A DNA stretch of 64,000 nucleotides from NCBI GenBank assembly GCA_017937845.1, contig JAGBCV010000018.1, positions 23,503-87,502 of the forward strand, in the 5' to 3' direction. Every line of letters starts with the position of its first letter. Position 1 is the first letter of the stretch. The position numbers were made by a program, and so were the translations under genes. Source of the DNA: Clostridia bacterium (GTDB lineage: Bacteria > Bacillota > Clostridia > Oscillospirales > CAG-272). The notes below the pieces were generated by a model. That model saw only the letters and a program-made list of their open reading frames with translations. It did no database searches and was not told the origin of the DNA. Of the stretch, positions 1 to 64,000 are shown piece by piece.

Positions 1-1724
1 AGGAAGATGACCTCGCCGCCCTTGGCGCGGAATTTTTTGAGCGCGTCGAGCGTGGTCGAGCGAATGGTCTCCATCGCGGGAACGATGACGGTATCGTATT
101 GCATCTCACCGACGGCAAAGCCGTTTTCGGTTTCGTGATACTGAGAGGGCAGGAGAGATTCGCAAATGAAATCAAAGTCATGGAAGCCGAAGAGGAGCCA
201 TTTTGTCAGCTCGTCGAATTTTTTATTCATATCTGCGCGAACGCCTTTGGTTTGGTCGTTGGGACCGAAATGGAGCCAGAAGGATTCGACGGGATGCACG
301 ACGCCGATCTTGACGTTTGCCTTGCCTCTCGTCATAACGGTGTTGACGCGCGCAAAGTGGTCTTCGATGTGCTTATATTCGGTATACCAAGGGGATTGAT
401 AGCCGATGGACGCGGGATAGTCGCGCTTGGCTTCACCGCCCATGGATACCCAGAAAAGATGCGGTACGCGAACGGTCACACCGAGTGCCGCCTGCCAGTC
501 GCCCTGCAATTTATGTCCTCTAAAGTCAAAATTCCAGTTGGTAACGCCGTAAAGCTCGCTCATAACGCCGGGTCTGCCGTATTGATGTGCGGCACTTTGC
601 GCTTGCTTTGCCGTATTCAGCTCTCTGTGGTCGCAGAGCATATCGATGCCCGGAAGCTGGAAGCTACGGTAGGAGCGCATCGCATCGCCGACAGCACAGG
701 TCTGGCTTTCGAGGTTCGGTTCTTCCATCATGTGTCCTGTGAGCATGATGCCGTTTGCTTCGCACCATGCGCCGATGGTATCCGCAAATGCAGAAGCGAA
801 GCGCTCTGCGATATGGTCGTGATAATGATAACGGATGGGGGAGGGCTCACCGTTTGCGGGCTCCCAAACGAGAACGGGGAGATTTTCTTCGATGCTGACA
901 CCGTATGCCTCACGGAAGGTCTTATCGAAATCGGTGGTATAGGGAATGACGATACCATTTTTATCGGAAGCAAATTCCAAGGTCTTTTTGCGGCTGAACT
1001 GCGGTTCATCCGTGAAGATCGCAGGGATCAGCTTGCCAAATTCCTCACCGAAATTCTTTTTATAGGCTTCGTGCGTGATTTGAATGAAGTTTTCAATGAC
1101 GCTTTTTTGCAAGGTATCACAATACGCTTGATTGTTATATCGAGGGGTCGGAATGGTATATTCGAGATAAGCGAACCATTTCTCGTGACCCTCGGGGACT
1201 TCATCTGCAAGGGTGATCTTTTTGTGAGAAACGAGCTTGCATTCCTCGTTCAAAAGCACGTCGAAGCAGGCAACGAAGGTATATTTGGATTCGGGGAGGG
1301 TATCCTTTGCGTGTGCCTTGTCCGCCTCGGTGATGAGTGTGCCGTCGTTATAGGGAATGGATGTGATGAAAAGGGATTTCTGACGGGATTCGATATCCTT
1401 GGTGTTCAGACCGCCCGCATAACCGGAGGGCCATTTGTCCTCGTCATAGAGCCAAGTCAGCATTTCGTTTTCGCGTCCCTTTTCGAGGCATCTGCGAACG
1501 AGCGCCATAAATTCCTCGGTCAGATACGGGGTCGCAAAGCCGACACGCGGATGGATATGATAGCCGCCGAAGCCCATTTCCTTCATGTGATCGATCTCTT
1601 TTTCCAAAAGCTCGGGGTCAATCTCGCAGTTCCAAGCCCAAAAAGGGGTTGCGCGGTATTCCGCCGTTGGATTTTCAAAAAGGCTCATATCGAGCTTTTC
1701 TGTCTTGTTTTTTGGGTAAAGCAT
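1..1724 (-). CDS. glycoside hydrolase-like protein, truncated by the left window edge (first ~574 codons present)
   Basis: Absent from the ORF track because it has no stop in the window. My translation of the minus strand from the ATG at 1724 (GAGG RBS about 7 nt upstream) stays open to position 1: MLYPKNKTEKLDMSLFENPTAEYRATPFWAWNCEIDPELLEKEIDHMKEMGFGGYHIHPRVG... The FWAWN and GFGGxHIH motifs resemble TIM-barrel glycosidase-like families. The listed 99..1781 + ORF is its antisense shadow. Confidence 0.7.
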   Translation of the reverse strand, partial: MLYPKNKTEKLDMSLFENPTAEYRATPFWAWNCEIDPELLEKEIDHMKEMGFGGYHIHPRVGFATPYLTEEFMALVRRCLEKGRENEMLTWLYDEDKWPSGYAGGLNTKDIESRQKSLFITSIPYNDGTLITEADKAHAKDTLPESKYTFVACFDVLLNEECKLVSHKKITLADEVPEGHEKWFAYLEYTIPTPRYNNQAYCDTLQKSVIENFIQITHEAYKKNFGEEFGKLIPAIFTDEPQFSRKKTLEFASDKNGIVIPYTTDFDKTFREAYGVSIEENLPVLVWEPANGEPSPIRYHYHDHIAERFASAFADTIGAWCEANGIMLTGHMMEEPNLESQTCAVGDAMRSYRSFQLPGIDMLCDHRELNTAKQAQSAAHQYGRPGVMSELYGVTNWNFDFRGHKLQGDWQAALGVTVRVPHLFWVSMGGEAKRDYPASIGYQSPWYTEYKHIEDHFARVNTVMTRGKANVKIGVVHPVESFWLHFGPNDQTKGVRADMNKKFDELTKWLLFGFHDFDFICESLLPSQYHETENGFAVGEMQYDTVIVPAMETIRSTTLDALKKFRAKGGEVIF

Positions 1725-1821
1725 AATCAAACCTCACTTTTTCAAAGTGTAATTTTGTTTTTGATAGCCTTATTATACTGAAATATGGACGGAAAGTCAA
1801 CAAAAATCGATATCTTTATGC

Positions 1822-1850
1822 TTGTTTTGTTCATAAATATATGGTATAAT
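1822..1850 (+). promoter_or_regulatory. sigma-A type promoter for the thioesterase gene
   Basis: TTGTTT (1822-1827), 17-nt spacer, TATAAT (1845-1850) with an upstream TGg extended -10. Confidence 0.5.
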
Positions 1851-1882
1851 CATAAGAAAAAACGAGCGAAAGGAAAAAATTT

Positions 1883-2608
1883 ATGATATATGCAGAAATG
1901 ATGAAGCCGACGCTGGAGGATTTCGGCAGAAACGGCAGACTCGAGGAGCAAGCGATTCTCAGAATGCTTGAAAATATCAGCTGTTATCATTCCGATTCCT
2001 TGGGACTTGGCGCGGCGGATATGGAGCAGACGCATCTTGCTTGGATACTTTTGGAATGGAAGGTGCGTATTCTCAAAAATATGACCTATGGCAAGCATTA
2101 CCGCTTGACAACGTGGAGCCGAGGTATGGCATCGTTTTGCACGACGCTCCGCGATTTTGAAATTTATGACGAGGCGGGCGAGCTTTGTGTCGCGGCTTCT
2201 TCGAAATGGACGCCTGTGGATTCCGTATCCAAAAAGCTCATTCGCATCACGGACGAGCTTCTTGACGTTTACGGCACAGAGGAAAAAGCCGTTTTTGAGG
2301 GCGATGGACTCATTCGTCTGAAAGAGCCGAAGGTCTATGAATGGGAAACGCCTTACCGTGTTCGCAGAAGCGAGATCGACCTCAACGGACACGTCCACAA
2401 TCTTTGTTATTTGGATTTTGCCTTGGAGGCGCTCCCCGAAGAGATCTACCACGCGAGAGATTTTCATGATATCCGCATCACCTATCGCAAGGAGATCAGC
2501 GCGGGCGAAAAGGATATCGTTTTGAAATGCCACGCAGAAAACGGCGTTTATACCGTCGGTATTTACGGCGCGGATGGCATTTTGCGCGCGCTGGTGGAAC
2601 TGAAATAA
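1883..2608 (+). CDS. acyl-ACP thioesterase
   Basis: 241 aa with a double hotdog layout. The RVRRSEIDLNGHVHNLCYLDFALEALPEE segment is typical of the acyl-ACP thioesterase (FatA/B-like) family. Confidence 0.75.
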   Translation: MIYAEMMKPTLEDFGRNGRLEEQAILRMLENISCYHSDSLGLGAADMEQTHLAWILLEWKVRILKNMTYGKHYRLTTWSRGMASFCTTLRDFEIYDEAGELCVAASSKWTPVDSVSKKLIRITDELLDVYGTEEKAVFEGDGLIRLKEPKVYEWETPYRVRRSEIDLNGHVHNLCYLDFALEALPEEIYHARDFHDIRITYRKEISAGEKDIVLKCHAENGVYTVGIYGADGILRALVELK

Positions 2609-2619
2609 GGAGGATTGCT

Positions 2620-3117
2620 ATGTCAACTTGGAGCGGTATCAGACATAAGCTTGAAAACGAATATCTTGCGGAAGCCTTACGAGGACATATTCAGTATTAT
2701 TGCACTTCTTATAGCAAAAGCCCTGACCATCATGGCAGAGCTTCTATACGCTTAGATGGTAAAGAATTGATCAGCGGTTGTTATTGGAACAACTGGAGCA
2801 AAGCACATTTGTTTCCGCGCGATGAAACATACGAAAAGCGCATGAGTGAAAATTATGCTTACATGGATGATACAGCACTAAAATTAGGTATATTCAGCGA
2901 ACATGCTTTTTATCGGGCTTTTGAAGAATTTGACAATCAAAGCATCGAGGATAGCTTGAATAGTGAAAACATGATCGTTCGCATTTTTGCTGTACTTGAC
3001 CGAAGAGTCGGGAAAAGACGATTGATAAATATGCATAGTACGTTAAATCCTAAAGAGGAGATTTTTAATTTGTTTTTTTCGATTCGCATAAACGCAGAAG
3101 GTATTGTATTTCAATAA
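2620..3117 (+). CDS. conserved hypothetical protein (resembles the small SF0329-like family); lower GC than its neighbours
   Basis: The ATG at 2620 is preceded by AGGAGG. The track's 2527 start overlaps the thioesterase and lacks an RBS. Sequence begins MSTWSGIRHKLENEYLAEALRGHIQYYCTSYSKSPDHHGRASIRLDGKE... The family name is from memory only. Confidence 0.6.
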   Translation: MSTWSGIRHKLENEYLAEALRGHIQYYCTSYSKSPDHHGRASIRLDGKELISGCYWNNWSKAHLFPRDETYEKRMSENYAYMDDTALKLGIFSEHAFYRAFEEFDNQSIEDSLNSENMIVRIFAVLDRRVGKRRLINMHSTLNPKEEIFNLFFSIRINAEGIVFQ

Positions 3118-3124
3118 TAGCTAA

Positions 3125-3153
3125 CCCCGACAGATTTTCTCTGTCGGGGTTTT
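3125..3153 (+). terminator. intrinsic terminator
   Basis: CCCCGACAG / CTGTCGGGG 9-bp stem with a 7-nt loop, followed by TTTT. Confidence 0.8.
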
Positions 3154-3194
3154 AACATTATACGAAACAGCCCTTTGGGTTATCCTTTTCCATT

Positions 3195-4058
3195 TCAAAA
3201 CACGATCCCCAAAAGGTCAAATCCGATGCCGATCAGTACGCCGACCGCATAGATGACGGCAGTAACGAGCAGATTTTCTTTGACGTTTTTATTGACGCGG
3301 AAAAGCACGAGAAGTCCAACGCCCGAGCCTGAAAGAAGTCCTGCCAAAACAGAACCCGTTCCGATGACACCGTCCAAAAAAAGCTCGGTCAAAACCACGG
3401 ACGACGCACAGTTTGGAATAAGCCCCACAAGTCCGCAAACAAGCGTGCTGAAGATTCCTGCTTTTGCGGCAAACTCCGCGAGGGTATCTTCTCCGACGAT
3501 CTCCACGATACCGCCGACAAGCAATGAAAACAGGAAGATAAATCCTGCGATCTGCAAGGTATGCACGAGCGCGGAACGGAAAATACCATTTTCACAGCCG
3601 CAATGCTCGTTTGTGCAGATATCGGCGTTATGCGCCTTGCGGGGAGAGCGCTTCGCCAAACGAAAGATAAGGTCAATGAGAAAGCCGATAAGCATACCCG
3701 AAACGACCTTGACCGCAAGCAGCGAAAGGATACGGGTAAACGCTACCTTTTCGGAAAGCATGACGGGGAGCATTTCATCCGACGTGGAAAGAAAGACGGC
3801 GATGAGCGTACCGACCGAGATGATACCGCCCGCATAGAGATTGGATGCGGAGGCGGAAAATCCGCATTGCGGAACGGCGCCGAGAAGTCCGCCTGCAAAA
3901 GGACCGAAAACGCCCGCTCTTGCGGTGATATCCGCGGTCTTTTGCGCGGCTTTGTGTTCCAAAAATTCCATCAGCAAATAGGTTAAAAAGAGAAACGGAA
4001 GAAGCTTTGCTGTTTCTTCCAAGGAATGAAGTAAAACGTGAGTAATGATTTCAAGCAT
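3195..4058 (-). CDS. polytopic membrane protein, putative metal (Mn/As) transporter of the ArsP_2 type
   Basis: 287 aa with about 10 TM segments. GAVPQCGFSASASNLYAGG and TSDEMLP motifs resemble the 10-TM putative heavy-metal exporter family. Confidence 0.6.
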   Translation of the reverse strand: MLEIITHVLLHSLEETAKLLPFLFLTYLLMEFLEHKAAQKTADITARAGVFGPFAGGLLGAVPQCGFSASASNLYAGGIISVGTLIAVFLSTSDEMLPVMLSEKVAFTRILSLLAVKVVSGMLIGFLIDLIFRLAKRSPRKAHNADICTNEHCGCENGIFRSALVHTLQIAGFIFLFSLLVGGIVEIVGEDTLAEFAAKAGIFSTLVCGLVGLIPNCASSVVLTELFLDGVIGTGSVLAGLLSGSGVGLLVLFRVNKNVKENLLVTAVIYAVGVLIGIGFDLLGIVF

Positions 4059-4102
4059 ATGTAATTTGATATCCTGCCTTTGATACGAAAATGATATTCA
4101 TC

Positions 4103-4131
4103 ATTGTAACTATTTTTAGAAAGTTTGTCAA
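4103..4131 (-). promoter_or_regulatory. sigma-A promoter for the 3195..4058 gene
   Basis: On the minus strand: TTGACA (4131-4126), 17 nt, TACAAT (4108-4103). Confidence 0.65.
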
Positions 4132-4237
4132 TGCTAACTTGAAAAATTTTGAAAAAATTTTCGTTTGCTTGAACCTTTTTTGAAAAATCGTGTTAAGATG
4201 AATGTAGCTACAAAATACGAAAGAAAGGAATGGTCAA

Positions 4238-5488
4238 GTGAAACAGGATTTTGAAACCGTTGTCAGAGAAGAAATGGCATGGCTTTCCGCATACGTGCGC
4301 CGAAAGCTCAGCCATGGCGCTTGGGAAGACTTGGTGCAGGAAATCTTCATCAAAGCCTTTCGCGCCTATGATGATTATGAAGAAACGGGAAAACGTCGCG
4401 GCTGGCTTGCGCGTATCGCGGATAATACGATGAAGAATTATTTCACGCGCCAAGCGCCGATGCCAACGCTTTCGCTCGACCTGCCCGATGAAGACGGTGA
4501 TACGCTTTTTTATCTTGCCAAGGATATGGAAACTCCTGAGGAGCGTATGCTGGAGCAGGAGCAGATCCGACAGATCTTGCAGATCGTATCCCGCTTATCG
4601 AAAACACAGCGTACGGTGTTTTCTCTGCGGTATATGGACGGTTATTCCGTTTCCGATATTTCCAAAAGGCTTGGCATTCCCGAAGGAACGGTGAAAAGCC
4701 AAAGCTATTATGCCATTCGCAATATACGAAAAGAGCTCGGTATTTCCGAGCAGATAAGGAGAGATATGATGACTTGCAAAGAATATTATGACGTAATGCT
4801 CATTCATGCGCTCAGACTTTTGACGGGCGAAAAGAAAAAGACGGCAGAGGAGCATTTGAAGACCTGTAAAGCCTGCGCCGATATGGTGACGGCGCTGAAA
4901 AATCTCATTCCCAAGATGCAATTTGGAGAGGATACGACCTTTTCTCATTTTGCCATTCTGTTTCCGAACGAGCATCTTTGGCTGACGGGCTGTCGTTCCT
5001 ATTTCCCGGATTACGAAAAGATCAAACGCTATATGGACGAGCACGACGGCGCTTTGCCGAGAGGCACGATCAATTCGGGCAGCGACGATTGCTTCGAGCT
5101 TTATAACATCTATGATGAAAAAGGAAATGCGCTGGATTGTGAGGTGTATCGAACCAAAGGACATATCGATCGCGTGCCCAAGACCTTGCCGTATTTCGCC
5201 AAAAATCTTTGGATATACGAAACGTTTTATATGGATTGGCATGGCTTCGATTATAAGGAATCCAAGGAAGCCCCCGGGCTTTTCTATGGCTCGATGACGA
5301 ATAATCTCGGTGTCGATGCGAAATCCATGCTGTTCCACGCCGTGCCGAAGGAGGCGGAAAATATCCGCATCAAGCGCGGAAACGGTGTTCATGATTGCAG
5401 TACTTACAAATTCGCTTACGTTGACCGCTATGTTGCCGACGACGATAGGATCAGACTGGATTATTCGTTCCAGATTCGTGAAACATAA
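4238..5488 (+). CDS. ECF sigma-70 factor fused in frame to a zf-HC2 anti-sigma domain and an unknown ~200-aa C-terminal domain
   Basis: Region 2 (WEDLVQEIFIKAFRAY...RGWLARIADN) and region 4 (LSKTQRTVFSLRYMDGYSVSDISKRLGIPEGTVKSQ) are followed by MMTCKEYYD...HLKTCKACADMV (HxxxCxxC). No TM segment. GTG start. Confidence 0.8.
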   Translation: MKQDFETVVREEMAWLSAYVRRKLSHGAWEDLVQEIFIKAFRAYDDYEETGKRRGWLARIADNTMKNYFTRQAPMPTLSLDLPDEDGDTLFYLAKDMETPEERMLEQEQIRQILQIVSRLSKTQRTVFSLRYMDGYSVSDISKRLGIPEGTVKSQSYYAIRNIRKELGISEQIRRDMMTCKEYYDVMLIHALRLLTGEKKKTAEEHLKTCKACADMVTALKNLIPKMQFGEDTTFSHFAILFPNEHLWLTGCRSYFPDYEKIKRYMDEHDGALPRGTINSGSDDCFELYNIYDEKGNALDCEVYRTKGHIDRVPKTLPYFAKNLWIYETFYMDWHGFDYKESKEAPGLFYGSMTNNLGVDAKSMLFHAVPKEAENIRIKRGNGVHDCSTYKFAYVDRYVADDDRIRLDYSFQIRET

Positions 5489-5550
5489 AGCGTCAGATGA
5501 GGAGTTGCTTAACGTGAGTTTGATGTGCTTATAAAAAATCAAAATATCAT

Positions 5551-5627
5551 GTAGGGCGGCTTGCCAATGGGCCGCCGAAGGATAAGAAACCAAACATTTT
5601 CGGCGGGATGTGGGCATCCCGCCCTAC
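5551..5627. repeat. GC-rich palindromic intergenic element
   Basis: Outer stem GTAGGGCGG (5551-5559) / CCGCCCTAC (5619-5627). Inner stems CCGCCGAA/TTCGGCGG and GATG/CATC. Confidence 0.5.
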
Positions 5628-5673
5628 TTTCGTCGAACTCACATTGCTTAGATTTTGACGCTTTATTCGTTAG

Positions 5674-5699
5674 CCTTCCCCCTCGGGGGAAGGTTTTTT
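5674..5699 (+). terminator. intrinsic terminator downstream of the sigma gene
   Basis: CCTTCCCC ctcg GGGGAAGG followed by TTTTTT. A second hairpin (GCCCCG..CGGGGC at 5712-5727) faces the convergent minus-strand gene. Confidence 0.75.
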
Positions 5700-5739
5700 G
5701 GAGAAAAGCGAAGCCCCGCACGGGGCGGGGCAGTCTCAC

Positions 5740-6846
5740 TTATTTTGCATACGGATTCAATTTGTCGATGATGGCAATGAAACGAGGCTCCTTACGAATG
5801 CGATCATATCGAGGATGTTGCATTTTTTTCAGAATATGATAACATTCTGTATGTTCTGTAAGCTCGTGAAAATCTTTGTTCGGTTCAGGATAGATCAACT
5901 TATCGGTGAAAATGGATGTGTAAAATTTACCGTGGTCATGGATATACGCTTTATCATATTCAACTGCATGATAACACATCTTTTCAAGTGATTCAAATGC
6001 GTCATCCTTTTTGCCCTGCGATATCTGATACGTAGAAATCAACCAATGATTTCGGGAAAGTCTGACGTGATAAAACATAAGGTTATCTCCGTATATCATC
6101 TGATACAGTTGATTCGAGATGGTGAGCATCTCGATTTTTTTATCCCAAGTAGATGGATCGTCGGGCAAATCTTCATGCAGCACAAGATGATGAATGGACA
6201 ACCCCAAATCATCGGTGAGCTTATCGATCTCGTCTTGAATATAAAATTCTGTATTTCCATCGCCGATTCCGCAAGCGAGAGCAGTTTCGCGGCAATATTT
6301 TATCGGCGCGAGCAATTCTAAGGTGCTTTTTGCTTTTTTTGGTTCTCCCAATTCGGTATAGATACTACTTAAAGTGAGAATTGCTTCATAACGTATATCT
6401 TCGTCACGGCAGTCGTCAATTACCGATAAGCAGAGGGTTTCAGATTCGTGAATCCGTGATTTTTCATGTGTATTACGCCATTCATCCAACAAACAGGCGG
6501 CAAGATCAACTTTGATCTTGGCATCGCCGGGAAATTGAATAAACGCATCGCGCACCAAAGAGAGCTTTTCTTGATTCGTTCCGACTTCTGCCAATCGGCG
6601 CAATTCTTTTTTGATATTTGCAAGCTCTTCTTCTCGTTCTGAGAGCTTATATCCAAGAAGCTCGTCTGTGCTGACCGAGAAAAAGTCTGCTAATGCCGGA
6701 AGCAGCTCGATGTCGGGATAGCCACCTTCGGATTCCCAACGAGAGATCGCCTGTGGCGTAACACCGATGGCTGTGGCGAGGGTGTCTTGCGTCATATTAT
6801 GTTCTGCGCGAAGCTTTTTGATGATCGCGCCTATTTTAATGTTCAT
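5740..6846 (-). CDS. XRE-family HTH transcriptional regulator with a helical TPR-like C-terminal domain
   Basis: The N-terminus IIKKLRAEHNMTQDTLATAIGVTPQAISRWESEGGYPDIELLPALADFFSVSTDELLG is a classic HTH_3 domain. The remaining ~300 aa are helical-repeat-like. Lower GC than the surroundings. Confidence 0.85.
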   Translation of the reverse strand: MNIKIGAIIKKLRAEHNMTQDTLATAIGVTPQAISRWESEGGYPDIELLPALADFFSVSTDELLGYKLSEREEELANIKKELRRLAEVGTNQEKLSLVRDAFIQFPGDAKIKVDLAACLLDEWRNTHEKSRIHESETLCLSVIDDCRDEDIRYEAILTLSSIYTELGEPKKAKSTLELLAPIKYCRETALACGIGDGNTEFYIQDEIDKLTDDLGLSIHHLVLHEDLPDDPSTWDKKIEMLTISNQLYQMIYGDNLMFYHVRLSRNHWLISTYQISQGKKDDAFESLEKMCYHAVEYDKAYIHDHGKFYTSIFTDKLIYPEPNKDFHELTEHTECYHILKKMQHPRYDRIRKEPRFIAIIDKLNPYAK

Positions 6847-6929
6847 ATCGTACCTCCAAAATAAATTTTGTAAGCTTACGATTATAGTATAGCATATCTT
6901 TTCGGGATTTCAATGATCAATTCATTGTT

Positions 6930-6982
6930 AAAAAGATAAAGCAGTACTTTACTTTTTGACATGAGTAAAATACTGCTTTATC
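6930..6982 (-). terminator. intrinsic terminator of the ABC exporter operon
   Basis: 18-bp stem with one mismatch (6935-6952 / 6965-6982), followed on the minus strand by a T-run (plus-strand A-run at 6930-6934). Confidence 0.7.
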
Positions 6983-7020
6983 GCAGGTATCCCAAAGGGA
7001 GTTATATATGCTGAGCGATA

Positions 7021-8769
7021 TCAACCCTTAAACTGGCTGTGATACAGCTCAAAGTAAAAGCCACCCTTTTTGAGAAGCTCCTTATGCGTGCCGCTTTCGA
7101 TGATCTGACCGTCCTTCATGACGAGAATGGTGTCTGCTTCGCGAATGGTGGAAAGACGGTGAGCAACGATGAAGCTCGTTCTGCCTTTCATCATGGTTGC
7201 GAATGCGTGCTGGATCTTCATTTCCGTACGGGTATCGATAGAGGAGGTCGCTTCGTCGAGAATGAGCATCGGCGGGAGCGCCAGCATGACGCGCGTGATG
7301 CAGAGAAGCTGCTTTTGACCTTGAGAAAGTCCGCTGTCCTCGCCGATCTTCGTGTCGTAGCCGTTCGGCAAACGCTTGATGAAGCTATGTGCGTGAGAAG
7401 CCTTTGCCGCCGCGATGATCTCTTCGTCTGTCGCGTCGGGCTTACCCATGATGATATTTTCGCGCACCGTTGCGGTCTTGATCCACGTTTCCTGCAAGAC
7501 CATGCCGAAGCTTTTGCGTAGGCTGTTTCTCGTGATATCGCGGATATTGGTGCCGTCAACGTCGATTTCACCGTCGTTTACGTCATAGAAGCGCATGAGA
7601 AGACCGATAAAGGTCGTCTTACCGCAGCCTGTCGGACCGACGATGGCGATGCGTTTTCCGCTTTCCACAGAGAGCGAAAAATCACGGATGAGCGGCTTTT
7701 CGGGGTCATAGGAGAACGCGATATCCTTGATCTCGATATTGCCCTTTGCCTCGTCCAAAACAAGCGCGTTTTCCTTGTCGGGTGTCTGCGGTTTTGCTTC
7801 GATAAGCTCGAAAAGACGGATCGCGCAGGCGAGCGAGTTTTGGAACTCGGTCGCAACGCCCGAAATCTCATTGAAAGGCTTGGTATATTGGTTGGCGTAG
7901 CTGAGGAAGATCGAAAGACTGCCGACGGTGAACGCCGTGGGATTGGCAATGACGGAGAGCGCGCCGATGAGAGCTACGCCTGCGTAAACGATGCTGTTGA
8001 CGACACGGGTCGTCGGATTGACAAGGGAAGAGAAGAATACCGCGCGGAGCGAGCATTTTTCCATTTGACGGTTCATATCCTCGAAGCTTTGCATGGCTTC
8101 TTTTTCATGACCGTAAGCGCGAACGACCTTTTCACTACCGATGATCTCGTTGATATAGCCCGTCTGCGTACCGCGAATCTCCGCCTGCGCCTTGAAGAGC
8201 GAATGGGTACGGCTTGCGATAAAGCTTGCCGCAAACAGGGAAAGCGGCGTTGCAAGGACGACGAAAAGCGCGATCTTCCAGTTGATGACAAACATAAAGC
8301 CGAGTGTGCCGAGAATGGTGAGGACGCCTGTGAAAAGCTGAGAGAAGCCCATGAGAAGTCCGTCGGAGAACTGGTCAGCGTCGGTGATGATACGGCTGAC
8401 GATATCGCCGTGGGCATGGGTATCGCTATACGAAACGGGGAGCGATTGAAGCTTTCTGAACGCATCGTTGCGGATATCCTGCACGACACCGTAGGTGATC
8501 TTGTTATTGATGATGCCCTGCATCCACTGCGCGAGCGCCGCGATGATAGAAGCGATGGCGATGCGAATGAGCATGGGAGTGATCTTATCAAACGCGACCT
8601 TACCGGGCTCAATGATATAGTCTATGGCGTCACCGATGACGATGGGGACGTAAAGCGTCAGGATCACGGAGATCGCCGCGCAGAGAAGCGAAAGGAGAAG
8701 GAGTGCCTTATGGTGGCGAACGTAAGACAAGACCTTTTTGAGAGAGGAAAGCGTTTTCTTGTTTTTCAT
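7021..8769 (-). CDS. ABC exporter, fused permease/ATPase subunit (MdlB/MsbA-type half transporter)
   Basis: 582 aa with 6 N-terminal TM helices, Walker A GPTGCGKTT, signature LSQGQKQ and Walker B ILILDEATS. Confidence 0.9.
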   Translation of the reverse strand: MKNKKTLSSLKKVLSYVRHHKALLLLSLLCAAISVILTLYVPIVIGDAIDYIIEPGKVAFDKITPMLIRIAIASIIAALAQWMQGIINNKITYGVVQDIRNDAFRKLQSLPVSYSDTHAHGDIVSRIITDADQFSDGLLMGFSQLFTGVLTILGTLGFMFVINWKIALFVVLATPLSLFAASFIASRTHSLFKAQAEIRGTQTGYINEIIGSEKVVRAYGHEKEAMQSFEDMNRQMEKCSLRAVFFSSLVNPTTRVVNSIVYAGVALIGALSVIANPTAFTVGSLSIFLSYANQYTKPFNEISGVATEFQNSLACAIRLFELIEAKPQTPDKENALVLDEAKGNIEIKDIAFSYDPEKPLIRDFSLSVESGKRIAIVGPTGCGKTTFIGLLMRFYDVNDGEIDVDGTNIRDITRNSLRKSFGMVLQETWIKTATVRENIIMGKPDATDEEIIAAAKASHAHSFIKRLPNGYDTKIGEDSGLSQGQKQLLCITRVMLALPPMLILDEATSSIDTRTEMKIQHAFATMMKGRTSFIVAHRLSTIREADTILVMKDGQIIESGTHKELLKKGGFYFELYHSQFKG

Positions 8770-10493
8770 GCTTCCACCTCCTCTTTGGGAAATTGAGAAT
8801 AATAGATTTCGCTGTATATCTCACAGGTATCGAGAAGTCTTGTGTGACTGCCGATGCCAACGATCTTACCGTCGTCAAGAACGATGATCTTATCCGCATG
8901 GGTGATGGACGCCGCACGCTGAGAAACGATGAAAACGGTGTGGTCGCCTTCCATTTCGCGGACAGCGGTGCGGAGCTTCGCGTCGGTTGCATAGTCAAGC
9001 GCGGAGGTGCTGTCATCGAAGATGATGATATCGGGGTCGGCAACGAGCGTACGCGCCATGCCCAGACGCTGACGCTGACCGCCCGAAAGATTCTTACCGC
9101 CTTGCTCGATGACGTGGTCAAGACCGCCCTCCTTGCCCTCTACGATGTCACGCGCCTGCGCGATATCGATGGCGCGCCAAAGCTCCTCGTCTGTCGCGTC
9201 GGGCTTGCCCCAGAGGAGGTTTTCACGAATCGTACCCTTGAAAAGGACTGCCTTTTGCATGACGACACCGACTTTTTTACGGAGATCGTCCTCGGAATAC
9301 GCGCGAATATCCACGCCGTCAAGACGGATCTCTCCCTTTGTTGCATCGTAAAAACGAGGGATCAGATGCACAAGCGAGGTCTTGCCCGAGCCCGTACCGC
9401 CGATGATACCGATGGTCTCACCCTTGTCAACGGTGAAATCCAAGTCCGAAAGGGATTCATCGGATGCGCCTGCGTATGTAAAGGATACGTTTTTGAACGT
9501 AACGGCGTGATGATCTTTTTTTGCGGTGTCGGTCGAGCTTTCATGACCTTTTCCACCGTTTTCGAGCATCTGCTGGATGCGCCCGCCAGAGGCTGCCGCC
9601 TTTGTCATCGTGATGATGAGGTTTGCGAGCTTGACGAGCTCAACGAGGATCTGGGACATATAGTTATAAAGCGCGATGACCGCACCCTGTGTCAAAATAC
9701 CCGTTTCGACCTGCATCGCACCGACTTGAATGAGCGCGATGATGGCGATGTTGACGATGAGATAGGTGATGGGGTTCATGAGCGCAGAGATCTTACCCGC
9801 GACCTTTTGCGCGACGTTGAGCGCAGAGGTCGAAGCCTCAAAGCTTGCGATTTCGGTCTCTTCGTTTGCAAAAGCGCGGATCACACGAGTACCTGCAAGG
9901 TTTTCTCTCGTGATGCCGAGAACCTTATCGAGTGCGCCCTGTACCTTCTTGTAAAGCGGAATACTGCCAAGCATGATACCGAAAACCACAACGCAAAGAA
10001 GCGGAATGGCAACGGCAAAGACGAGCGCGGCTTTCACGTCGATGGTGAACGCCATGATCATCGAACCGAAGACGATGACGGGCGAGCGGGAAAACAGACG
10101 GAGCGTGAGATTCACACCCGATTGTACTTGGGTGACGTCGTTTGTCATGCGTGTGATCATCGTGGACGTACCAAGACGATCGATTTCCGTAAAGGAAAGC
10201 GTTTGTGCATGACCAAAGAGCGCGGAGCGGATATTTGCGGAAAAACCGACGGCGGCGCGTGCGGCAAAATACTGCGCGCAAAGCGTACAGGAAAAGCCGA
10301 TAAGTCCAAGAAGCACCATGAGCCCCACCATTTTGACGATGTAGGGCTTGTCTGCGTTTGCGATACCCACGTCGATGATGCTTTTGACAACGAGGGGGAT
10401 CATGAGTTCAAAAAGGGCTTCGAGTATCTTGAAAAACGGTGCCGAAATGGCAGGAAATCGATAGCCTTTCATGAGTCTTAAAAGCTTAATCAA
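8766..10493 (-). CDS. ABC exporter, fused permease/ATPase subunit (partner of 7021..8769)
   Basis: 575 aa with Walker A GGTGSGKTS, signature LSGGQRQR and Walker B IIIFDDSTS. The 4-nt ATGA overlap with the downstream gene implies a heterodimeric pair. Confidence 0.9.
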   Translation of the reverse strand: MIKLLRLMKGYRFPAISAPFFKILEALFELMIPLVVKSIIDVGIANADKPYIVKMVGLMVLLGLIGFSCTLCAQYFAARAAVGFSANIRSALFGHAQTLSFTEIDRLGTSTMITRMTNDVTQVQSGVNLTLRLFSRSPVIVFGSMIMAFTIDVKAALVFAVAIPLLCVVVFGIMLGSIPLYKKVQGALDKVLGITRENLAGTRVIRAFANEETEIASFEASTSALNVAQKVAGKISALMNPITYLIVNIAIIALIQVGAMQVETGILTQGAVIALYNYMSQILVELVKLANLIITMTKAAASGGRIQQMLENGGKGHESSTDTAKKDHHAVTFKNVSFTYAGASDESLSDLDFTVDKGETIGIIGGTGSGKTSLVHLIPRFYDATKGEIRLDGVDIRAYSEDDLRKKVGVVMQKAVLFKGTIRENLLWGKPDATDEELWRAIDIAQARDIVEGKEGGLDHVIEQGGKNLSGGQRQRLGMARTLVADPDIIIFDDSTSALDYATDAKLRTAVREMEGDHTVFIVSQRAASITHADKIIVLDDGKIVGIGSHTRLLDTCEIYSEIYYSQFPKEEVEA

Positions 10494-11187
10494 AAGAAGT
10501 TACCTCCTTGTGTTGTTTTTTGTTGTTATAAGGACAAGCGCGCATGCAAAGTCCGCAGACTGCACCTCTGCCGATGTCTTTATACGTTTTCATATGCTCG
10601 GAGCAGCGTTTGGCATCGAGGATCGTCGCGCGCGGTGCGCCGTATTCATAGAGCTTACCCGTGATAGCCCCTGCGGGACAAGCGTTTTTGCAAATTTCGC
10701 AGGAACCGCATTTCGGCTCTTGTACGGGCTTTTCCGCTACGAGCGGCATATCTGTGAGAATCGTGGCAAGGCGAACCTTGGAGCCAAATTCGGGCGTGAT
10801 AAAAAGTGCATTTTTGCCGATGAAGCCAAGCCCTGCAAGAACAGCCGCGGTCTTATGAGAAAAGACACCGCGATAGTCTTCTTTATCCGTTGGCGTGCTT
10901 TGCGAGGCGGCGACGGGAAGCGCCGAGTAGCCTTTCGATTCGATGAAGTCTACCGCATCGAGTGCGAGCAGGTCGAGCTTGGTGTTTGTCGTGCGGTAAT
11001 GATGAAAATACATGATGGACGGACGGCCGTTTATCGTTTCCACGATGGTGTCGGAAAGACGGCGAACGATGGTGACGGCGTACCGCAAATGGGGAAATTC
11101 GGGCGATGCTTTCTTACCGAGGTCGGAAAAACCGACGAGAGAAGCACCCTTTTCGCTTAAAAGCGCGTGAAGTTCTGTTTCAAACAT
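10486..11187 (-). CDS. QueG-like 4Fe-4S dicluster protein
   Basis: Two CxxCxxCxxxCP-type motifs (CGSCEICKNACP, CGLCMRACP) and a HKTAAVLAGLGFIGKNAL motif like epoxyqueuosine reductase. I chose the start at 11187 (GGAGGA RBS) over the track's 11247. Confidence 0.6.
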   Translation of the reverse strand: MFETELHALLSEKGASLVGFSDLGKKASPEFPHLRYAVTIVRRLSDTIVETINGRPSIMYFHHYRTTNTKLDLLALDAVDFIESKGYSALPVAASQSTPTDKEDYRGVFSHKTAAVLAGLGFIGKNALFITPEFGSKVRLATILTDMPLVAEKPVQEPKCGSCEICKNACPAGAITGKLYEYGAPRATILDAKRCSEHMKTYKDIGRGAVCGLCMRACPYNNKKQHKEVTSFD

Positions 11188-11396
11188 GATGTCCTCCGTT
11201 TGAGATTCAATTATATACAGTATAACATAATCAAAAAGGGATAGCAAGGGGAGAGGTGGATTTGCAAAAAATTTTTCTATCTGAAATGTTTAAGTTTCAC
11301 TTAAGATTTGAAAAAATGGCTTTACTTGTATGTGCTTGTGTGTTAAACTGGTGAAAACAAATTTGAATATAACTGATTTTGCAAAGGAGATTTTTT

Positions 11397-12206
11397 GTGA
11401 GAGATATTTTTTATACGTTCTTTTCAACAACAAAGGTCGAATATACCATTGAAGTCTTTTCCGTGTGGCATTTTTTATATATCATTTTGATTCTTTGCGG
11501 AACGATTGGCGCAGCAATAGCGCTGATTGGAAAAACGCGTGAGCAGAAAGACCGTATTCTTCGTAGATTGGCTTTTTTGATCCCTGTATGCTATATTCTG
11601 GATTTTTTTATCATGCCACTTGCAAGCTCGGATTTTTCCATCGACGTAGACAAACTTCCGTTCCACATTTGCACCTTACTTGGAATCCTCATTCCGTTTG
11701 TCCAGTTTCATCATAAATTGGAAAAATACAAAGATGTTATCGTTTGCCTTGCAGTGGTAGCATCTTTGATGTATATTACATATCCCGGATCTGCGATTGG
11801 AGATATCTTACCTTGGTCTTATAAGGTCGTTCAGACTTTTCTTTATCACGGCTTGCTTTTTGCGTGGGGCGTTCTCAGTCTTACAACGGGAAGCGTAGTG
11901 CTTTCGCATAAAAAACTTTGGAAAGAACTTGTTTTTTTGATCGGTATGACGCTCTGGGCATCCTTGGGCAATACGTTGTATTCTCACGAGGAGCATGTGT
12001 TTGATTGGTTTTTTGTCAATGGTGTTACCTTTCCGTTTGTTCCGAAAACTTTGATGCCGTTTGCCGTTATTGCGGCAGTCTTTGCGATGTGCGCGATCGT
12101 TTGTGCTATCTATGAAAGTGCAGCAAAACATATCAAAAATAGCGGTTGCACGCCCAAGTATGCCGAGTCCAAAAACAGAAAAACTTCCAAATCACTTGTA
12201 AAATAA
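11397..12206 (+). CDS. polytopic membrane protein (YwaF/TMEM164-like)
   Basis: Multi-TM protein with an LPFHICTL motif. The GTG at 11397 lies 6 nt after AGGAGA and is in frame with the track's TTG at 11379. Confidence 0.55.
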   Translation: MRDIFYTFFSTTKVEYTIEVFSVWHFLYIILILCGTIGAAIALIGKTREQKDRILRRLAFLIPVCYILDFFIMPLASSDFSIDVDKLPFHICTLLGILIPFVQFHHKLEKYKDVIVCLAVVASLMYITYPGSAIGDILPWSYKVVQTFLYHGLLFAWGVLSLTTGSVVLSHKKLWKELVFLIGMTLWASLGNTLYSHEEHVFDWFFVNGVTFPFVPKTLMPFAVIAAVFAMCAIVCAIYESAAKHIKNSGCTPKYAESKNRKTSKSLVK

Positions 12207-12256
12207 TGTATTTTATGGTAAAATGATAATAGACAAAGTGCGGAGGTGATAACCGA

Positions 12257-12646
12257 ATGAAAAAATTCTATTTGGAACATAAAAAAGAGATCGCTTTTTT
12301 TGCTGTATCTTTGTATGCGCTTGCTGTTGTTACTTTGATTTTGAGCGTTGTATTTCATGGCTTTACGATGTTTGAACTTCACTTGTTCGGATTTTTGTAT
12401 CTTTTTTTGCAGCTTTTTCTGTGCTATAAAGCGCGAAATTTGATATGGAAATTTGTTCTTATCTTTCCGATTTTTCCTTTTCTTGCGCTTGCGTTGCTTG
12501 GCTATATGGAAGGCAGTATGGGTTGGGGCATCGTGATGATTTTTGCAATCGTGATGGCGAGTATTTGCGCTTTTGCAGTTGCCCTTGCATGGCTCATTTA
12601 TTTTATTTCCCGAAAGATTATGAGAGCAAAGGTGATAACCGAATGA
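12257..12646 (+). CDS. small 4-TM membrane protein, paralog 1
   Basis: 129 aa, MKKFYLEHKKEIAFF... A GGAGGTGA RBS precedes it. Its stop overlaps the next start (ATGA). Confidence 0.65.
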   Translation: MKKFYLEHKKEIAFFAVSLYALAVVTLILSVVFHGFTMFELHLFGFLYLFLQLFLCYKARNLIWKFVLIFPIFPFLALALLGYMEGSMGWGIVMIFAIVMASICAFAVALAWLIYFISRKIMRAKVITE

Positions 12647-13041
12647 AAAATTTCTATTTGAAACATAAATCCATCATGGATATCCTTTTGACCTATCTTG
12701 CGCTCTGCGCCATCGTTGCGCTTGGTCTGCTCGTTTGGGTCTTGACTGAGGGCGCGGAGGTTATGGCTTTTTATCTGATCGGCGCCGTTTTCGGACTCAT
12801 TCAGCTTCCGTTTTGCTTCAAGCCGAAAAAGGTTTCGGTAAAGCTCATTCCCGTATATCTGATCTTTGCGGTCTTGATTTTTGCTTTGCTCAATTATTGG
12901 GACGGCGGACTTGGCGGAGAGCTTGCCGCGCTCATTTTGGCGATCGGCGCGTTGATTCTTGCCATCGGCGCTATCGTTGCATGGCTGACCTTTGCCATCG
13001 TTCATCTGCGGAAGAAAAAGACGGAAAAAACTGAAATTTAA
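12643..13041 (+). CDS. small 4-TM membrane protein, paralog 2
   Basis: MKNFYLKHKSIMDIL... The start at 12643 follows the same 20-nt GGTGATAACCGAATGAAAAA string found at 12245. The track's 12445 start is an overlapping extension. Confidence 0.65.
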   Translation: MKNFYLKHKSIMDILLTYLALCAIVALGLLVWVLTEGAEVMAFYLIGAVFGLIQLPFCFKPKKVSVKLIPVYLIFAVLIFALLNYWDGGLGGELAALILAIGALILAIGAIVAWLTFAIVHLRKKKTEKTEI

Positions 13042-13048
13042 TGTATCG

Positions 13049-13076
13049 GGGAGGCGAAAGCCTCCCGTCATTTTTT
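13049..13076 (+). terminator. intrinsic terminator
   Basis: GGGAGGC gaaa GCCTCCC stem-loop with a GNRA loop, followed by TTTTTT. Confidence 0.8.
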
Positions 13077-13085
13077 ATCTTCCAC

Positions 13086-13114
13086 TTGACACAAACGGGA
13101 TAAATTGATATAAT
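13086..13114 (+). promoter_or_regulatory. consensus sigma-A promoter
   Basis: TTGACA (13086-13091), 17 nt, TATAAT (13109-13114). Confidence 0.75.
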
Positions 13115-13158
13115 AAATACGTTATGCTATCAAAAACCAGAAAATAAAGAGGTTACAT

Positions 13159-14115
13159 ATGAAACATATTTTCGTTATCAACCCCGCGGCAGGCAAGGGA
13201 AAAAAGCTCCCCGCCGTTCTTTCTGCCATCACCTATGCTTGCGAAGAGCTGGAAGTGGATTTTGAAATCTATCACACCCGTACCGTCGGTGACGGTATTC
13301 GTTTCGTTTCCGAAACCTGTAAACAATATCCCGATATGATGAAGCGCTTTTATGCTTGCGGCGGCGACGGCACGCTTTTTGAAGTGCTGAACGGTGCTGT
13401 CGGTCACGAAAACACCGAGATCAGCGTGATCCCGCTCGGAACAGGCAACGACTTCACAAAAGCCTTTACGAATCCCGAGTATTTCAAGGATATCAAGCGT
13501 CAGATCCTCGGCAAGGCAGAGCGCATCGATCTCATGAAATACAACAACCGTTACAGCATCAACGTCATCAATATCGGCTTTGATTGCGACGTGGTACAGC
13601 GCGTTTCCGAAATCAAGCGAAGCGCCGTCGTACCGTCCAAGATGGCGTATGCCATGGGCGTTGCCGATCTTTTCATGAAGCCGTTCGGCAAAAATTTCAA
13701 GGTTCTCATCGATGACAGAGAGCTTGTGGAGCGCGAATTTATGCTCTGCGCGATTGCAAACTCACATTATTACGGCGACGGCTATCACGTTGCGCCGAAT
13801 GCGTATCTCAACGACGGTCTGATGGACCTTTGCCTTGTTGACCGCGTTTCCCGTAAGGACTTTATCCGCGTGATTCCGAAATATAAGGCGGGTCAGCATG
13901 TCGATGCCGAGGATCATAGCCTCTATCCGTTCGTGCGTTATCAGAAATGCAAAAAGATCGTGATCGAGTCGAAACAGTCCATCGGGCTTTGCGCGGATGG
14001 CGAAATCTCTCCGTTCAAGTCGATCGAGATCACTTGTATCCCGAAAGCGATCGCGTTTTCTGCTCCGAAAGGCTCCGTTTGCATCGCGCTGATGAAGGAA
14101 GAAGCGAACGCTTGA
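13159..14115 (+). CDS. diacylglycerol/lipid kinase family protein (DagK/YegS type)
   Basis: HIFVINPAAGKGK, GGDGTLFEVLNG and IPLGTGNDF motifs. Confidence 0.85.
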   Translation: MKHIFVINPAAGKGKKLPAVLSAITYACEELEVDFEIYHTRTVGDGIRFVSETCKQYPDMMKRFYACGGDGTLFEVLNGAVGHENTEISVIPLGTGNDFTKAFTNPEYFKDIKRQILGKAERIDLMKYNNRYSINVINIGFDCDVVQRVSEIKRSAVVPSKMAYAMGVADLFMKPFGKNFKVLIDDRELVEREFMLCAIANSHYYGDGYHVAPNAYLNDGLMDLCLVDRVSRKDFIRVIPKYKAGQHVDAEDHSLYPFVRYQKCKKIVIESKQSIGLCADGEISPFKSIEITCIPKAIAFSAPKGSVCIALMKEEANA

Positions 14116-14142
14116 AAATTTTTCAAAAAATTTCATTTTTTG

Positions 14143-14172
14143 TGAGACTTTTTTGAAAAAAATCCGACTATA
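14143..14172 (+). promoter_or_regulatory. ECF-type promoter-like motif, copy 1
   Basis: TGAGAC (14143-14148), 16 nt, CGACTATA (14165-14172), 49 nt upstream of the 14221 start codon. It shares TTTTTGTGAnAC ... TCCGACTATAT with the copy at 20088. Confidence 0.45.
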
Positions 14173-14220
14173 TTGTTGAGATTTCAAAATGACTCAATGA
14201 AAGGAATACTTTGAATTTTT

Positions 14221-16416
14221 ATGAAATGGAAAACAAGGCTTTTGCCTATCTTCTCTTTTGACCGCATCGTTCGCCGCGCCGTCGCGTCGTGGTTTATGAT
14301 GGCGCTCGTCGTGCTTTTGATGCGTGACGGCGATTTTTCCGCCACAGCGTATCTGAAGGATATGACTTGGGATCTGCCCATTTGCGCGTTTCTCGGCTTC
14401 TTTCTTTTGATCTCCGCGCTTTCGGCGCTCCTTCCCACCAAGCGCACCGATAGCTTTGCGATGCTCGCGGGGCTTGTCGCGGTGTCCTCCATGTGGCTTT
14501 CAAGGCTCATGATGACCGTGGAAGAAAAATGGCTCTTTTGCTTCGTTCTCGTCGGCGTTTTTGCGCTTGTTTTGTGGGATTTCGTTTCGCAAAATGATGA
14601 TATTTTAACGTCCTTGTCGCTTCCGTCCGCGGTCGCGCCTTGGATGGCTGTCGCCTGCGGCGTCGTTTGCGCGGCGGTCATTGCGATCACCACCTGCTTC
14701 CGCTATCTCACCTTCGCAAGCCCCACCTATGATTTCGGTATCTTCATTCAGATGTTCCATAATATGGCGGAAAGCTTTGAACCCATTACGACCTGTGAGC
14801 GTGATAAGGTGCTTTCCCATTTTGCGGTGCATCTTTCTCCTATTTATTATTTGCTTTTGCCGTTTTATTGGCTTTTCCCCTCGGCTTTGACGCTTCAGAT
14901 CGGACAGGCTGTCGTCGTGGCGAGCGGTATCATTCCGTTCTATCTGTTGATGAAAAAATACGGCTTTTCCGCAAAGGCGCGTGTCGTGTTTTCCGTTTTG
15001 TATATGCTCATTCCCTCCGTCAGCAAGGGTTGCTTCTTTGACCTGCATGAAAATTGCTTCCTTTTCCCCTTGCTTCTTTGGATATTCTGGGCATATGAAG
15101 CAGAAAAATTGCCTCTTCTTGCGTTTTTCACCGCGCTTTGCTGTCTGGTCAAGGAGGATTCCGCCGTTTACGTTACGATTTTTGCTTTGTATTGCTTGAT
15201 TTCCGGCACGACCAAAAAGCGTAAGCTTATGGGCGCGGGCATGGCGCTCTATGCGATTTTGTATTTTATCTTCGCCGTTTGGTATATCGATACGTTTGGC
15301 GAGGGCATTATGAGCGGACGATACGACAACGTCAGCTCGGACGGCTCTCTTGTGGGCGTTATCTTTACGGCGTTTGCCAACCCAGGCTTCTTCTTCCAGG
15401 AGATTTTGACGCGCGGTTGGGAATCTGTCAAGTATATTTTGGCGCTTCTCGTGCCGCTTGGCTTTTTGCCCTTGGCAACGGGGAAATTTTCCCGTTGGAT
15501 TCTGCTGATCCCGATGCTTTTGAATCTTCTCACGGATTATCCCTATCAGCTTGAACTCATTTATCAGTATCATTTCGGCATTACCGCCTTTTTGCTCCTG
15601 CTCACCTTGATGAACTGGAGAGATCTGACGGGTCAAAAACGCCGTTATATGATGCTTGTCGCGCTTGCGGCTTCGTTCGTTTTCTATTCGTATCTGATCA
15701 TTCCCGAGGTGGGCGGACGTGTACGAAATTACACGGCAGACAAGGAAAACTTTGAAATTTTAGAGGATACGCTCGATATCATTCCCGAGGACGCATCTGT
15801 CAATGCAGGCACGTTCCTGCTTCCGCATTTGGCGCAGAGATGGGAGGCGTATGACGTCGGTTATCATCCCTATGCGGATACGGATTTTGTCATACTGGAT
15901 ATTCGTGGCGGATACGATAACCGTAGCTTGGAGCTTCGCTCGAAATGCTGGGCAAACGGTTATAGCTGTCTTGCGGAAACGAAGCAGGTCGCCATCTACG
16001 TTTCTCCCGATTGGGAGGGCGATTTCCTCGCACTTTCGGAAGCGCTCAGCCGTGTGGAGGGAATCTCCCATTCTGCGGCGCATGTCATGACGGAGCAGAT
16101 CCTTTCCGTCATTCCGAAAGACGCATCTGTCAATACGATGCTCCCTCTTACTTCGTATTTCGCGGAAAACGAAACGCTGTATTTGATCAGCGAACACAAA
16201 ACGGCAGACACCGATTTCGTGGTTTTTGATCTCCGTGGTAGCTATAACGATGAATCGTGGGCGATGATGGAGCAGTGCGTCATGGGCGGCTATGAATGTC
16301 TGATCGAAAATGAATACGTCGGCATTTTTGTCAGCCCCGATTGGAACGGCGATTTTCTCACCTTGAAAAATAAACTCATAGAAATGGGCTATATTCAGAT
16401 ATTGCCCGCCGAATAA
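14221..16416 (+). CDS. DUF2079-like polytopic membrane protein with a duplicated C-terminal extracytoplasmic domain
   Basis: 731 aa. PTYDFGIFIQMFHN and HFAVHLSPIYYLLLPFYWLFP motifs resemble DUF2079. Two ~100-aa C-terminal repeats share IPxDASVN...ADTDFVxxDxRG...VSPDWxGDFL. Confidence 0.7.
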   Translation: MKWKTRLLPIFSFDRIVRRAVASWFMMALVVLLMRDGDFSATAYLKDMTWDLPICAFLGFFLLISALSALLPTKRTDSFAMLAGLVAVSSMWLSRLMMTVEEKWLFCFVLVGVFALVLWDFVSQNDDILTSLSLPSAVAPWMAVACGVVCAAVIAITTCFRYLTFASPTYDFGIFIQMFHNMAESFEPITTCERDKVLSHFAVHLSPIYYLLLPFYWLFPSALTLQIGQAVVVASGIIPFYLLMKKYGFSAKARVVFSVLYMLIPSVSKGCFFDLHENCFLFPLLLWIFWAYEAEKLPLLAFFTALCCLVKEDSAVYVTIFALYCLISGTTKKRKLMGAGMALYAILYFIFAVWYIDTFGEGIMSGRYDNVSSDGSLVGVIFTAFANPGFFFQEILTRGWESVKYILALLVPLGFLPLATGKFSRWILLIPMLLNLLTDYPYQLELIYQYHFGITAFLLLLTLMNWRDLTGQKRRYMMLVALAASFVFYSYLIIPEVGGRVRNYTADKENFEILEDTLDIIPEDASVNAGTFLLPHLAQRWEAYDVGYHPYADTDFVILDIRGGYDNRSLELRSKCWANGYSCLAETKQVAIYVSPDWEGDFLALSEALSRVEGISHSAAHVMTEQILSVIPKDASVNTMLPLTSYFAENETLYLISEHKTADTDFVVFDLRGSYNDESWAMMEQCVMGGYECLIENEYVGIFVSPDWNGDFLTLKNKLIEMGYIQILPAE

Positions 16417-16423
16417 GTCTTGA

Positions 16424-16460
16424 TAAAAAAATCCGTACACGGCAGTGTACGGATTTTTTA
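16424..16460. terminator. bidirectional intrinsic terminator
   Basis: ATCCGTACAC ggca GTGTACGGAT flanked by an A-run and a T-run, between convergent genes. Confidence 0.85.
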
Positions 16461-16469
16461 TGTCAGGGT

Positions 16470-17243
16470 TTAATCGACCATATCCTTGATTTTCAAAAGC
16501 AGATCGAGAATTTCGAGATAAAGCCAAACGATGGTGATGATGAGCGAAAAGGACGCGAGCCACTCGAACGACTGGGGAAGTCTTGCTTCAACGGTTCTTT
16601 CGATATCGTTGAAGTCAACGAGAAGAAAGAGGGAAGCAAGGATGATCTCAATGACGGAGACGAGAATGGCAATGACGGGATTTGTGAGGAAAAGCACCGT
16701 TGCGATTCTGGTCGCGGGGATAAAGAAGCAAACGACCAAGATAAGACTGCCGATGATGGAAGCAAGCAGAGCGGTATACAGTACCTTTCTGAAATTATCC
16801 GTGACCTTCACGATACCCGAAAAATAAACGAACATCATCGCAAGCACGATGGCAAGCGTCAGCACGATGGCGAGATAATAGATGCTGCTGTATTCGGGAA
16901 TGAGAACGCCCGTGAAAGCGGTGGCGTATCCCATCGCAAGCGAGCTGAGCGTACCCGTGACGGGAGTCGTTTTGGGGGAGATACCGGCAACGATACCGCA
17001 AACGAGCATCAAAACAAGCGAGACGCCGTAAAGCACGAAGAGAAGCGTGGACGAGGTGAGAAAAGAATTGGCAAGCGTAAAGGCAAGTGCCGCGCCGACG
17101 ATGACCATCAAAAGGAAATAGAGAGATTTTAGAAAAATGCCCTTATAGGTCGCGCAATCGCCCTCGTAAACGCCATCCATTTTTTTCATCTTGCGAATGA
17201 TGGGATTTGAAAATATCGATTTTTTAGAACTGAGTTTACTCAT
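16470..17243 (-). CDS. 7-TM membrane protein, Bax inhibitor-1/YccA-like
   Basis: I chose the start at 17243 (MSKLSSKKSIFSNPIIRK..., AAGGAG RBS). The SNPI N-terminus followed by about 7 hydrophobic helices resembles the BaxI_1 family. Confidence 0.5.
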   Translation of the reverse strand: MSKLSSKKSIFSNPIIRKMKKMDGVYEGDCATYKGIFLKSLYFLLMVIVGAALAFTLANSFLTSSTLLFVLYGVSLVLMLVCGIVAGISPKTTPVTGTLSSLAMGYATAFTGVLIPEYSSIYYLAIVLTLAIVLAMMFVYFSGIVKVTDNFRKVLYTALLASIIGSLILVVCFFIPATRIATVLFLTNPVIAILVSVIEIILASLFLLVDFNDIERTVEARLPQSFEWLASFSLIITIVWLYLEILDLLLKIKDMVD

Positions 17244-17346
17244 ATCAAAAGCTCCTTTCCATATGATAAGCTTAGTATACCACATTTCTGTGTGCAAGTC
17301 AAGGAAAAAGAAATGCTTCTTTTGCATAAAATCTATCGAAAAAATC

Positions 17347-17375
17347 TTGCATCATTCTTATATTTGTGTTATACT
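17347..17375 (+). promoter_or_regulatory. sigma-A promoter of valS
   Basis: TTGCAT (17347-17352), 17 nt, TATACT (17370-17375) with a TGt extended -10. The leader is only about 45 nt, too short for a T-box. Confidence 0.65.
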
Positions 17376-17426
17376 ATCATGTATAAACGATAAAAATACA
17401 ATCCGAAAAGAAAAGGACGATTTGAT

Positions 17427-20063
17427 ATGAGAAAAGAACTCGATAAATCCTATAATCCGACGGAGATTGAAAAGCCCTTGTATCAGAAATGGTGCGATGC
17501 AGGCTATTTCACTCCTACGATCGATAAAAGCAAAAAGCCGTTTACCATCGTGATCCCGCCCCCGAACGTAACGGGTCAGCTTCACATGGGACACGCGCTC
17601 GACGAAACCTTGCAGGATACCATCATTCGCTTCAAGCGTATGAGCGGTTATTGCACCCTTTGGGTACCCGGCACCGACCACGCGGGTATCGCAACGCAGA
17701 TCAAAGTAGAAGAAAACCTTAGAAAGGAGCAGGGACTTTCCCGTCACGACCTCGGACGCGAAAAGTTCACCGAGCTTGTTTGGGATTGGAAGTATAAATA
17801 CGGTCATCGTATCATCGAACAGCTCAAGGCGCTCGGTTCCTCCTGCGACTGGACACGCGAGCATTTCACCATGGACGAAACCCTTTCCAAGGCGGTTCGT
17901 AAGAACTTCGTCGACCTCTATAATAAGGGTCTTATCTACCGCGGCTTCCGTATCAGCAACTTCTGCCCGCACTGCGCGACCGCGCTCTCCGATGCGGAAG
18001 TGGAATACAAGGAAAAGGACGGCTCCTTCTGGCATCTCCGTTATCCCGTAAAGGATAGCGACGAATACGTGATCGTTGCCACCACACGTCCCGAGACCAT
18101 GCTCGGTGATACTGCCGTTGCTGTTCATCCCGAGGACGAAAGATATACGCACCTCGTTGGCAAGACGCTCATTCTTCCTCTCGTTGGCAGAGAGATTCCC
18201 GTCGTTGCGGACGAATACGTTGAAAAGGATTTCGGTACGGGCTGTGTTAAGATCACTCCCTGCCATGACCCGAACGACTTTGAAGTCGGTAAGCGTCATG
18301 ACCTTGAAATGATTTCCGTTATCGACGAGCACGCAAAAGTCTGCGGCGGTTACAAATACGACGGCATGGACAGATACGAGGCGAGAAAAGCCATCGTCGC
18401 TGACCTTGAAGCAGGCGGTTATCTCGTCAAGGTCGAAACCTGCAAGCATAACGTCGGTCATTGTCACCGTTGCGGCACAGCACTTGAGCCTCTTGCGTCC
18501 CGTCAGTGGTACGTTAAGATGGAACCCCTTGCAAAAGAAGCGATTCGCGTCGTAGAGGAAGGCGATATCCGCTTTATTCCCGATAGATTCTCTAAAATTT
18601 ACCTCAACTGGATGTATGGAATCCGCGACTGGTGCATCTCCCGTCAGCTTTGGTGGGGTCATAGAATCCCCGCGTTCTACTGCGACGATTGCGGCGAGAT
18701 CAGCGTTTCCGAAAACGATATCACCGTATGTCCGAAATGCGGCGGCACCCATATCCATCAGGAAGAGGACGTTCTCGATACATGGTTTTCCTCCGCATTG
18801 TGGCCTTTCTCCACGCTTGGCTGGCCCGAAAAGACCGAAGACCTCGATTTCTTCTACCCGACCGCGACCCTCGTTACGGGCTACGATATCATCTCCTTCT
18901 GGGTATCTCGTATGATCACGATGGGTATGGAAAATATGAAGGAAAAGCCCTTCTCGAACGTATTCATTCACGGTCTTGTCCGCGACGCAGAGGGACGCAA
19001 GATGTCCAAATCCCTCGGCAACGGCATCGACCCGCTTGAGATCATCGATACCTGCGGTGCAGACGCGCTTCGATTCGCGCTTCTCACAGGTAACTCCCCC
19101 GGTAACGATATGCGTTTCTCTCCCGAAAAGATCGAAGCGGCGAGAAACTTCACCAACAAGATCTGGAACGCATCTCGTTTCGCTCTTATGAATATTCCCG
19201 AAGACCTCGAGGATACCGCGCTTCCCGCGATGGAAGACCTCCGTTTGGAAGACAAATGGATCCTTTCCAAGTTCAACAAGCTTGCCGCTGAGGTTGCGGA
19301 AAATCTCGATAAATACGAGCTTGGTGTTGCTCTCGCCAAGATCTACGACTTCCTTTGGAACGTCCTTTGCGACTGGTATATCGAAGTCATCAAGCCTCGT
19401 CTTTTCACCAAAGAAGGCGCAGACTACGAAAACGCTTGCAGAGTTCTTGCGTACGTTCTCCGCGGTGCGATGGAGCTTCTCCACCCGTTCATGCCCTTTA
19501 TCACAGAAACCATTTGGCAGGCACTTCCTCATGACGGCGAAAGCATCGTGATCACAAGCTATCCCGTTCGCAACGAAGCTCTTATCTTTGAAAAAGAAGA
19601 AGCATCGATGGAGCTTCTCATCACCGCGATCCGTCAGATTCGTAACCGTCGCGCAGAAATGAACGTTCCTCCGTCCAAGAAGGCGAAGATCTATATCGTT
19701 TCTTCCGATAAAGATACCTTCAGCCCCGCTGTTTCCGCATTCTTTGAAAAGCTCGCAGGCGCTTCCTCCGTGGAATATCCCGAAACCTTCCATGACGATA
19801 GCTGTATCCAGATCATTTCCGATAAGGCTCTTATCTACATTCCGCTTGCGGAGATCGTAGATTTTGAAAAGGAGATCGCACGCTTGGAAGCAGAGAAGAA
19901 GAAGCTTCTTTCCGAAATCGAACGCATTGACAAAAAGCTCGCCAATGCAGGCTTCGTTGCCAAAGCACCTGCCGCTGTCATCGACGGCGAAAAGGCAAAG
20001 CGCGCCGCTTATGCAGATAAGCTCGCTTCCGTAGAAGCATCTCTTGCAAAATATCAGGCTTAA
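17427..20063 (+). CDS. valS: valine--tRNA ligase
   Basis: 878 aa. HMGH-type signature ([14 protein letters not shown]), KMSKS motif and a C-terminal coiled coil. Confidence 0.97.
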
Positions 20064-20087
20064 TTTTTGAAAAAATCTTGATTTTTG

Positions 20088-20117
20088 TGAAACATTTTCA
20101 TATTTTTTCCGACTATA
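20088..20117 (+). promoter_or_regulatory. ECF-type promoter-like motif, copy 2
   Basis: TGAAAC (20088-20093), 16 nt, CGACTATA (20110-20117). Confidence 0.45.
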
Positions 20118-20139
20118 TAAATAGAGAACGTCAAAAAAC

Positions 20140-20168
20140 TTGACGAAACAGAGAAAACGGTTTATACT
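20140..20168 (+). promoter_or_regulatory. sigma-A promoter embedded in the valS terminator region
   Basis: TTGACG (20140-20145), 17 nt, TATACT (20163-20168). The -10 lies inside the left arm and loop of the 20153..20191 hairpin. Confidence 0.45.
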
Positions 20169-20191
20169 GAGAATATAAACCGTTTTCTTTT
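20153..20191 (+). terminator. intrinsic terminator (valS) / 14-bp perfect palindrome
   Basis: GAAAACGGTTTATA ctgagaa TATAAACCGTTTTC followed by TTTT. Confidence 0.7.
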
Positions 20192-20215
20192 GTATGAACA
20201 TAAGGAGGTTTTTCT

Positions 20216-21103
20216 ATGAAAAAAGTTTTCGCATTGGTTCTCACACTTCTCATGGTGATGATGCTTTTCACCTCATGCAGTGATGGCGGTGTCGCCATGA
20301 ACGATTCTTCTTATAACAAATCCGAGAGCGGATATACGACAGAATCGACAACAACGAGCGACGATGTTGCCAAGGATGAAAATGCCCTTGCGCGCAAGAT
20401 CATCAAAACCTATCGTATTCGCATGGAAACGCTTGAATATGATGTAGCGGCGGCGCTCATTACGTCTGCGGCAGAGCGCTTTGGCGGATATATTTCCGAA
20501 GCGACGCAGGAGGGTGTCAGCTCGACCTCTTCTTCATATACGACACGCTCCGCGACTTATACCGTAAGAGTGCCTGCTGAAAGAGCAGATGCGTATATCG
20601 AGCATATTTCGGGAGATTGCAATGTGTTGTCATCTTCTCTTGCAACGCAGGACGTGACCGATTCGTATTACGGGTATCAAGCGCGCCTTGATAGTCTTAT
20701 CGTGCAGGAAGAACGTCTCACAGCCATGATGGAAAAAGCCCAGACACTTTCTGAGCTTCTCACGTTGGAAGATAAACTTTCCGATGTCAGAGCGGAGATC
20801 AACGGTATCAACAGTTCCTTGCAGCTGATGGATAAATCCGTAACCTATTCGTACGTTTATGTTACGCTCAAAGAGGTCAAGGAATATCAGGAACCTGAGG
20901 CGGAAAGCTATCTTTCCCGTCTTGGCGCATCTTTTGTCGGTGCATTTGAGAGCTTTGTAACGGTTGTCGGTGAAATTTTCATTGCGTTTGTTTGGATGCT
21001 TCCGTATCTTTTGATCGCGGCTGTGATCGCCGTGATCGTCATTGTTTGCACCAAAAAGCGCAAGGATAAGAAAAATAAGACTGATATTGAAAAGAAAGAC
21101 TAA
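20216..21103 (+). CDS. DUF4349-like lipoprotein with a C-terminal TM anchor
   Basis: Signal peptide with lipobox LFTSC, a central coiled coil (LDSLIVQEERLTAMMEKAQTLSELLTLEDKLSDVRAEI) and a C-terminal TM segment followed by a KKRKDKK tail. Confidence 0.65.
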   Translation: MKKVFALVLTLLMVMMLFTSCSDGGVAMNDSSYNKSESGYTTESTTTSDDVAKDENALARKIIKTYRIRMETLEYDVAAALITSAAERFGGYISEATQEGVSSTSSSYTTRSATYTVRVPAERADAYIEHISGDCNVLSSSLATQDVTDSYYGYQARLDSLIVQEERLTAMMEKAQTLSELLTLEDKLSDVRAEINGINSSLQLMDKSVTYSYVYVTLKEVKEYQEPEAESYLSRLGASFVGAFESFVTVVGEIFIAFVWMLPYLLIAAVIAVIVIVCTKKRKDKKNKTDIEKKD

Positions 21104-21138
21104 GTTCTATTCCTAAAAAATTGATTTCTCATGCCAAG

Positions 21139-21172
21139 AATCCCGATGGTGTCATACCATCGGGATTTTTTT
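21139..21172 (+). terminator. intrinsic terminator
   Basis: 12-bp stem AATCCCGATGGT / ACCATCGGGATT followed by a T-run. Confidence 0.85.
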
Positions 21173-21290
21173 GCTTTTTATCGGGTGTAAGTGCAACTTA
21201 ACTGCAAAAATCGACCTGTTGAGTAAAAAGGATTTACAAATTTTTGACTTTATGCTACAATGTAGAAAAAAGACAACGAGGAGGTAGCAT

Positions 21291-22025
21291 ATGCTCATAT
21301 CGGCTGCGGAGGGTTTATTTTTAAGCGGAGGAATTGGATATACAGTGCTGGTTCCGCTTTTGCGCGTCTTGGCGACACTTTTGATGGCGATTTCCACCTA
21401 TCAGCTTTTGAAAATGCGAGATGACTCCCATAAGGTCAGATGGATGCTCGGCATCATCCTCGCGCCTATCCCCATCAGAATCCTTTATGAAATCTATCGA
21501 AGATTTATCTACATCGATAAGCATAACGAATCGAAGTTAAGTAAAAAGTCAAGCAACCGTTTGTTATTTTGGTCGATCATTCTCTCGGTTTTGGTGTGGA
21601 TTTTGTCATTGATCTCCATGATCTCGATGGGCGCAGGATATCTTAAGGGCGTTTTTGATGGAGATTACGTTACCAATTACCACGATATCCACGGAACGGA
21701 GTATATTTCCTATATGGACGTTCCTCTTTATGACCGCGAGGGAAACACCTATATGTATGAGCCAGAATGGTTCGTCCCGGGAGATTATATGGATGCAAAC
21801 GGCGATATCTATGAAAATGAATGCTCGTATTTGGATGAGGACGGATATTTTTATTACGATACCGATGGAAAACTTACTTTTTATCATGAAGATGGCTATT
21901 ATCGATACTATACCGATGGCGAAAAGCTTTATTTTTCCTTGGAAAGCTACGTATATTGGGATGAGGACGGCGTGATGTATGATAAGAGCGGAAAGTATTC
22001 CCAAGAATTATTTGATTTTGATTGA
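21291..22025 (+). CDS. membrane protein with a PLD-N-like TM hairpin and a Tyr/Asp-rich repeat C-terminus
   Basis: The N-terminal TM pair carries HKVRWMLGIILAPIPIRILYEIYRR. The C-terminus is rich in DxDGxxY-type repeats (DANGDIYENECSYLDEDGYFYYDTDGKLTFYHEDGYYRYYTDGEKLY). Confidence 0.55.
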   Translation: MLISAAEGLFLSGGIGYTVLVPLLRVLATLLMAISTYQLLKMRDDSHKVRWMLGIILAPIPIRILYEIYRRFIYIDKHNESKLSKKSSNRLLFWSIILSVLVWILSLISMISMGAGYLKGVFDGDYVTNYHDIHGTEYISYMDVPLYDREGNTYMYEPEWFVPGDYMDANGDIYENECSYLDEDGYFYYDTDGKLTFYHEDGYYRYYTDGEKLYFSLESYVYWDEDGVMYDKSGKYSQELFDFD

Positions 22026-22030
22026 CATAG

Positions 22031-22070
22031 AAAAAACAACCGCAAATGCGAGCATTTGCGGTTGTTTTGT
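22031..22070. terminator. bidirectional terminator
   Basis: CAACCGCAAATGC / GCATTTGCGGTTG stem flanked by A- and T-runs, between convergent genes. Confidence 0.8.
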
Positions 22071-22078
22071 TATATGAA

Positions 22079-23275
22079 TCAAGTCGTGATTTGGAAGCCA
22101 GCTTTGGCAATTTCATCTTTCAGCGTTTCGATGTGTGCGAAATCGCGGGTCTCTACGCTGACGCGCACGTAACAGCTTGCGATTGCCATGTTGGGGTCGG
22201 AGCGTTCATGACGAACAGAGGTGATGTTCGCACCGCAACGGGAAATGACCTCGCAGAGGTTTACGAGCTGACCGGGTCTGTCGGCAAGCGGAATGGTGAG
22301 CGTTGCCTTTCTGCCCGAGGTAACAAGACCTCTGGTGATAACGCGGGAGAGGATATTTACGTCGATATTACCGCCCGAAACGAGGCAAGCAACCTTTTTG
22401 CCCTTGATGGGAAGCTTGCCGAACATTGCCGCCGCAACGCTGACCGCGCCCGCGCCTTCGGAAACGAGCTTCTGCTTTTCGATCATGGCAAGGATAGCCG
22501 CCGCGATCTCATCTTCGGAAACGGTTACGATATCGTCAACGTACTCTTGAACCATCTGGAACGTGGTGTCGCCGGGATGCTTAACGGCGATACCGTCTGC
22601 AAACGTAGAAACGCTTGCGAGCGTGATCTGTTCGCCCTGCTTACGGCTTTCGTACATGCTGGGCGCGTTTGCCGCCTGTACGCCGTATACCTTGATGGAG
22701 GGGCGAAGCTGTTTGATGGCGAAGGCAACGCCGGAGATCAGACCGCCGCCGCCGATCGGAACGATAACGGCATCTACGTCGGGCATCTGGTCGAGGATCT
22801 CAAGACCAACGGTACCCTGACCTGCGATGACGAGCTCGTCGTCGAACGGGTGAATGAGTGTTGCGCCTGTTTCCTTCTGAAGCTCGATTGCCTTTGCATA
22901 AGCATCATCGTATGCGCCGGGGGTGAGAACGACCTCTGCGCCGAGACGCTTGGTGGATTCTACCTTACTGATGGGGGCGCTGGCAGGCATACAAACGACG
23001 CTCTTTACGCCCTGTCTGGTTGCGGCGAGAGCAACGCCCTGCGCGTGGTTGCCCGCACTGCAAGCGATGATACCTGCGGCTTTCTGTTCTTCTGTGAGCT
23101 GACTGATCTTGTAGTATGCACCGCGGAGCTTAAAGCTACCCGTTACCTGGAGATTTTCGGTCTTGAGGTAAATGTCAGCATCATTGCTGAGAAGAGGCGC
23201 ATGGATGAGGTCGGTCTTTCTCGCAACTTCGCGGAGAACGAAGGCGGCATGATAGATTTTGTCAAGTGTCAACAT
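22079..23275 (-). CDS. ilvA: threonine ammonia-lyase (threonine dehydratase)
   Basis: 398 aa. PLP-lysine motif TGSFKLRGA, GGGGLISG glycine loop and a single C-terminal ACT-like domain. Confidence 0.9.
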   Translation of the reverse strand: MLTLDKIYHAAFVLREVARKTDLIHAPLLSNDADIYLKTENLQVTGSFKLRGAYYKISQLTEEQKAAGIIACSAGNHAQGVALAATRQGVKSVVCMPASAPISKVESTKRLGAEVVLTPGAYDDAYAKAIELQKETGATLIHPFDDELVIAGQGTVGLEILDQMPDVDAVIVPIGGGGLISGVAFAIKQLRPSIKVYGVQAANAPSMYESRKQGEQITLASVSTFADGIAVKHPGDTTFQMVQEYVDDIVTVSEDEIAAAILAMIEKQKLVSEGAGAVSVAAAMFGKLPIKGKKVACLVSGGNIDVNILSRVITRGLVTSGRKATLTIPLADRPGQLVNLCEVISRCGANITSVRHERSDPNMAIASCYVRVSVETRDFAHIETLKDEIAKAGFQITT

Positions 23276-24590
23276 GATTTTTTAGTGATTCCTTTCCTTC
23301 GAGATAATGTATAAATTGCTGAGCGGTTCGTCCGGAGATACCTCCATGACGAATCTCCCAACGATTGGCGAGCTGTATGAGCTCGTCTTCGTCAATGTCG
23401 ATGACAGCCTTACGCTTTGCGAGCTCCTTGACGATCTCGTGATAAAGCTGTCTGCCGGGCGCGCTGTAATTGATGGCAACGCCAAAGCGCGCGGCAAGGG
23501 AAAGTTTTTCCTCCATGGTGTCCGAATGATGGATATCGTTTTCGTATTCCATGTCGCCGCGATCTTTCCAGGTTTCCTTGATGAGATGACGGCGATTCGA
23601 GGTCGCGTAGATCAAAATGTTATCGGGACGTGTTTCCACACCGCCTTCGATGACAGCCTTGAGGAATTTATATTCCAGCTCGTTTTCCTCAAACGAAAGG
23701 TCGTCGATGAAGATGATGTAGCGGTAATTGCGGTTTTTGATGGTGGCGATGATTTCCGAAAGGTCGCGGAATTGGTGCTTATAAATTTCGATCATACGAA
23801 GTCCCGAGTCGTAATATTCATTGATAAGCGCCTTGACGGATGAGGATTTACCCGTACCCGCATCGCCGTAGAGAAGCACATTGTTGGCAGGATAGCCGTG
23901 AATGAAGGCTTCCGTATTGGCAACGAGCTCTTTTTTCTGTGTTTCATAGCCGACCATATCGGCAAGCATGACCTTATCCGTGTTGTTGATGGGGAGAAAT
24001 TCCACACCGTTTCCGAGATTCTGAATACGGAATGCGCGGTTCAGTCCAAACATTCCGACGCCGTATGCGCGGTAAAAATCCGTTACGAGCGTGAAAATTT
24101 CATCTTCATCTTTCGCGCCTGCGATCTTCTCACTGAGAGATTGCACCTTCTCACTGACACTGCGGTAGTAATGCTTTTCGGATTTGCGGATCGCCGTATA
24201 ATGGGTCAGCGTGGTAAAGCAATCGATACCGAGCTCGCGTTCGATCTCAGAAAAATCAAAGCGGAAAAGATTTTGAAAGATTTTAAAATCATGCTTTGCG
24301 AAATGATTGACGGAGCCTTCGCCCGCGCCGCGGCGCTCCGCGGTGAGGGTAAAGGAATTTTCATTGGTCAAAAGGATAAAGGTGAGGTAATTTTGCCAAA
24401 GATTACGGTCAAAGCCGTATTTGGTAGCAAGGTCGAGAAGTCTTTTGACTTCGGTGAAGATGCGTTTTGTAAGCGCGGCTTTCGATTCCGTTTTTTCTTC
24501 AAAATCACGGAATATCTCCGCAAGATTTTGCAAAATGGCGTTTTCACCGAGGTCGCTGTAAAGAATCAGACCCGAAAGTTCACGATACAT
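23262..24590 (-). CDS. AAA-type ATP-binding protein of the DUF815 family
   Basis: 442 aa. Walker A LLYGDAGTGKSS and Walker B YIIFIDDLSF. Overlaps ilvA by 14 nt. Confidence 0.7.
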   Translation of the reverse strand: MYRELSGLILYSDLGENAILQNLAEIFRDFEEKTESKAALTKRIFTEVKRLLDLATKYGFDRNLWQNYLTFILLTNENSFTLTAERRGAGEGSVNHFAKHDFKIFQNLFRFDFSEIERELGIDCFTTLTHYTAIRKSEKHYYRSVSEKVQSLSEKIAGAKDEDEIFTLVTDFYRAYGVGMFGLNRAFRIQNLGNGVEFLPINNTDKVMLADMVGYETQKKELVANTEAFIHGYPANNVLLYGDAGTGKSSSVKALINEYYDSGLRMIEIYKHQFRDLSEIIATIKNRNYRYIIFIDDLSFEENELEYKFLKAVIEGGVETRPDNILIYATSNRRHLIKETWKDRGDMEYENDIHHSDTMEEKLSLAARFGVAINYSAPGRQLYHEIVKELAKRKAVIDIDEDELIQLANRWEIRHGGISGRTAQQFIHYLEGKESLKNHVDT

Positions 24591-24605
24591 CGTCTTTCCC
24601 TCGGT

Positions 24606-26267
24606 TTAGTTCAAAATTGCGCCCTTGTCGGCGGAGGAAACGAGCTTCGCATAGCGTGCGAGATAGCCGCTCTTTACCTTCGGTTCGGGGCATACCCATG
24701 CGGCTTTGCGTTTTGCAAGCTCCTCGTCGGATACGTTCAAGGTGATCTTGCAATTCGGAATGTCGATGGAGATGATATCGCCTTCTTCAACGAGCGCGAT
24801 CGTACCGCCTGCGGCGGCTTCGGGGGAAACGTGTCCGATGGACGCGCCGCGGGTCGCACCCGAGAAACGTCCGTCTGTGATGAGCGCGACGGATTCGCCA
24901 AGACCCATACCGCAGATCGCGGAGGTGGGATTGAGCATTTCGCGCATACCGGGACCGCCCTTGGGACCTTCATAGCGAATGACGACGACGTCGCCTGCGT
25001 GGATTTCCTTGGCATAGATCGCCTTGATGGCTTCGTCTTCGGAGTTGAATACGCGCGCAGGACCTTCGTGGACCATCATTTCGGGCGCAACGGCAGACTG
25101 CTTGACAACACAGCCGTCAACTGCCAAATTACCCTTGAGAACGGCAATACCGCCGTTTTGCGAGTACGGATTTTCGATGGGGCGAATGATCTCATGATCG
25201 AGATTCTGTACGTTTTCGAGATTTTCCGCCATGGTCTTGCCCGTTACGGTCATGACGGAGAGGTCAAGAAGATTCTTCTTGGTAAGCTCCTTCATGACTG
25301 CGTAAACACCGCCTGCGCGGTCGAGGTCTTCCATAAAGGTATCGCCCGCAGGAGCAAGATGGCAGAGGTTCGGGGTGTTTGCGCTGATGGCGTTGGATTC
25401 ATCGAGGCTGATGGTAACGCCTGCTTCGTGCGCGATAGCAGGGAGGTGAAGCATGGTATTGGTAGAGCAACCGAGCGCCATATCGACGGTCTCCGCGTTG
25501 TGAAGTGCGGCGGGAGTCATGATGTCGCGCGGACGAATGTTCTTTTCGATGAGCTCCATGACCTTCATGCCTGCGTGCTTGGCAAGACGGATTCTTGCGG
25601 AATATGCCGCAGGAACGGTGCCGTTGCCGGGGAGCGCCATACCGATGGCTTCCGTGAGGCAGTTCATGGAGTTTGCGGTATACATACCGGAGCAGGAACC
25701 GCAAGTGGGACAAGCGTTTTCTTCATAATCGAGAACGCCCTTTTCGTCGAGCGTGCCTGCGTGATAAGCGCCGACAGCCTCGAACATATGAGAAAGACAG
25801 GTGCGTCTGCCGTCTTTGAGATGACCTGCAAGCATCGGACCGCCCGAACAGAAGATGGTCGGAATGTTGAGTCTTGCCGCCGCCATGAGAAGACCGGGAA
25901 CGTTTTTGTCGCAGTTCGGGATCATGACAAGACCGTCAAACTGATGTGCCATGACCATGGATTCCGTGGAATCCGCGATAAGGTCACGGGTAACGAGGGA
26001 ATATTTCATGCCGACATGACCCATGGCGATGCCGTCACAAACGGCGATGGCAGGGAACATGATGGGCGTACCGCCTGCGGCGCGAACGCCTGCTTTGACG
26101 GCTTCTTCGATTTTATCAAGGTTCATATGACCCGGAACGATTTCATTATGAGAAGATACGATGCCGACGATGGGACGGCTCATTTCTTCTTCTGTCAGAC
26201 CGAGCGCGAAAAGAAGGCTGCGGTTCGGGGCGCGTTCCACGCCGCGTTTGATGTTATCGGAAAGCAT
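24606..26267 (-). CDS. ilvD: dihydroxy-acid dehydratase
   Basis: 553 aa. [24 protein letters not shown] and GRFSG motifs. Confidence 0.95.
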
Positions 26268-26302
26268 AAGGGGAATCTCCGTTGTTTATTTTTTATTATG
26301 AT

Positions 26303-26333
26303 CAACTTTTTTCTTGTTGTAAGAAAAAAGTTG
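26303..26333. repeat. 13-bp-arm perfect palindrome 35 nt upstream of ilvD
   Basis: CAACTTTTTTCTT gttgt AAGAAAAAAGTTG. Confidence 0.6.
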
Positions 26334-26572
26334 CAAAAAAGAAGCAAAAAACCTGCGGTTTTATCGCTTATAGATTTTGAAAGCTTGCTTTCGCGTTCTC
26401 CTATCGCCTATTATCCGGCTCAAAGAACGCGGTTATATCGTAGCGATTATCCAATGTCGCGTAATTCATGTCGGCAAAATGGATTTATCTTAGACGTGCT
26501 CGCGCTCAGTGAAAATAGCGCGTATCGAACGGCACTAAAGCGCCGCCACAAATAAAATTCGATACTTTTGCC

Positions 26573-26665
26573 CATCGGCGTGGTTCCGAGGTCGACCCGT
26601 AGCGTTGCCGCGGAGGGTCAAGCGAACACGAAGTGTTCGCGCAGAGACCGTTCGGGGAGCCGATA
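26573..26665 (-). ncRNA. compact four-helix RNA-like fold of unknown class in the ilvC-ilvD spacer
   Basis: P1 is ATCGGC (26574-79) / GCCGAT (26659-64). P2 is CCGAGGTC (26586-93) / GACC-gt-TCGG (26646-55). P3 is GACCC..GCG-loop-CGC..GGGTC (26594-26619). P4 is GCGAACAC-3nt-GTGTTCGC (26622-40). On the minus strand the P3 loop reads GCAA (GNRA), so I assign the ilv strand. Confidence 0.35.
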
Positions 26666-26723
26666 GAACCGCATATGAAAATCCGCACAAGCGGTCAACC
26701 TGCAAGGTTGTCTGCTTCTTTTG

Positions 26724-26752
26724 CCACTTTTCTTTCAGATAAAGAAAAGTGG
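26724..26752. repeat. 12-bp-arm perfect palindrome just downstream of ilvC
   Basis: CCACTTTTCTTT cagat AAAGAAAAGTGG, similar in sequence theme to 26303..26333. Confidence 0.6.
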
Positions 26753-26767
26753 AGAGAAAGCCAAGTA

Positions 26768-26789
26768 TCCCGAGGTTTCCCTCGGGATA
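26768..26789 (-). terminator. hairpin after ilvC (weak terminator; no clear T-run)
   Basis: ATCCCGAGG / CCTCGGGAT 9-bp stem with a GAAA loop on the minus strand. Confidence 0.4.
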
Positions 26790-26799
26790 AATTTGGTTA

Positions 26800-27819
26800 T
26801 CAGTTGGATGCGCTGTCGAGGTCGTTATCGTTTTTCCAGAGCATCTGTTCACGAAGTCTCTGACCAACGATCTCCATCGGGTGCTTTGCGAGCATGTCAC
26901 GCTTGGAGTTGAAGAAGCAACGGCCGTTCTTGTTTTCTGCGATCCACTTGCCTGCGAAAGTACCATCCTGAATATCAGAAAGAACAGCTCTCATGTTTGC
27001 CTTGGTCTGTTCGTGATCAATTACACGGGGACCGGAAACGTATTCGCCGTATTCAGCAGTATCGGAGATGGAGTAGTTCATAGCCGCAACGCCGCCCTTG
27101 TTGATAAGGTCGATGATGAGCTTCATTTCGTGGATGCATTCAAAGTATGCGTTTTCGGGTTCATAACCTGCTTCAACGAGAACTTCAAAGCCGCAACGCA
27201 TAAGGTCAACGACACCGCCGCAAAGAACGGTCTGTTCACCAAAGAGGTCGGTTTCGGTTTCGTCGTGCATGGTGGTTTCCATGATACCTGCGCGTGCGCC
27301 GCCGATACCTGCGATATAAGCGAGTGCGAGGTCGTATGCCTTGCCTGTTGCGTTCTGTTCAACGGCGATAAGGCAGGGAACGCCCTTACCTGCAACGTAC
27401 TGAGAACGAACGGTATGACCCGGACCCTTGGGAGCAGCCATAAATACGTCTACGTTTGCGGGGGGAACGATCTGTTTGTAACGGATGTTGAAGCCGTGTG
27501 CGAAAGCGATAGCCTTGCCTTCTGTGAGGTAAGGAGCGATATCCTTCTTATACATATCAGCCTGATTTTCATCGTTGATGAGGATCATGATGATATCGGA
27601 AGCCTGAGTAGCTTCTGCGACGGTCATAACGGTGAAGCCGTCTCTTTCTGCAACAGGCCAAGACTTACCGCCCTTGCGAAGACCGATCACAACGTCGCAA
27701 CCGGAGTCGCGGAGGTTCAAAGCGTGAGCGTGTCCCTGAGAACCGTAACCGATGATGGCGATCTTTTTGCCATCAAGCTTGCCGAGATCACAGTCCTTTT
27801 CATAATACATTTTTGCCAT
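26800..27819 (-). CDS. ilvC: ketol-acid reductoisomerase
   Basis: I chose the start at 27819 ([22 protein letters not shown]) over the track's 27852. [17 protein letters not shown] Rossmann motif. Confidence 0.95.
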
Positions 27820-28351
27820 AGTCAAATTCTCCTTTTTCTTTTGTAGCTTCATAAATGGTATCGGCGCCGCGTTCGAGCGCTACCATACCGGTGCGGACAA
27901 GTTCCAGAACGCCGAATTCTTTTACAAGATCAATGATCGCTTCTGTTTTCTGCGCGTCCCCGATGACCGCAATGGTAAGGGTCGTCGTGGAAACGTCGAT
28001 GATGGATGCGCGGAAAATATTTGCGATCTGAATGGCGCGGTTGCACGCGTCGTTGCTCGCCGTATGTACCTTGAGAAGGATAAGCTCACGGCGAATGGAT
28101 TTTTCAAGATCCAAAAGCTTTACGGAATGGACAGGGAGCAGCTTGCGAAGCTGATTGCAAAGGAGATTCGTTTGCTGATCGTTTGCCATTACCTCGATGG
28201 TGATACGGGAGACCGCAGGGTTGTCCGTCGTACCGACCGCGAGAGATTCAATGTTATAACCCTTACGGGAAAACATACGGGAGACCTGAGAGAGTACGCC
28301 CGATTCGTTATCCACGAGTACGGAAAGGGATTGTCTTCTGACTGTATCCAT
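27800..28351 (-). CDS. ilvN: acetolactate synthase small (regulatory) subunit
   Basis: 183 aa. ACT domain [32 protein letters not shown]. The 3' end overlaps the ilvC start. Confidence 0.9.
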
Positions 28352-28361
28352 AGCGTCCTCC

Positions 28362-30074
28362 TTAATCTACCAAAAATTGTGTGATTTTACCGCCGACGGG
28401 AACCATCGGACGAACCATTTCGTCGATCTCCACTGCACAGTCGATGACGTAGCCGTGTCCGCAGGAGAGCGCTTCCTTGAGCGCCGCTTCAAGCTCGGGA
28501 ACGGTATGGACACGCTTGCCGCCAAGACCGTAAGCCTCAGCGAGCTTGACGAAATCGGGACCGCGGTCGAGCGTCGTCTGGGAATAGTGACCGTTATAGG
28601 TCAGCGTCTGCCACTGACGAACCATGCCGAGCGTACCGTTGTTGTACACGATGGTGATGACGGGGAGGTTATAGAACTGCTCTGTGCAAAGCTCATGGCA
28701 GTTCATGCGGAAGCAGCCGTCTCCCGTGATATGGATGACGGTCTTGTCGGGGTTGCCGACCTTCGCGCCGATGGCAGCACCAAGACCGAAGCCCATCGTA
28801 CCGAAGCCGCCCGAGGTCAAAAGCTGACCCGGATAGTCATAATGGAAATGCTGGATTACCCACATCTGATGCTGACCGACGTCTGTCGCAACAACGGTGT
28901 CCTCGGGACAGATGGAAGCGACGGTATCGGAGATCTGCTTGGGGGTAAGTGTGTTTTCGTGGCTGCAAGTATCGTATTCTGTTTCGGTCTTGAATGAGAA
29001 TACGTAATCCTTCCAAGCCTCGTGGGTCTGCGGTTCTACGCGCTCGTTGATGAGCTGGAGAACGCGCTTCGCATCGCCGATGATGTGATGGTCGACCTCA
29101 ACGTTTTTGTTGATTTCTGCGCGGTCGATATCGATCTGCACGATCTGCGCCTGTTTTGCAAAGGATTGCGGTTCAAGCGCAACGCGGTCAGAGAAGCGAC
29201 AGCCGACAGCGATGAGAAGGTCGCAAGCGTCGCAAGCCATATTGGAAGCCTGAGAGCCGTGCATACCGATGATACCTGTGGTGAGCGGACTGCGTCCTCT
29301 GAAGCCGCCGCCGCCCATAACGGTGATGGCAACGGGAGAGTCGATGCGTTCCGCAAGCTCCAAAAATTCCTTGTGAGCACGGCTTCTGACGACGCCGCCG
29401 CCACATACGAGGAGAGGTTTTTTGGAGTTTTTGATCATTTCGACGAGTTTTTCAACGTCGCCGAGATCGGGTTCGGGGGCTTTCAAGTCGTGGCTGGCGC
29501 GGCGGATGAGTGCGCCAAGACGACCGTGAGATGCGTGTTCTTCTCTCGGGAGAGAAACGAAGTCAGTCTTTTCCGCGGTTACGTTCTTGACGATATCGAT
29601 GAGAACGGGACCGGGACGGCCGCTTCTGGCAATGGCGAATGCTTCGCGGACGATGTCAGCGAGCTTTTTGACGTCGCGCACCATGTAATTGCACTTGGTG
29701 ATCGGCATCGTGATGCCTGTGATGTCAACCTCTTGGAATGCGTCCTTACCGAGAAGATTTTCGTTTACGTTGCAAGTAATGAAAACGACGGGGGAGCTAT
29801 CCATGTAAGCAGTTGCGATACCTGTGGTGAGGTTCGTGCATCCGGGGCCCGATGTTGCAAAGCAAACACCGACCTTGCCCGTGGAGCGGGCATAACCGTC
29901 AGCCGCATGAGCCGCGCCTTGTTCGTGTGCAGTCAAATAATGTTTGATTTTATCGCCGTAATTGTAGATTTCATCATAAACATTGAGAATCGTTCCGCCG
30001 GGATAACCGAAAACAGTATCGACACCCTGTTCCAGAAGACATTCCAGCAGAATTTTTGCGCCTGTCATTTGCAT
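28362..30074 (-). CDS. ilvB: acetolactate synthase large subunit
   Basis: I chose the start at 30074 (MQMTGAKILLECLLEQGVDTVFGYPGG, GGAGGA RBS) over the track's 30197. ThDP motif GDGCFRMN...NNGTLGMV. Confidence 0.93.
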   Translation of the reverse strand: MQMTGAKILLECLLEQGVDTVFGYPGGTILNVYDEIYNYGDKIKHYLTAHEQGAAHAADGYARSTGKVGVCFATSGPGCTNLTTGIATAYMDSSPVVFITCNVNENLLGKDAFQEVDITGITMPITKCNYMVRDVKKLADIVREAFAIARSGRPGPVLIDIVKNVTAEKTDFVSLPREEHASHGRLGALIRRASHDLKAPEPDLGDVEKLVEMIKNSKKPLLVCGGGVVRSRAHKEFLELAERIDSPVAITVMGGGGFRGRSPLTTGIIGMHGSQASNMACDACDLLIAVGCRFSDRVALEPQSFAKQAQIVQIDIDRAEINKNVEVDHHIIGDAKRVLQLINERVEPQTHEAWKDYVFSFKTETEYDTCSHENTLTPKQISDTVASICPEDTVVATDVGQHQMWVIQHFHYDYPGQLLTSGGFGTMGFGLGAAIGAKVGNPDKTVIHITGDGCFRMNCHELCTEQFYNLPVITIVYNNGTLGMVRQWQTLTYNGHYSQTTLDRGPDFVKLAEAYGLGGKRVHTVPELEAALKEALSCGHGYVIDCAVEIDEMVRPMVPVGGKITQFLVD

Positions 30075-30167
30075 AGGGCAGGTTTCCTCCTTGGATACCG
30101 AAACAATACGGAAAAAGCGGTATTGTTCGTATGGTATCAGATTGATATACTTTGTATCGTATTTATT

Positions 30168-30198
30168 TATAGTATCACAAACGGGTATTGATGTCAAG
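30168..30198 (-). promoter_or_regulatory. sigma-A promoter of ilvBNC
   Basis: On the minus strand: TTGACA (30198-30193), 17-18 nt, ATACTA/TACTAT. Confidence 0.55.
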
Positions 30199-30240
30199 AG
30201 TTTTTTTGTTCAACTTTTTAGGAATTTGCACGGAACGCCG

Positions 30241-30274
30241 ACAAAAGAAAACACCTGCCAAGGCAGGTGTTTTC
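30241..30274 (-). terminator. intrinsic terminator of tsf
   Basis: GAAAACACCTGCC / GGCAGGTGTTTTC 13-bp stem followed on the minus strand by TTTTCTTTT. Confidence 0.85.
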
Positions 30275-30298
30275 TGAACGGTATAAACCGTATATTGC

Positions 30299-31225
30299 TT
30301 ATTTGCCGAGCATCTTAGCAACTTCGTCGCCGAGGTTGTCTTCTCTCTTTTCGATGCCTTCGCCCTTTTCAAATCTTTCAAAGGAAGCGATCTTGATGGT
30401 TGTGCCGAGAGCCTTTGCAGTAGCTGCAACGTACTGGCTGACCTTCATGTTGTCGTCCTTGATGTATTCCTTGTCAACAAGGCAGTTTTCTTCGTAGAAT
30501 TTGCCGAGCTTACCCATAGCCATCTTTTCGATGATGGAGTCGGGCTTGGAAGCGTTCTTGGGATCGTTCTTGATCTGGTTCATGATAACTTCCTTTTCTT
30601 CTGCAATAGCGGAAGCAGGAACATGATCTCTGTCAAGGTAAGGTGTAGCGTATGCGCCTGCCTGAAGAGCGATGTTCTTTGCAAATTCAACGAACTCAGC
30701 CTTTTCAGCAGTAGCAGCGTCAACGTCGAATTTCACGATGACACCGATGGAGCCGTTACCGTGGATGTAGGTGCTTGTAACGCCTTCAACAACAACGAAA
30801 CGACGGAGGGTGATGTTTTCACCGATGGTGTAGATCTTATCCTTAACAGTTGCTTCAACGGTAAATTCTGTGCCGTCGAACTGGCAAGCGTTGAGTTCTG
30901 CGATGGTAGCGGGCTTGTTTGCGATGATGGTTCTGAGGATACCCTGAACAAATTCAACGAAAGTAGCGTTCTTTGCAACGAAGTCTGTTTCAGAGTTTAC
31001 TTCAACCATAGCAACGGTGTCGCCGTCCTTGAGAACGGAAACAAGACCGTCAGCTGCGATTCTGTCTGCCTTCTTAGCAGCAGCAGCGAGACCTTTTTCT
31101 CTGAGCAATTTGATGGCTGCGTCAACGTTGCCCTGTGTTTCAACGAGAGCCTTCTTGCAGTCCATAAGACCGGCGCCTGTCTTCTTCTTGAGATCGCCGA
31201 CCATCTGTGCGGAAATAGTAGCCAT
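30299..31225 (-). CDS. tsf: translation elongation factor Ts
   Basis: 308 aa, MATISAQMVGDLKKKTGAGLMDCKKALVETQGNVDAAIKLLREKG. Confidence 0.97.
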   Translation of the reverse strand: MATISAQMVGDLKKKTGAGLMDCKKALVETQGNVDAAIKLLREKGLAAAAKKADRIAADGLVSVLKDGDTVAMVEVNSETDFVAKNATFVEFVQGILRTIIANKPATIAELNACQFDGTEFTVEATVKDKIYTIGENITLRRFVVVEGVTSTYIHGNGSIGVIVKFDVDAATAEKAEFVEFAKNIALQAGAYATPYLDRDHVPASAIAEEKEVIMNQIKNDPKNASKPDSIIEKMAMGKLGKFYEENCLVDKEYIKDDNMKVSQYVAATAKALGTTIKIASFERFEKGEGIEKREDNLGDEVAKMLGK

Positions 31226-31274
31226 TTGGAATTTCCTCCTGTATTTTTGAAATCTTTTATCTAAAATTTAAGAG

Positions 31275-32000
31275 TTAAGCTTCAACAGCTTCTTCAGCGG
31301 GAGCTTCAGTGGTCTGTTCGCCCTGCTTGCCTTCGATAACAGCATCAGCGAGAACACCGGAGATAAGCTTGATAGCGCGGATAGCGTCATCGTTACCGGG
31401 GATGATGTAGTCAGCATCGTCGGGATCGCAGTTGGTGTCAACGATTGCGATTACGGGGATGTCGAGCTTCTTAGCTTCGAGAACAGCGTTGTGTTCCTTT
31501 CTGGGGTCAACGATGAAGATTGCAGCGGGGAGACCGTTCATGTTCTTGATACCGCCGAGGTTCTTTTCGAGGTCTTCCATTTCTTTTGTGAGCTTAGCAA
31601 CTTCTTTCTTGGGGAGAAGATCGAAGGTGCCTTCTTCTTTCATCTTTTCGAGAGCATTGAGACGAGCGATGCTCTTCTTGATGGTCTTGTGGTTGGTGAG
31701 CATACCGCCGAGCCAACGAACGTTTACGTAGTACTGACCGCAACGTTCAGATTCTTCCTTGATTGCGTCAGCAGCCTGTTTCTTGGTACCAACGAAGAGG
31801 ATATCGCCGCCGTTTGCGGAGATTTCTTTTACAAAGTTGTAAGCTTCGTCGATCTTACCAACGGTCTTCTGAAGGTCGATGATGTAGATACCGTTTCTTT
31901 CTGTGAAGATGTATTCAGCCATCTTAGGGTTCCATCTTCTTGTGTGGTGTCCGAAGTGAACACCTGCTTCGAGCAACTGCATGATCGAAATAACTGCCAT
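31275..32000 (-). CDS. rpsB: 30S ribosomal protein S2
   Basis: 241 aa, [19 protein letters not shown]... Confidence 0.97.
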
Positions 32001-32114
32001 GATTTTTTTCTCCTTTGTGGTTTGTCCTCCACAGAGCGACCGTCCTGCACAAAGTCCCGTGGGACACCAACTGTGCGCCGCCGCTGTGTGCGGATTTTTT
32101 TAATATTTTTATTG

Positions 32115-32214
32115 CATAGGAAATTGCGCAAACCGCTCTCGCCGTTTCGCTGTGCTTGAAGATGCGGAAAGCTAAGATAGGCGAGCAATTTCCGGCGGGC
32201 GTTGCCCGCTTTTT
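32115..32214. repeat. ~100-nt structured element, copy A (in the rpsB leader)
   Basis: About 75% identical to 53180..53278 in the same orientation. GAAATTGC / GCAATTTC and CTCGCC / GGCGAG helices. On the plus strand it ends GCGGGC gtt GCCCGC TTTTT. Confidence 0.6.
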
Positions 32215-32296
32215 CTATTTTGGAGGCTTTTCTCCAAAATCCATATTATTTTATCATATATTTTTGGGAAATGCAATAGGTTTTGCGAAAAAATAT

Positions 32297-32584
32297 TTAT
32301 TTTTTGCCATCATTTTTTTCTCCGAGCTTTTCGTAAATGCCGACGTCAACGTTGACGAGCACGGCGTCGCGTCCGAAGCAGCCGATCTTTTCCCACGGAA
32401 TGACAAGCTCCTCGCATTTTCCGAATCCAAATACGCGCAGGTCGAAAAGCACGACGATGGCGACCACACAGCCCGAGCAGATGTTGATCTCCACGTCGTT
32501 TATGTAGCCGAGGCGCTTGCCGTCGCAAATGTTGATAACTTCCTTGTCTTTCAGATTGTTGACACAGCATCTTTCCATATTCAT
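32297..32584 (-). CDS. ylmC: YlmC/YmxH family sporulation protein (PRC-barrel)
   Basis: 95 aa, LKDKEVINICDGKRLGYINDVEINICSGCVVAIVV...LVIPWEKIGCFGRDAVLVN. Confidence 0.85.
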   Translation of the reverse strand: MNMERCCVNNLKDKEVINICDGKRLGYINDVEINICSGCVVAIVVLFDLRVFGFGKCEELVIPWEKIGCFGRDAVLVNVDVGIYEKLGEKNDGKK

Positions 32585-32709
32585 AAAAAATCCTCCGAAA
32601 ATTCGTTTTTGTTTTTATTATATGATAGGAGAAAGGGATTTTATTCCATGAGAATTGATTTTTCTTTTGCGATATGTTAAAATGAAAGAAAAATGCAAGG
32701 AGATTGCAT

Positions 32710-34686
32710 ATGGATTTTTTGAAGAATCATAAAAAATTTGATCTATTCTATGAAAAAAAGAGCATTTGGGACTTGAAAACGATCTGTGAGGTGCGCGAAA
32801 ACGAAAATGCGCTCGTTTCCGTATATACCGCGGAAGATCGGCTAAAGATTACGAATGTTGCAAGAAAATATGAAAAGTTTGGTGCATATGAATGGGTAAA
32901 CCATCTTGAAAATATCGGAGAATGCCCGACGGAGATCATCTCTGAGCTTTGGGACGCGGTCTTTTCTTTTCCCGTCGAAGATGACCCAAATCCGAAAAGG
33001 CAGGCGTATATCCCCGACAGGGAAACGGAGGTCATTTTTCATGCGCCCTTTGGCTCGAATCTTTCCGTCAAGGAGTTTTACGTCAATACCGACCATCTCG
33101 AAAAATGGTTTCCGAGCCGTTATCATCTTGAAAAAGGGAAGACCTATGAATATACCGCCTCGGGCGGTCGTTCGAGCGACGAACGCGCGCCGTTTTTCCA
33201 TCTGCGCCAAGGCGATCGCGGTATCATCTTTGCGATCGGCTGGACAGGGCAGTGGCGTTGCTCTGTGACGAGAGGAGAGCATGAGGTTACGATCCGCACC
33301 AAGATAGAGGATACCCATTTTCGCTTACTTCCCAAGGAAGCGATACGGACGTCCTCGGTTTTGATCATGCCCTACGAGGGGGAAGCCATCGACGCGCAAA
33401 ACCGATGGAGAAGGCTCATAAGGGAGGAATTTTCTCCGCTTGGGAAGGGCGAAAGACCGAAAAATGCGCCGTTTTCCATGCAGATCTGGGGCGGTATGCC
33501 GTCCGAGATCATGATCAAGCGCGCCAAAACTGCGAAAAAACATAACTTGCCCGTGGAATATTTCTGGGTCGATGCAGGTTGGTATGGGATGTATACCGAA
33601 AAATGTATCGATGAATTTGAAGGCAAGTGGGGGAGTTATACGGGCGATTGGCGCGTCAATCCCCATATCCACCCGAATGGCATGAAGGACGTTGTCCGCG
33701 AGGTGGAAAGCCTTGGTATGAAATTTCTTCTTTGGTTCGAGCCGGAGCGCGTCATGCGCGATACGCCCATTGTCTGTGAGCATCCCGAGTATTTTCTTGA
33801 TCCTGTGAACGGACGGGGAGAGCATAAGCTGCTTGACCTTGGCAATCCCGACGCTTGGCAGTATTGCTATGATATGCTCGCAAATCTCATTGAGGATTTG
33901 CATATTTCCTGTTACAGACAGGATTTCAATATGCCGCCCCTCGCGCTTTGGCGACAAAAGGACACGGAAGACAGACGGGGTATCACGGAGATCAAGCATA
34001 TCATGGGACTTTATCGCCTTTGGGATGCGCTTCTCGCGCGTTTTCCGCATCTTATCATCGATAACTGTGCCTCTGGCGGTAAGCGAATCGATATCGAAAC
34101 GCTCCGCAGAAGCATTCCGCTTTGGCGAAGCGACCGTATGTGTCAGGCGAATTACCCCGAGATCGTCACGCAAACGCACAACGTGACCTTTGGCGCATGG
34201 ATACCCTGTTCGGGTACGAGCACGGGCAGACATTTTGATCCTTACCGTATCCGCAGTGCCTACGCGGGCGGTATGACACTTAACTATTCGTATACGGAAT
34301 ATACGCCTTTTGGAGAGAATGTCGAGGAGATGGCGGATATTCGCAAATATTGCGAGGAATATCTGCGCGTTCGTCCGTATTTTGCGGAGGATATGTATCC
34401 GCTTTCGATCCCCTCCGATGCAACGGATGTTTGGAGCGCGGTGCAGTTTGACCGTCCCTCGGAAAAAGACGGCATTTTGCAGGTGTTCCGCCGTGAACAT
34501 GCTCCTTATGAAACGGCGAATTATATGCTTGGCGGTATCGTAAAGGACGATATGTATACGTTCACCGATGCCGATACGGGAGAACGCTTTGCCGTTTGCG
34601 GAAAAGATCTCGCAGAAAAGGGAATGACCGTAAGGATCGCGGAAAAGCGATGCGCGAAGCTGTATTTTTATTCACATAAAGACTGA
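32710..34686 (+). CDS. glycoside hydrolase family 36-like protein (alpha-galactosidase-like)
   Basis: The ATG at 32710 lies 6 nt after AAGGAGA. YFWVDAGWY, YRQDFNM and IDNCASGGKRIDIETLRRSIPLWRSD resemble the GH36 catalytic region. Confidence 0.7.
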   Translation: MDFLKNHKKFDLFYEKKSIWDLKTICEVRENENALVSVYTAEDRLKITNVARKYEKFGAYEWVNHLENIGECPTEIISELWDAVFSFPVEDDPNPKRQAYIPDRETEVIFHAPFGSNLSVKEFYVNTDHLEKWFPSRYHLEKGKTYEYTASGGRSSDERAPFFHLRQGDRGIIFAIGWTGQWRCSVTRGEHEVTIRTKIEDTHFRLLPKEAIRTSSVLIMPYEGEAIDAQNRWRRLIREEFSPLGKGERPKNAPFSMQIWGGMPSEIMIKRAKTAKKHNLPVEYFWVDAGWYGMYTEKCIDEFEGKWGSYTGDWRVNPHIHPNGMKDVVREVESLGMKFLLWFEPERVMRDTPIVCEHPEYFLDPVNGRGEHKLLDLGNPDAWQYCYDMLANLIEDLHISCYRQDFNMPPLALWRQKDTEDRRGITEIKHIMGLYRLWDALLARFPHLIIDNCASGGKRIDIETLRRSIPLWRSDRMCQANYPEIVTQTHNVTFGAWIPCSGTSTGRHFDPYRIRSAYAGGMTLNYSYTEYTPFGENVEEMADIRKYCEEYLRVRPYFAEDMYPLSIPSDATDVWSAVQFDRPSEKDGILQVFRREHAPYETANYMLGGIVKDDMYTFTDADTGERFAVCGKDLAEKGMTVRIAEKRCAKLYFYSHKD

Positions 34687-34820
34687 GAATATCCCGTCGG
34701 TGTGCCGACGGGATTATTATATAATAAAAATGAAGAAAAGTTTAAGATTTTGGAAAATTCTTGCAATCAAGGAATATGCATGGTATACTATACTTGCTTG
34801 ATAAAAGACGGGGAGGGATA

Positions 34821-34901
34821 TTGGTGGCTATTTGGGCAATCGGTGTCATTGTGATTTTATTTTTTGTTGTTTTATTTGTGATTGCAAAATCAAACGGATG
34901 A
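34821..34901 (+). CDS. candidate 26-aa hydrophobic micropeptide (unlisted)
   Basis: GGGGAGGGA RBS, TTG/GTG start, (M)VAIWAIGVIVILFFVVLFVIAKSNG. It sits downstream of a TTGCAA-17-TATACT promoter, and its stop overlaps the next gene's RBS. Confidence 0.25.
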   Translation: MVAIWAIGVIVILFFVVLFVIAKSNG

Positions 34902-34915
34902 AAGGAGATTTGGAT

Positions 34916-35230
34916 ATGAATAAAATTTTGAAGGGTATTTTGATCGCGCTTGGCGCGATCGCCGCGTTCGCGCTACTTTGCGTGGGACTTTACAGCATCG
35001 GCTTTTTGGATCTGTTTATCTTTTTTATCTTGCCGGGCGTATTGATCCTTGTCAGCGTGGGCTGTCTGCTTTGGAATATTCTCAAGGCGGTCGAAATGAA
35101 AAAGCAGGGCAAGCCCGTTCCGCAAACGAAAAAGGTCATGATCATCGTCTGCTCCGTTGTTTTGGCAACGGTGATTCTTGCCATTATCGCGCTCATTGTC
35201 GTTTTTGCGATGGCAATCGCGTTTATGTGA
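34916..35230 (+). CDS. small 3-TM membrane protein (104 aa)
   Basis: The ATG at 34916 follows AAAGGAGA. MNKILKGILIALGAIAAFALL... The track's 34832 start adds a Cys-rich extension with no RBS. Confidence 0.55.
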   Translation: MNKILKGILIALGAIAAFALLCVGLYSIGFLDLFIFFILPGVLILVSVGCLLWNILKAVEMKKQGKPVPQTKKVMIIVCSVVLATVILAIIALIVVFAMAIAFM

Positions 35231-35239
35231 GGTGATACG

Positions 35240-35377
35240 ATGTCAGATAAAGTGTTTTACCGTGTGCTTGCCGTGGTGCTGGCGCTCTGTGTTCTGTTTA
35301 CGGCGGGCATGGTCGGATATACCGTCTATGCACATAGAAATTGTTCCATCATCGGCTATATCGCGGGTGAGAAATGA
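35240..35377 (+). CDS. candidate 45-aa single-TM peptide (unlisted)
   Basis: MSDKVFYRVLAVVLALCVLFTAGMVGYTVYAHRNCSIIGYIAGEK. Its stop overlaps the ATG of the next gene. Confidence 0.35.
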   Translation: MSDKVFYRVLAVVLALCVLFTAGMVGYTVYAHRNCSIIGYIAGEK

Positions 35378-36342
35378 GGCGTGAAATGAAAAAACTGCAT
35401 AAACAGATCTTGGCTCTCGTTTCGGTCGTTTTGGTGTTCGCGCTTTTGAATCTGTCGATATACAATGTGTTTACCTATCGCGTGATCCACCGTTACGGCG
35501 AGGAGATGCAAGCGAAATCCATCACGCTCAGCGAATATTTGCCGTTTGATGAAGATTCTAAGATCGTCAAGCTGGATTCCGATTTCAAACTGACCGAAAA
35601 TTTGCCCGTCATCGACGGCGCGGCGGCGCTCTATCCCATTTTTTCCGCGTTTGTGAACGCCGTCTATCCCGAGGATTCCGTAAGCTTTAACGGTACGGAT
35701 TTCACAGAGGACAGCGCGCTTCAATATCACAATACGCGCGGCGCATACAAGGGCATCGTGGATGGCGATATTGATATTGCCATTTGTGTTTCGCCGTCGG
35801 CAGAACAGCTTGCCTACGCCGAGGAAAAGGGCGCGGAGCTTTGCTTTGTTCCCATCGGCAGAGAGGCGTTCGTTTTTCTTGTCAACAAAAAGAATCCTGT
35901 GGATTCTCTCACCTGTGAGGAGGTCCGCGGTATCTACGCGGGAGAATATCAGCACTGGAGCGAGCTTGGCGGCGAACATAAGCGCATCGGCGCTTTGACG
36001 AGAAACGCGGGAAGCGGAAGCCAATCCGCGCTTGTGAATTTCATGGGCGATACCCCGATCAAAAAGGACTACGATACCTTTCTCGGCAGCGCCATCGGCT
36101 TTTCGTTCCGCTTTTACGTGGAGGGCATCGTTGAGGACGGCAACGTGAAGATGCTTTCGCTTGACGGCGTTTATCCCGACCGTGAGAACATCAAAAACGG
36201 CACGTATCCCATTGTGAATGAGATTTACGCCGTATATCGCGCCGATAACGAAAACCTGAACGTGGAAGCCTTCATCGATTGGATGCTCTCCGAGGAGGGA
36301 CAAAGCATCGTCGAGGGTACGGGATACACAGGAATTGAATAA
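35374..36342 (+). CDS. PstS-like periplasmic-binding-protein family protein, TM-anchored, orphan (no pstCAB nearby)
   Basis: N-terminal TM segment. IDGAAALYPIFSAF and RNAGSGSQSALVNFMG resemble the PBP_like_2 phosphate-binding family. Confidence 0.55.
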   Translation: MRREMKKLHKQILALVSVVLVFALLNLSIYNVFTYRVIHRYGEEMQAKSITLSEYLPFDEDSKIVKLDSDFKLTENLPVIDGAAALYPIFSAFVNAVYPEDSVSFNGTDFTEDSALQYHNTRGAYKGIVDGDIDIAICVSPSAEQLAYAEEKGAELCFVPIGREAFVFLVNKKNPVDSLTCEEVRGIYAGEYQHWSELGGEHKRIGALTRNAGSGSQSALVNFMGDTPIKKDYDTFLGSAIGFSFRFYVEGIVEDGNVKMLSLDGVYPDRENIKNGTYPIVNEIYAVYRADNENLNVEAFIDWMLSEEGQSIVEGTGYTGIE

Positions 36343-36343
36343 C

Positions 36344-36374
36344 AAAAAACTCTCACCGCGGTGAGAGTTTTTTG
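36344..36374 (+). terminator. intrinsic terminator
   Basis: AAAAAACTCTCAC cgcg GTGAGAGTTTTTT. Confidence 0.85.
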
Positions 36375-36438
36375 TTATTCAGAGAAGAGAGAAAAGTGAA
36401 GAGTGAAGAGAAAAGGTACAAAAGCGCCGCTTTTGATA

Positions 36439-37353
36439 TTATTGGATTTTCTTCTTTTCTTTTATGATATGCAAAAGATAATAAAACGTGTGAACGAGGC
36501 AAGCGGTAAGTCCCACGACCAAAGCGATATCCAAGAGGCTTTCGATTAGCTCAACGAGATAAAACTGAGAGGAGGGAATCGTTTCATACAGAAAATAAAG
36601 ACTGCCGTCGATTTCCGTTGGCTCTCCGATGGGTTCTTTTGCAAAAAGTCTGACTGACAAGGTGTGCCAACCGAGTCTTACGAAAGGTCTTATGATGAGT
36701 ATACCAAGCGCTCCGATGGCGAGAGGAATATTTTTCTTTGCGGAAAACTGAAAATTGTATGTGCGATAGATGCGGACGGTCGCGGCGATAAGTACCATCA
36801 AAATCAGCATCAGCAGAACGGATATGATGGCTTGCAAGGGGGAATTTGCCCAATAATAGGCGTTGAAGCTGATGCCCCATCGAACGGATGCGCTGACGAA
36901 TAGATAGCAGTTGATGTAGAAGAACCACGCCCAAACGCACCAAAGTGCGGTATGCTTCGTTTTCCGAAAGCAGACGACGGCGGAAATGACGCAGGGAATG
37001 GCAAAGATGACGGCGGATAGAAGATCGGTCAAAAAGAAAAGTATGATCGCTGGAATCAGAAAGAGCGCGCCGATGATGGGTTTTATAATGTTTTTCGGTT
37101 CGGGCTTGACGTAGACGTACTGCACGTCGGGCTTGGGCTGTTCTTCCTTCGGATTTTCATCGGAAACAAACTCGTCAAGCGTGACGCCGAAAAGCTCGCA
37201 AAGCTTTACGAGCTTCGGCAGTTCGGGAAATGCCGCACCCGTTTCCCATTTGGAGATCGATTGACGCGAAACGTCGAGCTTTTCGGCAAGCTCAAGCTGA
37301 GAAAGTCCGCATTTCGTTCGATATAAATAAATTTGTTCGCTGATATTTTTCAT
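36439..37353 (-). CDS. XRE-family HTH regulator fused to a multi-TM domain
   Basis: I chose the start at 37353 (AAAGGAGG RBS). MKNISEQIYLYRTKCGLSQLELAEKLDVSRQSISKWETGAAFPELPKLVKLCELFGVTLDEFV is followed by about 6 TM helices. Confidence 0.8.
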   Translation of the reverse strand: MKNISEQIYLYRTKCGLSQLELAEKLDVSRQSISKWETGAAFPELPKLVKLCELFGVTLDEFVSDENPKEEQPKPDVQYVYVKPEPKNIIKPIIGALFLIPAIILFFLTDLLSAVIFAIPCVISAVVCFRKTKHTALWCVWAWFFYINCYLFVSASVRWGISFNAYYWANSPLQAIISVLLMLILMVLIAATVRIYRTYNFQFSAKKNIPLAIGALGILIIRPFVRLGWHTLSVRLFAKEPIGEPTEIDGSLYFLYETIPSSQFYLVELIESLLDIALVVGLTACLVHTFYYLLHIIKEKKKIQ

Positions 37354-37597
37354 AAAAATACCTCCTTTGTTGGTTTCATGATAGCATATTTGCGCGAAAA
37401 AGACAACCTCCTTTCGTTTGCAACCGCGCAACCATTGGTTGCATCGATGAATTTTGTATCGATACAAGGCAAAACCTTGAATCATAAATTCTTTTCTTGG
37501 CGAATATCTTATAAAGCAGACTTACGGACGGTCATTTCCTGTCATTTGTCGGTTTTTATCCATATGACGGACTTTATAAAGACTCTTCCGAAAGAAC

Positions 37598-37626
37598 TTG
37601 ACAAAGAGCAAGAATTTTGATATAAT
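37598..37626 (+). promoter_or_regulatory. perfect consensus sigma-A promoter
   Basis: TTGACA (37598-37603), 17 nt, TATAAT (37621-37626). Confidence 0.8.
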
Positions 37627-37675
37627 AATCTTTGTGTGCTTATAAAACAAAAATGATTTCCGAAAGGAACAGAAT

Positions 37676-40600
37676 ATGTCTAAACAATATTTGAATCAAA
37701 AAATCGCGTCGGGGCTGATGGCGGCGCTGATGCTTTCCTCTGCTGTGCAGGCTCCCGTTTTCGCCTCCGAAAAAAACGGGCAGACCTATGAAATGACGCA
37801 GACTGTGACGGCGACGGTCGCGCCCCGCGCAGGATATACTGCGCTTGACTTTTCGTATGCAGGCGCTTCCGCGGTCCATTCCGTAAGCGTAGCGGAGCTT
37901 ATCTACCGCGCAACGGGAAGCAGTGTCGGTGCAGAAGAGGCGGCTTATCTCGCATCGCAGGGCATTTCGATGTCCTATGACGATTCGCTTTCGTCCTCTC
38001 TCGTTGCGACCTCGGCGGGTGATGATTCCATCACCTTTACGGCGTCCGCGAAATCCTATCAGGCGTATAACGGTACGACAGTTCGTTGGGTCCCCGTTTC
38101 GGTCTCGCTTGACAGCATGAACGCTTCCTTTACCCCCTCTCCGAGCGGTTATACGGCGACCTTTACGAATCTGAATAAGGATACGGTATATACCGCGACC
38201 TTTACCTATCAGACGACCATCACGGTCAGCGCTTACGCCTTGACCTCCGTCGTCAACCGCGCATATAACGACGCGCTTAGCGTTATTGCCGCGCAGAATC
38301 GCTACGAACAGGATAAAGAGGCTTACGATAACGCCGTTTTGGCATATCAGAACGCTTGCAAGGAATACGAGGCGCTTTACGCGGCGTATCAAAAATATCA
38401 GCAGACCTTGCAGGAATACAACGCAGAGCTTGCCGCTTACAACGCATATATGAAAAAGGTCAACGCCTATAACGCCGCGATGGAAAAATACAATGCGTAT
38501 TTAGAGGCATTGGTGACCTACGATGAACGCTACAAGGCTTACGAGGAGGAGCTTTTGGCGCTTCCCGAAAAGCAGGCGCAGTATGAAAAATATCTGGACT
38601 ATTTGGCGCTCATTCAAGGCGCGACAAAGCAGCTCGCCGTCATCAACAGTGCATATATCCCCGACTCTGTCGGACGTACGATGTATGCGACCTTGATGGG
38701 CGATACGGTGGCGCAGGTGCTTGCGCGCAAGGACGAACTCATTCGTTACGGCGGCGCAGACCCGAACGATATCAACAACGCGGGCGATGCGACGACGGCT
38801 TTGCAAACGCTTCTTTCCGAATATAAAAAGCTTTCGACAACGGAGGAACAGCTTCGTTGGTATACCGAGCATTATCAGGCGGTCAAGGATAATTTCATCT
38901 TGCTTTACAGCAGCTTGCATTCTCTCGGCAACAATATCGTCGTTCGTAAGGTGTTGAATAAAGAAGGTAAACTGGAACGCTACTGTCAGTTCGTCGGTCA
39001 GCTTTATATCATCAGTACGGGTCTTGACGACGGCACGACCTTTGACAGCTCGTGGAGCTTCAACGATTACGCCATCTACGACCTGATAGAAGCATCTCAG
39101 CGTGTTTTGGACGATAACACTTACGCGCCGACGATGGAATTGCCCGAAAAGATGGACCCTGTTGAAAAGCCTATGGTCCCGACCGCGCCCAAAAAGCCGA
39201 CGGAGGTCTTCGAGCCCTTGAAAACGTGGACGGAGGAATTGACGCATCCCGGCGAAGCTCCGCTGACGGTGGCAAAGCCGAAGGAGCCTGCTCTCAGTGA
39301 TTATACGAGCGGTGCGCCTCAGATCCCGGAAGTTTCCACACAGCTCGGCGCGGTGGTCGAGCTTGTCAAAGCGAACAAATTGACGTTCCGAAGCGGAAGC
39401 GTGCGCGACGTGGATATGACCTTCACGTCTTCTTTCTCAAAGTCGACCTCTCTTTCGCAGTATCCGCTCGTCACGTTCTATGATTACGACAAAAAAACGG
39501 TGCTTTACTCCGTTCACGTGGAAAAGGGCGGAACGGCGGTTTACGGCGCAACACCTCCGAGAAGACAGCCCGATGAAAAGCACAGCTATGAATTTGCAGG
39601 CTGGAAGGACGCAAGCGGCAATCCCGCGTCTTTGTCGGGGATCACTGCCGATACGGCGTTTTACGCAAGCTATACGGAAACGGTCAACACCTATACGGTC
39701 GTTTGGCACGTGGGCGGAAAGCTTGTAAGCGAAACCTACCGTTACGGCGATACCCCCTCCTATAAGGGCAATCCTTCTTATAGAGATGCGATATATCAAT
39801 ATACCTTTGTGGGTTGGTCACCGTCCGTTGAAAAGGTGACGGGAAATGCGGAGTATACGGCGCAGTATACAACACAGCGCTTGGATAGTCTGACCTTTGC
39901 GGTCATCTTTGACGTGCGCGGAGAAACCTATTACCGTACCTACTCTTACGGCGATATGCCTCGCTTTGACGATTTCGAGCATGATTACGTTTGGGGCGGA
40001 TACCGCTACGTATTTACGGGTTGGACACCGTCGCTCTCCATGGTGACGGATAACGTCCGCTATACCGCAAATTTTGAAAAGATGTTCCTCATTCCTGCGG
40101 GTGAGGATTTCGACAAGAGCGCGGATATGATCGTCACCAAGACCGCGCATACCGTCAAAACGGATGAATATATCGTTGACGCATCGTACGCCGTCAAAGA
40201 AGCCCTGAAAGCAAATACCCAGCTCGTTCTCGAGCTTGGCGGCGCCGTCATGACGATCGATAACGAGACCTTGCAAACGATGCAGAATTCCTGCTATTTC
40301 CGTTTGATGCCGATGGGCGACCTTATGTGGCGCTTTGAGATCACCGATAGAGAGGGCAAGGCAGTTTCGCTTGCCTCCGATATCCTCGTTGAGCTTCCTT
40401 TGACCGACGAAGAAGAAAACGGCGGCAGATTGAATGCGTACCTTGATGGTACGGCGACAAGCGTCAGCGTGCATGACGATACGGCGTACCTCCGACTCAA
40501 GGAAACGGGTATGATCTCGCTTCGTCCGTATTATACGCTCAGCCTCGAAGTCCTCGGAAACGGCGATCTGACCGCGGAAAAGGATACCTTTGAGGTTGGC

Positions 40601-40900
40601 GCGTCCGTCAAGCTCAATACCTATCTTGAGCAGGGCTGGAAATTGCAAGCCTTGACGATCTCCGTTGACGGCGGAGAGGCTTCCGCGCTTACGCTTGCCG
40701 ATGGCACGTTCGTCATGCCGGATGGCGACGTGACCGTTTCTGCGACCTTTGCTGAGGCGGAATATACCATCATCTTTATGGCAAACGGCGAGGAGATCAG
40801 CCGTGAGATCTACCGCTACGGTGAAGCCGTGACAGCGCCCGATATGTCGGATCGACTTTCCTATAAGGACGGCGACACGACCTATACGTTCTCCGGCTAG
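37676..40900 (+). CDS. large secreted surface protein with a coiled coil and InlB-B-type repeats, ending at an in-frame TAG
   Basis: Signal peptide ...APVFA/SE. Tyr/Asn/Ala-rich coiled coil. Repeated Y.F.GW...v..d..YtA.Y modules. The stop at 40898-40900 falls where the repeat consensus has Trp. Confidence 0.85.
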   Translation: MSKQYLNQKIASGLMAALMLSSAVQAPVFASEKNGQTYEMTQTVTATVAPRAGYTALDFSYAGASAVHSVSVAELIYRATGSSVGAEEAAYLASQGISMSYDDSLSSSLVATSAGDDSITFTASAKSYQAYNGTTVRWVPVSVSLDSMNASFTPSPSGYTATFTNLNKDTVYTATFTYQTTITVSAYALTSVVNRAYNDALSVIAAQNRYEQDKEAYDNAVLAYQNACKEYEALYAAYQKYQQTLQEYNAELAAYNAYMKKVNAYNAAMEKYNAYLEALVTYDERYKAYEEELLALPEKQAQYEKYLDYLALIQGATKQLAVINSAYIPDSVGRTMYATLMGDTVAQVLARKDELIRYGGADPNDINNAGDATTALQTLLSEYKKLSTTEEQLRWYTEHYQAVKDNFILLYSSLHSLGNNIVVRKVLNKEGKLERYCQFVGQLYIISTGLDDGTTFDSSWSFNDYAIYDLIEASQRVLDDNTYAPTMELPEKMDPVEKPMVPTAPKKPTEVFEPLKTWTEELTHPGEAPLTVAKPKEPALSDYTSGAPQIPEVSTQLGAVVELVKANKLTFRSGSVRDVDMTFTSSFSKSTSLSQYPLVTFYDYDKKTVLYSVHVEKGGTAVYGATPPRRQPDEKHSYEFAGWKDASGNPASLSGITADTAFYASYTETVNTYTVVWHVGGKLVSETYRYGDTPSYKGNPSYRDAIYQYTFVGWSPSVEKVTGNAEYTAQYTTQRLDSLTFAVIFDVRGETYYRTYSYGDMPRFDDFEHDYVWGGYRYVFTGWTPSLSMVTDNVRYTANFEKMFLIPAGEDFDKSADMIVTKTAHTVKTDEYIVDASYAVKEALKANTQLVLELGGAVMTIDNETLQTMQNSCYFRLMPMGDLMWRFEITDREGKAVSLASDILVELPLTDEEENGGRLNAYLDGTATSVSVHDDTAYLRLKETGMISLRPYYTLSLEVLGNGDLTAEKDTFEVGASVKLNTYLEQGWKLQALTISVDGGEASALTLADGTFVMPDGDVTVSATFAEAEYTIIFMANGEEISREIYRYGEAVTAPDMSDRLSYKDGDTTYTFSG

Positions 40901-41131
40901 GATATGACGGTTTCCCCCGCGACTAAGGATACCACCTATACGGCGAAATATGAAAAGGGCAACGTCGGCGGTGTGGACGATACGTATATTTCCGACCACG
41001 ACAGCAATAAGCTCATGACCATCGGGCTTCCCGTTTTGCTCGGTGCTCTTACGCTTGGCATTGGCGCTTTCGTATTTTTCCGCGTTCGCAAGAAAAAAGG
41101 CAAGAATTCTCCGCGTGCTGACAAATCATGA
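40901..41131 (+). other. in-frame continuation of 37676..40900 encoding the end of the last repeat plus a TM anchor
   Basis: Same reading frame. DMTVSPATKDTTYTAKYEKG completes the repeat. LMTIGLPVLLGALTLGIGAFVFFRVRKKKGK is a TM anchor with a positively charged tail, like the C-terminus of 41261..43768. Confidence 0.7.
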
Positions 41132-41174
41132 CAAAAAATCCTTGGATTTTATGCGTGAAAGATACAAAAACCTC

Positions 41175-41203
41175 TTGCAATAGCGAAAAAAGTATGATAT
41201 ACT
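41175..41203 (+). promoter_or_regulatory. sigma-A promoter
   Basis: TTGCAA (41175-41180), 17 nt, TATACT (41198-41203). Confidence 0.65.
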
Positions 41204-41260
41204 AACGATACAATAGGATATATAACTATCACTATATCTGAAAGAAATGAGGAAAAAAAG

Positions 41261-43768
41261 ATGAAAAAAAGCACTCGCTTGTCTATCAGAGTTTTGTCTT
41301 TGCTCATGACTCTCCTTATGATCTTCAGCTTCAGCGCAACCGTATTTGCCATGAACGTTGAGATCGAAGGCGCCAAGACAAAGTACTATGACGTAACCTA
41401 CAACTCTGATGTGGCAATCCCCGAATTTACAATGACGATGGATGCGGAAGCGCTCGGAAAATTCCTTGACGACCGCAATTTTACCAAGGCAGAGCTTCTT
41501 GAGTTCCTTCCCGAGGTATTTGCGAACGCCATCGAAAACGGCACATTCCCCAACATCAAGGACATCGTTGCGATGTTCCCCAACACCTCCGACCCCAGCA
41601 CGGACATGGTAAGCCGTGCGGAAGTCACCAAGTTCATTCCCGTTGAAGTTTACGATAAATACGAAATGAGCGGTACTCTCCTCAGAGAAGAACCCGAAAA
41701 GTTTATCAAAAACTTCACCGACATGATCTACAACCTCTTCCTTGAACACATCGAATATTTCAACGTTACTTCTTACAGCAACGGCAAGACAGTCAAGGAA
41801 ACCGTTTACTTCTCCGACGATACCGTTTGGGAAATGCACTTCAACGAGCTTATCGCTGTTATTTTGAGCTCTCTCCCCACTGTGGAAACGCTTGAAAATG
41901 CAAAGAGCGGCGACCAGATCTGGGCTGTTGAATTTGAAGTAAAATATCGTCAGTGGACAGACGCTACCAAGGCTCTCTTCCAGATCAAGTTTGACGGCGA
42001 CACCTCCACCGTAAACGAGTATGCGGAAAAGATCGCAAACCTCGTAAACTACGAGGTCATCAACAACAACGTATTCAGCGTTGTTATCGATGACACCGAC
42101 CCCAACTCCCCCGTATCCTTTGCAGGCGTTTTGAATACCGCTCTCAATTCCGACAAGCTTACCGCCGCTGAAAAGGCAGAAATCTTCGCACTCTTCAATA
42201 AGAAGGGCGACGATCTCGTTGCCGCTCTCAAGGCGTTCGATATGGATAACGCATCCATTTGGCTTGACGATAAGTACATTCCTACCTTGACAAAGCTCCG
42301 CGACAAGGCTCTCGTGCTTGTTGAAAAGCTCATGGATGTTGCGCCCGGCTACTACGCTCAGGTATCTCTCGCAGATATCTACAACGCGCAGACCAATAGC
42401 TTCCTTCTCGAAGATTCCCTTTCTGTCGAAACCAACAAGGTTCTCGATAAGATCTTCTCCATTATCAACGAAGACTCTACAAGATTCCAGTCTTACTTTG
42501 ATTACGACGCATACGTTACACTCAATCTTTCTATCGCTCTCAAGATGAAAGATATATACCGCGTACGTTATTTCGACGTTGACGGCACACTTCTTTACAC
42601 CACGTTCCTCCCCGTAGGCGCGAACCTCTCCATCATCAGCGACAACACCGCTGAGGTCGCAGGTAAGGCGCAGGACGGCTGGAAGGACGACAATGCGAAC
42701 GTTCCTACCGTTATGCCCGCAGAAGACCTTGATCTTTATGCAGCAAAAGCAAAGAAGACCTACACCGTAACCTTTATTGCAGACAATAAGGTCGTTGACA
42801 GAGTCACCTACACCGAAGGCGATACCAAGCTTTCCCGTGTTCCTCAGATTCCTTTCAAGAACGGCTATCTCGCAAAATGGGAAAACTATCAGCTCGCTGA
42901 TAAGGATATCGTTGTAAGAGCGATCTATACCGCTAAGACCTATATCGTAACCTTTGACGCAAACGGCGGCGAAGGCGAAATGGAACGTCAGATCCTTGCA
43001 ATCGACGTGATGAAGCCCTTGAATGCGAACAAGTATACTCGTGCAGGTTATACCTTTGCAGGCTGGAACACCAAGGCTGACGGCACAGGCTATACCTATG
43101 CAGACAAAGAGCTTGTAAGAAATCTTACATATCTCAACGGTGTCACACTTTATGCCGTTTGGGAAGAAATTCCCGCTGCAACCCACACCGTAACCTTTAT
43201 GGCAAACGGCGAAGTTGTTGACAAGGTAACCTTCACCGAAGGCGATAAGACCCTCTCCAGAGTTCCGAACGTTCCCGCAAGAGAAGGTTATAACGGTTCT
43301 TGGACCGCTTACACACTCGGCACTTCTGACATCACCGTAAACGCTGTATATACCGCAAAGACCTATTTCGTTTCCTTTGATGCAAACGGTGGCGCAGGTG
43401 AGACCATGGATCCTCAGACCATGAATTACGATGAACTCGTAAAGCTCCATGCAAACACCTATACTTACGAAGGCTATAAGTTCGTAGGTTGGAACACCAA
43501 GGCTGACGGTACAGGCGTTGCTTACGAAGACGAAGCAACCGTTAAGAACCTTACCGCAGAAGGCAATGTTGTTCTCTACGCTCAGTGGGAAGAAGTAGAA
43601 GAAGAAACCACAACTGCTGACACCACCACTCCCGCTGAAACCACAACTACCGAAGAACCCGAAGAAGGCGGCTTTAACTGGCTCATTCTCATTCTTATCC
43701 TTGCGATCCTCGCAATCATCGCAGGCGTAGTTGCTTACCTTATCCATAACAAGAAGAAAAACGCTTAA
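41261..43768 (+). CDS. large surface protein with Listeria-Bacteroides (InlB-B/Flg_new) repeats and a C-terminal TM anchor
   Basis: Signal peptide. Canonical repeats such as YIVTFDANGGEGEM...RAGYTFAGWNTKADGTGYTYAD...VTLYAVWEE. T/E/P-rich stalk. TM anchor FNWLILILILAILAIIAGVVAYLIHNKKKNA. Confidence 0.9.
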   Translation: MKKSTRLSIRVLSLLMTLLMIFSFSATVFAMNVEIEGAKTKYYDVTYNSDVAIPEFTMTMDAEALGKFLDDRNFTKAELLEFLPEVFANAIENGTFPNIKDIVAMFPNTSDPSTDMVSRAEVTKFIPVEVYDKYEMSGTLLREEPEKFIKNFTDMIYNLFLEHIEYFNVTSYSNGKTVKETVYFSDDTVWEMHFNELIAVILSSLPTVETLENAKSGDQIWAVEFEVKYRQWTDATKALFQIKFDGDTSTVNEYAEKIANLVNYEVINNNVFSVVIDDTDPNSPVSFAGVLNTALNSDKLTAAEKAEIFALFNKKGDDLVAALKAFDMDNASIWLDDKYIPTLTKLRDKALVLVEKLMDVAPGYYAQVSLADIYNAQTNSFLLEDSLSVETNKVLDKIFSIINEDSTRFQSYFDYDAYVTLNLSIALKMKDIYRVRYFDVDGTLLYTTFLPVGANLSIISDNTAEVAGKAQDGWKDDNANVPTVMPAEDLDLYAAKAKKTYTVTFIADNKVVDRVTYTEGDTKLSRVPQIPFKNGYLAKWENYQLADKDIVVRAIYTAKTYIVTFDANGGEGEMERQILAIDVMKPLNANKYTRAGYTFAGWNTKADGTGYTYADKELVRNLTYLNGVTLYAVWEEIPAATHTVTFMANGEVVDKVTFTEGDKTLSRVPNVPAREGYNGSWTAYTLGTSDITVNAVYTAKTYFVSFDANGGAGETMDPQTMNYDELVKLHANTYTYEGYKFVGWNTKADGTGVAYEDEATVKNLTAEGNVVLYAQWEEVEEETTTADTTTPAETTTTEEPEEGGFNWLILILILAILAIIAGVVAYLIHNKKKNA

Positions 43769-43792
43769 TTGATTTTTGAACTTGTTTGATAC

Positions 43793-43827
43793 AAAAACAT
43801 CACGGCGACAGCCGTGATGTTTTTTTG
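43793..43827 (+). terminator. intrinsic terminator
   Basis: ACATCACGGC gaca GCCGTGATGT followed by TTTTTTT. Confidence 0.85.
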
Positions 43828-43834
43828 TATAGCA

Positions 43835-43860
43835 AAAGCGTAACCTCGCGGTTACGCTTT
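43835..43860 (-). terminator. intrinsic terminator of nfnAB
   Basis: AAAGCGTAACC / GGTTACGCTTT stem, followed on the minus strand by TTTTGC. Confidence 0.7.
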
Positions 43861-43882
43861 TCGTTTATGTGAAGATAAAATC

Positions 43883-45271
43883 TTACTGCTTGCTTTTGAT
43901 ATACTCGTCAATCGCGGCAGCGGCTTTTTTGCCTGCCTCCATGGCAAGAATGACGGTCGCGGCACCCGTTACGGCATCGCCGCCTGCAAACACACCCTCA
44001 CGGGATGTCTGACCGACCTCGTTTGCTACGATGCAACCCTTAGGAGTGGTTTCCAGACCCTCTGTGGTGGATTTGATCAAGGGGTTCGGGATCGTGCCGA
44101 TGGAAATGATAACGGCATCTACGTCGATGGTAAACTCAGAGCCTTTCTTTTCGATGGGACGGCGTCTGCCGGAAGCGTCAGGCTCGCCAAGCTCCATCTG
44201 CACACATTCGATGGCGCGAACGTGTCCGTTTTCGTCACCGAGGATCTGCGTGGGATTATTGAGAAGCTTGAAGTCGATGCCTTCGTCGATTGCGTGGTGT
44301 ACTTCTTCGCGTCTGGCGGGAAGCTCATCCATACTGCGGCGATAGATCACGTATACGTTTTCTGCGCCCATGCGCTTTGCGGAGCGTGCGGCATCCATGG
44401 CAACGTTACCGCCGCCAACAACGGCGACATTTTTCGCGCGCTTGATGGGCGTATCATATTCGTCGAGATAAGCCTTCATGAGGTTGATTCGTGTGAGATA
44501 TTCGTTCGCGGAATATACGCCGAGAAGATTTTCACCGGGAATATTCATAAACTGGGGAAGACCTGCGCCGCTTCCGATAAAGACGGACTCATAGCCTTCT
44601 TCAAAAAGCTCGTCGATGGAGAAGGAACGACCGACGATGGCGTTGGTCACGATTTTAACGCCGAGGTCCTTGAGGTTGTCGATTTCTTCCTGTACGATGG
44701 CTTTCGGCAGACGAAATTCGGGAATACCGTAAACGAGAACACCGCCCGCCTTATGGAATGCTTCAAAAATGGTGACGTCGTAACCGAGCTTGGCAAGACT
44801 GCCGGCGCAAGTCAGACCGGAAGGGCCCGAGCCAACAACGGCAACCTTGTGACCGTTTGAAGCGGGAGCGGTTGCAGATGTGTTCTTATGCTTGCGGTGA
44901 TAGTCCGCAACAAAGCGTTCCAAAGCGCCGATGCCGACGGATTCCGCTTTGATACCGCGGATACATTTGCCTTCGCACTGCTTTTCCTGGGGACAAACAC
45001 GACCGCAGACAGCGGGAAGGAGGTTGGTAGACGTGATGATGTCATACGCTTCGTCGAAATTGCCTTCGGCGACCTTAGCGATAAATTCGGGGATACGAAC
45101 GCTGACGGGGCAACCCGCACGGCAAAGAGGATTTTTACAATTCAAGCAACGCTTTGCTTCTTCGATTGCCATTTCTTCGGTATAACCGAGGGTAACTTCT
45201 TCAAAATTACAAGCGCGCACCTTGGGGTCCTGTTCGGGAACAGGTGTCTTTTTGGGGTTCATATTAGCCAT
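43883..45271 (-). CDS. nfnB: NADPH-dependent glutamate-synthase-small-chain-like flavoprotein (NfnB type)
   Basis: Two Cys clusters (CLNCKNPLCRAGCP, CGRVCPQEKQCEGKC) and two dinucleotide folds (VAVVGSGPSGL, VAVVGGGNVAMD). I chose the start at 45271 (GGAGGT RBS). Confidence 0.75.
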   Translation of the reverse strand: MANMNPKKTPVPEQDPKVRACNFEEVTLGYTEEMAIEEAKRCLNCKNPLCRAGCPVSVRIPEFIAKVAEGNFDEAYDIITSTNLLPAVCGRVCPQEKQCEGKCIRGIKAESVGIGALERFVADYHRKHKNTSATAPASNGHKVAVVGSGPSGLTCAGSLAKLGYDVTIFEAFHKAGGVLVYGIPEFRLPKAIVQEEIDNLKDLGVKIVTNAIVGRSFSIDELFEEGYESVFIGSGAGLPQFMNIPGENLLGVYSANEYLTRINLMKAYLDEYDTPIKRAKNVAVVGGGNVAMDAARSAKRMGAENVYVIYRRSMDELPARREEVHHAIDEGIDFKLLNNPTQILGDENGHVRAIECVQMELGEPDASGRRRPIEKKGSEFTIDVDAVIISIGTIPNPLIKSTTEGLETTPKGCIVANEVGQTSREGVFAGGDAVTGAATVILAMEAGKKAAAAIDEYIKSKQ

Positions 45272-46109
45272 GACGACGAACACCTCCTGTCAAATTGCAG
45301 ATATGCTCTGCTTCTTCTTCCTTATAGAAGCCGTTGCGCTTGATCAGCTCATCCCAATCGACTTCATGACCGTTAAATTCGGGACCGTCTACGCAAGCAA
45401 ATTTCGTTTTGCCACCGACGGTGACACGGCAACCGCCGCACATACCCGTTCCGTCGATCATGATGGGGTTGAGGGAAACTACGGTGGGGATATCAAAGGG
45501 TGCGGTAACGGCGCAGACGAATTTCATCATCATCGCAGGACCGATGGCAACGACCTCGTCGTATTTTGCACCGCCCTCAATGAGAGATTTGAGCTTGTTC
45601 GTGGTGAAGCCCTTTTCGCCGTAAGAGCCGTCGTCCGTGGTGATATAGAGATTGGTGCAGCTTTTTCTCATTTCGTCTTCCAAAATGACGATATCACGGC
45701 TGCGGAAGCCTGCGATCATATCGACCTCGGCGCCTGCCTCATGGAGCGCTTTGGCAACAGGATACGCGATGGCGCAGCCAACACCGCCGCCGACAACGGC
45801 AACACGCTTGAAGCCTTCGGTTTTGGAAGGCTTGCCGAGAGGGCCGGCAAAGTCGAGGATGTAGTCGCCTGCGTTCAGCTCTGCGAGCATTCTGGTGGAA
45901 CCGCCGACGGGCTGGAACATGATGGTGACGGTACCTTTTTCGCGGTCATAATCCGCAACGGTCAGCGGAACACGTTCGCCATATTCATCAATGCGGAAGA
46001 TGATGAACTGACCTGCAAGACATTTTTTTGCAACAAGGGGTGCTTCCACGACCATTTCAATGACGTTTTTTGCTTCGTTGAGGAAGCGTTTGCTAACGAT
46101 TTTATACAA
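45264..46109 (-). CDS. nfnA: ferredoxin-NADP reductase-like FAD/[2Fe-2S] subunit (NfnA type)
   Basis: 281 aa. FNR-like fold and a C-terminal CGGCRV Cys motif. 8-nt overlap with nfnB. TTG start after GGAGGT. Confidence 0.7.
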   Translation of the reverse strand: MYKIVSKRFLNEAKNVIEMVVEAPLVAKKCLAGQFIIFRIDEYGERVPLTVADYDREKGTVTIMFQPVGGSTRMLAELNAGDYILDFAGPLGKPSKTEGFKRVAVVGGGVGCAIAYPVAKALHEAGAEVDMIAGFRSRDIVILEDEMRKSCTNLYITTDDGSYGEKGFTTNKLKSLIEGGAKYDEVVAIGPAMMMKFVCAVTAPFDIPTVVSLNPIMIDGTGMCGGCRVTVGGKTKFACVDGPEFNGHEVDWDELIKRNGFYKEEEAEHICNLTGGVRRHG

Positions 46110-46242
46110 AATATATACCTCCGTTTCGGGAAAATAATCAAAAATAAGGTGATTATTTTTACATTATATCACCACTTGACATACTTGTAAAGTGTAATTT
46201 TTGGATTTTTTCGATTTTTTGATATATCCTCATTAGCAGTTT

Positions 46243-46500
46243 TTATATGATAAGAAGCACGATATTTTTGTTTTTCTTTTGGGCATATGATACTGTATGC
46301 TTTGTGCCATGAGAGATGCCGTCCCAAATAATGAGAATTTGGTCTGCCAAATCTACCATCGTTTCATTGCGTTTTAAGGGCGCGGCTTTTCCATATATAT
46401 CATATCCTGGATAAATGATCAACTTTGAAATTTTATGTTGGTCTGCAAAATTTTCAATGCTTCTTGACCCTGCAATCAAAAGCTTCATAAATTTTCTCAC
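46243..46500 (-). pseudogene. shortened SLOG/DUF2493-like protein (possible remnant) in an AT-rich islet
   Basis: 85 aa. The LIAGSRSI start and YGKAAPLKRNETMVDLADQILIIWDGISHGTKHTV end match the DUF2493 pattern, but the central GGARGAD-type segment is missing. Confidence 0.4.
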
Positions 46501-46595
46501 TTTCGTATATATTTATATAAGTATATATTTTAATAAAGGAATTGTCAAGAGGATATCTATTTATTAAAATATATAGTAAGAAAGGGAGTGGTGAA

Positions 46596-46808
46596 ATGAT
46601 TCGTTTGGTATTGAATCAATATTTGGATAAAAAGGGTATCACACGCTATGAATTGTCCAAACGAACAGGAATCCGCTTTCAAATTGTTGATAATTATTAT
46701 AAAAATAAAGTTGTGCGATATGATAGTGATCTTTTGAATAGAATGTGTGAAGCATTGAACTGTGATATTGCGGATTTAATTGAATATCAAAAAGACGAAA
46801 CTCCGTAA
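46596..46808 (+). CDS. small Cro/CI-type HTH protein
   Basis: The ATG at 46596 follows GGGAGTGGTG. MIRLVLNQYLDKKGITRYELSKRTGIRFQIVDNYYKNKVVRYDSDLLNRMCEALNCDIADLIEY. Confidence 0.7.
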   Translation: MIRLVLNQYLDKKGITRYELSKRTGIRFQIVDNYYKNKVVRYDSDLLNRMCEALNCDIADLIEYQKDETP

Positions 46809-46900
46809 ATGAATGTGTTTGCGGAGCTTTTCGTTATTGACTTTCATACTCGAATGTGGTAAAATGTAATCATCTCTTAACAGTGCAAAGAGGTGAGCTC

Positions 46901-47830
46901 ATGTATATTACTTACCATTATCTCGGTGAATACCCCGATTTCGTTTTGAAATACGTTGTCATGGTTTCGCGGTATGAGGGGAAATGGGTCTTTTGCCGAC
47001 ATAAAAAACGGAATACGTGGGAGATTCCCGGTGGTCATATCGAAAAGGGCGAAAGCGCACTTGACGCGGCAAAACGCGAGCTTTTCGAGGAAACGGGTGC
47101 TTCGGATTTTTCTCTCACCCCTGTGAATATTTATGCGGTCAGAAGCGGAGAAGAAAAAACGCTCGGTATGTTGTATTTCGCGGAGATACACACCCTTGAA
47201 AAGATTCCCGCGGAGATGGAGATCGCAGAGATCTCTTTCCTTGCGGATATGCCCGAAGCGTTGACGTATCCCTTGATACAGCCGTATCTTTTCGCGTATG
47301 TGAAGGCGTTTTTGACACCCAAGCAAGCGCGGGAGGAAGATGAACTTTGGGATGTCTACGATGAATACCGCGTGAAAACAGGCAGAACACATCCGAGAGG
47401 GAAGCTGATTCCCGATGGCGATTATCATCTTGTCGTTCACGTTTGTGTGCAAAACGGCGAGGGGAAGATCCTCTTAACACAAAGAAGTCCGAATAAGGGA
47501 TTTCCGCATAAATGGGAATGGACGGGCGGTTCTGCGCTTGCGGGCGAGGATAGTCTTTCCGCGGCGATACGTGAACTGCAAGAAGAAACGGGGATCGTCG
47601 CTCGTGCGGAGCATGGAACGCTTCTCGAAACGATGCGCCGAACGAATGATTTCGTTGACCTTTGGCTTTTTCATGAGGATTTTGACCTTTCCGACGTGAA
47701 GCTTCAAGAGGGCGAAACCTGCGGGGCAAAGCTCGTAACGGTGGACGAACTGCTTGAAATGGCAAAAAACGAAGAGCTTGCGCTGTATTCTTATCTTTCC
47801 GCATTCCTTTCCAAACTTTCTGAAAATTAA
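46901..47830 (+). CDS. tandem double-Nudix hydrolase
   Basis: Two Nudix boxes: GGHIEKGESALDAAKRELFEETG and GGSALAGEDSLSAAIRELQEETG. I chose the start at 46901 (AGAGGTGA RBS). Confidence 0.8.
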   Translation: MYITYHYLGEYPDFVLKYVVMVSRYEGKWVFCRHKKRNTWEIPGGHIEKGESALDAAKRELFEETGASDFSLTPVNIYAVRSGEEKTLGMLYFAEIHTLEKIPAEMEIAEISFLADMPEALTYPLIQPYLFAYVKAFLTPKQAREEDELWDVYDEYRVKTGRTHPRGKLIPDGDYHLVVHVCVQNGEGKILLTQRSPNKGFPHKWEWTGGSALAGEDSLSAAIRELQEETGIVARAEHGTLLETMRRTNDFVDLWLFHEDFDLSDVKLQEGETCGAKLVTVDELLEMAKNEELALYSYLSAFLSKLSEN

Positions 47831-47854
47831 ATTTTATTTATATAGGAGGCTATT

Positions 47855-49093
47855 ATGGCAATTCCGATTCCTGAAAAACGCATTGCCGAATTTGAAAATT
47901 TTGGCTTTGGTCTTTTTATCCACTATGGACTTTATTCTCAGCTTGGCAGAGGTGAATGGGTTCTTTATATCGAAAAGATTCCGGTTCCCGAATATGAAAA
48001 GCTGGCGGATACGTTTACCGCAGAAAAATTTGATGCGCGTAAAATCGTGTCGATGGCAAAAGCGGCAGGCGTGAAATATATCACGCTCACCACCCGCCAC
48101 CACGAGGGCTTCTCCCTTTATGATACCAAGGGACTTAATACCTATGATGCACCGCATAGCCCTTGCGGACGCGACCTCGTTCGTGAGTTCGTGGATGCTT
48201 GCCATGAATTTGATGTTGTGCCGTTTTTCTATCATACGACACTTGACTGGCAGAATCGTCTTTATAAAACCGATTTCAAGGCATATTTGCAGTATCTTCG
48301 TGATTCTGTGGAGATCCTTTGCACGCAGTACGGTAAGATCGGCGGTTTTTGGTTTGACGGCAACTGGGCAAAGCCTAAGGGCTTCAACTGGGAGGAAGAC
48401 GAGCTTTATGCGGTCATCCGTAAGCATCAGCCCGACGCCATCATCGTCAACAATACCGGTACATCTGCGCGTGGTGAGGCGGGCAATCCTGAGCTTGACA
48501 GCGTAACCTTTGAACAGGGCAGACCGACACCGATGGACCGCGACGGCATGAGTAAATATTATGCCGCAGAAATGTGCCACACCATGAATGCGCACTGGGG
48601 CTTCGGTCATTCCGACCTCAATTATAAGTCCTTGGCAAGCCTTATCGAAACCTTCTGCGCTTGCCGTAAGGTTGGCGCAAACTATCTTCTTAATATCGGT
48701 CCCAAGGGCGATGGTGAGATTCCCATGATGCAGGAAGCACTCCTTCTCGGCATCGGTGAATGGATCAAAAAGACGGGCGATGCGATCTATGAAGGCAAGC
48801 CGTGCGGTGTTCTCGGACAGGGCAAAAACTTTGCTTTGAAGAAAGGCAATAAGCTCTATTTCTACGTTCATGACCTTGGTATCGTGGGTGATAGCAACGT
48901 AACGGTTGAATTTGGCGGCGCGGGTGAAAAGACATTCACAGGCGTAAATGGCAAAATCAAATCCGTTCGTTGGACAGACTGCGATGAAACGCTTTCGTTT
49001 ACACAGGACGGCGAAACCGTGAAGATCGATTGCACAGGCTATCCTTATGGTTCCAATCTCGTTGTCAGAGTTGCGGAAGCGGAGCTTGAATGA
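47855..49093 (+). CDS. alpha-L-fucosidase (GH29)
   Basis: FGFGLFIHYGLYSQLGRGEWV, TLTTRHHEGFSLYDT and FWFDGNW motifs. Confidence 0.85.
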   Translation: MAIPIPEKRIAEFENFGFGLFIHYGLYSQLGRGEWVLYIEKIPVPEYEKLADTFTAEKFDARKIVSMAKAAGVKYITLTTRHHEGFSLYDTKGLNTYDAPHSPCGRDLVREFVDACHEFDVVPFFYHTTLDWQNRLYKTDFKAYLQYLRDSVEILCTQYGKIGGFWFDGNWAKPKGFNWEEDELYAVIRKHQPDAIIVNNTGTSARGEAGNPELDSVTFEQGRPTPMDRDGMSKYYAAEMCHTMNAHWGFGHSDLNYKSLASLIETFCACRKVGANYLLNIGPKGDGEIPMMQEALLLGIGEWIKKTGDAIYEGKPCGVLGQGKNFALKKGNKLYFYVHDLGIVGDSNVTVEFGGAGEKTFTGVNGKIKSVRWTDCDETLSFTQDGETVKIDCTGYPYGSNLVVRVAEAELE

Positions 49094-49100
49094 TTACGAA

Positions 49101-49129
49101 AAACCACACCTTGTCAAAAGGTGTGGTTT
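49101..49129. terminator. bidirectional terminator
   Basis: AAACCACACC / GGTGTGGTTT stem between convergent genes. Confidence 0.75.
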
Positions 49130-49141
49130 CCTGTTATTCTC

Positions 49142-50332
49142 TTAGACTTCGTCATTCAAAAAGGCAACGGCATAAGCGGCATATATACTGCTTCCGACGA
49201 GCAAACAGCTTTCGTCGATATCAAAATGACAGTTGTGCATTGCCACGCCCGTTTCAAACACGTCGGGGTTGCAAGAACCGACGTAAGCGTAAACACCCGG
49301 CACTTTCAAGATATATTCCGCGAAATCATCGCCGCCGAGAGAGGGTTCGCCGCTTGTGATGACGTTTTTCTCACCGAAAAGCTCGCGTGCGACCTTCTGC
49401 GCTTCAATAGCAGATGCTTTATCGTTGATGAGCGGGGAGGTGTAGTCTTTCCATTCGAGCGTTGCTTCACCGCCAAAGGAGCTTGCGATGCTCTTTGCGA
49501 GGCTTTCCAGCTGGCTCTTGGCAAAGGCGCGTGTTTCGGGGGTCAGACAGCGAATCGTGCCTTCCATTTCTGCATCGGATGCGACGATATTGTACGCCGT
49601 GCCTGCGGAGACCTTGCCGATGCCGATAAGCACGTTATCCATCGGGCTTGTACGGCGCGTGATGATCGCCTGCGCCGAAACCATGATCTGCGCCGCGATA
49701 TACGCCGCATCCACGCCGAGATGCGGTGTGGAAACGTGAGCGGATTTACCCGTTACACGGATGCGGAACCAATCCACGCTTGCGTTGTTGGGACCCGGAA
49801 TGAGCGCGATCTTGCCCGCGTCATACTTGGATGCGACGTGGATACCGAATGTGCGATCTGCACCGTCAACAAGTCCCTCGTCGATGAATACGCGCGCGCC
49901 GTAGCCGATTTCCTCGCCTTGCTGAAAATGCACGCGGACAGTACCGCCGAAAAGATTGCGGTTTTCTGCGAGAAGTCGAACGGCACCCATCAGGCTCGCC
50001 GTGTGCGCGTCATGACCGCAAGCATGCATAACGCCCGCATGGCGGCTCGTATATTCGCAAATATGCTCCTCTGTGACAGCGAGAGCATCGATATCGGCAC
50101 GAAGTACGATGGTTTTGTTTCCTTCGCCTGAGCCGTGGATTTCGGTGTAAACGCCCGTTTCTCCGACACGGCGCGGGGTAAGACCGAGCTTTTTGATCTC
50201 TTCTTCCAATTTTTCCGCGGTCTTAAATTCTTTTGCGGAAACCTCGGGATACATATGAAAATGACGGCGAAGCGCTACCACGTCCGCGTGGATTTTTTTT
50301 GCTTCGTCAAGAAAATATTGGGTATATTTCAT
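49142..50332 (-). CDS. M20-family amidohydrolase (N-acyl-amino-acid deacylase / hippurate hydrolase-like)
   Basis: 396 aa. HMYPEVS, RADIDAL and MHACGHDAHT motifs. Confidence 0.85.
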   Translation of the reverse strand: MKYTQYFLDEAKKIHADVVALRRHFHMYPEVSAKEFKTAEKLEEEIKKLGLTPRRVGETGVYTEIHGSGEGNKTIVLRADIDALAVTEEHICEYTSRHAGVMHACGHDAHTASLMGAVRLLAENRNLFGGTVRVHFQQGEEIGYGARVFIDEGLVDGADRTFGIHVASKYDAGKIALIPGPNNASVDWFRIRVTGKSAHVSTPHLGVDAAYIAAQIMVSAQAIITRRTSPMDNVLIGIGKVSAGTAYNIVASDAEMEGTIRCLTPETRAFAKSQLESLAKSIASSFGGEATLEWKDYTSPLINDKASAIEAQKVARELFGEKNVITSGEPSLGGDDFAEYILKVPGVYAYVGSCNPDVFETGVAMHNCHFDIDESCLLVGSSIYAAYAVAFLNDEV

Positions 50333-50393
50333 GGGATAACTCCTTTTGTAAATAAGACACCTGCGAAAAGCAGGTGTCTTTTGATGTTAAGGC

Positions 50394-51326
50394 TTAGTTT
50401 TCAAGGTCAGAGGTTCTGGCAACGATGATGTTGACATAGGGGTTGTTGCCGTCTGTGCCCTGGGATTCGATGATAAGAGCATCTCTGGAGGGGCTGAGAC
50501 CGATATCAGTAGCATAAGTACCGTTGATGGTGCAAGCATCATAGTCATTGAGGAGGGAAGGAAGTGTATCAGCAGTGGTAGGAATTACTTCTACATTGTA
50601 GAGGTAGTTTGTGATATGCTTCATTTCGGGATTGTAGCCTGCTGCGGGGTCAACCTCGATAAGACCTGCGGATTCCAAAAGCTTGATTGCACGAGCCTGG
50701 TTGGTAGCGTCATCGGGAATACCGATCTTGATCTTGTTGGTATCGGTTGCAAGTGCCTTGAGAGCTTCGAGATCTTTTACCTTGTTGGAATAGAGAGAAA
50801 GAGGCGCGATGAGAGTATCGCCTACGATGGTAAGGTCATAACCCTGAGCATCCATTTCTTTCTGGAGGTAAGCCTTGTGCTGGAAGGAGTTGAGGTGAAT
50901 TTCACCGTTTGCGAGAGCCTGGTTGGGGAGGTTGTAAGCAGAAAATTCGATGAGTTCGAGGTAGATACCTGCGTTCTGATCGTCAAGAACCTTCTGAACA
51001 GCGTTCCAGTGATCGTTGGAGGAACCGCAAACCCCGATCTTTACAATGATCTTACCCTCTTTGGAGGATTCGTAATCATCGATTTCTGCAACGAGAGCAG
51101 CGGGATCAACATCAAGTTCTTCATAGTCGTATGCGGGGAAGTAAGCTTCTTTGTATTTTTCGATCATGTAAACCGCAACGGGAGCTGTCTGGAAAGCATC
51201 TACGATCTTGTCATAAACAGCTTTGTCAACCTTTTCGGTCTTACCGCAAGAGGTGAAAGCGAAGCAACCGACAAGAAGGATGGCGGCGAGTGTGAAGGAA
51301 AGAATACGCTTGAAAGTGTTTTTCAT
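50394..51326 (-). CDS. metQ: methionine ABC transporter substrate-binding lipoprotein (MetQ/NlpA family)
   Basis: Lipobox AFTSC. NlpA-family core (LELIEFSAYNLPNQALANGEIHLNSFQHKAYL). Confidence 0.85.
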   Translation of the reverse strand: MKNTFKRILSFTLAAILLVGCFAFTSCGKTEKVDKAVYDKIVDAFQTAPVAVYMIEKYKEAYFPAYDYEELDVDPAALVAEIDDYESSKEGKIIVKIGVCGSSNDHWNAVQKVLDDQNAGIYLELIEFSAYNLPNQALANGEIHLNSFQHKAYLQKEMDAQGYDLTIVGDTLIAPLSLYSNKVKDLEALKALATDTNKIKIGIPDDATNQARAIKLLESAGLIEVDPAAGYNPEMKHITNYLYNVEVIPTTADTLPSLLNDYDACTINGTYATDIGLSPSRDALIIESQGTDGNNPYVNIIVARTSDLEN

Positions 51327-51351
51327 GGGGAAATCTCCTTTTATGATAATT

Positions 51352-52074
51352 TTATTTTTTTTCGTTTTTAGAATGGGATTTTTTGAAAAGACTTCTGTTG
51401 GTCGTCTTTTTTGCGAGGAAAGAGCCGATGCCTTGCAGGATGCAAACGAAAATGAGAAGAACGATCACGCAGACGTTTACGATATCCTGATGGAACTGGT
51501 TCTGTCCGTAGCTGATCGCGAAGCTGCCAAGACCGCCTGCACCGACAGCGCCTGCCATTGCGGTCAGACCGACAAGGCTGATGGCGGTGATGGTGGTCAC
51601 GCGGACGAGCTCCGGAACGGCTTCATGGAGATAAATGCGGAAGATCAGACCGAACGTATTGCTGCCCATGCTTCTTGCGGCTTCGATCTTGCCGGGGGCA
51701 ACGTTGGCAAGCGCGGTCTCAACCTGTCTTGCGAAAAAGGGAACCGTACCAAACACGAGAGGCACGATAGCGCCCGTCACACCGATCGCCGTACCGACGA
51801 TGGCGCGGGTAAAGGGGATAAGGAATATCAAAAGAATGATAAACGGAATGGAACGGAAAACGTTGATGAAAATATCGATGATGGAGAAGATCACGCGGTT
51901 TGGTTTGATGCCGTCTTTCTTGGTAACGGTGAGAATGACACCGACGATAAGACCGAGGAAAAACGAGATGACACCGGAGATCGCAAACATTTGAAGTGTT
52001 GCGATGCAAGCATCGAAGAATTTTTCCTGATAATCAAGGACGTTGGGTATGAGTTTTTCAAGAAGCTCTGCCAT
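51352..52074 (-). CDS. metI: methionine ABC transporter permease
   Basis: 240 aa with 5 TM segments and the EAARSMG permease loop. Confidence 0.9.
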   Translation of the reverse strand: MAELLEKLIPNVLDYQEKFFDACIATLQMFAISGVISFFLGLIVGVILTVTKKDGIKPNRVIFSIIDIFINVFRSIPFIILLIFLIPFTRAIVGTAIGVTGAIVPLVFGTVPFFARQVETALANVAPGKIEAARSMGSNTFGLIFRIYLHEAVPELVRVTTITAISLVGLTAMAGAVGAGGLGSFAISYGQNQFHQDIVNVCVIVLLIFVCILQGIGSFLAKKTTNRSLFKKSHSKNEKK

Positions 52075-53134
52075 GTTCGATGACCTCCGTTCTGACGTTT
52101 TTCTCTTTGAGATACGACATCGCGCTTGCGATATCGTTTTCCTTGCCTGTAAGCACGGTGATCATGCTGCCGAGCTGTTCGCCCTTGAGGATTTCGACGT
52201 TGGCAAGCACGATATTGAAATCCACGTTGAATCTGCGGGAGATATCGGAGATGATGGCATCGCCGACGACGGTGTGTTCAAAAATAAGCTTCACGAGAAG
52301 TCCACCGTCCTTGGTTTGGATAAACGGAGAATCCTTGCGAACGAGGCTGTGGATCTTTTTGAGCGGAGAAGCGGAGATGATGAACTTTTTCGTGATATCC
52401 TTTTGCGGATTTGCGAAGATATCGTAGACCTTGCCTTCCTCTACGACCTCACCGTGTTCCATGACGGCGACCTTGTGGCAGACTGCCTTGATGACCGCCA
52501 TTTCGTGTGTGATGAGCACGATGGTGATACCGAGCTTTTTGTTCAGGCTTTTGAGCAGACCGAGAATGGATTCCGTCGCATCGGGGTCGAGGGCGCTCGT
52601 CGCTTCATCGGAAAGAAGGACCTTGGGGTTGTTTGCAAGCGCTCTTGCGATCGCCACGCGCTGCTTCTGACCGCCCGAAAGCTGGCTCGGATAAGCATCT
52701 ATCTTGTCCGAAAGGTCGACAAGCTCAAGAAGCTCGATGACGCGGTCATATATCTGCTCTTTGTTCATGCCGATATGCTTTAAGGGGTAGGCGATGTTTT
52801 CAAAAACGGTGCTTCTATCAAGCAAATTAAAATGCTGGAAGATCATACCGATGCCGCGGCGAACACGGTTGAGGTCTTTGTTTTTGATGACCTTCATCGT
52901 ATCGTTTTCCATCCACGTCAGCTTTTCACCGCCGACGGTGATGCTGCCCGAATCGGGAAGCTCCAAAAGATTGATACAGCGAATAAGAGAAGATTTACCG
53001 GCACCCGAATATCCGATGATACCGTAAATATCGCCTTCTCGAATGGTTAAATTGACGTCGTGAACAGCATCTACGTCACCCGATTTGGAGTGATAGGTTT
53101 TATTCAGATGCTGAATTTCAATCATCGAGTTCAC
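52058..53134 (-). CDS. metN: methionine ABC transporter ATP-binding protein
   Basis: Walker A GYSGAGKSS, LSGGQKQR and a C-terminal NIL domain. The start is either the GTG at 53134 (9 nt after AAGGAGA) or the ATG at 53125. The track's 53287 start runs into the leader. Confidence 0.9.
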   Translation of the reverse strand: MNSMIEIQHLNKTYHSKSGDVDAVHDVNLTIREGDIYGIIGYSGAGKSSLIRCINLLELPDSGSITVGGEKLTWMENDTMKVIKNKDLNRVRRGIGMIFQHFNLLDRSTVFENIAYPLKHIGMNKEQIYDRVIELLELVDLSDKIDAYPSQLSGGQKQRVAIARALANNPKVLLSDEATSALDPDATESILGLLKSLNKKLGITIVLITHEMAVIKAVCHKVAVMEHGEVVEEGKVYDIFANPQKDITKKFIISASPLKKIHSLVRKDSPFIQTKDGGLLVKLIFEHTVVGDAIISDISRRFNVDFNIVLANVEILKGEQLGSMITVLTGKENDIASAMSYLKEKNVRTEVIEHGRAS

Positions 53135-53179
53135 TTTCTTTTTCTCCTTAGATTTTTGACTTATCCAAATGTTTTTTGT

Positions 53180-53278
53180 CATGTGAAATTGCACGGATCG
53201 ACCTTGCCGCTTCGATGTGTTTGAAGATGCGTAGGTTCGAGATGGGCGAGCAATTTCTGGGGGCGCTGCCCGCTTTTT
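53180..53278. repeat. ~100-nt structured element, copy B (in the metN leader)
   Basis: See copy A at 32115..32214. Here the CTCGCC arm is CTTGCC, which still pairs with GGCGAG through a U-G wobble only if the plus strand is the RNA. Confidence 0.6.
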
Positions 53279-53283
53279 TGCAA

Positions 53284-53310
53284 ACAAAAAGCGGAGATTT
53301 TACTCTCCGC
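53284..53310 (-). terminator. intrinsic terminator (attenuator) between the Met-rich leader ORF and metN
   Basis: Minus strand GCGGAGA gtaaaa TCTCCGC followed by TTTTTGTTTG. Confidence 0.7.
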
Positions 53311-53353
53311 TTGAAAAAACAACATGATCAACTAAAAATGCTATTTTATGCCC

Positions 53354-53452
53354 TCAGGCAGAGATTTCATCATTATGAGCGTGAAAAGACATGCACATGA
53401 CTGCCATGCACATCATCATATCCATCATCATAACGGACTTGCGCTCAAACAT
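53354..53452 (-). CDS. candidate Met-rich leader peptide (32 aa, unlisted)
   Basis: GGAGAG RBS 6 nt upstream of the ATG at 53452. MFERKSVMMMDMMMCMAVMCMSFHAHNDEISA, TGA at 53356-53354. 10 of 32 codons are ATG and 2 are TGC. Confidence 0.55.
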   Translation of the reverse strand: MFERKSVMMMDMMMCMAVMCMSFHAHNDEISA

Positions 53453-53490
53453 GATATACTCTCCTGTCTCATTTGAATTTTTATGACACC

Positions 53491-53519
53491 ATATTACCAC
53501 ATTGAAACTGTCTTGTCAA
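53491..53519 (-). promoter_or_regulatory. near-consensus sigma-A promoter driving the met leader
   Basis: On the minus strand: TTGACA (53519-53514), 17 nt, TAATAT (53496-53491). Confidence 0.7.
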
Positions 53520-53619
53520 TAGTTTTTGTAAATTTTATGAAAAAAGTCTATCGGTAACGAATAGCCGCGTTTATCGTTTCCAAACGGAGCGTGTTTTTTC
53601 ATAAATATCGAAAAAACTC

Positions 53620-53648
53620 TTGACAACTTCATCTGAACTGTGTATAAT
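53620..53648 (+). promoter_or_regulatory. perfect consensus sigma-A promoter of the GntR-ABC operon
   Basis: TTGACA (53620-53625), 17 nt, TATAAT (53643-53648). Confidence 0.8.
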
Positions 53649-53659
53649 TCAAATATACA
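53641..53659. promoter_or_regulatory. candidate operator palindrome overlapping the -10
   Basis: TGTATA-N7-TATACA. Confidence 0.35.
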
Positions 53660-53669
53660 GTTTTAACAG

Positions 53670-54059
53670 GTGGGTGATGATGTGAATATTTTAATTGATA
53701 ATAAGAGCGGCGAACCGATATATAATCAGATATATTCTCAAATCAAAAATCAGATCATAAGCGGTGAACTGAAAGAGAATGAGATGCTTCCGTCTATACG
53801 GGGACTTGCTAAAGATCTGCGTATCAGCTTTATCACGACCAAGCGTGCGTATGAAGAGCTTGAAAAGGAAGGCTTCATTTATACGCTCCCTGCCAAGGGG
53901 TGTTATGTTGCTGCGAAAAACGTTGAACTTTTACGCGAGGAAAATCTGAAGAAGATAGAGGCTCATATTGAGCAGATCGCAAGGCTTGCCGCGTCCTGTA
54001 ATTTAAGCCGTGACGATATTTTTGAGATGATTAGGTTCGGAATGGAGGAACAAGAATGA
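53670..54059 (+). CDS. GntR-family (YtrA-subfamily) transcriptional regulator
   Basis: 129 aa, PIYNQIYSQIKNQIISGELKENEMLPSIRGLAKDLRISFITTKRAYEELEKEGFIYTLPAKGCYV. Confidence 0.85.
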   Translation: MGDDVNILIDNKSGEPIYNQIYSQIKNQIISGELKENEMLPSIRGLAKDLRISFITTKRAYEELEKEGFIYTLPAKGCYVAAKNVELLREENLKKIEAHIEQIARLAASCNLSRDDIFEMIRFGMEEQE

Positions 54060-54898
54060 ACGCACTTGAGATCAAGAATGTGAGCAAATCCTTTTCGGGA
54101 TTTTGTTTGGATAATATCAGCCTTGCTTTGCCAAGCGGTTGTATTATGGGGCTTATCGGTGAGAACGGAGCGGGCAAAAGCACAACGATAAAGCTTATCT
54201 TGGATATGATTCATAAGGATAGCGGAACGATCACAGTACTTGGCAAGGACAATGAACATGATATTTCACTTACCAAAGAAGATGTCGGTGTCGTAATGGA
54301 CGAGGTCGGTATGCCCGAATGCTTAACGGCAAAGCAGATTGGCAAGGTCATGAAGTATACCTTTCGTAATTGGGATGAGGCTGAGTATGCCCGACTTCTG
54401 CAAAAACTATCCCTGCCCGATAACAAGCCTTTCAAGGACTTTTCGCGCGGTATGAAGATGAAACTCGGTATTGCCGTTGCGATGTCACACGGTGCGAAGC
54501 TATTACTGCTTGACGAGCCGACGAGCGGGCTTGATCCCGTCGTGCGCGATGAAGTGGTTGAGATGTTCTATGACTTTACAAGAGATGAAAACCACACCAT
54601 TCTCATATCCTCGCACATCGTCAGCGACCTCGAAAGGCTTTGTGATTACGTGGCTTTTTTGCATAAAGGTAAACTATTGCTTTGCGAGGAAAAGGATGTG
54701 CTTTTATCCGAATATGGCATTATTCATTGCACGGTAGAACAGCTTTCGGAGCTTGACAACGAAGTGATAAGATACAGAAAAGAAACGCCTTACGGTGCCG
54801 AGGTCATTGTGCCGCGCAAGGATGCGCCCGATGGTTTTCGGTTAAGCCCGATAAGCATTGAGGAACTGTTCGTATTTATGGTAAAGGAGGCGAGATGA
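54056..54898 (+). CDS. ABC transporter ATP-binding protein
   Basis: Walker A GENGAGKST, Walker B LLLLDEPTSGLD. 4-nt overlap with the regulator gene. Confidence 0.9.
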   Translation: MNALEIKNVSKSFSGFCLDNISLALPSGCIMGLIGENGAGKSTTIKLILDMIHKDSGTITVLGKDNEHDISLTKEDVGVVMDEVGMPECLTAKQIGKVMKYTFRNWDEAEYARLLQKLSLPDNKPFKDFSRGMKMKLGIAVAMSHGAKLLLLDEPTSGLDPVVRDEVVEMFYDFTRDENHTILISSHIVSDLERLCDYVAFLHKGKLLLCEEKDVLLSEYGIIHCTVEQLSELDNEVIRYRKETPYGAEVIVPRKDAPDGFRLSPISIEELFVFMVKEAR

Positions 54899-54899
54899 T

Positions 54900-55526
54900 A
54901 TGAAAGGGCTATTGTTAAAAGATTGGTATATGACCAAAAAATATTGCAGATATTATCTTTTTGTCGGAATAGGCTTCATCATTCTTTCTTTTATGAGCAA
55001 AGGGAATATGTTTTTCATTTTCTACCCTTGTTTGCTCTGCGGTATGATCCCCGTTCACCTGCTTGGATATGATGAACGCAGCCGCTTTACGGAATATGTC
55101 GGCACATTGCCATATACAAAAATACAAATCGTATCTGCAAAATATTTGATAGGTTTATTCATACAAATTGCTATGCTGACGGTTATTTGCATCACGCAGG
55201 GCGTTAAAATGAGTATCGAAGGCAATTTCGTTTTGAAAGAGTTTCTGGTGCTTATGATGCTTTTGCTGATCATGGCGAGCGTTGCCTCGTCGCTGACGCT
55301 TCCGTTTGTTTTCAAATATGGGGTGGAAAAAGGGCGCGGTGCTTACTATGTGATGATAGGCGTGGTGTGTGCGGGAAGCATCATCGCAACTACGATCTTT
55401 AAGAACGGTATGCAAAATGAAATGCAACTGAACGGCGTTTTGCCCATTGCTTGTCTTATAGGCGTTGGCATATATGTTCTTTCTTGGTATTTATCCATTG
55501 TCTTTTATAAAAAGAAAGAAATATAG
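54900..55526 (+). CDS. ABC-2 type transporter permease
   Basis: 208 aa with about 6 TM segments. Ends with a TAG stop. Confidence 0.75.
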   Translation: MKGLLLKDWYMTKKYCRYYLFVGIGFIILSFMSKGNMFFIFYPCLLCGMIPVHLLGYDERSRFTEYVGTLPYTKIQIVSAKYLIGLFIQIAMLTVICITQGVKMSIEGNFVLKEFLVLMMLLLIMASVASSLTLPFVFKYGVEKGRGAYYVMIGVVCAGSIIATTIFKNGMQNEMQLNGVLPIACLIGVGIYVLSWYLSIVFYKKKEI

Positions 55527-55599
55527 TAACCGGCTTTCTTTTGGGATATGCCCCCAAGAACCGACATCTTTGTCAGCAAAGGCGTTTGGGAGAAAATGA

Positions 55600-55628
55600 T
55601 TGACAGAGGAGAAAAACAGAGATATAAT
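55600..55628 (+). promoter_or_regulatory. perfect consensus sigma-A promoter
   Basis: TTGACA (55600-55605), 17 nt, TATAAT (55623-55628). The track's ORF start at 55600 is the -35 box itself. Confidence 0.8.
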
Positions 55629-55683
55629 AAAAGCAACCCATAAGGATATACGTATATTTTTAGAAACCGAAAGGAGTCCTCTC

Positions 55684-57450
55684 ATGATTCTTGCGCGAAA
55701 CAGAACCCCCTTTGTTTCCATTTTCTTGTCGTCGGAGCAATTATCCGACAAAAACAGTACGGCGCTCTATGCGGCAAAGGAGTTGCGCTATTATCTTGAC
55801 CGCATGACCTCTGCCTCCTTCCGGATCGAGGAAGGCAAAGACCGTACCCCCGGTATCTATATCGGAGATATTGCCGATATCGATACCGCTGACCTTGGTG
55901 AAGATGGCTTTCGCATCGTGACGAGCCGCGAACGTCTTTGCATCGTTGGCGGAAATCGCGGCGTCATTTATGGCGTTTATGAGTTTTTGGAATCTCTCGG
56001 ATGCCGTTTCTTTACGCATAACTGCGAGAAGATTCCAACGATCCCCGACCTTTCTGTCGGTGAGTATGACGTCAGACAGGTTCCTTGCATCGAATACCGT
56101 GAGCATAACTACGCCGATGCTGTGCAAAATCCCCGTTTTTCGGTTCGTTGCCGATTCAATGGCTCTCATCATCGTATTCCGGCGCGTATGGGTGGATATA
56201 TGCCGTATGCGTGGTTTGTCCATACCTTTGAAAAAATGGTGCCGACGGCTGTTTACGGGGAAAGCCATCCCGAATATTATTCCCTTGTCAACGGAAAGCG
56301 CATCGTTCGCAGCGGAGGCAGAACACAGCTTTGTCTGACCAATCCCGACGTATATAAGATCTGCGTTGCCGCCGTCAGAAAGGCTCTGACTGAGCACCCC
56401 GAGGCGCGCATCATCTCGATTTCCCAAAACGATTGGCATGATCATTGCCAATGCGAAAGCTGTCTTGCTGTTGACCGCGAGGAGGGTTCTCCCGCAGGTA
56501 CGCTTTTGCGCTTTGTCAATCGCATCGCAGAGGAATTGGAGGAGGAATTTCCCAACGTCATTTTCGATACGCTTGCCTATAATTATTCCCGTCCCGCGCC
56601 AAAATACGTCAGAAACCGCAAGAATGTGTGCGTGCGTCTTTGCTCAATAGAAGCGTGCTTTGCCCATTCCTTTGAGACCTGCGACGATGAGAGTCGAAAT
56701 GTCACCCGTCCCGACGGCACCAAGGCGAGCTTTATCACCGATCTTTGCGATTGGGGAAGAATTTGCGACCGTATGTATATTTGGGATTATACGACCTGCT
56801 TTGCACATTATCCGACACCGCATCCGAACTGGCGCGTGCTTCAGCCGAATATACAAGCGATGGTGAAAAACCACGTGCGCGGTATTTTTGAGCAGGCGAA
56901 CGGTGCCTCTCGCGGCGGCGTTGACTTCAACGAGCTTCGCTTGTATCTGATCTCCAAGCTGCTTTGGGATCCGTTCTGCGACGTTGAGAAGCATAAGCGT
57001 GAATTTATGGAATATTTCTATGGCGATGCCGCGCCCGCGCTGATGGAATATCTGGAGCTGCTTTGTGATACGGTGGAAAAAGAAAATATCCATATCGGCT
57101 TCAACGATGCACCCGTGCATGGATTTCTCCGCGAGGAACTTTTGGATCGATATGACGCGCTGTTTGACCGCGCAGCGGAGGCTGTCAAGGGCGATCCGCT
57201 TCGCCTGTGGCGCGTAGAAAAGAACCGTCTTTCCATTCGTTATGTGCGTATCAAACGTGCGGCGATGCTTCGCGGTGAATACGATCCCGAAACGATCAAT
57301 CAATTTTTTGCCGATTGGCGCGCGTATAATCTTTCCCGTCTGGATGAATGGGCAAATATTGAAACGTCGCACAGAGCCTTTATTGAGGGCAAATGGCGCG
57401 GCGTTGAATATTTCGAGCATTGGACGGGAGAAGAACAGGAGCTTTTCTGA
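55684..57450 (+). CDS. DUF4838-like glycosidase-associated protein
   Basis: The ATG at 55684 follows AAAGGAG. GFRIVTSRERLCIVGGNRGVIYGVYEFLESLGCRFFT and QNDWHDHCQCESC motifs. Confidence 0.65.
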   Translation: MILARNRTPFVSIFLSSEQLSDKNSTALYAAKELRYYLDRMTSASFRIEEGKDRTPGIYIGDIADIDTADLGEDGFRIVTSRERLCIVGGNRGVIYGVYEFLESLGCRFFTHNCEKIPTIPDLSVGEYDVRQVPCIEYREHNYADAVQNPRFSVRCRFNGSHHRIPARMGGYMPYAWFVHTFEKMVPTAVYGESHPEYYSLVNGKRIVRSGGRTQLCLTNPDVYKICVAAVRKALTEHPEARIISISQNDWHDHCQCESCLAVDREEGSPAGTLLRFVNRIAEELEEEFPNVIFDTLAYNYSRPAPKYVRNRKNVCVRLCSIEACFAHSFETCDDESRNVTRPDGTKASFITDLCDWGRICDRMYIWDYTTCFAHYPTPHPNWRVLQPNIQAMVKNHVRGIFEQANGASRGGVDFNELRLYLISKLLWDPFCDVEKHKREFMEYFYGDAAPALMEYLELLCDTVEKENIHIGFNDAPVHGFLREELLDRYDALFDRAAEAVKGDPLRLWRVEKNRLSIRYVRIKRAAMLRGEYDPETINQFFADWRAYNLSRLDEWANIETSHRAFIEGKWRGVEYFEHWTGEEQELF

Positions 57451-57465
57451 GTTTGTTATAAAAAT

Positions 57466-57504
57466 GGCTGTCCCAAATGCGGTGTTTTCGCATTTGGGAC
57501 AGCC
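57466..57504. terminator. bidirectional terminator
   Basis: 16-bp stem GGCTGTCCCAAATGCG / CGCATTTGGGACAGCC. Confidence 0.85.
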
Positions 57505-57526
57505 TGTTTATATGGAAAAGCAGCTG

Positions 57527-58657
57527 TTATTGATCGATTCGGATACGCACACCGTTTACTTCAACGGAATCGTCTGCGCGAATGAGAATGTATTTCACGC
57601 CGTCGATGACCTTCGTGCGAACGAGATCGGTGCGGTCGGGGTTTACCTTGATGGAAACGTCCGTCATTTTGACCTCGAAATTTTTATCGATGAGATTGGA
57701 CGGATGGATCTCCACCTTTTCGCCAAATTCTTCGTCGAAGCGCGCGTCGAATGCGTTCAGATGCTCTTCGGAAACACCGCAAGCGGTCAAAGCACCCTTG
57801 ACGACCTCCTTATCGATGACCAGTGTTTCCGCTTTTTTTGCTTCCTTGTGCTCGTCGATGAGAGAGCGGAGCTCATTTTGTACGGATTTGACGACGTTCA
57901 TATTACATTCCGCGTCCATCGTTTCAGTCAAAAGGGATTCAAAGGTTTCTTTTTGCACCGCGGCGGGCATCGGCGTTTCTTCCTTGCCGAAAAGGTTTGT
58001 GAAAAGCTCGGTGTGGTCGTCCTTGGTATCTCTCGTATAAAAGAGCGTTTTGTAAATGTTGGCGGTTCTGTCGTCAAAGGTCGGGAACATGAAGCCGAGC
58101 GAGGGTGGCGCGATGACGTAATCGGGACGGATGTTGCAGAATTTATTTTCATGCGCGTGGAAGCCGAGTGCGTTTTTCGTCAGCTTGACGGGACAGATGG
58201 TGCAAAGATAATACGAAAAGATCTCCGTGGAATCCTCCTCCTCGTCGTCATTTTTGGAGAAGGACGGTACGTCGTAGCGGTCGCTTGCCAGTAAGATCAG
58301 ATACGCCGTATCCATTTTGAGAGAGGAGCGTATCTTTTCATAAAGCTCCTTGACGAGTGCATCATCGGAAAGCGCGCTTTTGCGAAGCTCCATGAGTGCT
58401 TTGTGGTGGGGCGATTCCAAAACCTCGTGTGTGGAAAATTCAATGTCGATGAGATTTTTGCCGATCGACCCGGAGAGCGTCTTTTTGAGAATGGTGAGAA
58501 GCTCCTCTGCCTGCTCCTGCGGCATGAGCCCCAGCGATTCGTAAAATTCGGAGATGATCTCTCCGCTTTCATTTATGTAACATCCGCGAACCTTTGTGAT
58601 ATTGGTCTTATCGTAACGGAAACGGCGGCGGATCTCGGAAATTTCTTTTTCAATCAT
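57527..58657 (-). CDS. conserved hypothetical protein (DUF4317-like)
   Basis: 376 aa, MIEKEISEIRRRFRYDKTNITKVRGCYINESGEIISEF... The family name is from memory. Confidence 0.6.
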   Translation of the reverse strand: MIEKEISEIRRRFRYDKTNITKVRGCYINESGEIISEFYESLGLMPQEQAEELLTILKKTLSGSIGKNLIDIEFSTHEVLESPHHKALMELRKSALSDDALVKELYEKIRSSLKMDTAYLILLASDRYDVPSFSKNDDEEEDSTEIFSYYLCTICPVKLTKNALGFHAHENKFCNIRPDYVIAPPSLGFMFPTFDDRTANIYKTLFYTRDTKDDHTELFTNLFGKEETPMPAAVQKETFESLLTETMDAECNMNVVKSVQNELRSLIDEHKEAKKAETLVIDKEVVKGALTACGVSEEHLNAFDARFDEEFGEKVEIHPSNLIDKNFEVKMTDVSIKVNPDRTDLVRTKVIDGVKYILIRADDSVEVNGVRIRIDQ

Positions 58658-58757
58658 ATCGGTATGACCTCCGTGTTCAAATGTTTTGCTGTCATTATAT
58701 CATTTTTCGCGGAATTTGTAAAGAGAAGAATGAGGAAAAAAGATGGATCGTTCGATG

Positions 58758-58786
58758 TTGACAAGGGTGTTCAAATGATATATAAT
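58758..58786 (+). promoter_or_regulatory. perfect consensus sigma-A promoter with a ~240-nt leader
   Basis: TTGACA (58758-58763), 17 nt, TATAAT (58781-58786). Confidence 0.75.
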
Positions 58787-58864
58787 AAATTCAACAATAG
58801 ACTTATCGATACGCCTAAAATGGCTTGCTATGTCCGCGAGATCCATTCGACTACACACCGCCTC

Positions 58865-58956
58865 GTCATTCTGAGCGAAGGGCGAAGCCCGAAGTCGAAA
58901 TTTTGCGAAAGCAAAATCGCGTAGCGGAATCAGAGCGGTGTTCCGCTCAGGATGAC
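58865..58956 (+). repeat. structured inverted-repeat element in the 5' UTR
   Basis: 13-bp outer helix GTCATTCTGAGCG / CGCTCAGGATGAC, containing one T-G wobble that pairs only on the plus strand. It encloses hairpins GGGC gaa GCCC and ATTTTGC gaaa GCAAAAT. Confidence 0.5.
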
Positions 58957-59032
58957 CGCGCGGAGATACTCAGAGCCTAAGGCTTGCGAACAAGTCCAAT
59001 AAAAAATATGCAAAAAAAGGAGACCTTTTTTT

Positions 59033-60331
59033 ATGAAAAAGCTTTCTGTTATCATCATCGGCGCGGGTGGCAGAGGTCGCACCTATTGCCGTAATATGCA
59101 CGCGATGCCCGATAAGTATGAAGTCGTCGGCGTTGCAGAGCCTGTCGAGGTCAAGCGAAACGAGATCCGTGATATGTGCGGGCTTCCCGAGGAAAACTGC
59201 TTTGCCGATTGGCGCGAGATTTTGGCAAGACCCAAAATGGCGGATATCGCCGTGATCGCAACGATGGATTCGATGCATTATGAGCCCGCCATGAAAGCCA
59301 TTTCGCTCGGCTACCATCTTTTGCTGGAAAAGCCTGTTGCGCCGACGGCAAAGGAATGCTTGGAGATCGCCAAGGCAGCAGAGGAAAAGGGCGTTTCGGT
59401 TATCGTTTGCCATGTTTTGCGATATACCCCCTTTTATAAAACACTCAAATCCATCGTGGATAGCGGCATGATTGGCAAGGTGATGTCTGTGGAACAGATA
59501 GAGGGCGTCGGCGATATTCATTTTTCGCATAGCTTCGTGCGCGGTCTTTGGCATTCGGAAAAGGAGACCTCGCCCATGGTCATTGCCAAGACCTGTCATG
59601 ACCTGGATATCATTCAGTGGTTGATCGGAAAATCTTGCAAAAAGGTATCGTCTTTCGGCGAGCTGACGTATTTCAGAGAAGAAAACGCGCCTGAGGGCTC
59701 ACCGCGCCGTTGCGTGGACGGCACATGCCCCGAAAAGGATACCTGCCCTTATAATGCGTATGCGCTTTATATCGAAAATAAGGATGGACTCTGGTGGAAA
59801 AAGGGCTTTTCCCATATTGTTGCGACCCACGAAAATTTCACCGACGAGGAGCTTTTGGAAAAGCTCAAGGAGACCGACTGGGGTCTTTGCGTGTTCCATG
59901 CCAATAACGATATGCCCGACCATCAGATCGTCAATATGGAATTTGAGGGCGGCGTAAACGCGACGCTGAATCTCAATGCCTTCAACGAGGGCGGACGCTA
60001 TACGCGCATCTTCGGCACCAAGGGTGAGGTGTATGCGTTTATGTCGGATGAGAATATCCATATCCATACGTTTGCGGATAAAAAGGACCATATCGTATCG
60101 GTGAAGGAAACGGAGGAGACCATCGCGGGCGGTCATGGCGGCGGTGACGTTGGTATCGTATACGACCTTTACGAGTATCTTTGCGGTATCTATCAAGGCG
60201 TATCCGTTGCGGATATCGGCGTGTCCGTTTCCAACCATCTGATCGGCTTTGCGGCGGAGGAAGCAAGACACGGAGACACCGTCGTTTCCTTGGATACGTT
60301 CCGCGAGAAGCTTTCCTGCCAAAATGATTAA
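59033..60331 (+). CDS. Gfo/Idh/MocA-family oxidoreductase
   Basis: N-terminal Rossmann fold LSVIIIGAGGRGRTY and an EKP motif (LLLEKPVAPT). Confidence 0.85.
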   Translation: MKKLSVIIIGAGGRGRTYCRNMHAMPDKYEVVGVAEPVEVKRNEIRDMCGLPEENCFADWREILARPKMADIAVIATMDSMHYEPAMKAISLGYHLLLEKPVAPTAKECLEIAKAAEEKGVSVIVCHVLRYTPFYKTLKSIVDSGMIGKVMSVEQIEGVGDIHFSHSFVRGLWHSEKETSPMVIAKTCHDLDIIQWLIGKSCKKVSSFGELTYFREENAPEGSPRRCVDGTCPEKDTCPYNAYALYIENKDGLWWKKGFSHIVATHENFTDEELLEKLKETDWGLCVFHANNDMPDHQIVNMEFEGGVNATLNLNAFNEGGRYTRIFGTKGEVYAFMSDENIHIHTFADKKDHIVSVKETEETIAGGHGGGDVGIVYDLYEYLCGIYQGVSVADIGVSVSNHLIGFAAEEARHGDTVVSLDTFREKLSCQND

Positions 60332-60498
60332 AAATTTGAAAATATCTTGCAATTTCACTGGATTACCTGTGATTTTCTATTGAAATTGTCGGAAAAAAAT
60401 GCTATACTATATAGGTAATAATGGGGTATGACATGCCCATATATTTAGTTGCAAAAATCGGCAGTGGCAAAACACTGTCGCACAAGGAGGTTTATTCA

Positions 60499-61251
60499 AT
60501 GAATACCATTGCAGTCAGAACAGGTAAAGTCGTATATGTGAACGATGACACTCTGATCAAAGTTTTCGATGAAAAAAATTGGTCGAAATCTGAAATTTTG
60601 AACGAAGCCCTGAACCAAGCGAGAATCGAAGAGACCGGTCTTCATATCCCGAAGATCCGCGAGGTCGGAACCGTAGACGGAAAATGGGCGCTCATGATGG
60701 AATACATCGAAGGTACGTCGCTTGCAGATCTTATGCGTCAGAACCCCGAAAAGTTCGACGAATATCTTGAGCTTTTCGTTTCCTTGCAGATGGAGATCCA
60801 CACCAAAAAGGCACCGCTTTTGACAACACTCAAGGATAAAATGACCAGAAAGATCTCTCAGGCAGAGCTCAATGCGACCGTTCGTTATGACCTTCAGCTC
60901 AAGCTCCGCGAGCTCGGTATCACAAGCGTCGTTTGCCATTGTGACTTCAAGCCCGAAAACGTCCTCATCACCGCGGACGGCACCCCCTACATTCTCGACT
61001 GGTCCCACACGAACCAGGGCAATCCCAACGTGGATGCAGCCATTACTTATATCCTCTTTAACCTCGACGGCAAGCATGAGGAAGCAGAAAAATATCTCGC
61101 TCTTTACTGCGAAAAGACCGGCGTAGAGAAGAACCTCGTTTTGAAATGGGTTCCCGTAACCGCGGCTTCCCGTTCCACCAGATGCCATGGCGAAGAAAAA
61201 GCAAAGCTTCTTGAAATGGCAAAATCCGTTGAATATTTGAATATCGCGTAA
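60499..61251 (+). CDS. phosphotransferase-family kinase (APH/choline-kinase-like)
   Basis: The ATG at 60499 follows AGGAGG. Catalytic loop CHCDFKPENVLI and DWSH. Confidence 0.7.
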   Translation: MNTIAVRTGKVVYVNDDTLIKVFDEKNWSKSEILNEALNQARIEETGLHIPKIREVGTVDGKWALMMEYIEGTSLADLMRQNPEKFDEYLELFVSLQMEIHTKKAPLLTTLKDKMTRKISQAELNATVRYDLQLKLRELGITSVVCHCDFKPENVLITADGTPYILDWSHTNQGNPNVDAAITYILFNLDGKHEEAEKYLALYCEKTGVEKNLVLKWVPVTAASRSTRCHGEEKAKLLEMAKSVEYLNIA

Positions 61252-61301
61252 TCACATCATTTTATTTTATATAAGGGTAATCGAAAGGATATTTGATTGT
61301 T

Positions 61302-61547
61302 ATGAAATTGAGAGTTACTGTTTGTATCGGTAGTTCCTGCCATTTGAAGGGCTCCCGTCAGGTTGTGGAGGAGCTCCGCAATATCATCGAGGACAACTGC
61401 CTTGAGGACAAGGTAGAGATCGCAGGTACGTTCTGCCTTGGTCAGTGCCAGAAGGGCGTTTGCGTGACCATCGGCGATGAATTTTACTCCGTATCTCCCG
61501 ACACGGTCGAAGAATTTTTCAAAAACGAAATTCAGACCAGAATCTGA
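61302..61547 (+). CDS. thioredoxin-like [2Fe-2S] ferredoxin, copy 1
   Basis: CIGSSC ... CLGQC (C-X4-C ... C-X3-C). Confidence 0.7.
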   Translation: MKLRVTVCIGSSCHLKGSRQVVEELRNIIEDNCLEDKVEIAGTFCLGQCQKGVCVTIGDEFYSVSPDTVEEFFKNEIQTRI

Positions 61548-61601
61548 TTTGGATGCTTTGGCATCGCTTGCGAAAAATAAAGAACGAAGGGAAGAGAAAA
61601 C

Positions 61602-61853
61602 GTGATCGTTCAGATTTGTGTCGGAAGTTCGTGTCATTTGAAGGGCTCTCATGAAATCGTGGAGCTGATGAAAAACGCGGTGGAAGACTACGCTTTGGAA
61701 GATGAAGTTGTGCTTGCCGGCTGTTTCTGTACGGGACAATGCAACCGCGAGGGCGTCACCATTCAAGTGGATGACGAGGTCATCACGGGTGTTACGGTGA
61801 AAACATTCGACGCGTTTTTTAAGAAAAATATACTTGAAAGGTTAAAAGGGTAA
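61602..61853 (+). CDS. thioredoxin-like [2Fe-2S] ferredoxin, copy 2
   Basis: GTG start. CVGSSC ... CTGQC. Paralog of 61302..61547. Confidence 0.7.
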   Translation: MIVQICVGSSCHLKGSHEIVELMKNAVEDYALEDEVVLAGCFCTGQCNREGVTIQVDDEVITGVTVKTFDAFFKKNILERLKG

Positions 61854-61865
61854 GAAAACGGTATC

Positions 61866-63539
61866 ATGGCTGAGTTTTTGAAACTGAAAAAGTCCAACTG
61901 CAAAAATTGCTATAAATGTATTCGTCATTGCCCGGTCAAGTCCATTCGCTTTTCGGGTAATCAGGCGCACATCGTGCAAAATGAATGTATTCTTTGCGGC
62001 CGTTGCTTCGTTGTCTGCCCGCAGAATGCAAAACAGATCGCCGACAGCACAGAGGTCGTTCGTACGCTGATGAGCGGACGCTTGCCCGTGATTGCAAGCG
62101 TTGCGCCGTCCTTTGTGGCGAACTACGAAAACGTCGGCATCGAATCCATGCGAAAGGCGCTGCAAAAGATCGGCTTTGCCGATGCGGAGGAAACCGCGAT
62201 CGGCGCCGCCATGGTCAAAAAAGAATATGAAAGAATCCTTTCGGAGGGTACGCAGGACGTTCTCATCTCCTCCTGTTGCCATTCCGTAAACCTGCTCATT
62301 CAGAAGCATTTCCCCGCGGCGCTCCCGTTCCTTGCGGACGTTATGAGCCCGATGCTTGCGCATGCGGCGGATATCAAACGCAGAAATCCAGAAGCCAAGG
62401 TCGTCTTTATCGGTCCTTGCGTTGCGAAAAAGGACGAAGCGGAATATTATGAGGGCGTAGATGCCGTCCTCACCTTTGAGGAGCTTTCCGCGTGGTTTGA
62501 AAGAGAGCATATCGTTCTCGACCAGACTCCCGACGAAAAGGAAGGAGGTCTTTCCAGACTCTTCCCGACAACGGGCGGTATTCTCAAAGCGATGGATTGC
62601 AAGGAGAAGGGCTATACCTACCTTGCCATCGACGGCGTTGAAAACTGTGTCGCGGCGCTCCGCGATATCGAAGCGGGCAAGCTTCATAAGTGCTTCATTG
62701 AAATGTCGGCTTGCGTCGGAAGCTGCGTCGGCGGTCCCGTCATGGAAAAGGCGCGCCATTCCGCCGTACAAGGTACGATCGCGGTATCCAATTACGCGGG
62801 CAGCACCGAATTTGATGTGGAAATGCCGAGTCCCGACGATATGAGAAAAGCCTTTGGCTATTTCGAGCGGGATAACAAGATGCCCAGCGAAGCGGAGATT
62901 CGTGATATCATGCAGAAAATGGGCAAAAATAAGCCCTCTGATGAGCTCAACTGCGGTTCTTGCGGTTATGACACCTGCCGTGAAAAGGCGATCGCCATTT
63001 ACCGCGGCAAGGCGGAGATCTCCATGTGTCTGCCGTATCTCAAGGATCGCGCGGAGAACTTCTCCGACAGCATCATCCAAAATACCCCGAACGGTATTTT
63101 TGTTCTCAACGAAAATCTCGAGGTGCAGCAGATCAACCGCGCCGCACTTCGTATGATGAATATTTCCCGCGAATCGGACGTTCTAGGTGAGCCTGTCGTC
63201 CGCATCCTCGACCCGAAAATCTTTATGGACGTCAAGAGAACGGGCAGAGGCGTTTCGGGTATGCACGTATACCTTGCGGAATACGATCGTTACGTTGACC
63301 AAACGATCATATTTGACAGAGAGACCAGAATTTTGATTTGCATCATGCGCGACGTGACCGAAGAGGAAAGCGAGCGCGAAAAGAAAGAAGAAGTCAACCG
63401 TCAAACAGTGGAAATTGCAGATAAGGTCGTCGAAAAACAAATGAGAATCGTTCAGGAGATCGCATCCTTGCTCGGTGAAACGGCTGCTGAAACGAAGATC
63501 GCCTTGACAAAATTAAAGGAGTCGATTGCAGATGAATAA
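61866..63539 (+). CDS. hydS: sensory-type [FeFe]-hydrogenase-like protein (HydS type) with a C-terminal PAS domain
   Basis: Two ferredoxin motifs (CKNCYKCIRHCP, CILCGRCFVVCP). H-cluster-like motifs SSCCHS, GPCVAKKDE and MSACVGSCVGGP. An extra CGSCGYDTC cluster, then a PAS-like region. Confidence 0.75.
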   Translation: MAEFLKLKKSNCKNCYKCIRHCPVKSIRFSGNQAHIVQNECILCGRCFVVCPQNAKQIADSTEVVRTLMSGRLPVIASVAPSFVANYENVGIESMRKALQKIGFADAEETAIGAAMVKKEYERILSEGTQDVLISSCCHSVNLLIQKHFPAALPFLADVMSPMLAHAADIKRRNPEAKVVFIGPCVAKKDEAEYYEGVDAVLTFEELSAWFEREHIVLDQTPDEKEGGLSRLFPTTGGILKAMDCKEKGYTYLAIDGVENCVAALRDIEAGKLHKCFIEMSACVGSCVGGPVMEKARHSAVQGTIAVSNYAGSTEFDVEMPSPDDMRKAFGYFERDNKMPSEAEIRDIMQKMGKNKPSDELNCGSCGYDTCREKAIAIYRGKAEISMCLPYLKDRAENFSDSIIQNTPNGIFVLNENLEVQQINRAALRMMNISRESDVLGEPVVRILDPKIFMDVKRTGRGVSGMHVYLAEYDRYVDQTIIFDRETRILICIMRDVTEEESEREKKEEVNRQTVEIADKVVEKQMRIVQEIASLLGETAAETKIALTKLKESIADE

Positions 63540-64000
63540 TTTGTTTGCTGACATCGGTTACCGCAGCATCAATCACTACGGTGAGGAGCTTTGCGGCGAC
63601 CACGTTGACGTTATCGATCAAAACGAAGAAAACTCGACCGTCATCGTGTTGGCGGACGGTCTGGGAAGCGGCGTAAAGGCGAGTATCCTTTCTACGCTGA
63701 CTTCCAAAATTATTTCGACGATGGTTTCCGAAGGACTTTCTTTGGAAGAATGTATTTCCACGATTGCGGCAACCTTGCCCGTTTGCTCGGTTCGAGGCGT
63801 AGCGTATTCCACGTTCACCCTCATTCGACTTGTCAATAACGAATATGCGGAGATCATGGAATATGATAACCCCGCAGTCATTCTGCTCCGCGACGGACGC
63901 GGGGTGGAAATCCCGAAAAAAGAAGTCAATATCGGCGGCAAGCTCATTTACAGCTCTCGCGTCAAATTGCAGGAAAACGATATCTTCATCGCCATGTCGG
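63532..64000 (+). CDS. PP2C/SpoIIE-family serine phosphatase, truncated by the right window edge
   Basis: Absent from the track because it has no stop in the window. The ATG at 63532 overlaps the hydS stop. [54 protein letters not shown]... Confidence 0.75.
   Translation, partial: [156 protein letters not shown]

Follow-up and report, generated by a model that had tools for sequence, protein, structure and literature searches.

The window analyzed in this study, the whole stretch of DNA of 64,000 nucleotides (64 kb), carries a methionine transporter operon on its minus strand. The first gene, metN (52058..53134, GTG start at 53134), encodes an ABC ATPase with a NIL domain, and is followed by the genes for the permease MetI (51352..52074) and the substrate-binding lipoprotein MetQ (50394..51326). 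The top NCBIfam match of the first gene was MetN with 384.8 bits (227 for the runner-up family), and the best matches of the two following genes were MetI and MetQ. A sigma-70-type promoter (53519..53491, minus strand) is located upstream of the operon. Its -35 box TTGACA (53519..53514) and its TG-extended -10 box TAATAT (53496..53491) are separated by a 17-nt spacer and gave 10/12 matches in the promoter scan, and TTGACA and TGTGGTAAYAT-like boxes recur in relatives. The Shine-Dalgarno (SD) region CAGGAGAG (53459..53466, minus strand) contains the sequence GGAGAG (53464..53459), which is spaced by 6 nt from an ATG at 53452 and serves as the ribosome-binding site of a short leader ORF (53452..53354). 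An intrinsic terminator (53312..53286, minus strand), composed of AAGCGGAGA-GTAAAA-TCTCCGCTT (RNA 3' arm UCUCCGCUU) and a T/U tract, starts 44 nt past the stop codon of the leader ORF. The distances to metN are 220 nt from the ORF end and 150 nt from the terminator. The order of the elements on the minus strand is thus promoter, SD, leader ORF, intrinsic terminator, and metN-metI-metQ, and these parts were observed directly.

The leader ORF (MFERKSVMMMDMMMCMAVMCMSFHAHNDEISA, minus strand) consists of 32 codons and a TGA stop codon. Ten of the 32 sense codons are ATG and two are TGC. Two ATGATGATG runs (53431..53423 and 53419..53411) belong to a regulatory codon block with the composition ATGATGATG GAT ATGATGATG TGC ATG GCA GTC ATG TGC ATG (53431..53390, minus strand), in which 9 of the 14 codons encode Met. 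When all 14-codon stretches without a stop codon in the six frames of the 64-kb window were counted (n = 84,927), the leader contained 9 ATG codons while all others contained 5 or fewer, and the binomial expectation for 9 or more ATG per 14 codons was 7e-8 windows. The density of Met codons in the leader is far above chance. A first-pass annotation, made from the sequence alone, had proposed this arrangement of promoter, SD, ORF, terminator, and metNIQ, as well as the Met enrichment (10 ATG among 32 codons, two ATG runs, and two Cys codons). The layout was borne out with correct coordinates and spacings, and translation of the ORF gave the same codon counts.

No Rfam 15 family matched at the gathering score anywhere in the 64-kb window. 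When the region 53050..53700 was scanned at E ≤ 10, no SAM, T-box, or other real match appeared, only noise from UPD-PKib, miRNA, and snoRNA models, as expected from the first-pass annotation, which had predicted that neither SAM-I to SAM-VI nor a T-box would be detected in the leader. An Rfam scan of 17 related loci with Met-rich leaders did not give any match. As a positive control, SAM-I riboswitches were detected upstream of orthologous metN genes in five other loci (L017, L019, L021, L022, and L024) with 80–94 bits. T-boxes were detected upstream of orthologous metN genes in L018, L023, L025, and L026, and the positive control with RF00230 gave 94–118 bits in L018, L020, L023, L025, and L026. 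These SAM-I and T-box elements are located approximately 100–450 nt upstream of metN, matching the position of the Met leader. Because the Met leader occupies the same position without a SAM-I or T-box match, it fills the regulatory slot of the S-box and T-box leaders, being neither. As far as can be judged from sequence comparison, the three types of leader are interchangeable by position.

To define the distribution of the Met-rich ORF, 80 metN loci from species-representative genomes were compared. In 10 of the 80 loci, metN is directly preceded by an ORF containing 7 or more Met codons; these loci are all from Clostridia (L001, L003, L004, L009, L012-L016, and L028), and no such ORF was found upstream of metN in Bacilli, Spirochaetes, or Proteobacteria among these loci. 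A metagenome pattern scan with ATGATGATGGAYATGATGATG was filtered for short ORFs and genomic context, and approximately 19 of the matches listed were kept. Most of the matches listed were unrelated low-complexity or long ORFs. Leaders upstream of metN or metQ-like genes among the matches listed were L091, L093, L103, L106, L185, L122/L130, L124, L158, L098, and L147. The 20 leaders first examined span at least 12 sequence families. All 20 have an AGGAG-type SD sequence spaced 6–10 nt from the start codon, and a hairpin with a T-run follows 19–51 nt past the stop codon (the terminators of L016 and L098 were placed by eye). Leaders of this kind were also found in 10 more close relatives beyond these 20. 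The combination of a short Met-run ORF and a terminator, whose presence in related metN leaders had been put forward as a check, is therefore conserved in relatives and in more distant Clostridia.

A peptide profile of the family detected about 120 clusters at 90% identity with lengths of 29–80 aa, which are unnamed or designated as "hypothetical protein". An exhaustive profile search against 1.84 billion representatives gave 42 clusters (50% identity) at E ≤ 1e-3, all of 31–59 aa; since every match is short, the motif never occurs inside a larger protein. The consensus of the family reads M..R...MMMDMMMCM.MCMCM..RAQ..SS..IS, and typical members have 30–40 aa with the core MMMDMMMCM..MCM. The ORF was directly upstream of an ABC_tran+NIL gene in 11 of the 12 members looked up, and the fuller loci of those members continue with BPD_transp_1 and Lipoprotein_9 (metNIQ). 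The twelfth member (P0103), a distant one, precedes genes for an ABC ATPase, a permease, and a Cys_Met_Meta_PP (PLP) enzyme. The upstream neighbors are unrelated to each other (Metallophos, DUF1836, Glucosamine_iso, FRG, AzlD, PPDK, GH67N, NTP_transferase, and GntR). Both the conservation of the leader and its link to Met genes are observations, and the family is a sizeable one among uncultured Clostridia of the gut and rumen.

For the codon-position and helix counts, 15 window-type leaders were aligned (alignment A3). All 15 share the nine Met codons and the Asp codon without change. The minority-base counts, summed over the aligned columns, are 65, 54, and 63 at codon positions 1, 2, and 3, respectively, and no codon periodicity (third-position excess) was present outside the Met/Asp block in the 15 leaders. 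Insertions and deletions within the ORF are multiples of three. Relatives have CGC, CAC, or UAC (Arg, His, or Tyr) in place of the first Cys codon, and each of these replacements preserves the pairing of a hairpin within the ORF (AUGYRCAUG...CAUGYGYAU). This hairpin, AUGUGCAUGG-CAG-UCAUGUGCAU followed by GUCUUUUC (53391..53413, minus strand), was flagged by the scan as a hairpin with a T-rich tail. In A3 it corresponds to helix 5, which is paired in 100% of the cells of the 15 sequences, including those with Arg or His in place of the first Cys. Cys is absent altogether in some families (e.g., P0087 and P0109). The codon-position counts, the invariant Met codons, and the Cys replacements that keep the pairing indicate that the Met codons are the conserved coding feature and that much of the remaining sequence is constrained as RNA.

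The absence of codon periodicity, with only the Met and Asp codons invariant, argues against a functional peptide. Such a product could be a Met/Cys-rich micropeptide (e.g., a metal-binding peptide or an oxidation buffer) that has its own leaky terminator and is merely co-located with metNIQ. Met and Cys are indeed metal-ligand residues, and public assemblies list a gene for a peptide identical to MFERKSVMMMDMMMCMAVMCMSFHAHNDEISA (P0001), with other members likewise annotated as proteins. However, all three codon positions carry substitutions to an equal extent, Arg, His, or Tyr can freely stand in for the first Cys with the RNA pairing kept, and several families lack Cys. Moreover, the ORF always lies immediately upstream of Met or Cys genes, at the position where S-box and T-box leaders are found in other loci. 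We thus consider a micropeptide function extremely improbable.

The peptide could also act during its own synthesis, with the nascent MMMDMMM(C)M chain sensing a ligand such as free Met or SAM, arresting the ribosome, and thereby operating the same terminator/antiterminator switch. TnaC, ErmCL, and plant CGS1 are examples of arrest peptides. Among 56 members of the family, conservation of the peptide core, in which Asp is a non-Met residue, is at least 90%, and the motif occurs again in a separate high-GC family upstream of metY, which speaks for an arrest sequence, although that family was found by searching for the motif itself. Distant leaders without the motif nevertheless remain rich in Met, as seen in L012 (MMMRAMDMAMM), the L013 family, L016 (CMMNMCMCMM), and L028 (KMCMMMM). 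Arrest peptides are normally under selection at the amino acid level, whereas no such signature was seen outside the Met/Asp block. In addition, induction by excess Met or SAM would have the wrong sign for an uptake operon, unless the arrest caused termination. Ligand-dependent arrest is therefore very unlikely in our assessment.

The region downstream of the Met block contains the elements of a putative transcriptional switch. In the promoter/terminator scan, the 1-kb region gave 4 terminator-like sites, where 0.6 would be expected. The intrinsic terminator hairpin (segments C and D) folds at -14.3 kcal/mol by itself, and in A3 its helix (helix 6) is 94% paired, and in 3 of its pairs both sides have changed. 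The switch strand, segment B (UCUCUGCCUGA, 53364..53354, minus strand), is composed of the final 8 nt of coding sequence and the stop codon and begins 26 nt after the last Met codon. A ribosome positioned at the stop codon would reach and cover it, whereas one stalled on the Met codons would not. Segment C (UCAAGCGGAGA, 53314..53304, minus strand) is the 3' strand of the antiterminator and overlaps the 5' arm of the terminator. Pairing of TCTCTGCCTGA (53364..53354) with TCAAGCGGAGA (53314..53304) comprises 9 Watson-Crick pairs, 1 G-U pair, and 1 C-A mismatch, which confirms the previously claimed count of 10 out of 11 positions with one G-U. An internal hairpin AAAAUAGCAU...AUGUUGUUUU (53316..53347, minus strand) between the stop codon and the terminator is enclosed by the antiterminator helix in constrained folds. 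The 3' half of this hairpin is of the AUGUUGUU type in most of the 15 aligned leaders, with the variants AUGAUGUU, GUGUUGAU, ACGUUGUU, and AUGGUUUA; the columns are gappy and no formal count was made.

The B:C helix is paired in 84% of the cells of the 15 leaders in A3, compared with 45–61% when the partner columns were slid. Its 7-bp core is almost invariant and only 2 cells are changed on both sides. The covariation for B:C in the close family is weak because the core is nearly invariant. When constrained folding was run with the Met codons occupied by a ribosome and without the 3' arm, B:C formed in the window, L001, L003, L004, and L009. The B:C folds of these five leaders have energies of -16 to -20 kcal/mol, and the terminators alone -12 to -17 kcal/mol. 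For the window, the fold with B:C around the small internal hairpin has an energy of -19.7 kcal/mol, against -14.3 kcal/mol for the terminator alone. With the ribosome on the stop codon, the terminator formed in all folds listed. The alternative pairings themselves are features shown by the sequence of the leader.

A cross-family swap test was conducted with 13 families that have differing terminators. The mean energy of the ORF end with the cognate 5' arm was -11.0 kcal/mol, compared with -9.3 kcal/mol for swapped arms (permutation p = 0.005). In 4 of the 13 families (L004, L016, L158, and L147), the complementarity of the ORF end was no better than swapped. Relative to the stop codon, the partner of the 5' arm falls within -32 to +11 in 11 of the 18 leaders. 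The energy gain of the 5' arm with upstream sequence relative to shuffles was mostly weak, with z = -1.67 for the window and a range from -2.75 to +2.05, and this shuffle test was not significant in many families. Support for the antiterminator helix therefore comes mainly from the swap test and constrained folding. On the covariation check put forward in the first-pass annotation, the helix is conserved and supported across families, but covariation within the close family is weak.

A purely thermodynamic switch was rejected, as equilibrium folding does not favor the antiterminator. The energy of the terminator state (-28.9 kcal/mol) stays below that of the antiterminator state (-22.8 kcal/mol) even when a stalled ribosome is included, and the model consequently needs kinetic control, which is the preferred explanation. 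Classical attenuators, such as that of trp, are likewise under kinetic control.

RNAalifold on A3 gave a fold of the whole ORF that consists of a pairing between the SD region (segment A) and the ORF end, inner helices, the in-ORF hairpin, and the terminator. The fold containing A:B is 95.6% paired, compared with 20–59% when the partner columns were slid, and has 8 pairs changed on both sides. None of 500 shuffles attained these values. The A:B helix (A3 columns 22–24 with 127–129) is kept in 97.8% of the cells with two pairs changed on both sides. The pairing of the ORF end with the SD region is thus supported by covariation in the aligned leaders, and segment A can be regarded as a putative anti-antiterminator strand. 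Since the ORF-end strand pairs with the SD region as well as with the terminator 5' arm, the proposed switch has four segments, namely the SD region, the ORF end, the terminator 5' arm, and the 3' arm. The part of the SD region in the switch is absent from the first-pass annotation.

A conserved, covariation-supported secondary structure in the ORF region would also be expected if the leader were an unrecognized riboswitch or a protein- or tRNA-binding RNA, with an aptamer or binding site in which the ORF is incidental. Sensing of SAM or tRNA is the norm for metNIQ in Firmicutes. Against such an element, no Rfam family matched even at E ≤ 10, and the SD, the start codon, the in-frame Met block, and the stop codon are kept in every family despite divergence outside the block. 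The indels in multiples of three are also difficult to reconcile with an incidental ORF, and the structured part varies between families while the Met richness persists. We give very little credence to this explanation.

Taken together, the leader is probably a ribosome-mediated (leader-peptide) transcription attenuator that senses the charging of elongator Met-tRNA and controls read-through into metNIQ, although no expression data are available. The features of an attenuator that can be tested by sequence alone are present, namely an SD and ORF, a cluster of cognate codons, a terminator, and a mutually exclusive antiterminator with a strand reachable by the ribosome; the evidence from covariation of the antiterminator helix is mixed. 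The attenuator interpretation in the first-pass annotation is supported, its computational checks agree with the hypothesis once the weak covariation of the helix and the additional SD segment are taken into account, and regulation itself is inferred. In the proposed mechanism, transcription would start from the promoter at 53519..53491 and a ribosome would load on the leader ORF. When Met is sufficient, the ribosome would run to the UGA codon and mask B, so that C:D forms and transcription stops before metN. When charged Met-tRNA is scarce, the ribosome is inferred to stall 26 nt or more upstream of B, within the nine-Met block (53431..53390). Stalling would break the ORF fold that ties B to A and thus expose B. 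Free B would pair with C before D is transcribed, in an inferred kinetic competition, and RNA polymerase would read through, so that the transporter is made. Without translation, the whole ORF would fold with A:B and the terminator formed, and the default state would be off. This regulatory outcome is likewise an inference. As a counterpoint, Met starvation also lowers the charging of the initiator tRNA and could reduce translation of the leader, which would favor the off state. A pure Met-counting model also leaves the invariance of the Asp codon and the frequency of Cys codons without explanation.

Attenuation by leader peptides is a textbook mechanism. The Met leader resembles the enterobacterial trp, his, leu, thr, ilv, and pheA attenuators in having a short leader ORF rich in cognate codons and a terminator before the first structural gene. 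As in these systems, the antiterminator overlaps the 5' arm of the terminator, the stop codon would let an unstalled ribosome mask the antiterminator strand, and the state without translation would terminate. In contrast to them, the amino acid is Met, whose codon doubles as the start codon, and the regulated operon serves uptake instead of biosynthesis. The leader belongs to a Clostridia-type Firmicute and has no sequence similarity to them, and the segment corresponding to "1" is the SD region with the 5' part of the ORF and not the regulatory codons. The Met leader shares with the S-box (SAM-I) and Met T-box leaders of metNIQ its position, the regulated genes, and the output, which is premature intrinsic termination. 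Those leaders sense SAM or uncharged tRNA directly by RNA, whereas the Met leader has neither fold and would need translation.

In Firmicutes, a His leader of hisS/hisZ (Naville and Gautheret 2010, PMC2965389) and a Leu-rich ilv attenuator of Staphylococcus aureus (PMC5794164) have been described. They are similar to the Met leader in that ribosome-mediated attenuation in a phylum dominated by T-boxes and riboswitches replaces a T-box at orthologous genes. The amino acids differ, the sequences are unrelated, and neither paper contains a Met example (PMC2965389, PMC5794164). Actinobacterial leader peptides have been reported for Trp, Ile/Val/Leu, and Cys (Seliverstov et al. 2005, PMC1262725). 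The cys leaders among them also have an ORF for a sulfur amino acid with runs of cognate codons near the stop; unlike the Met leader, they carry Cys codons and no terminator hairpin, and a Rho-dependent mechanism was suggested (PMC1262725). The only precedent found for Met is "metL" (MSTTSDRTPATEATTTPGARCMCRRMCAF), which was annotated upstream of metNIQ in Streptomyces lividans TK24 and proposed to be Met-dependent (Droste et al. 2021, PMC8079986). It is similarly a short ORF with interleaved Met and Cys codons (…CMCRRMC…). It differs in having only three Met codons after the start, a leaderless transcript, and, according to its authors, no clear intrinsic terminator, and it rests on annotation only, without comparative or experimental support (PMC8079986). 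A search of full-text literature found no described Met attenuator and no mention of MMMDMMM beyond the S. lividans annotation, but most subscription journals were not covered and this absence is not proof. The earlier claim that a Met leader peptide is uncatalogued was essentially right: it is absent from Rfam 15, and metL of S. lividans is the sole precedent found.

Met genes in Firmicutes are thought to be under the control of S-box riboswitches, T-boxes, or protein regulators. To our knowledge, methionine has so far been missing from the amino acids sensed by leader-peptide attenuation. On the best reading of the data, in which regulation is inferred, Met is a new amino acid specificity of this known mechanism. 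A conserved Met leader in place of these elements in many uncultured Clostridia of the gut and rumen would add a regulatory class for the annotation of metagenome-assembled genomes, where the ORF is now either a "hypothetical protein" or missed. It would also give a clean system for examining how cells separate limitation of elongator Met-tRNA from that of initiator Met-tRNA, and would offer a compact Met-responsive genetic part. At one locus, three RNA-based sensors would be used interchangeably for the same regulatory problem.

A broader proposal, that Met-rich MMMDMMM upstream ORFs are a general, cross-phylum, and uncatalogued Met sensor, is conceivable but unlikely. If it were true, gut Clostridia would use intrinsic termination before metNIQ, and the high-GC upstream ORF before metY, which has no terminator, would have its Met run base-paired to the translation-initiation region of metY. 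The invariant Asp codon and the interleaved Cys codons would then make the module more than a counter of Met codons, either a dual sensor of Met and Cys or a sequence for programmed arrest.

Two further observations concern structures within the leader ORF of the window and its relatives. The in-ORF hairpin with its GUCUUUUC tail may be a pause site for RNA polymerase that couples the polymerase to the ribosome; this role is an inference only. An alternative pairing of the Met run with CAUCAU (Met codons with spacer) is clear in L202, L204, and the high-GC family, and extends over only 5 nt in the window.

The leader family (Met-rich mini-ORFs with the core MMMDMMM) extends beyond canonical metNIQ operons, as the distant member P0103 (loci L217–L219) is located 5' of genes for an ABC ATPase with no NIL domain, a permease, and a Cys_Met_Meta_PP enzyme. 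A divergent gene for an Rrf2-family regulator adjoins this locus.

A second family of short upstream ORFs, with high GC content, was observed in the metagenome contigs L094 (for example, 2540..2720), L115, L149, L173, L182, L183, and L200. The peptides follow the pattern M[VA]R..F[VA]MMMDMMMTQPGS..., and the ORFs lie 16–64 nt upstream of an O-acetylhomoserine sulfhydrylase-like (metY-type) gene. These leaders gave no matches in Rfam. They also lack a T-run terminator, and a pairing is instead predicted between the Met run GAUGAUGGACAUGAUGAUGACC and GGUCAUCAUCCAUCAG, the latter immediately 5' of the metY ribosome-binding site; this combination suggests a putative translational or Rho-dependent Met sensor. 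Leader RNA is absent from the orthologous metN loci of Treponema/Spirochaetaceae (L005, L007, and L008), which have in common, approximately 60 nt 5' of metN, a promoter-like TTGACT(AG)...TATATACTAG(T) that carries CTAG-containing repeats. This stretch may act as the operator of a protein regulator.

In the terminator region of the window leader, the 3' arm of the terminator and its U tract (CCGCUUUUU) have a second pairing option with the downstream AAAAAAGCGG (53270..53294), which the scan flagged as a terminator-like hairpin on the plus strand. A similar arrangement is present at the metN locus L001. The role of this hairpin is unknown, and it might serve as a stabiliser of the read-through transcript or as a bidirectional stop.

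Downstream of metQ, an M20-family amidohydrolase gene (49142..50332, minus strand; TIGR01891, above the curated cut-off) starts after 61 nt on the same strand and is possibly co-transcribed with metQ. Its substrates might be N-acyl-Met or peptides, from which Met would be liberated. On the plus strand, a divergent operon (53620..55526) has a promoter that matches the consensus at every position (TTGACA-17-TATAAT, 53620..53648). Its genes specify a small GntR/PmtR-like regulator, a PmtA-like ABC ATPase, and a 208-aa protein. The last had no match in NCBIfam, and at L215 and L216, where the neighbours are identical, its counterpart is assigned to Pfam ABC2_membrane_5. The divergent promoter region also contains a small GC hairpin followed by a T run (53575..53591, plus strand), with no gene upstream of it on that strand. 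An Rfam match to UPD-PKib (E = 0.014) is explained by this hairpin and T run and was rejected as spurious. Elsewhere in the window, the sole further occurrence of ATGATGATG is at 45525..45533 on the minus strand.
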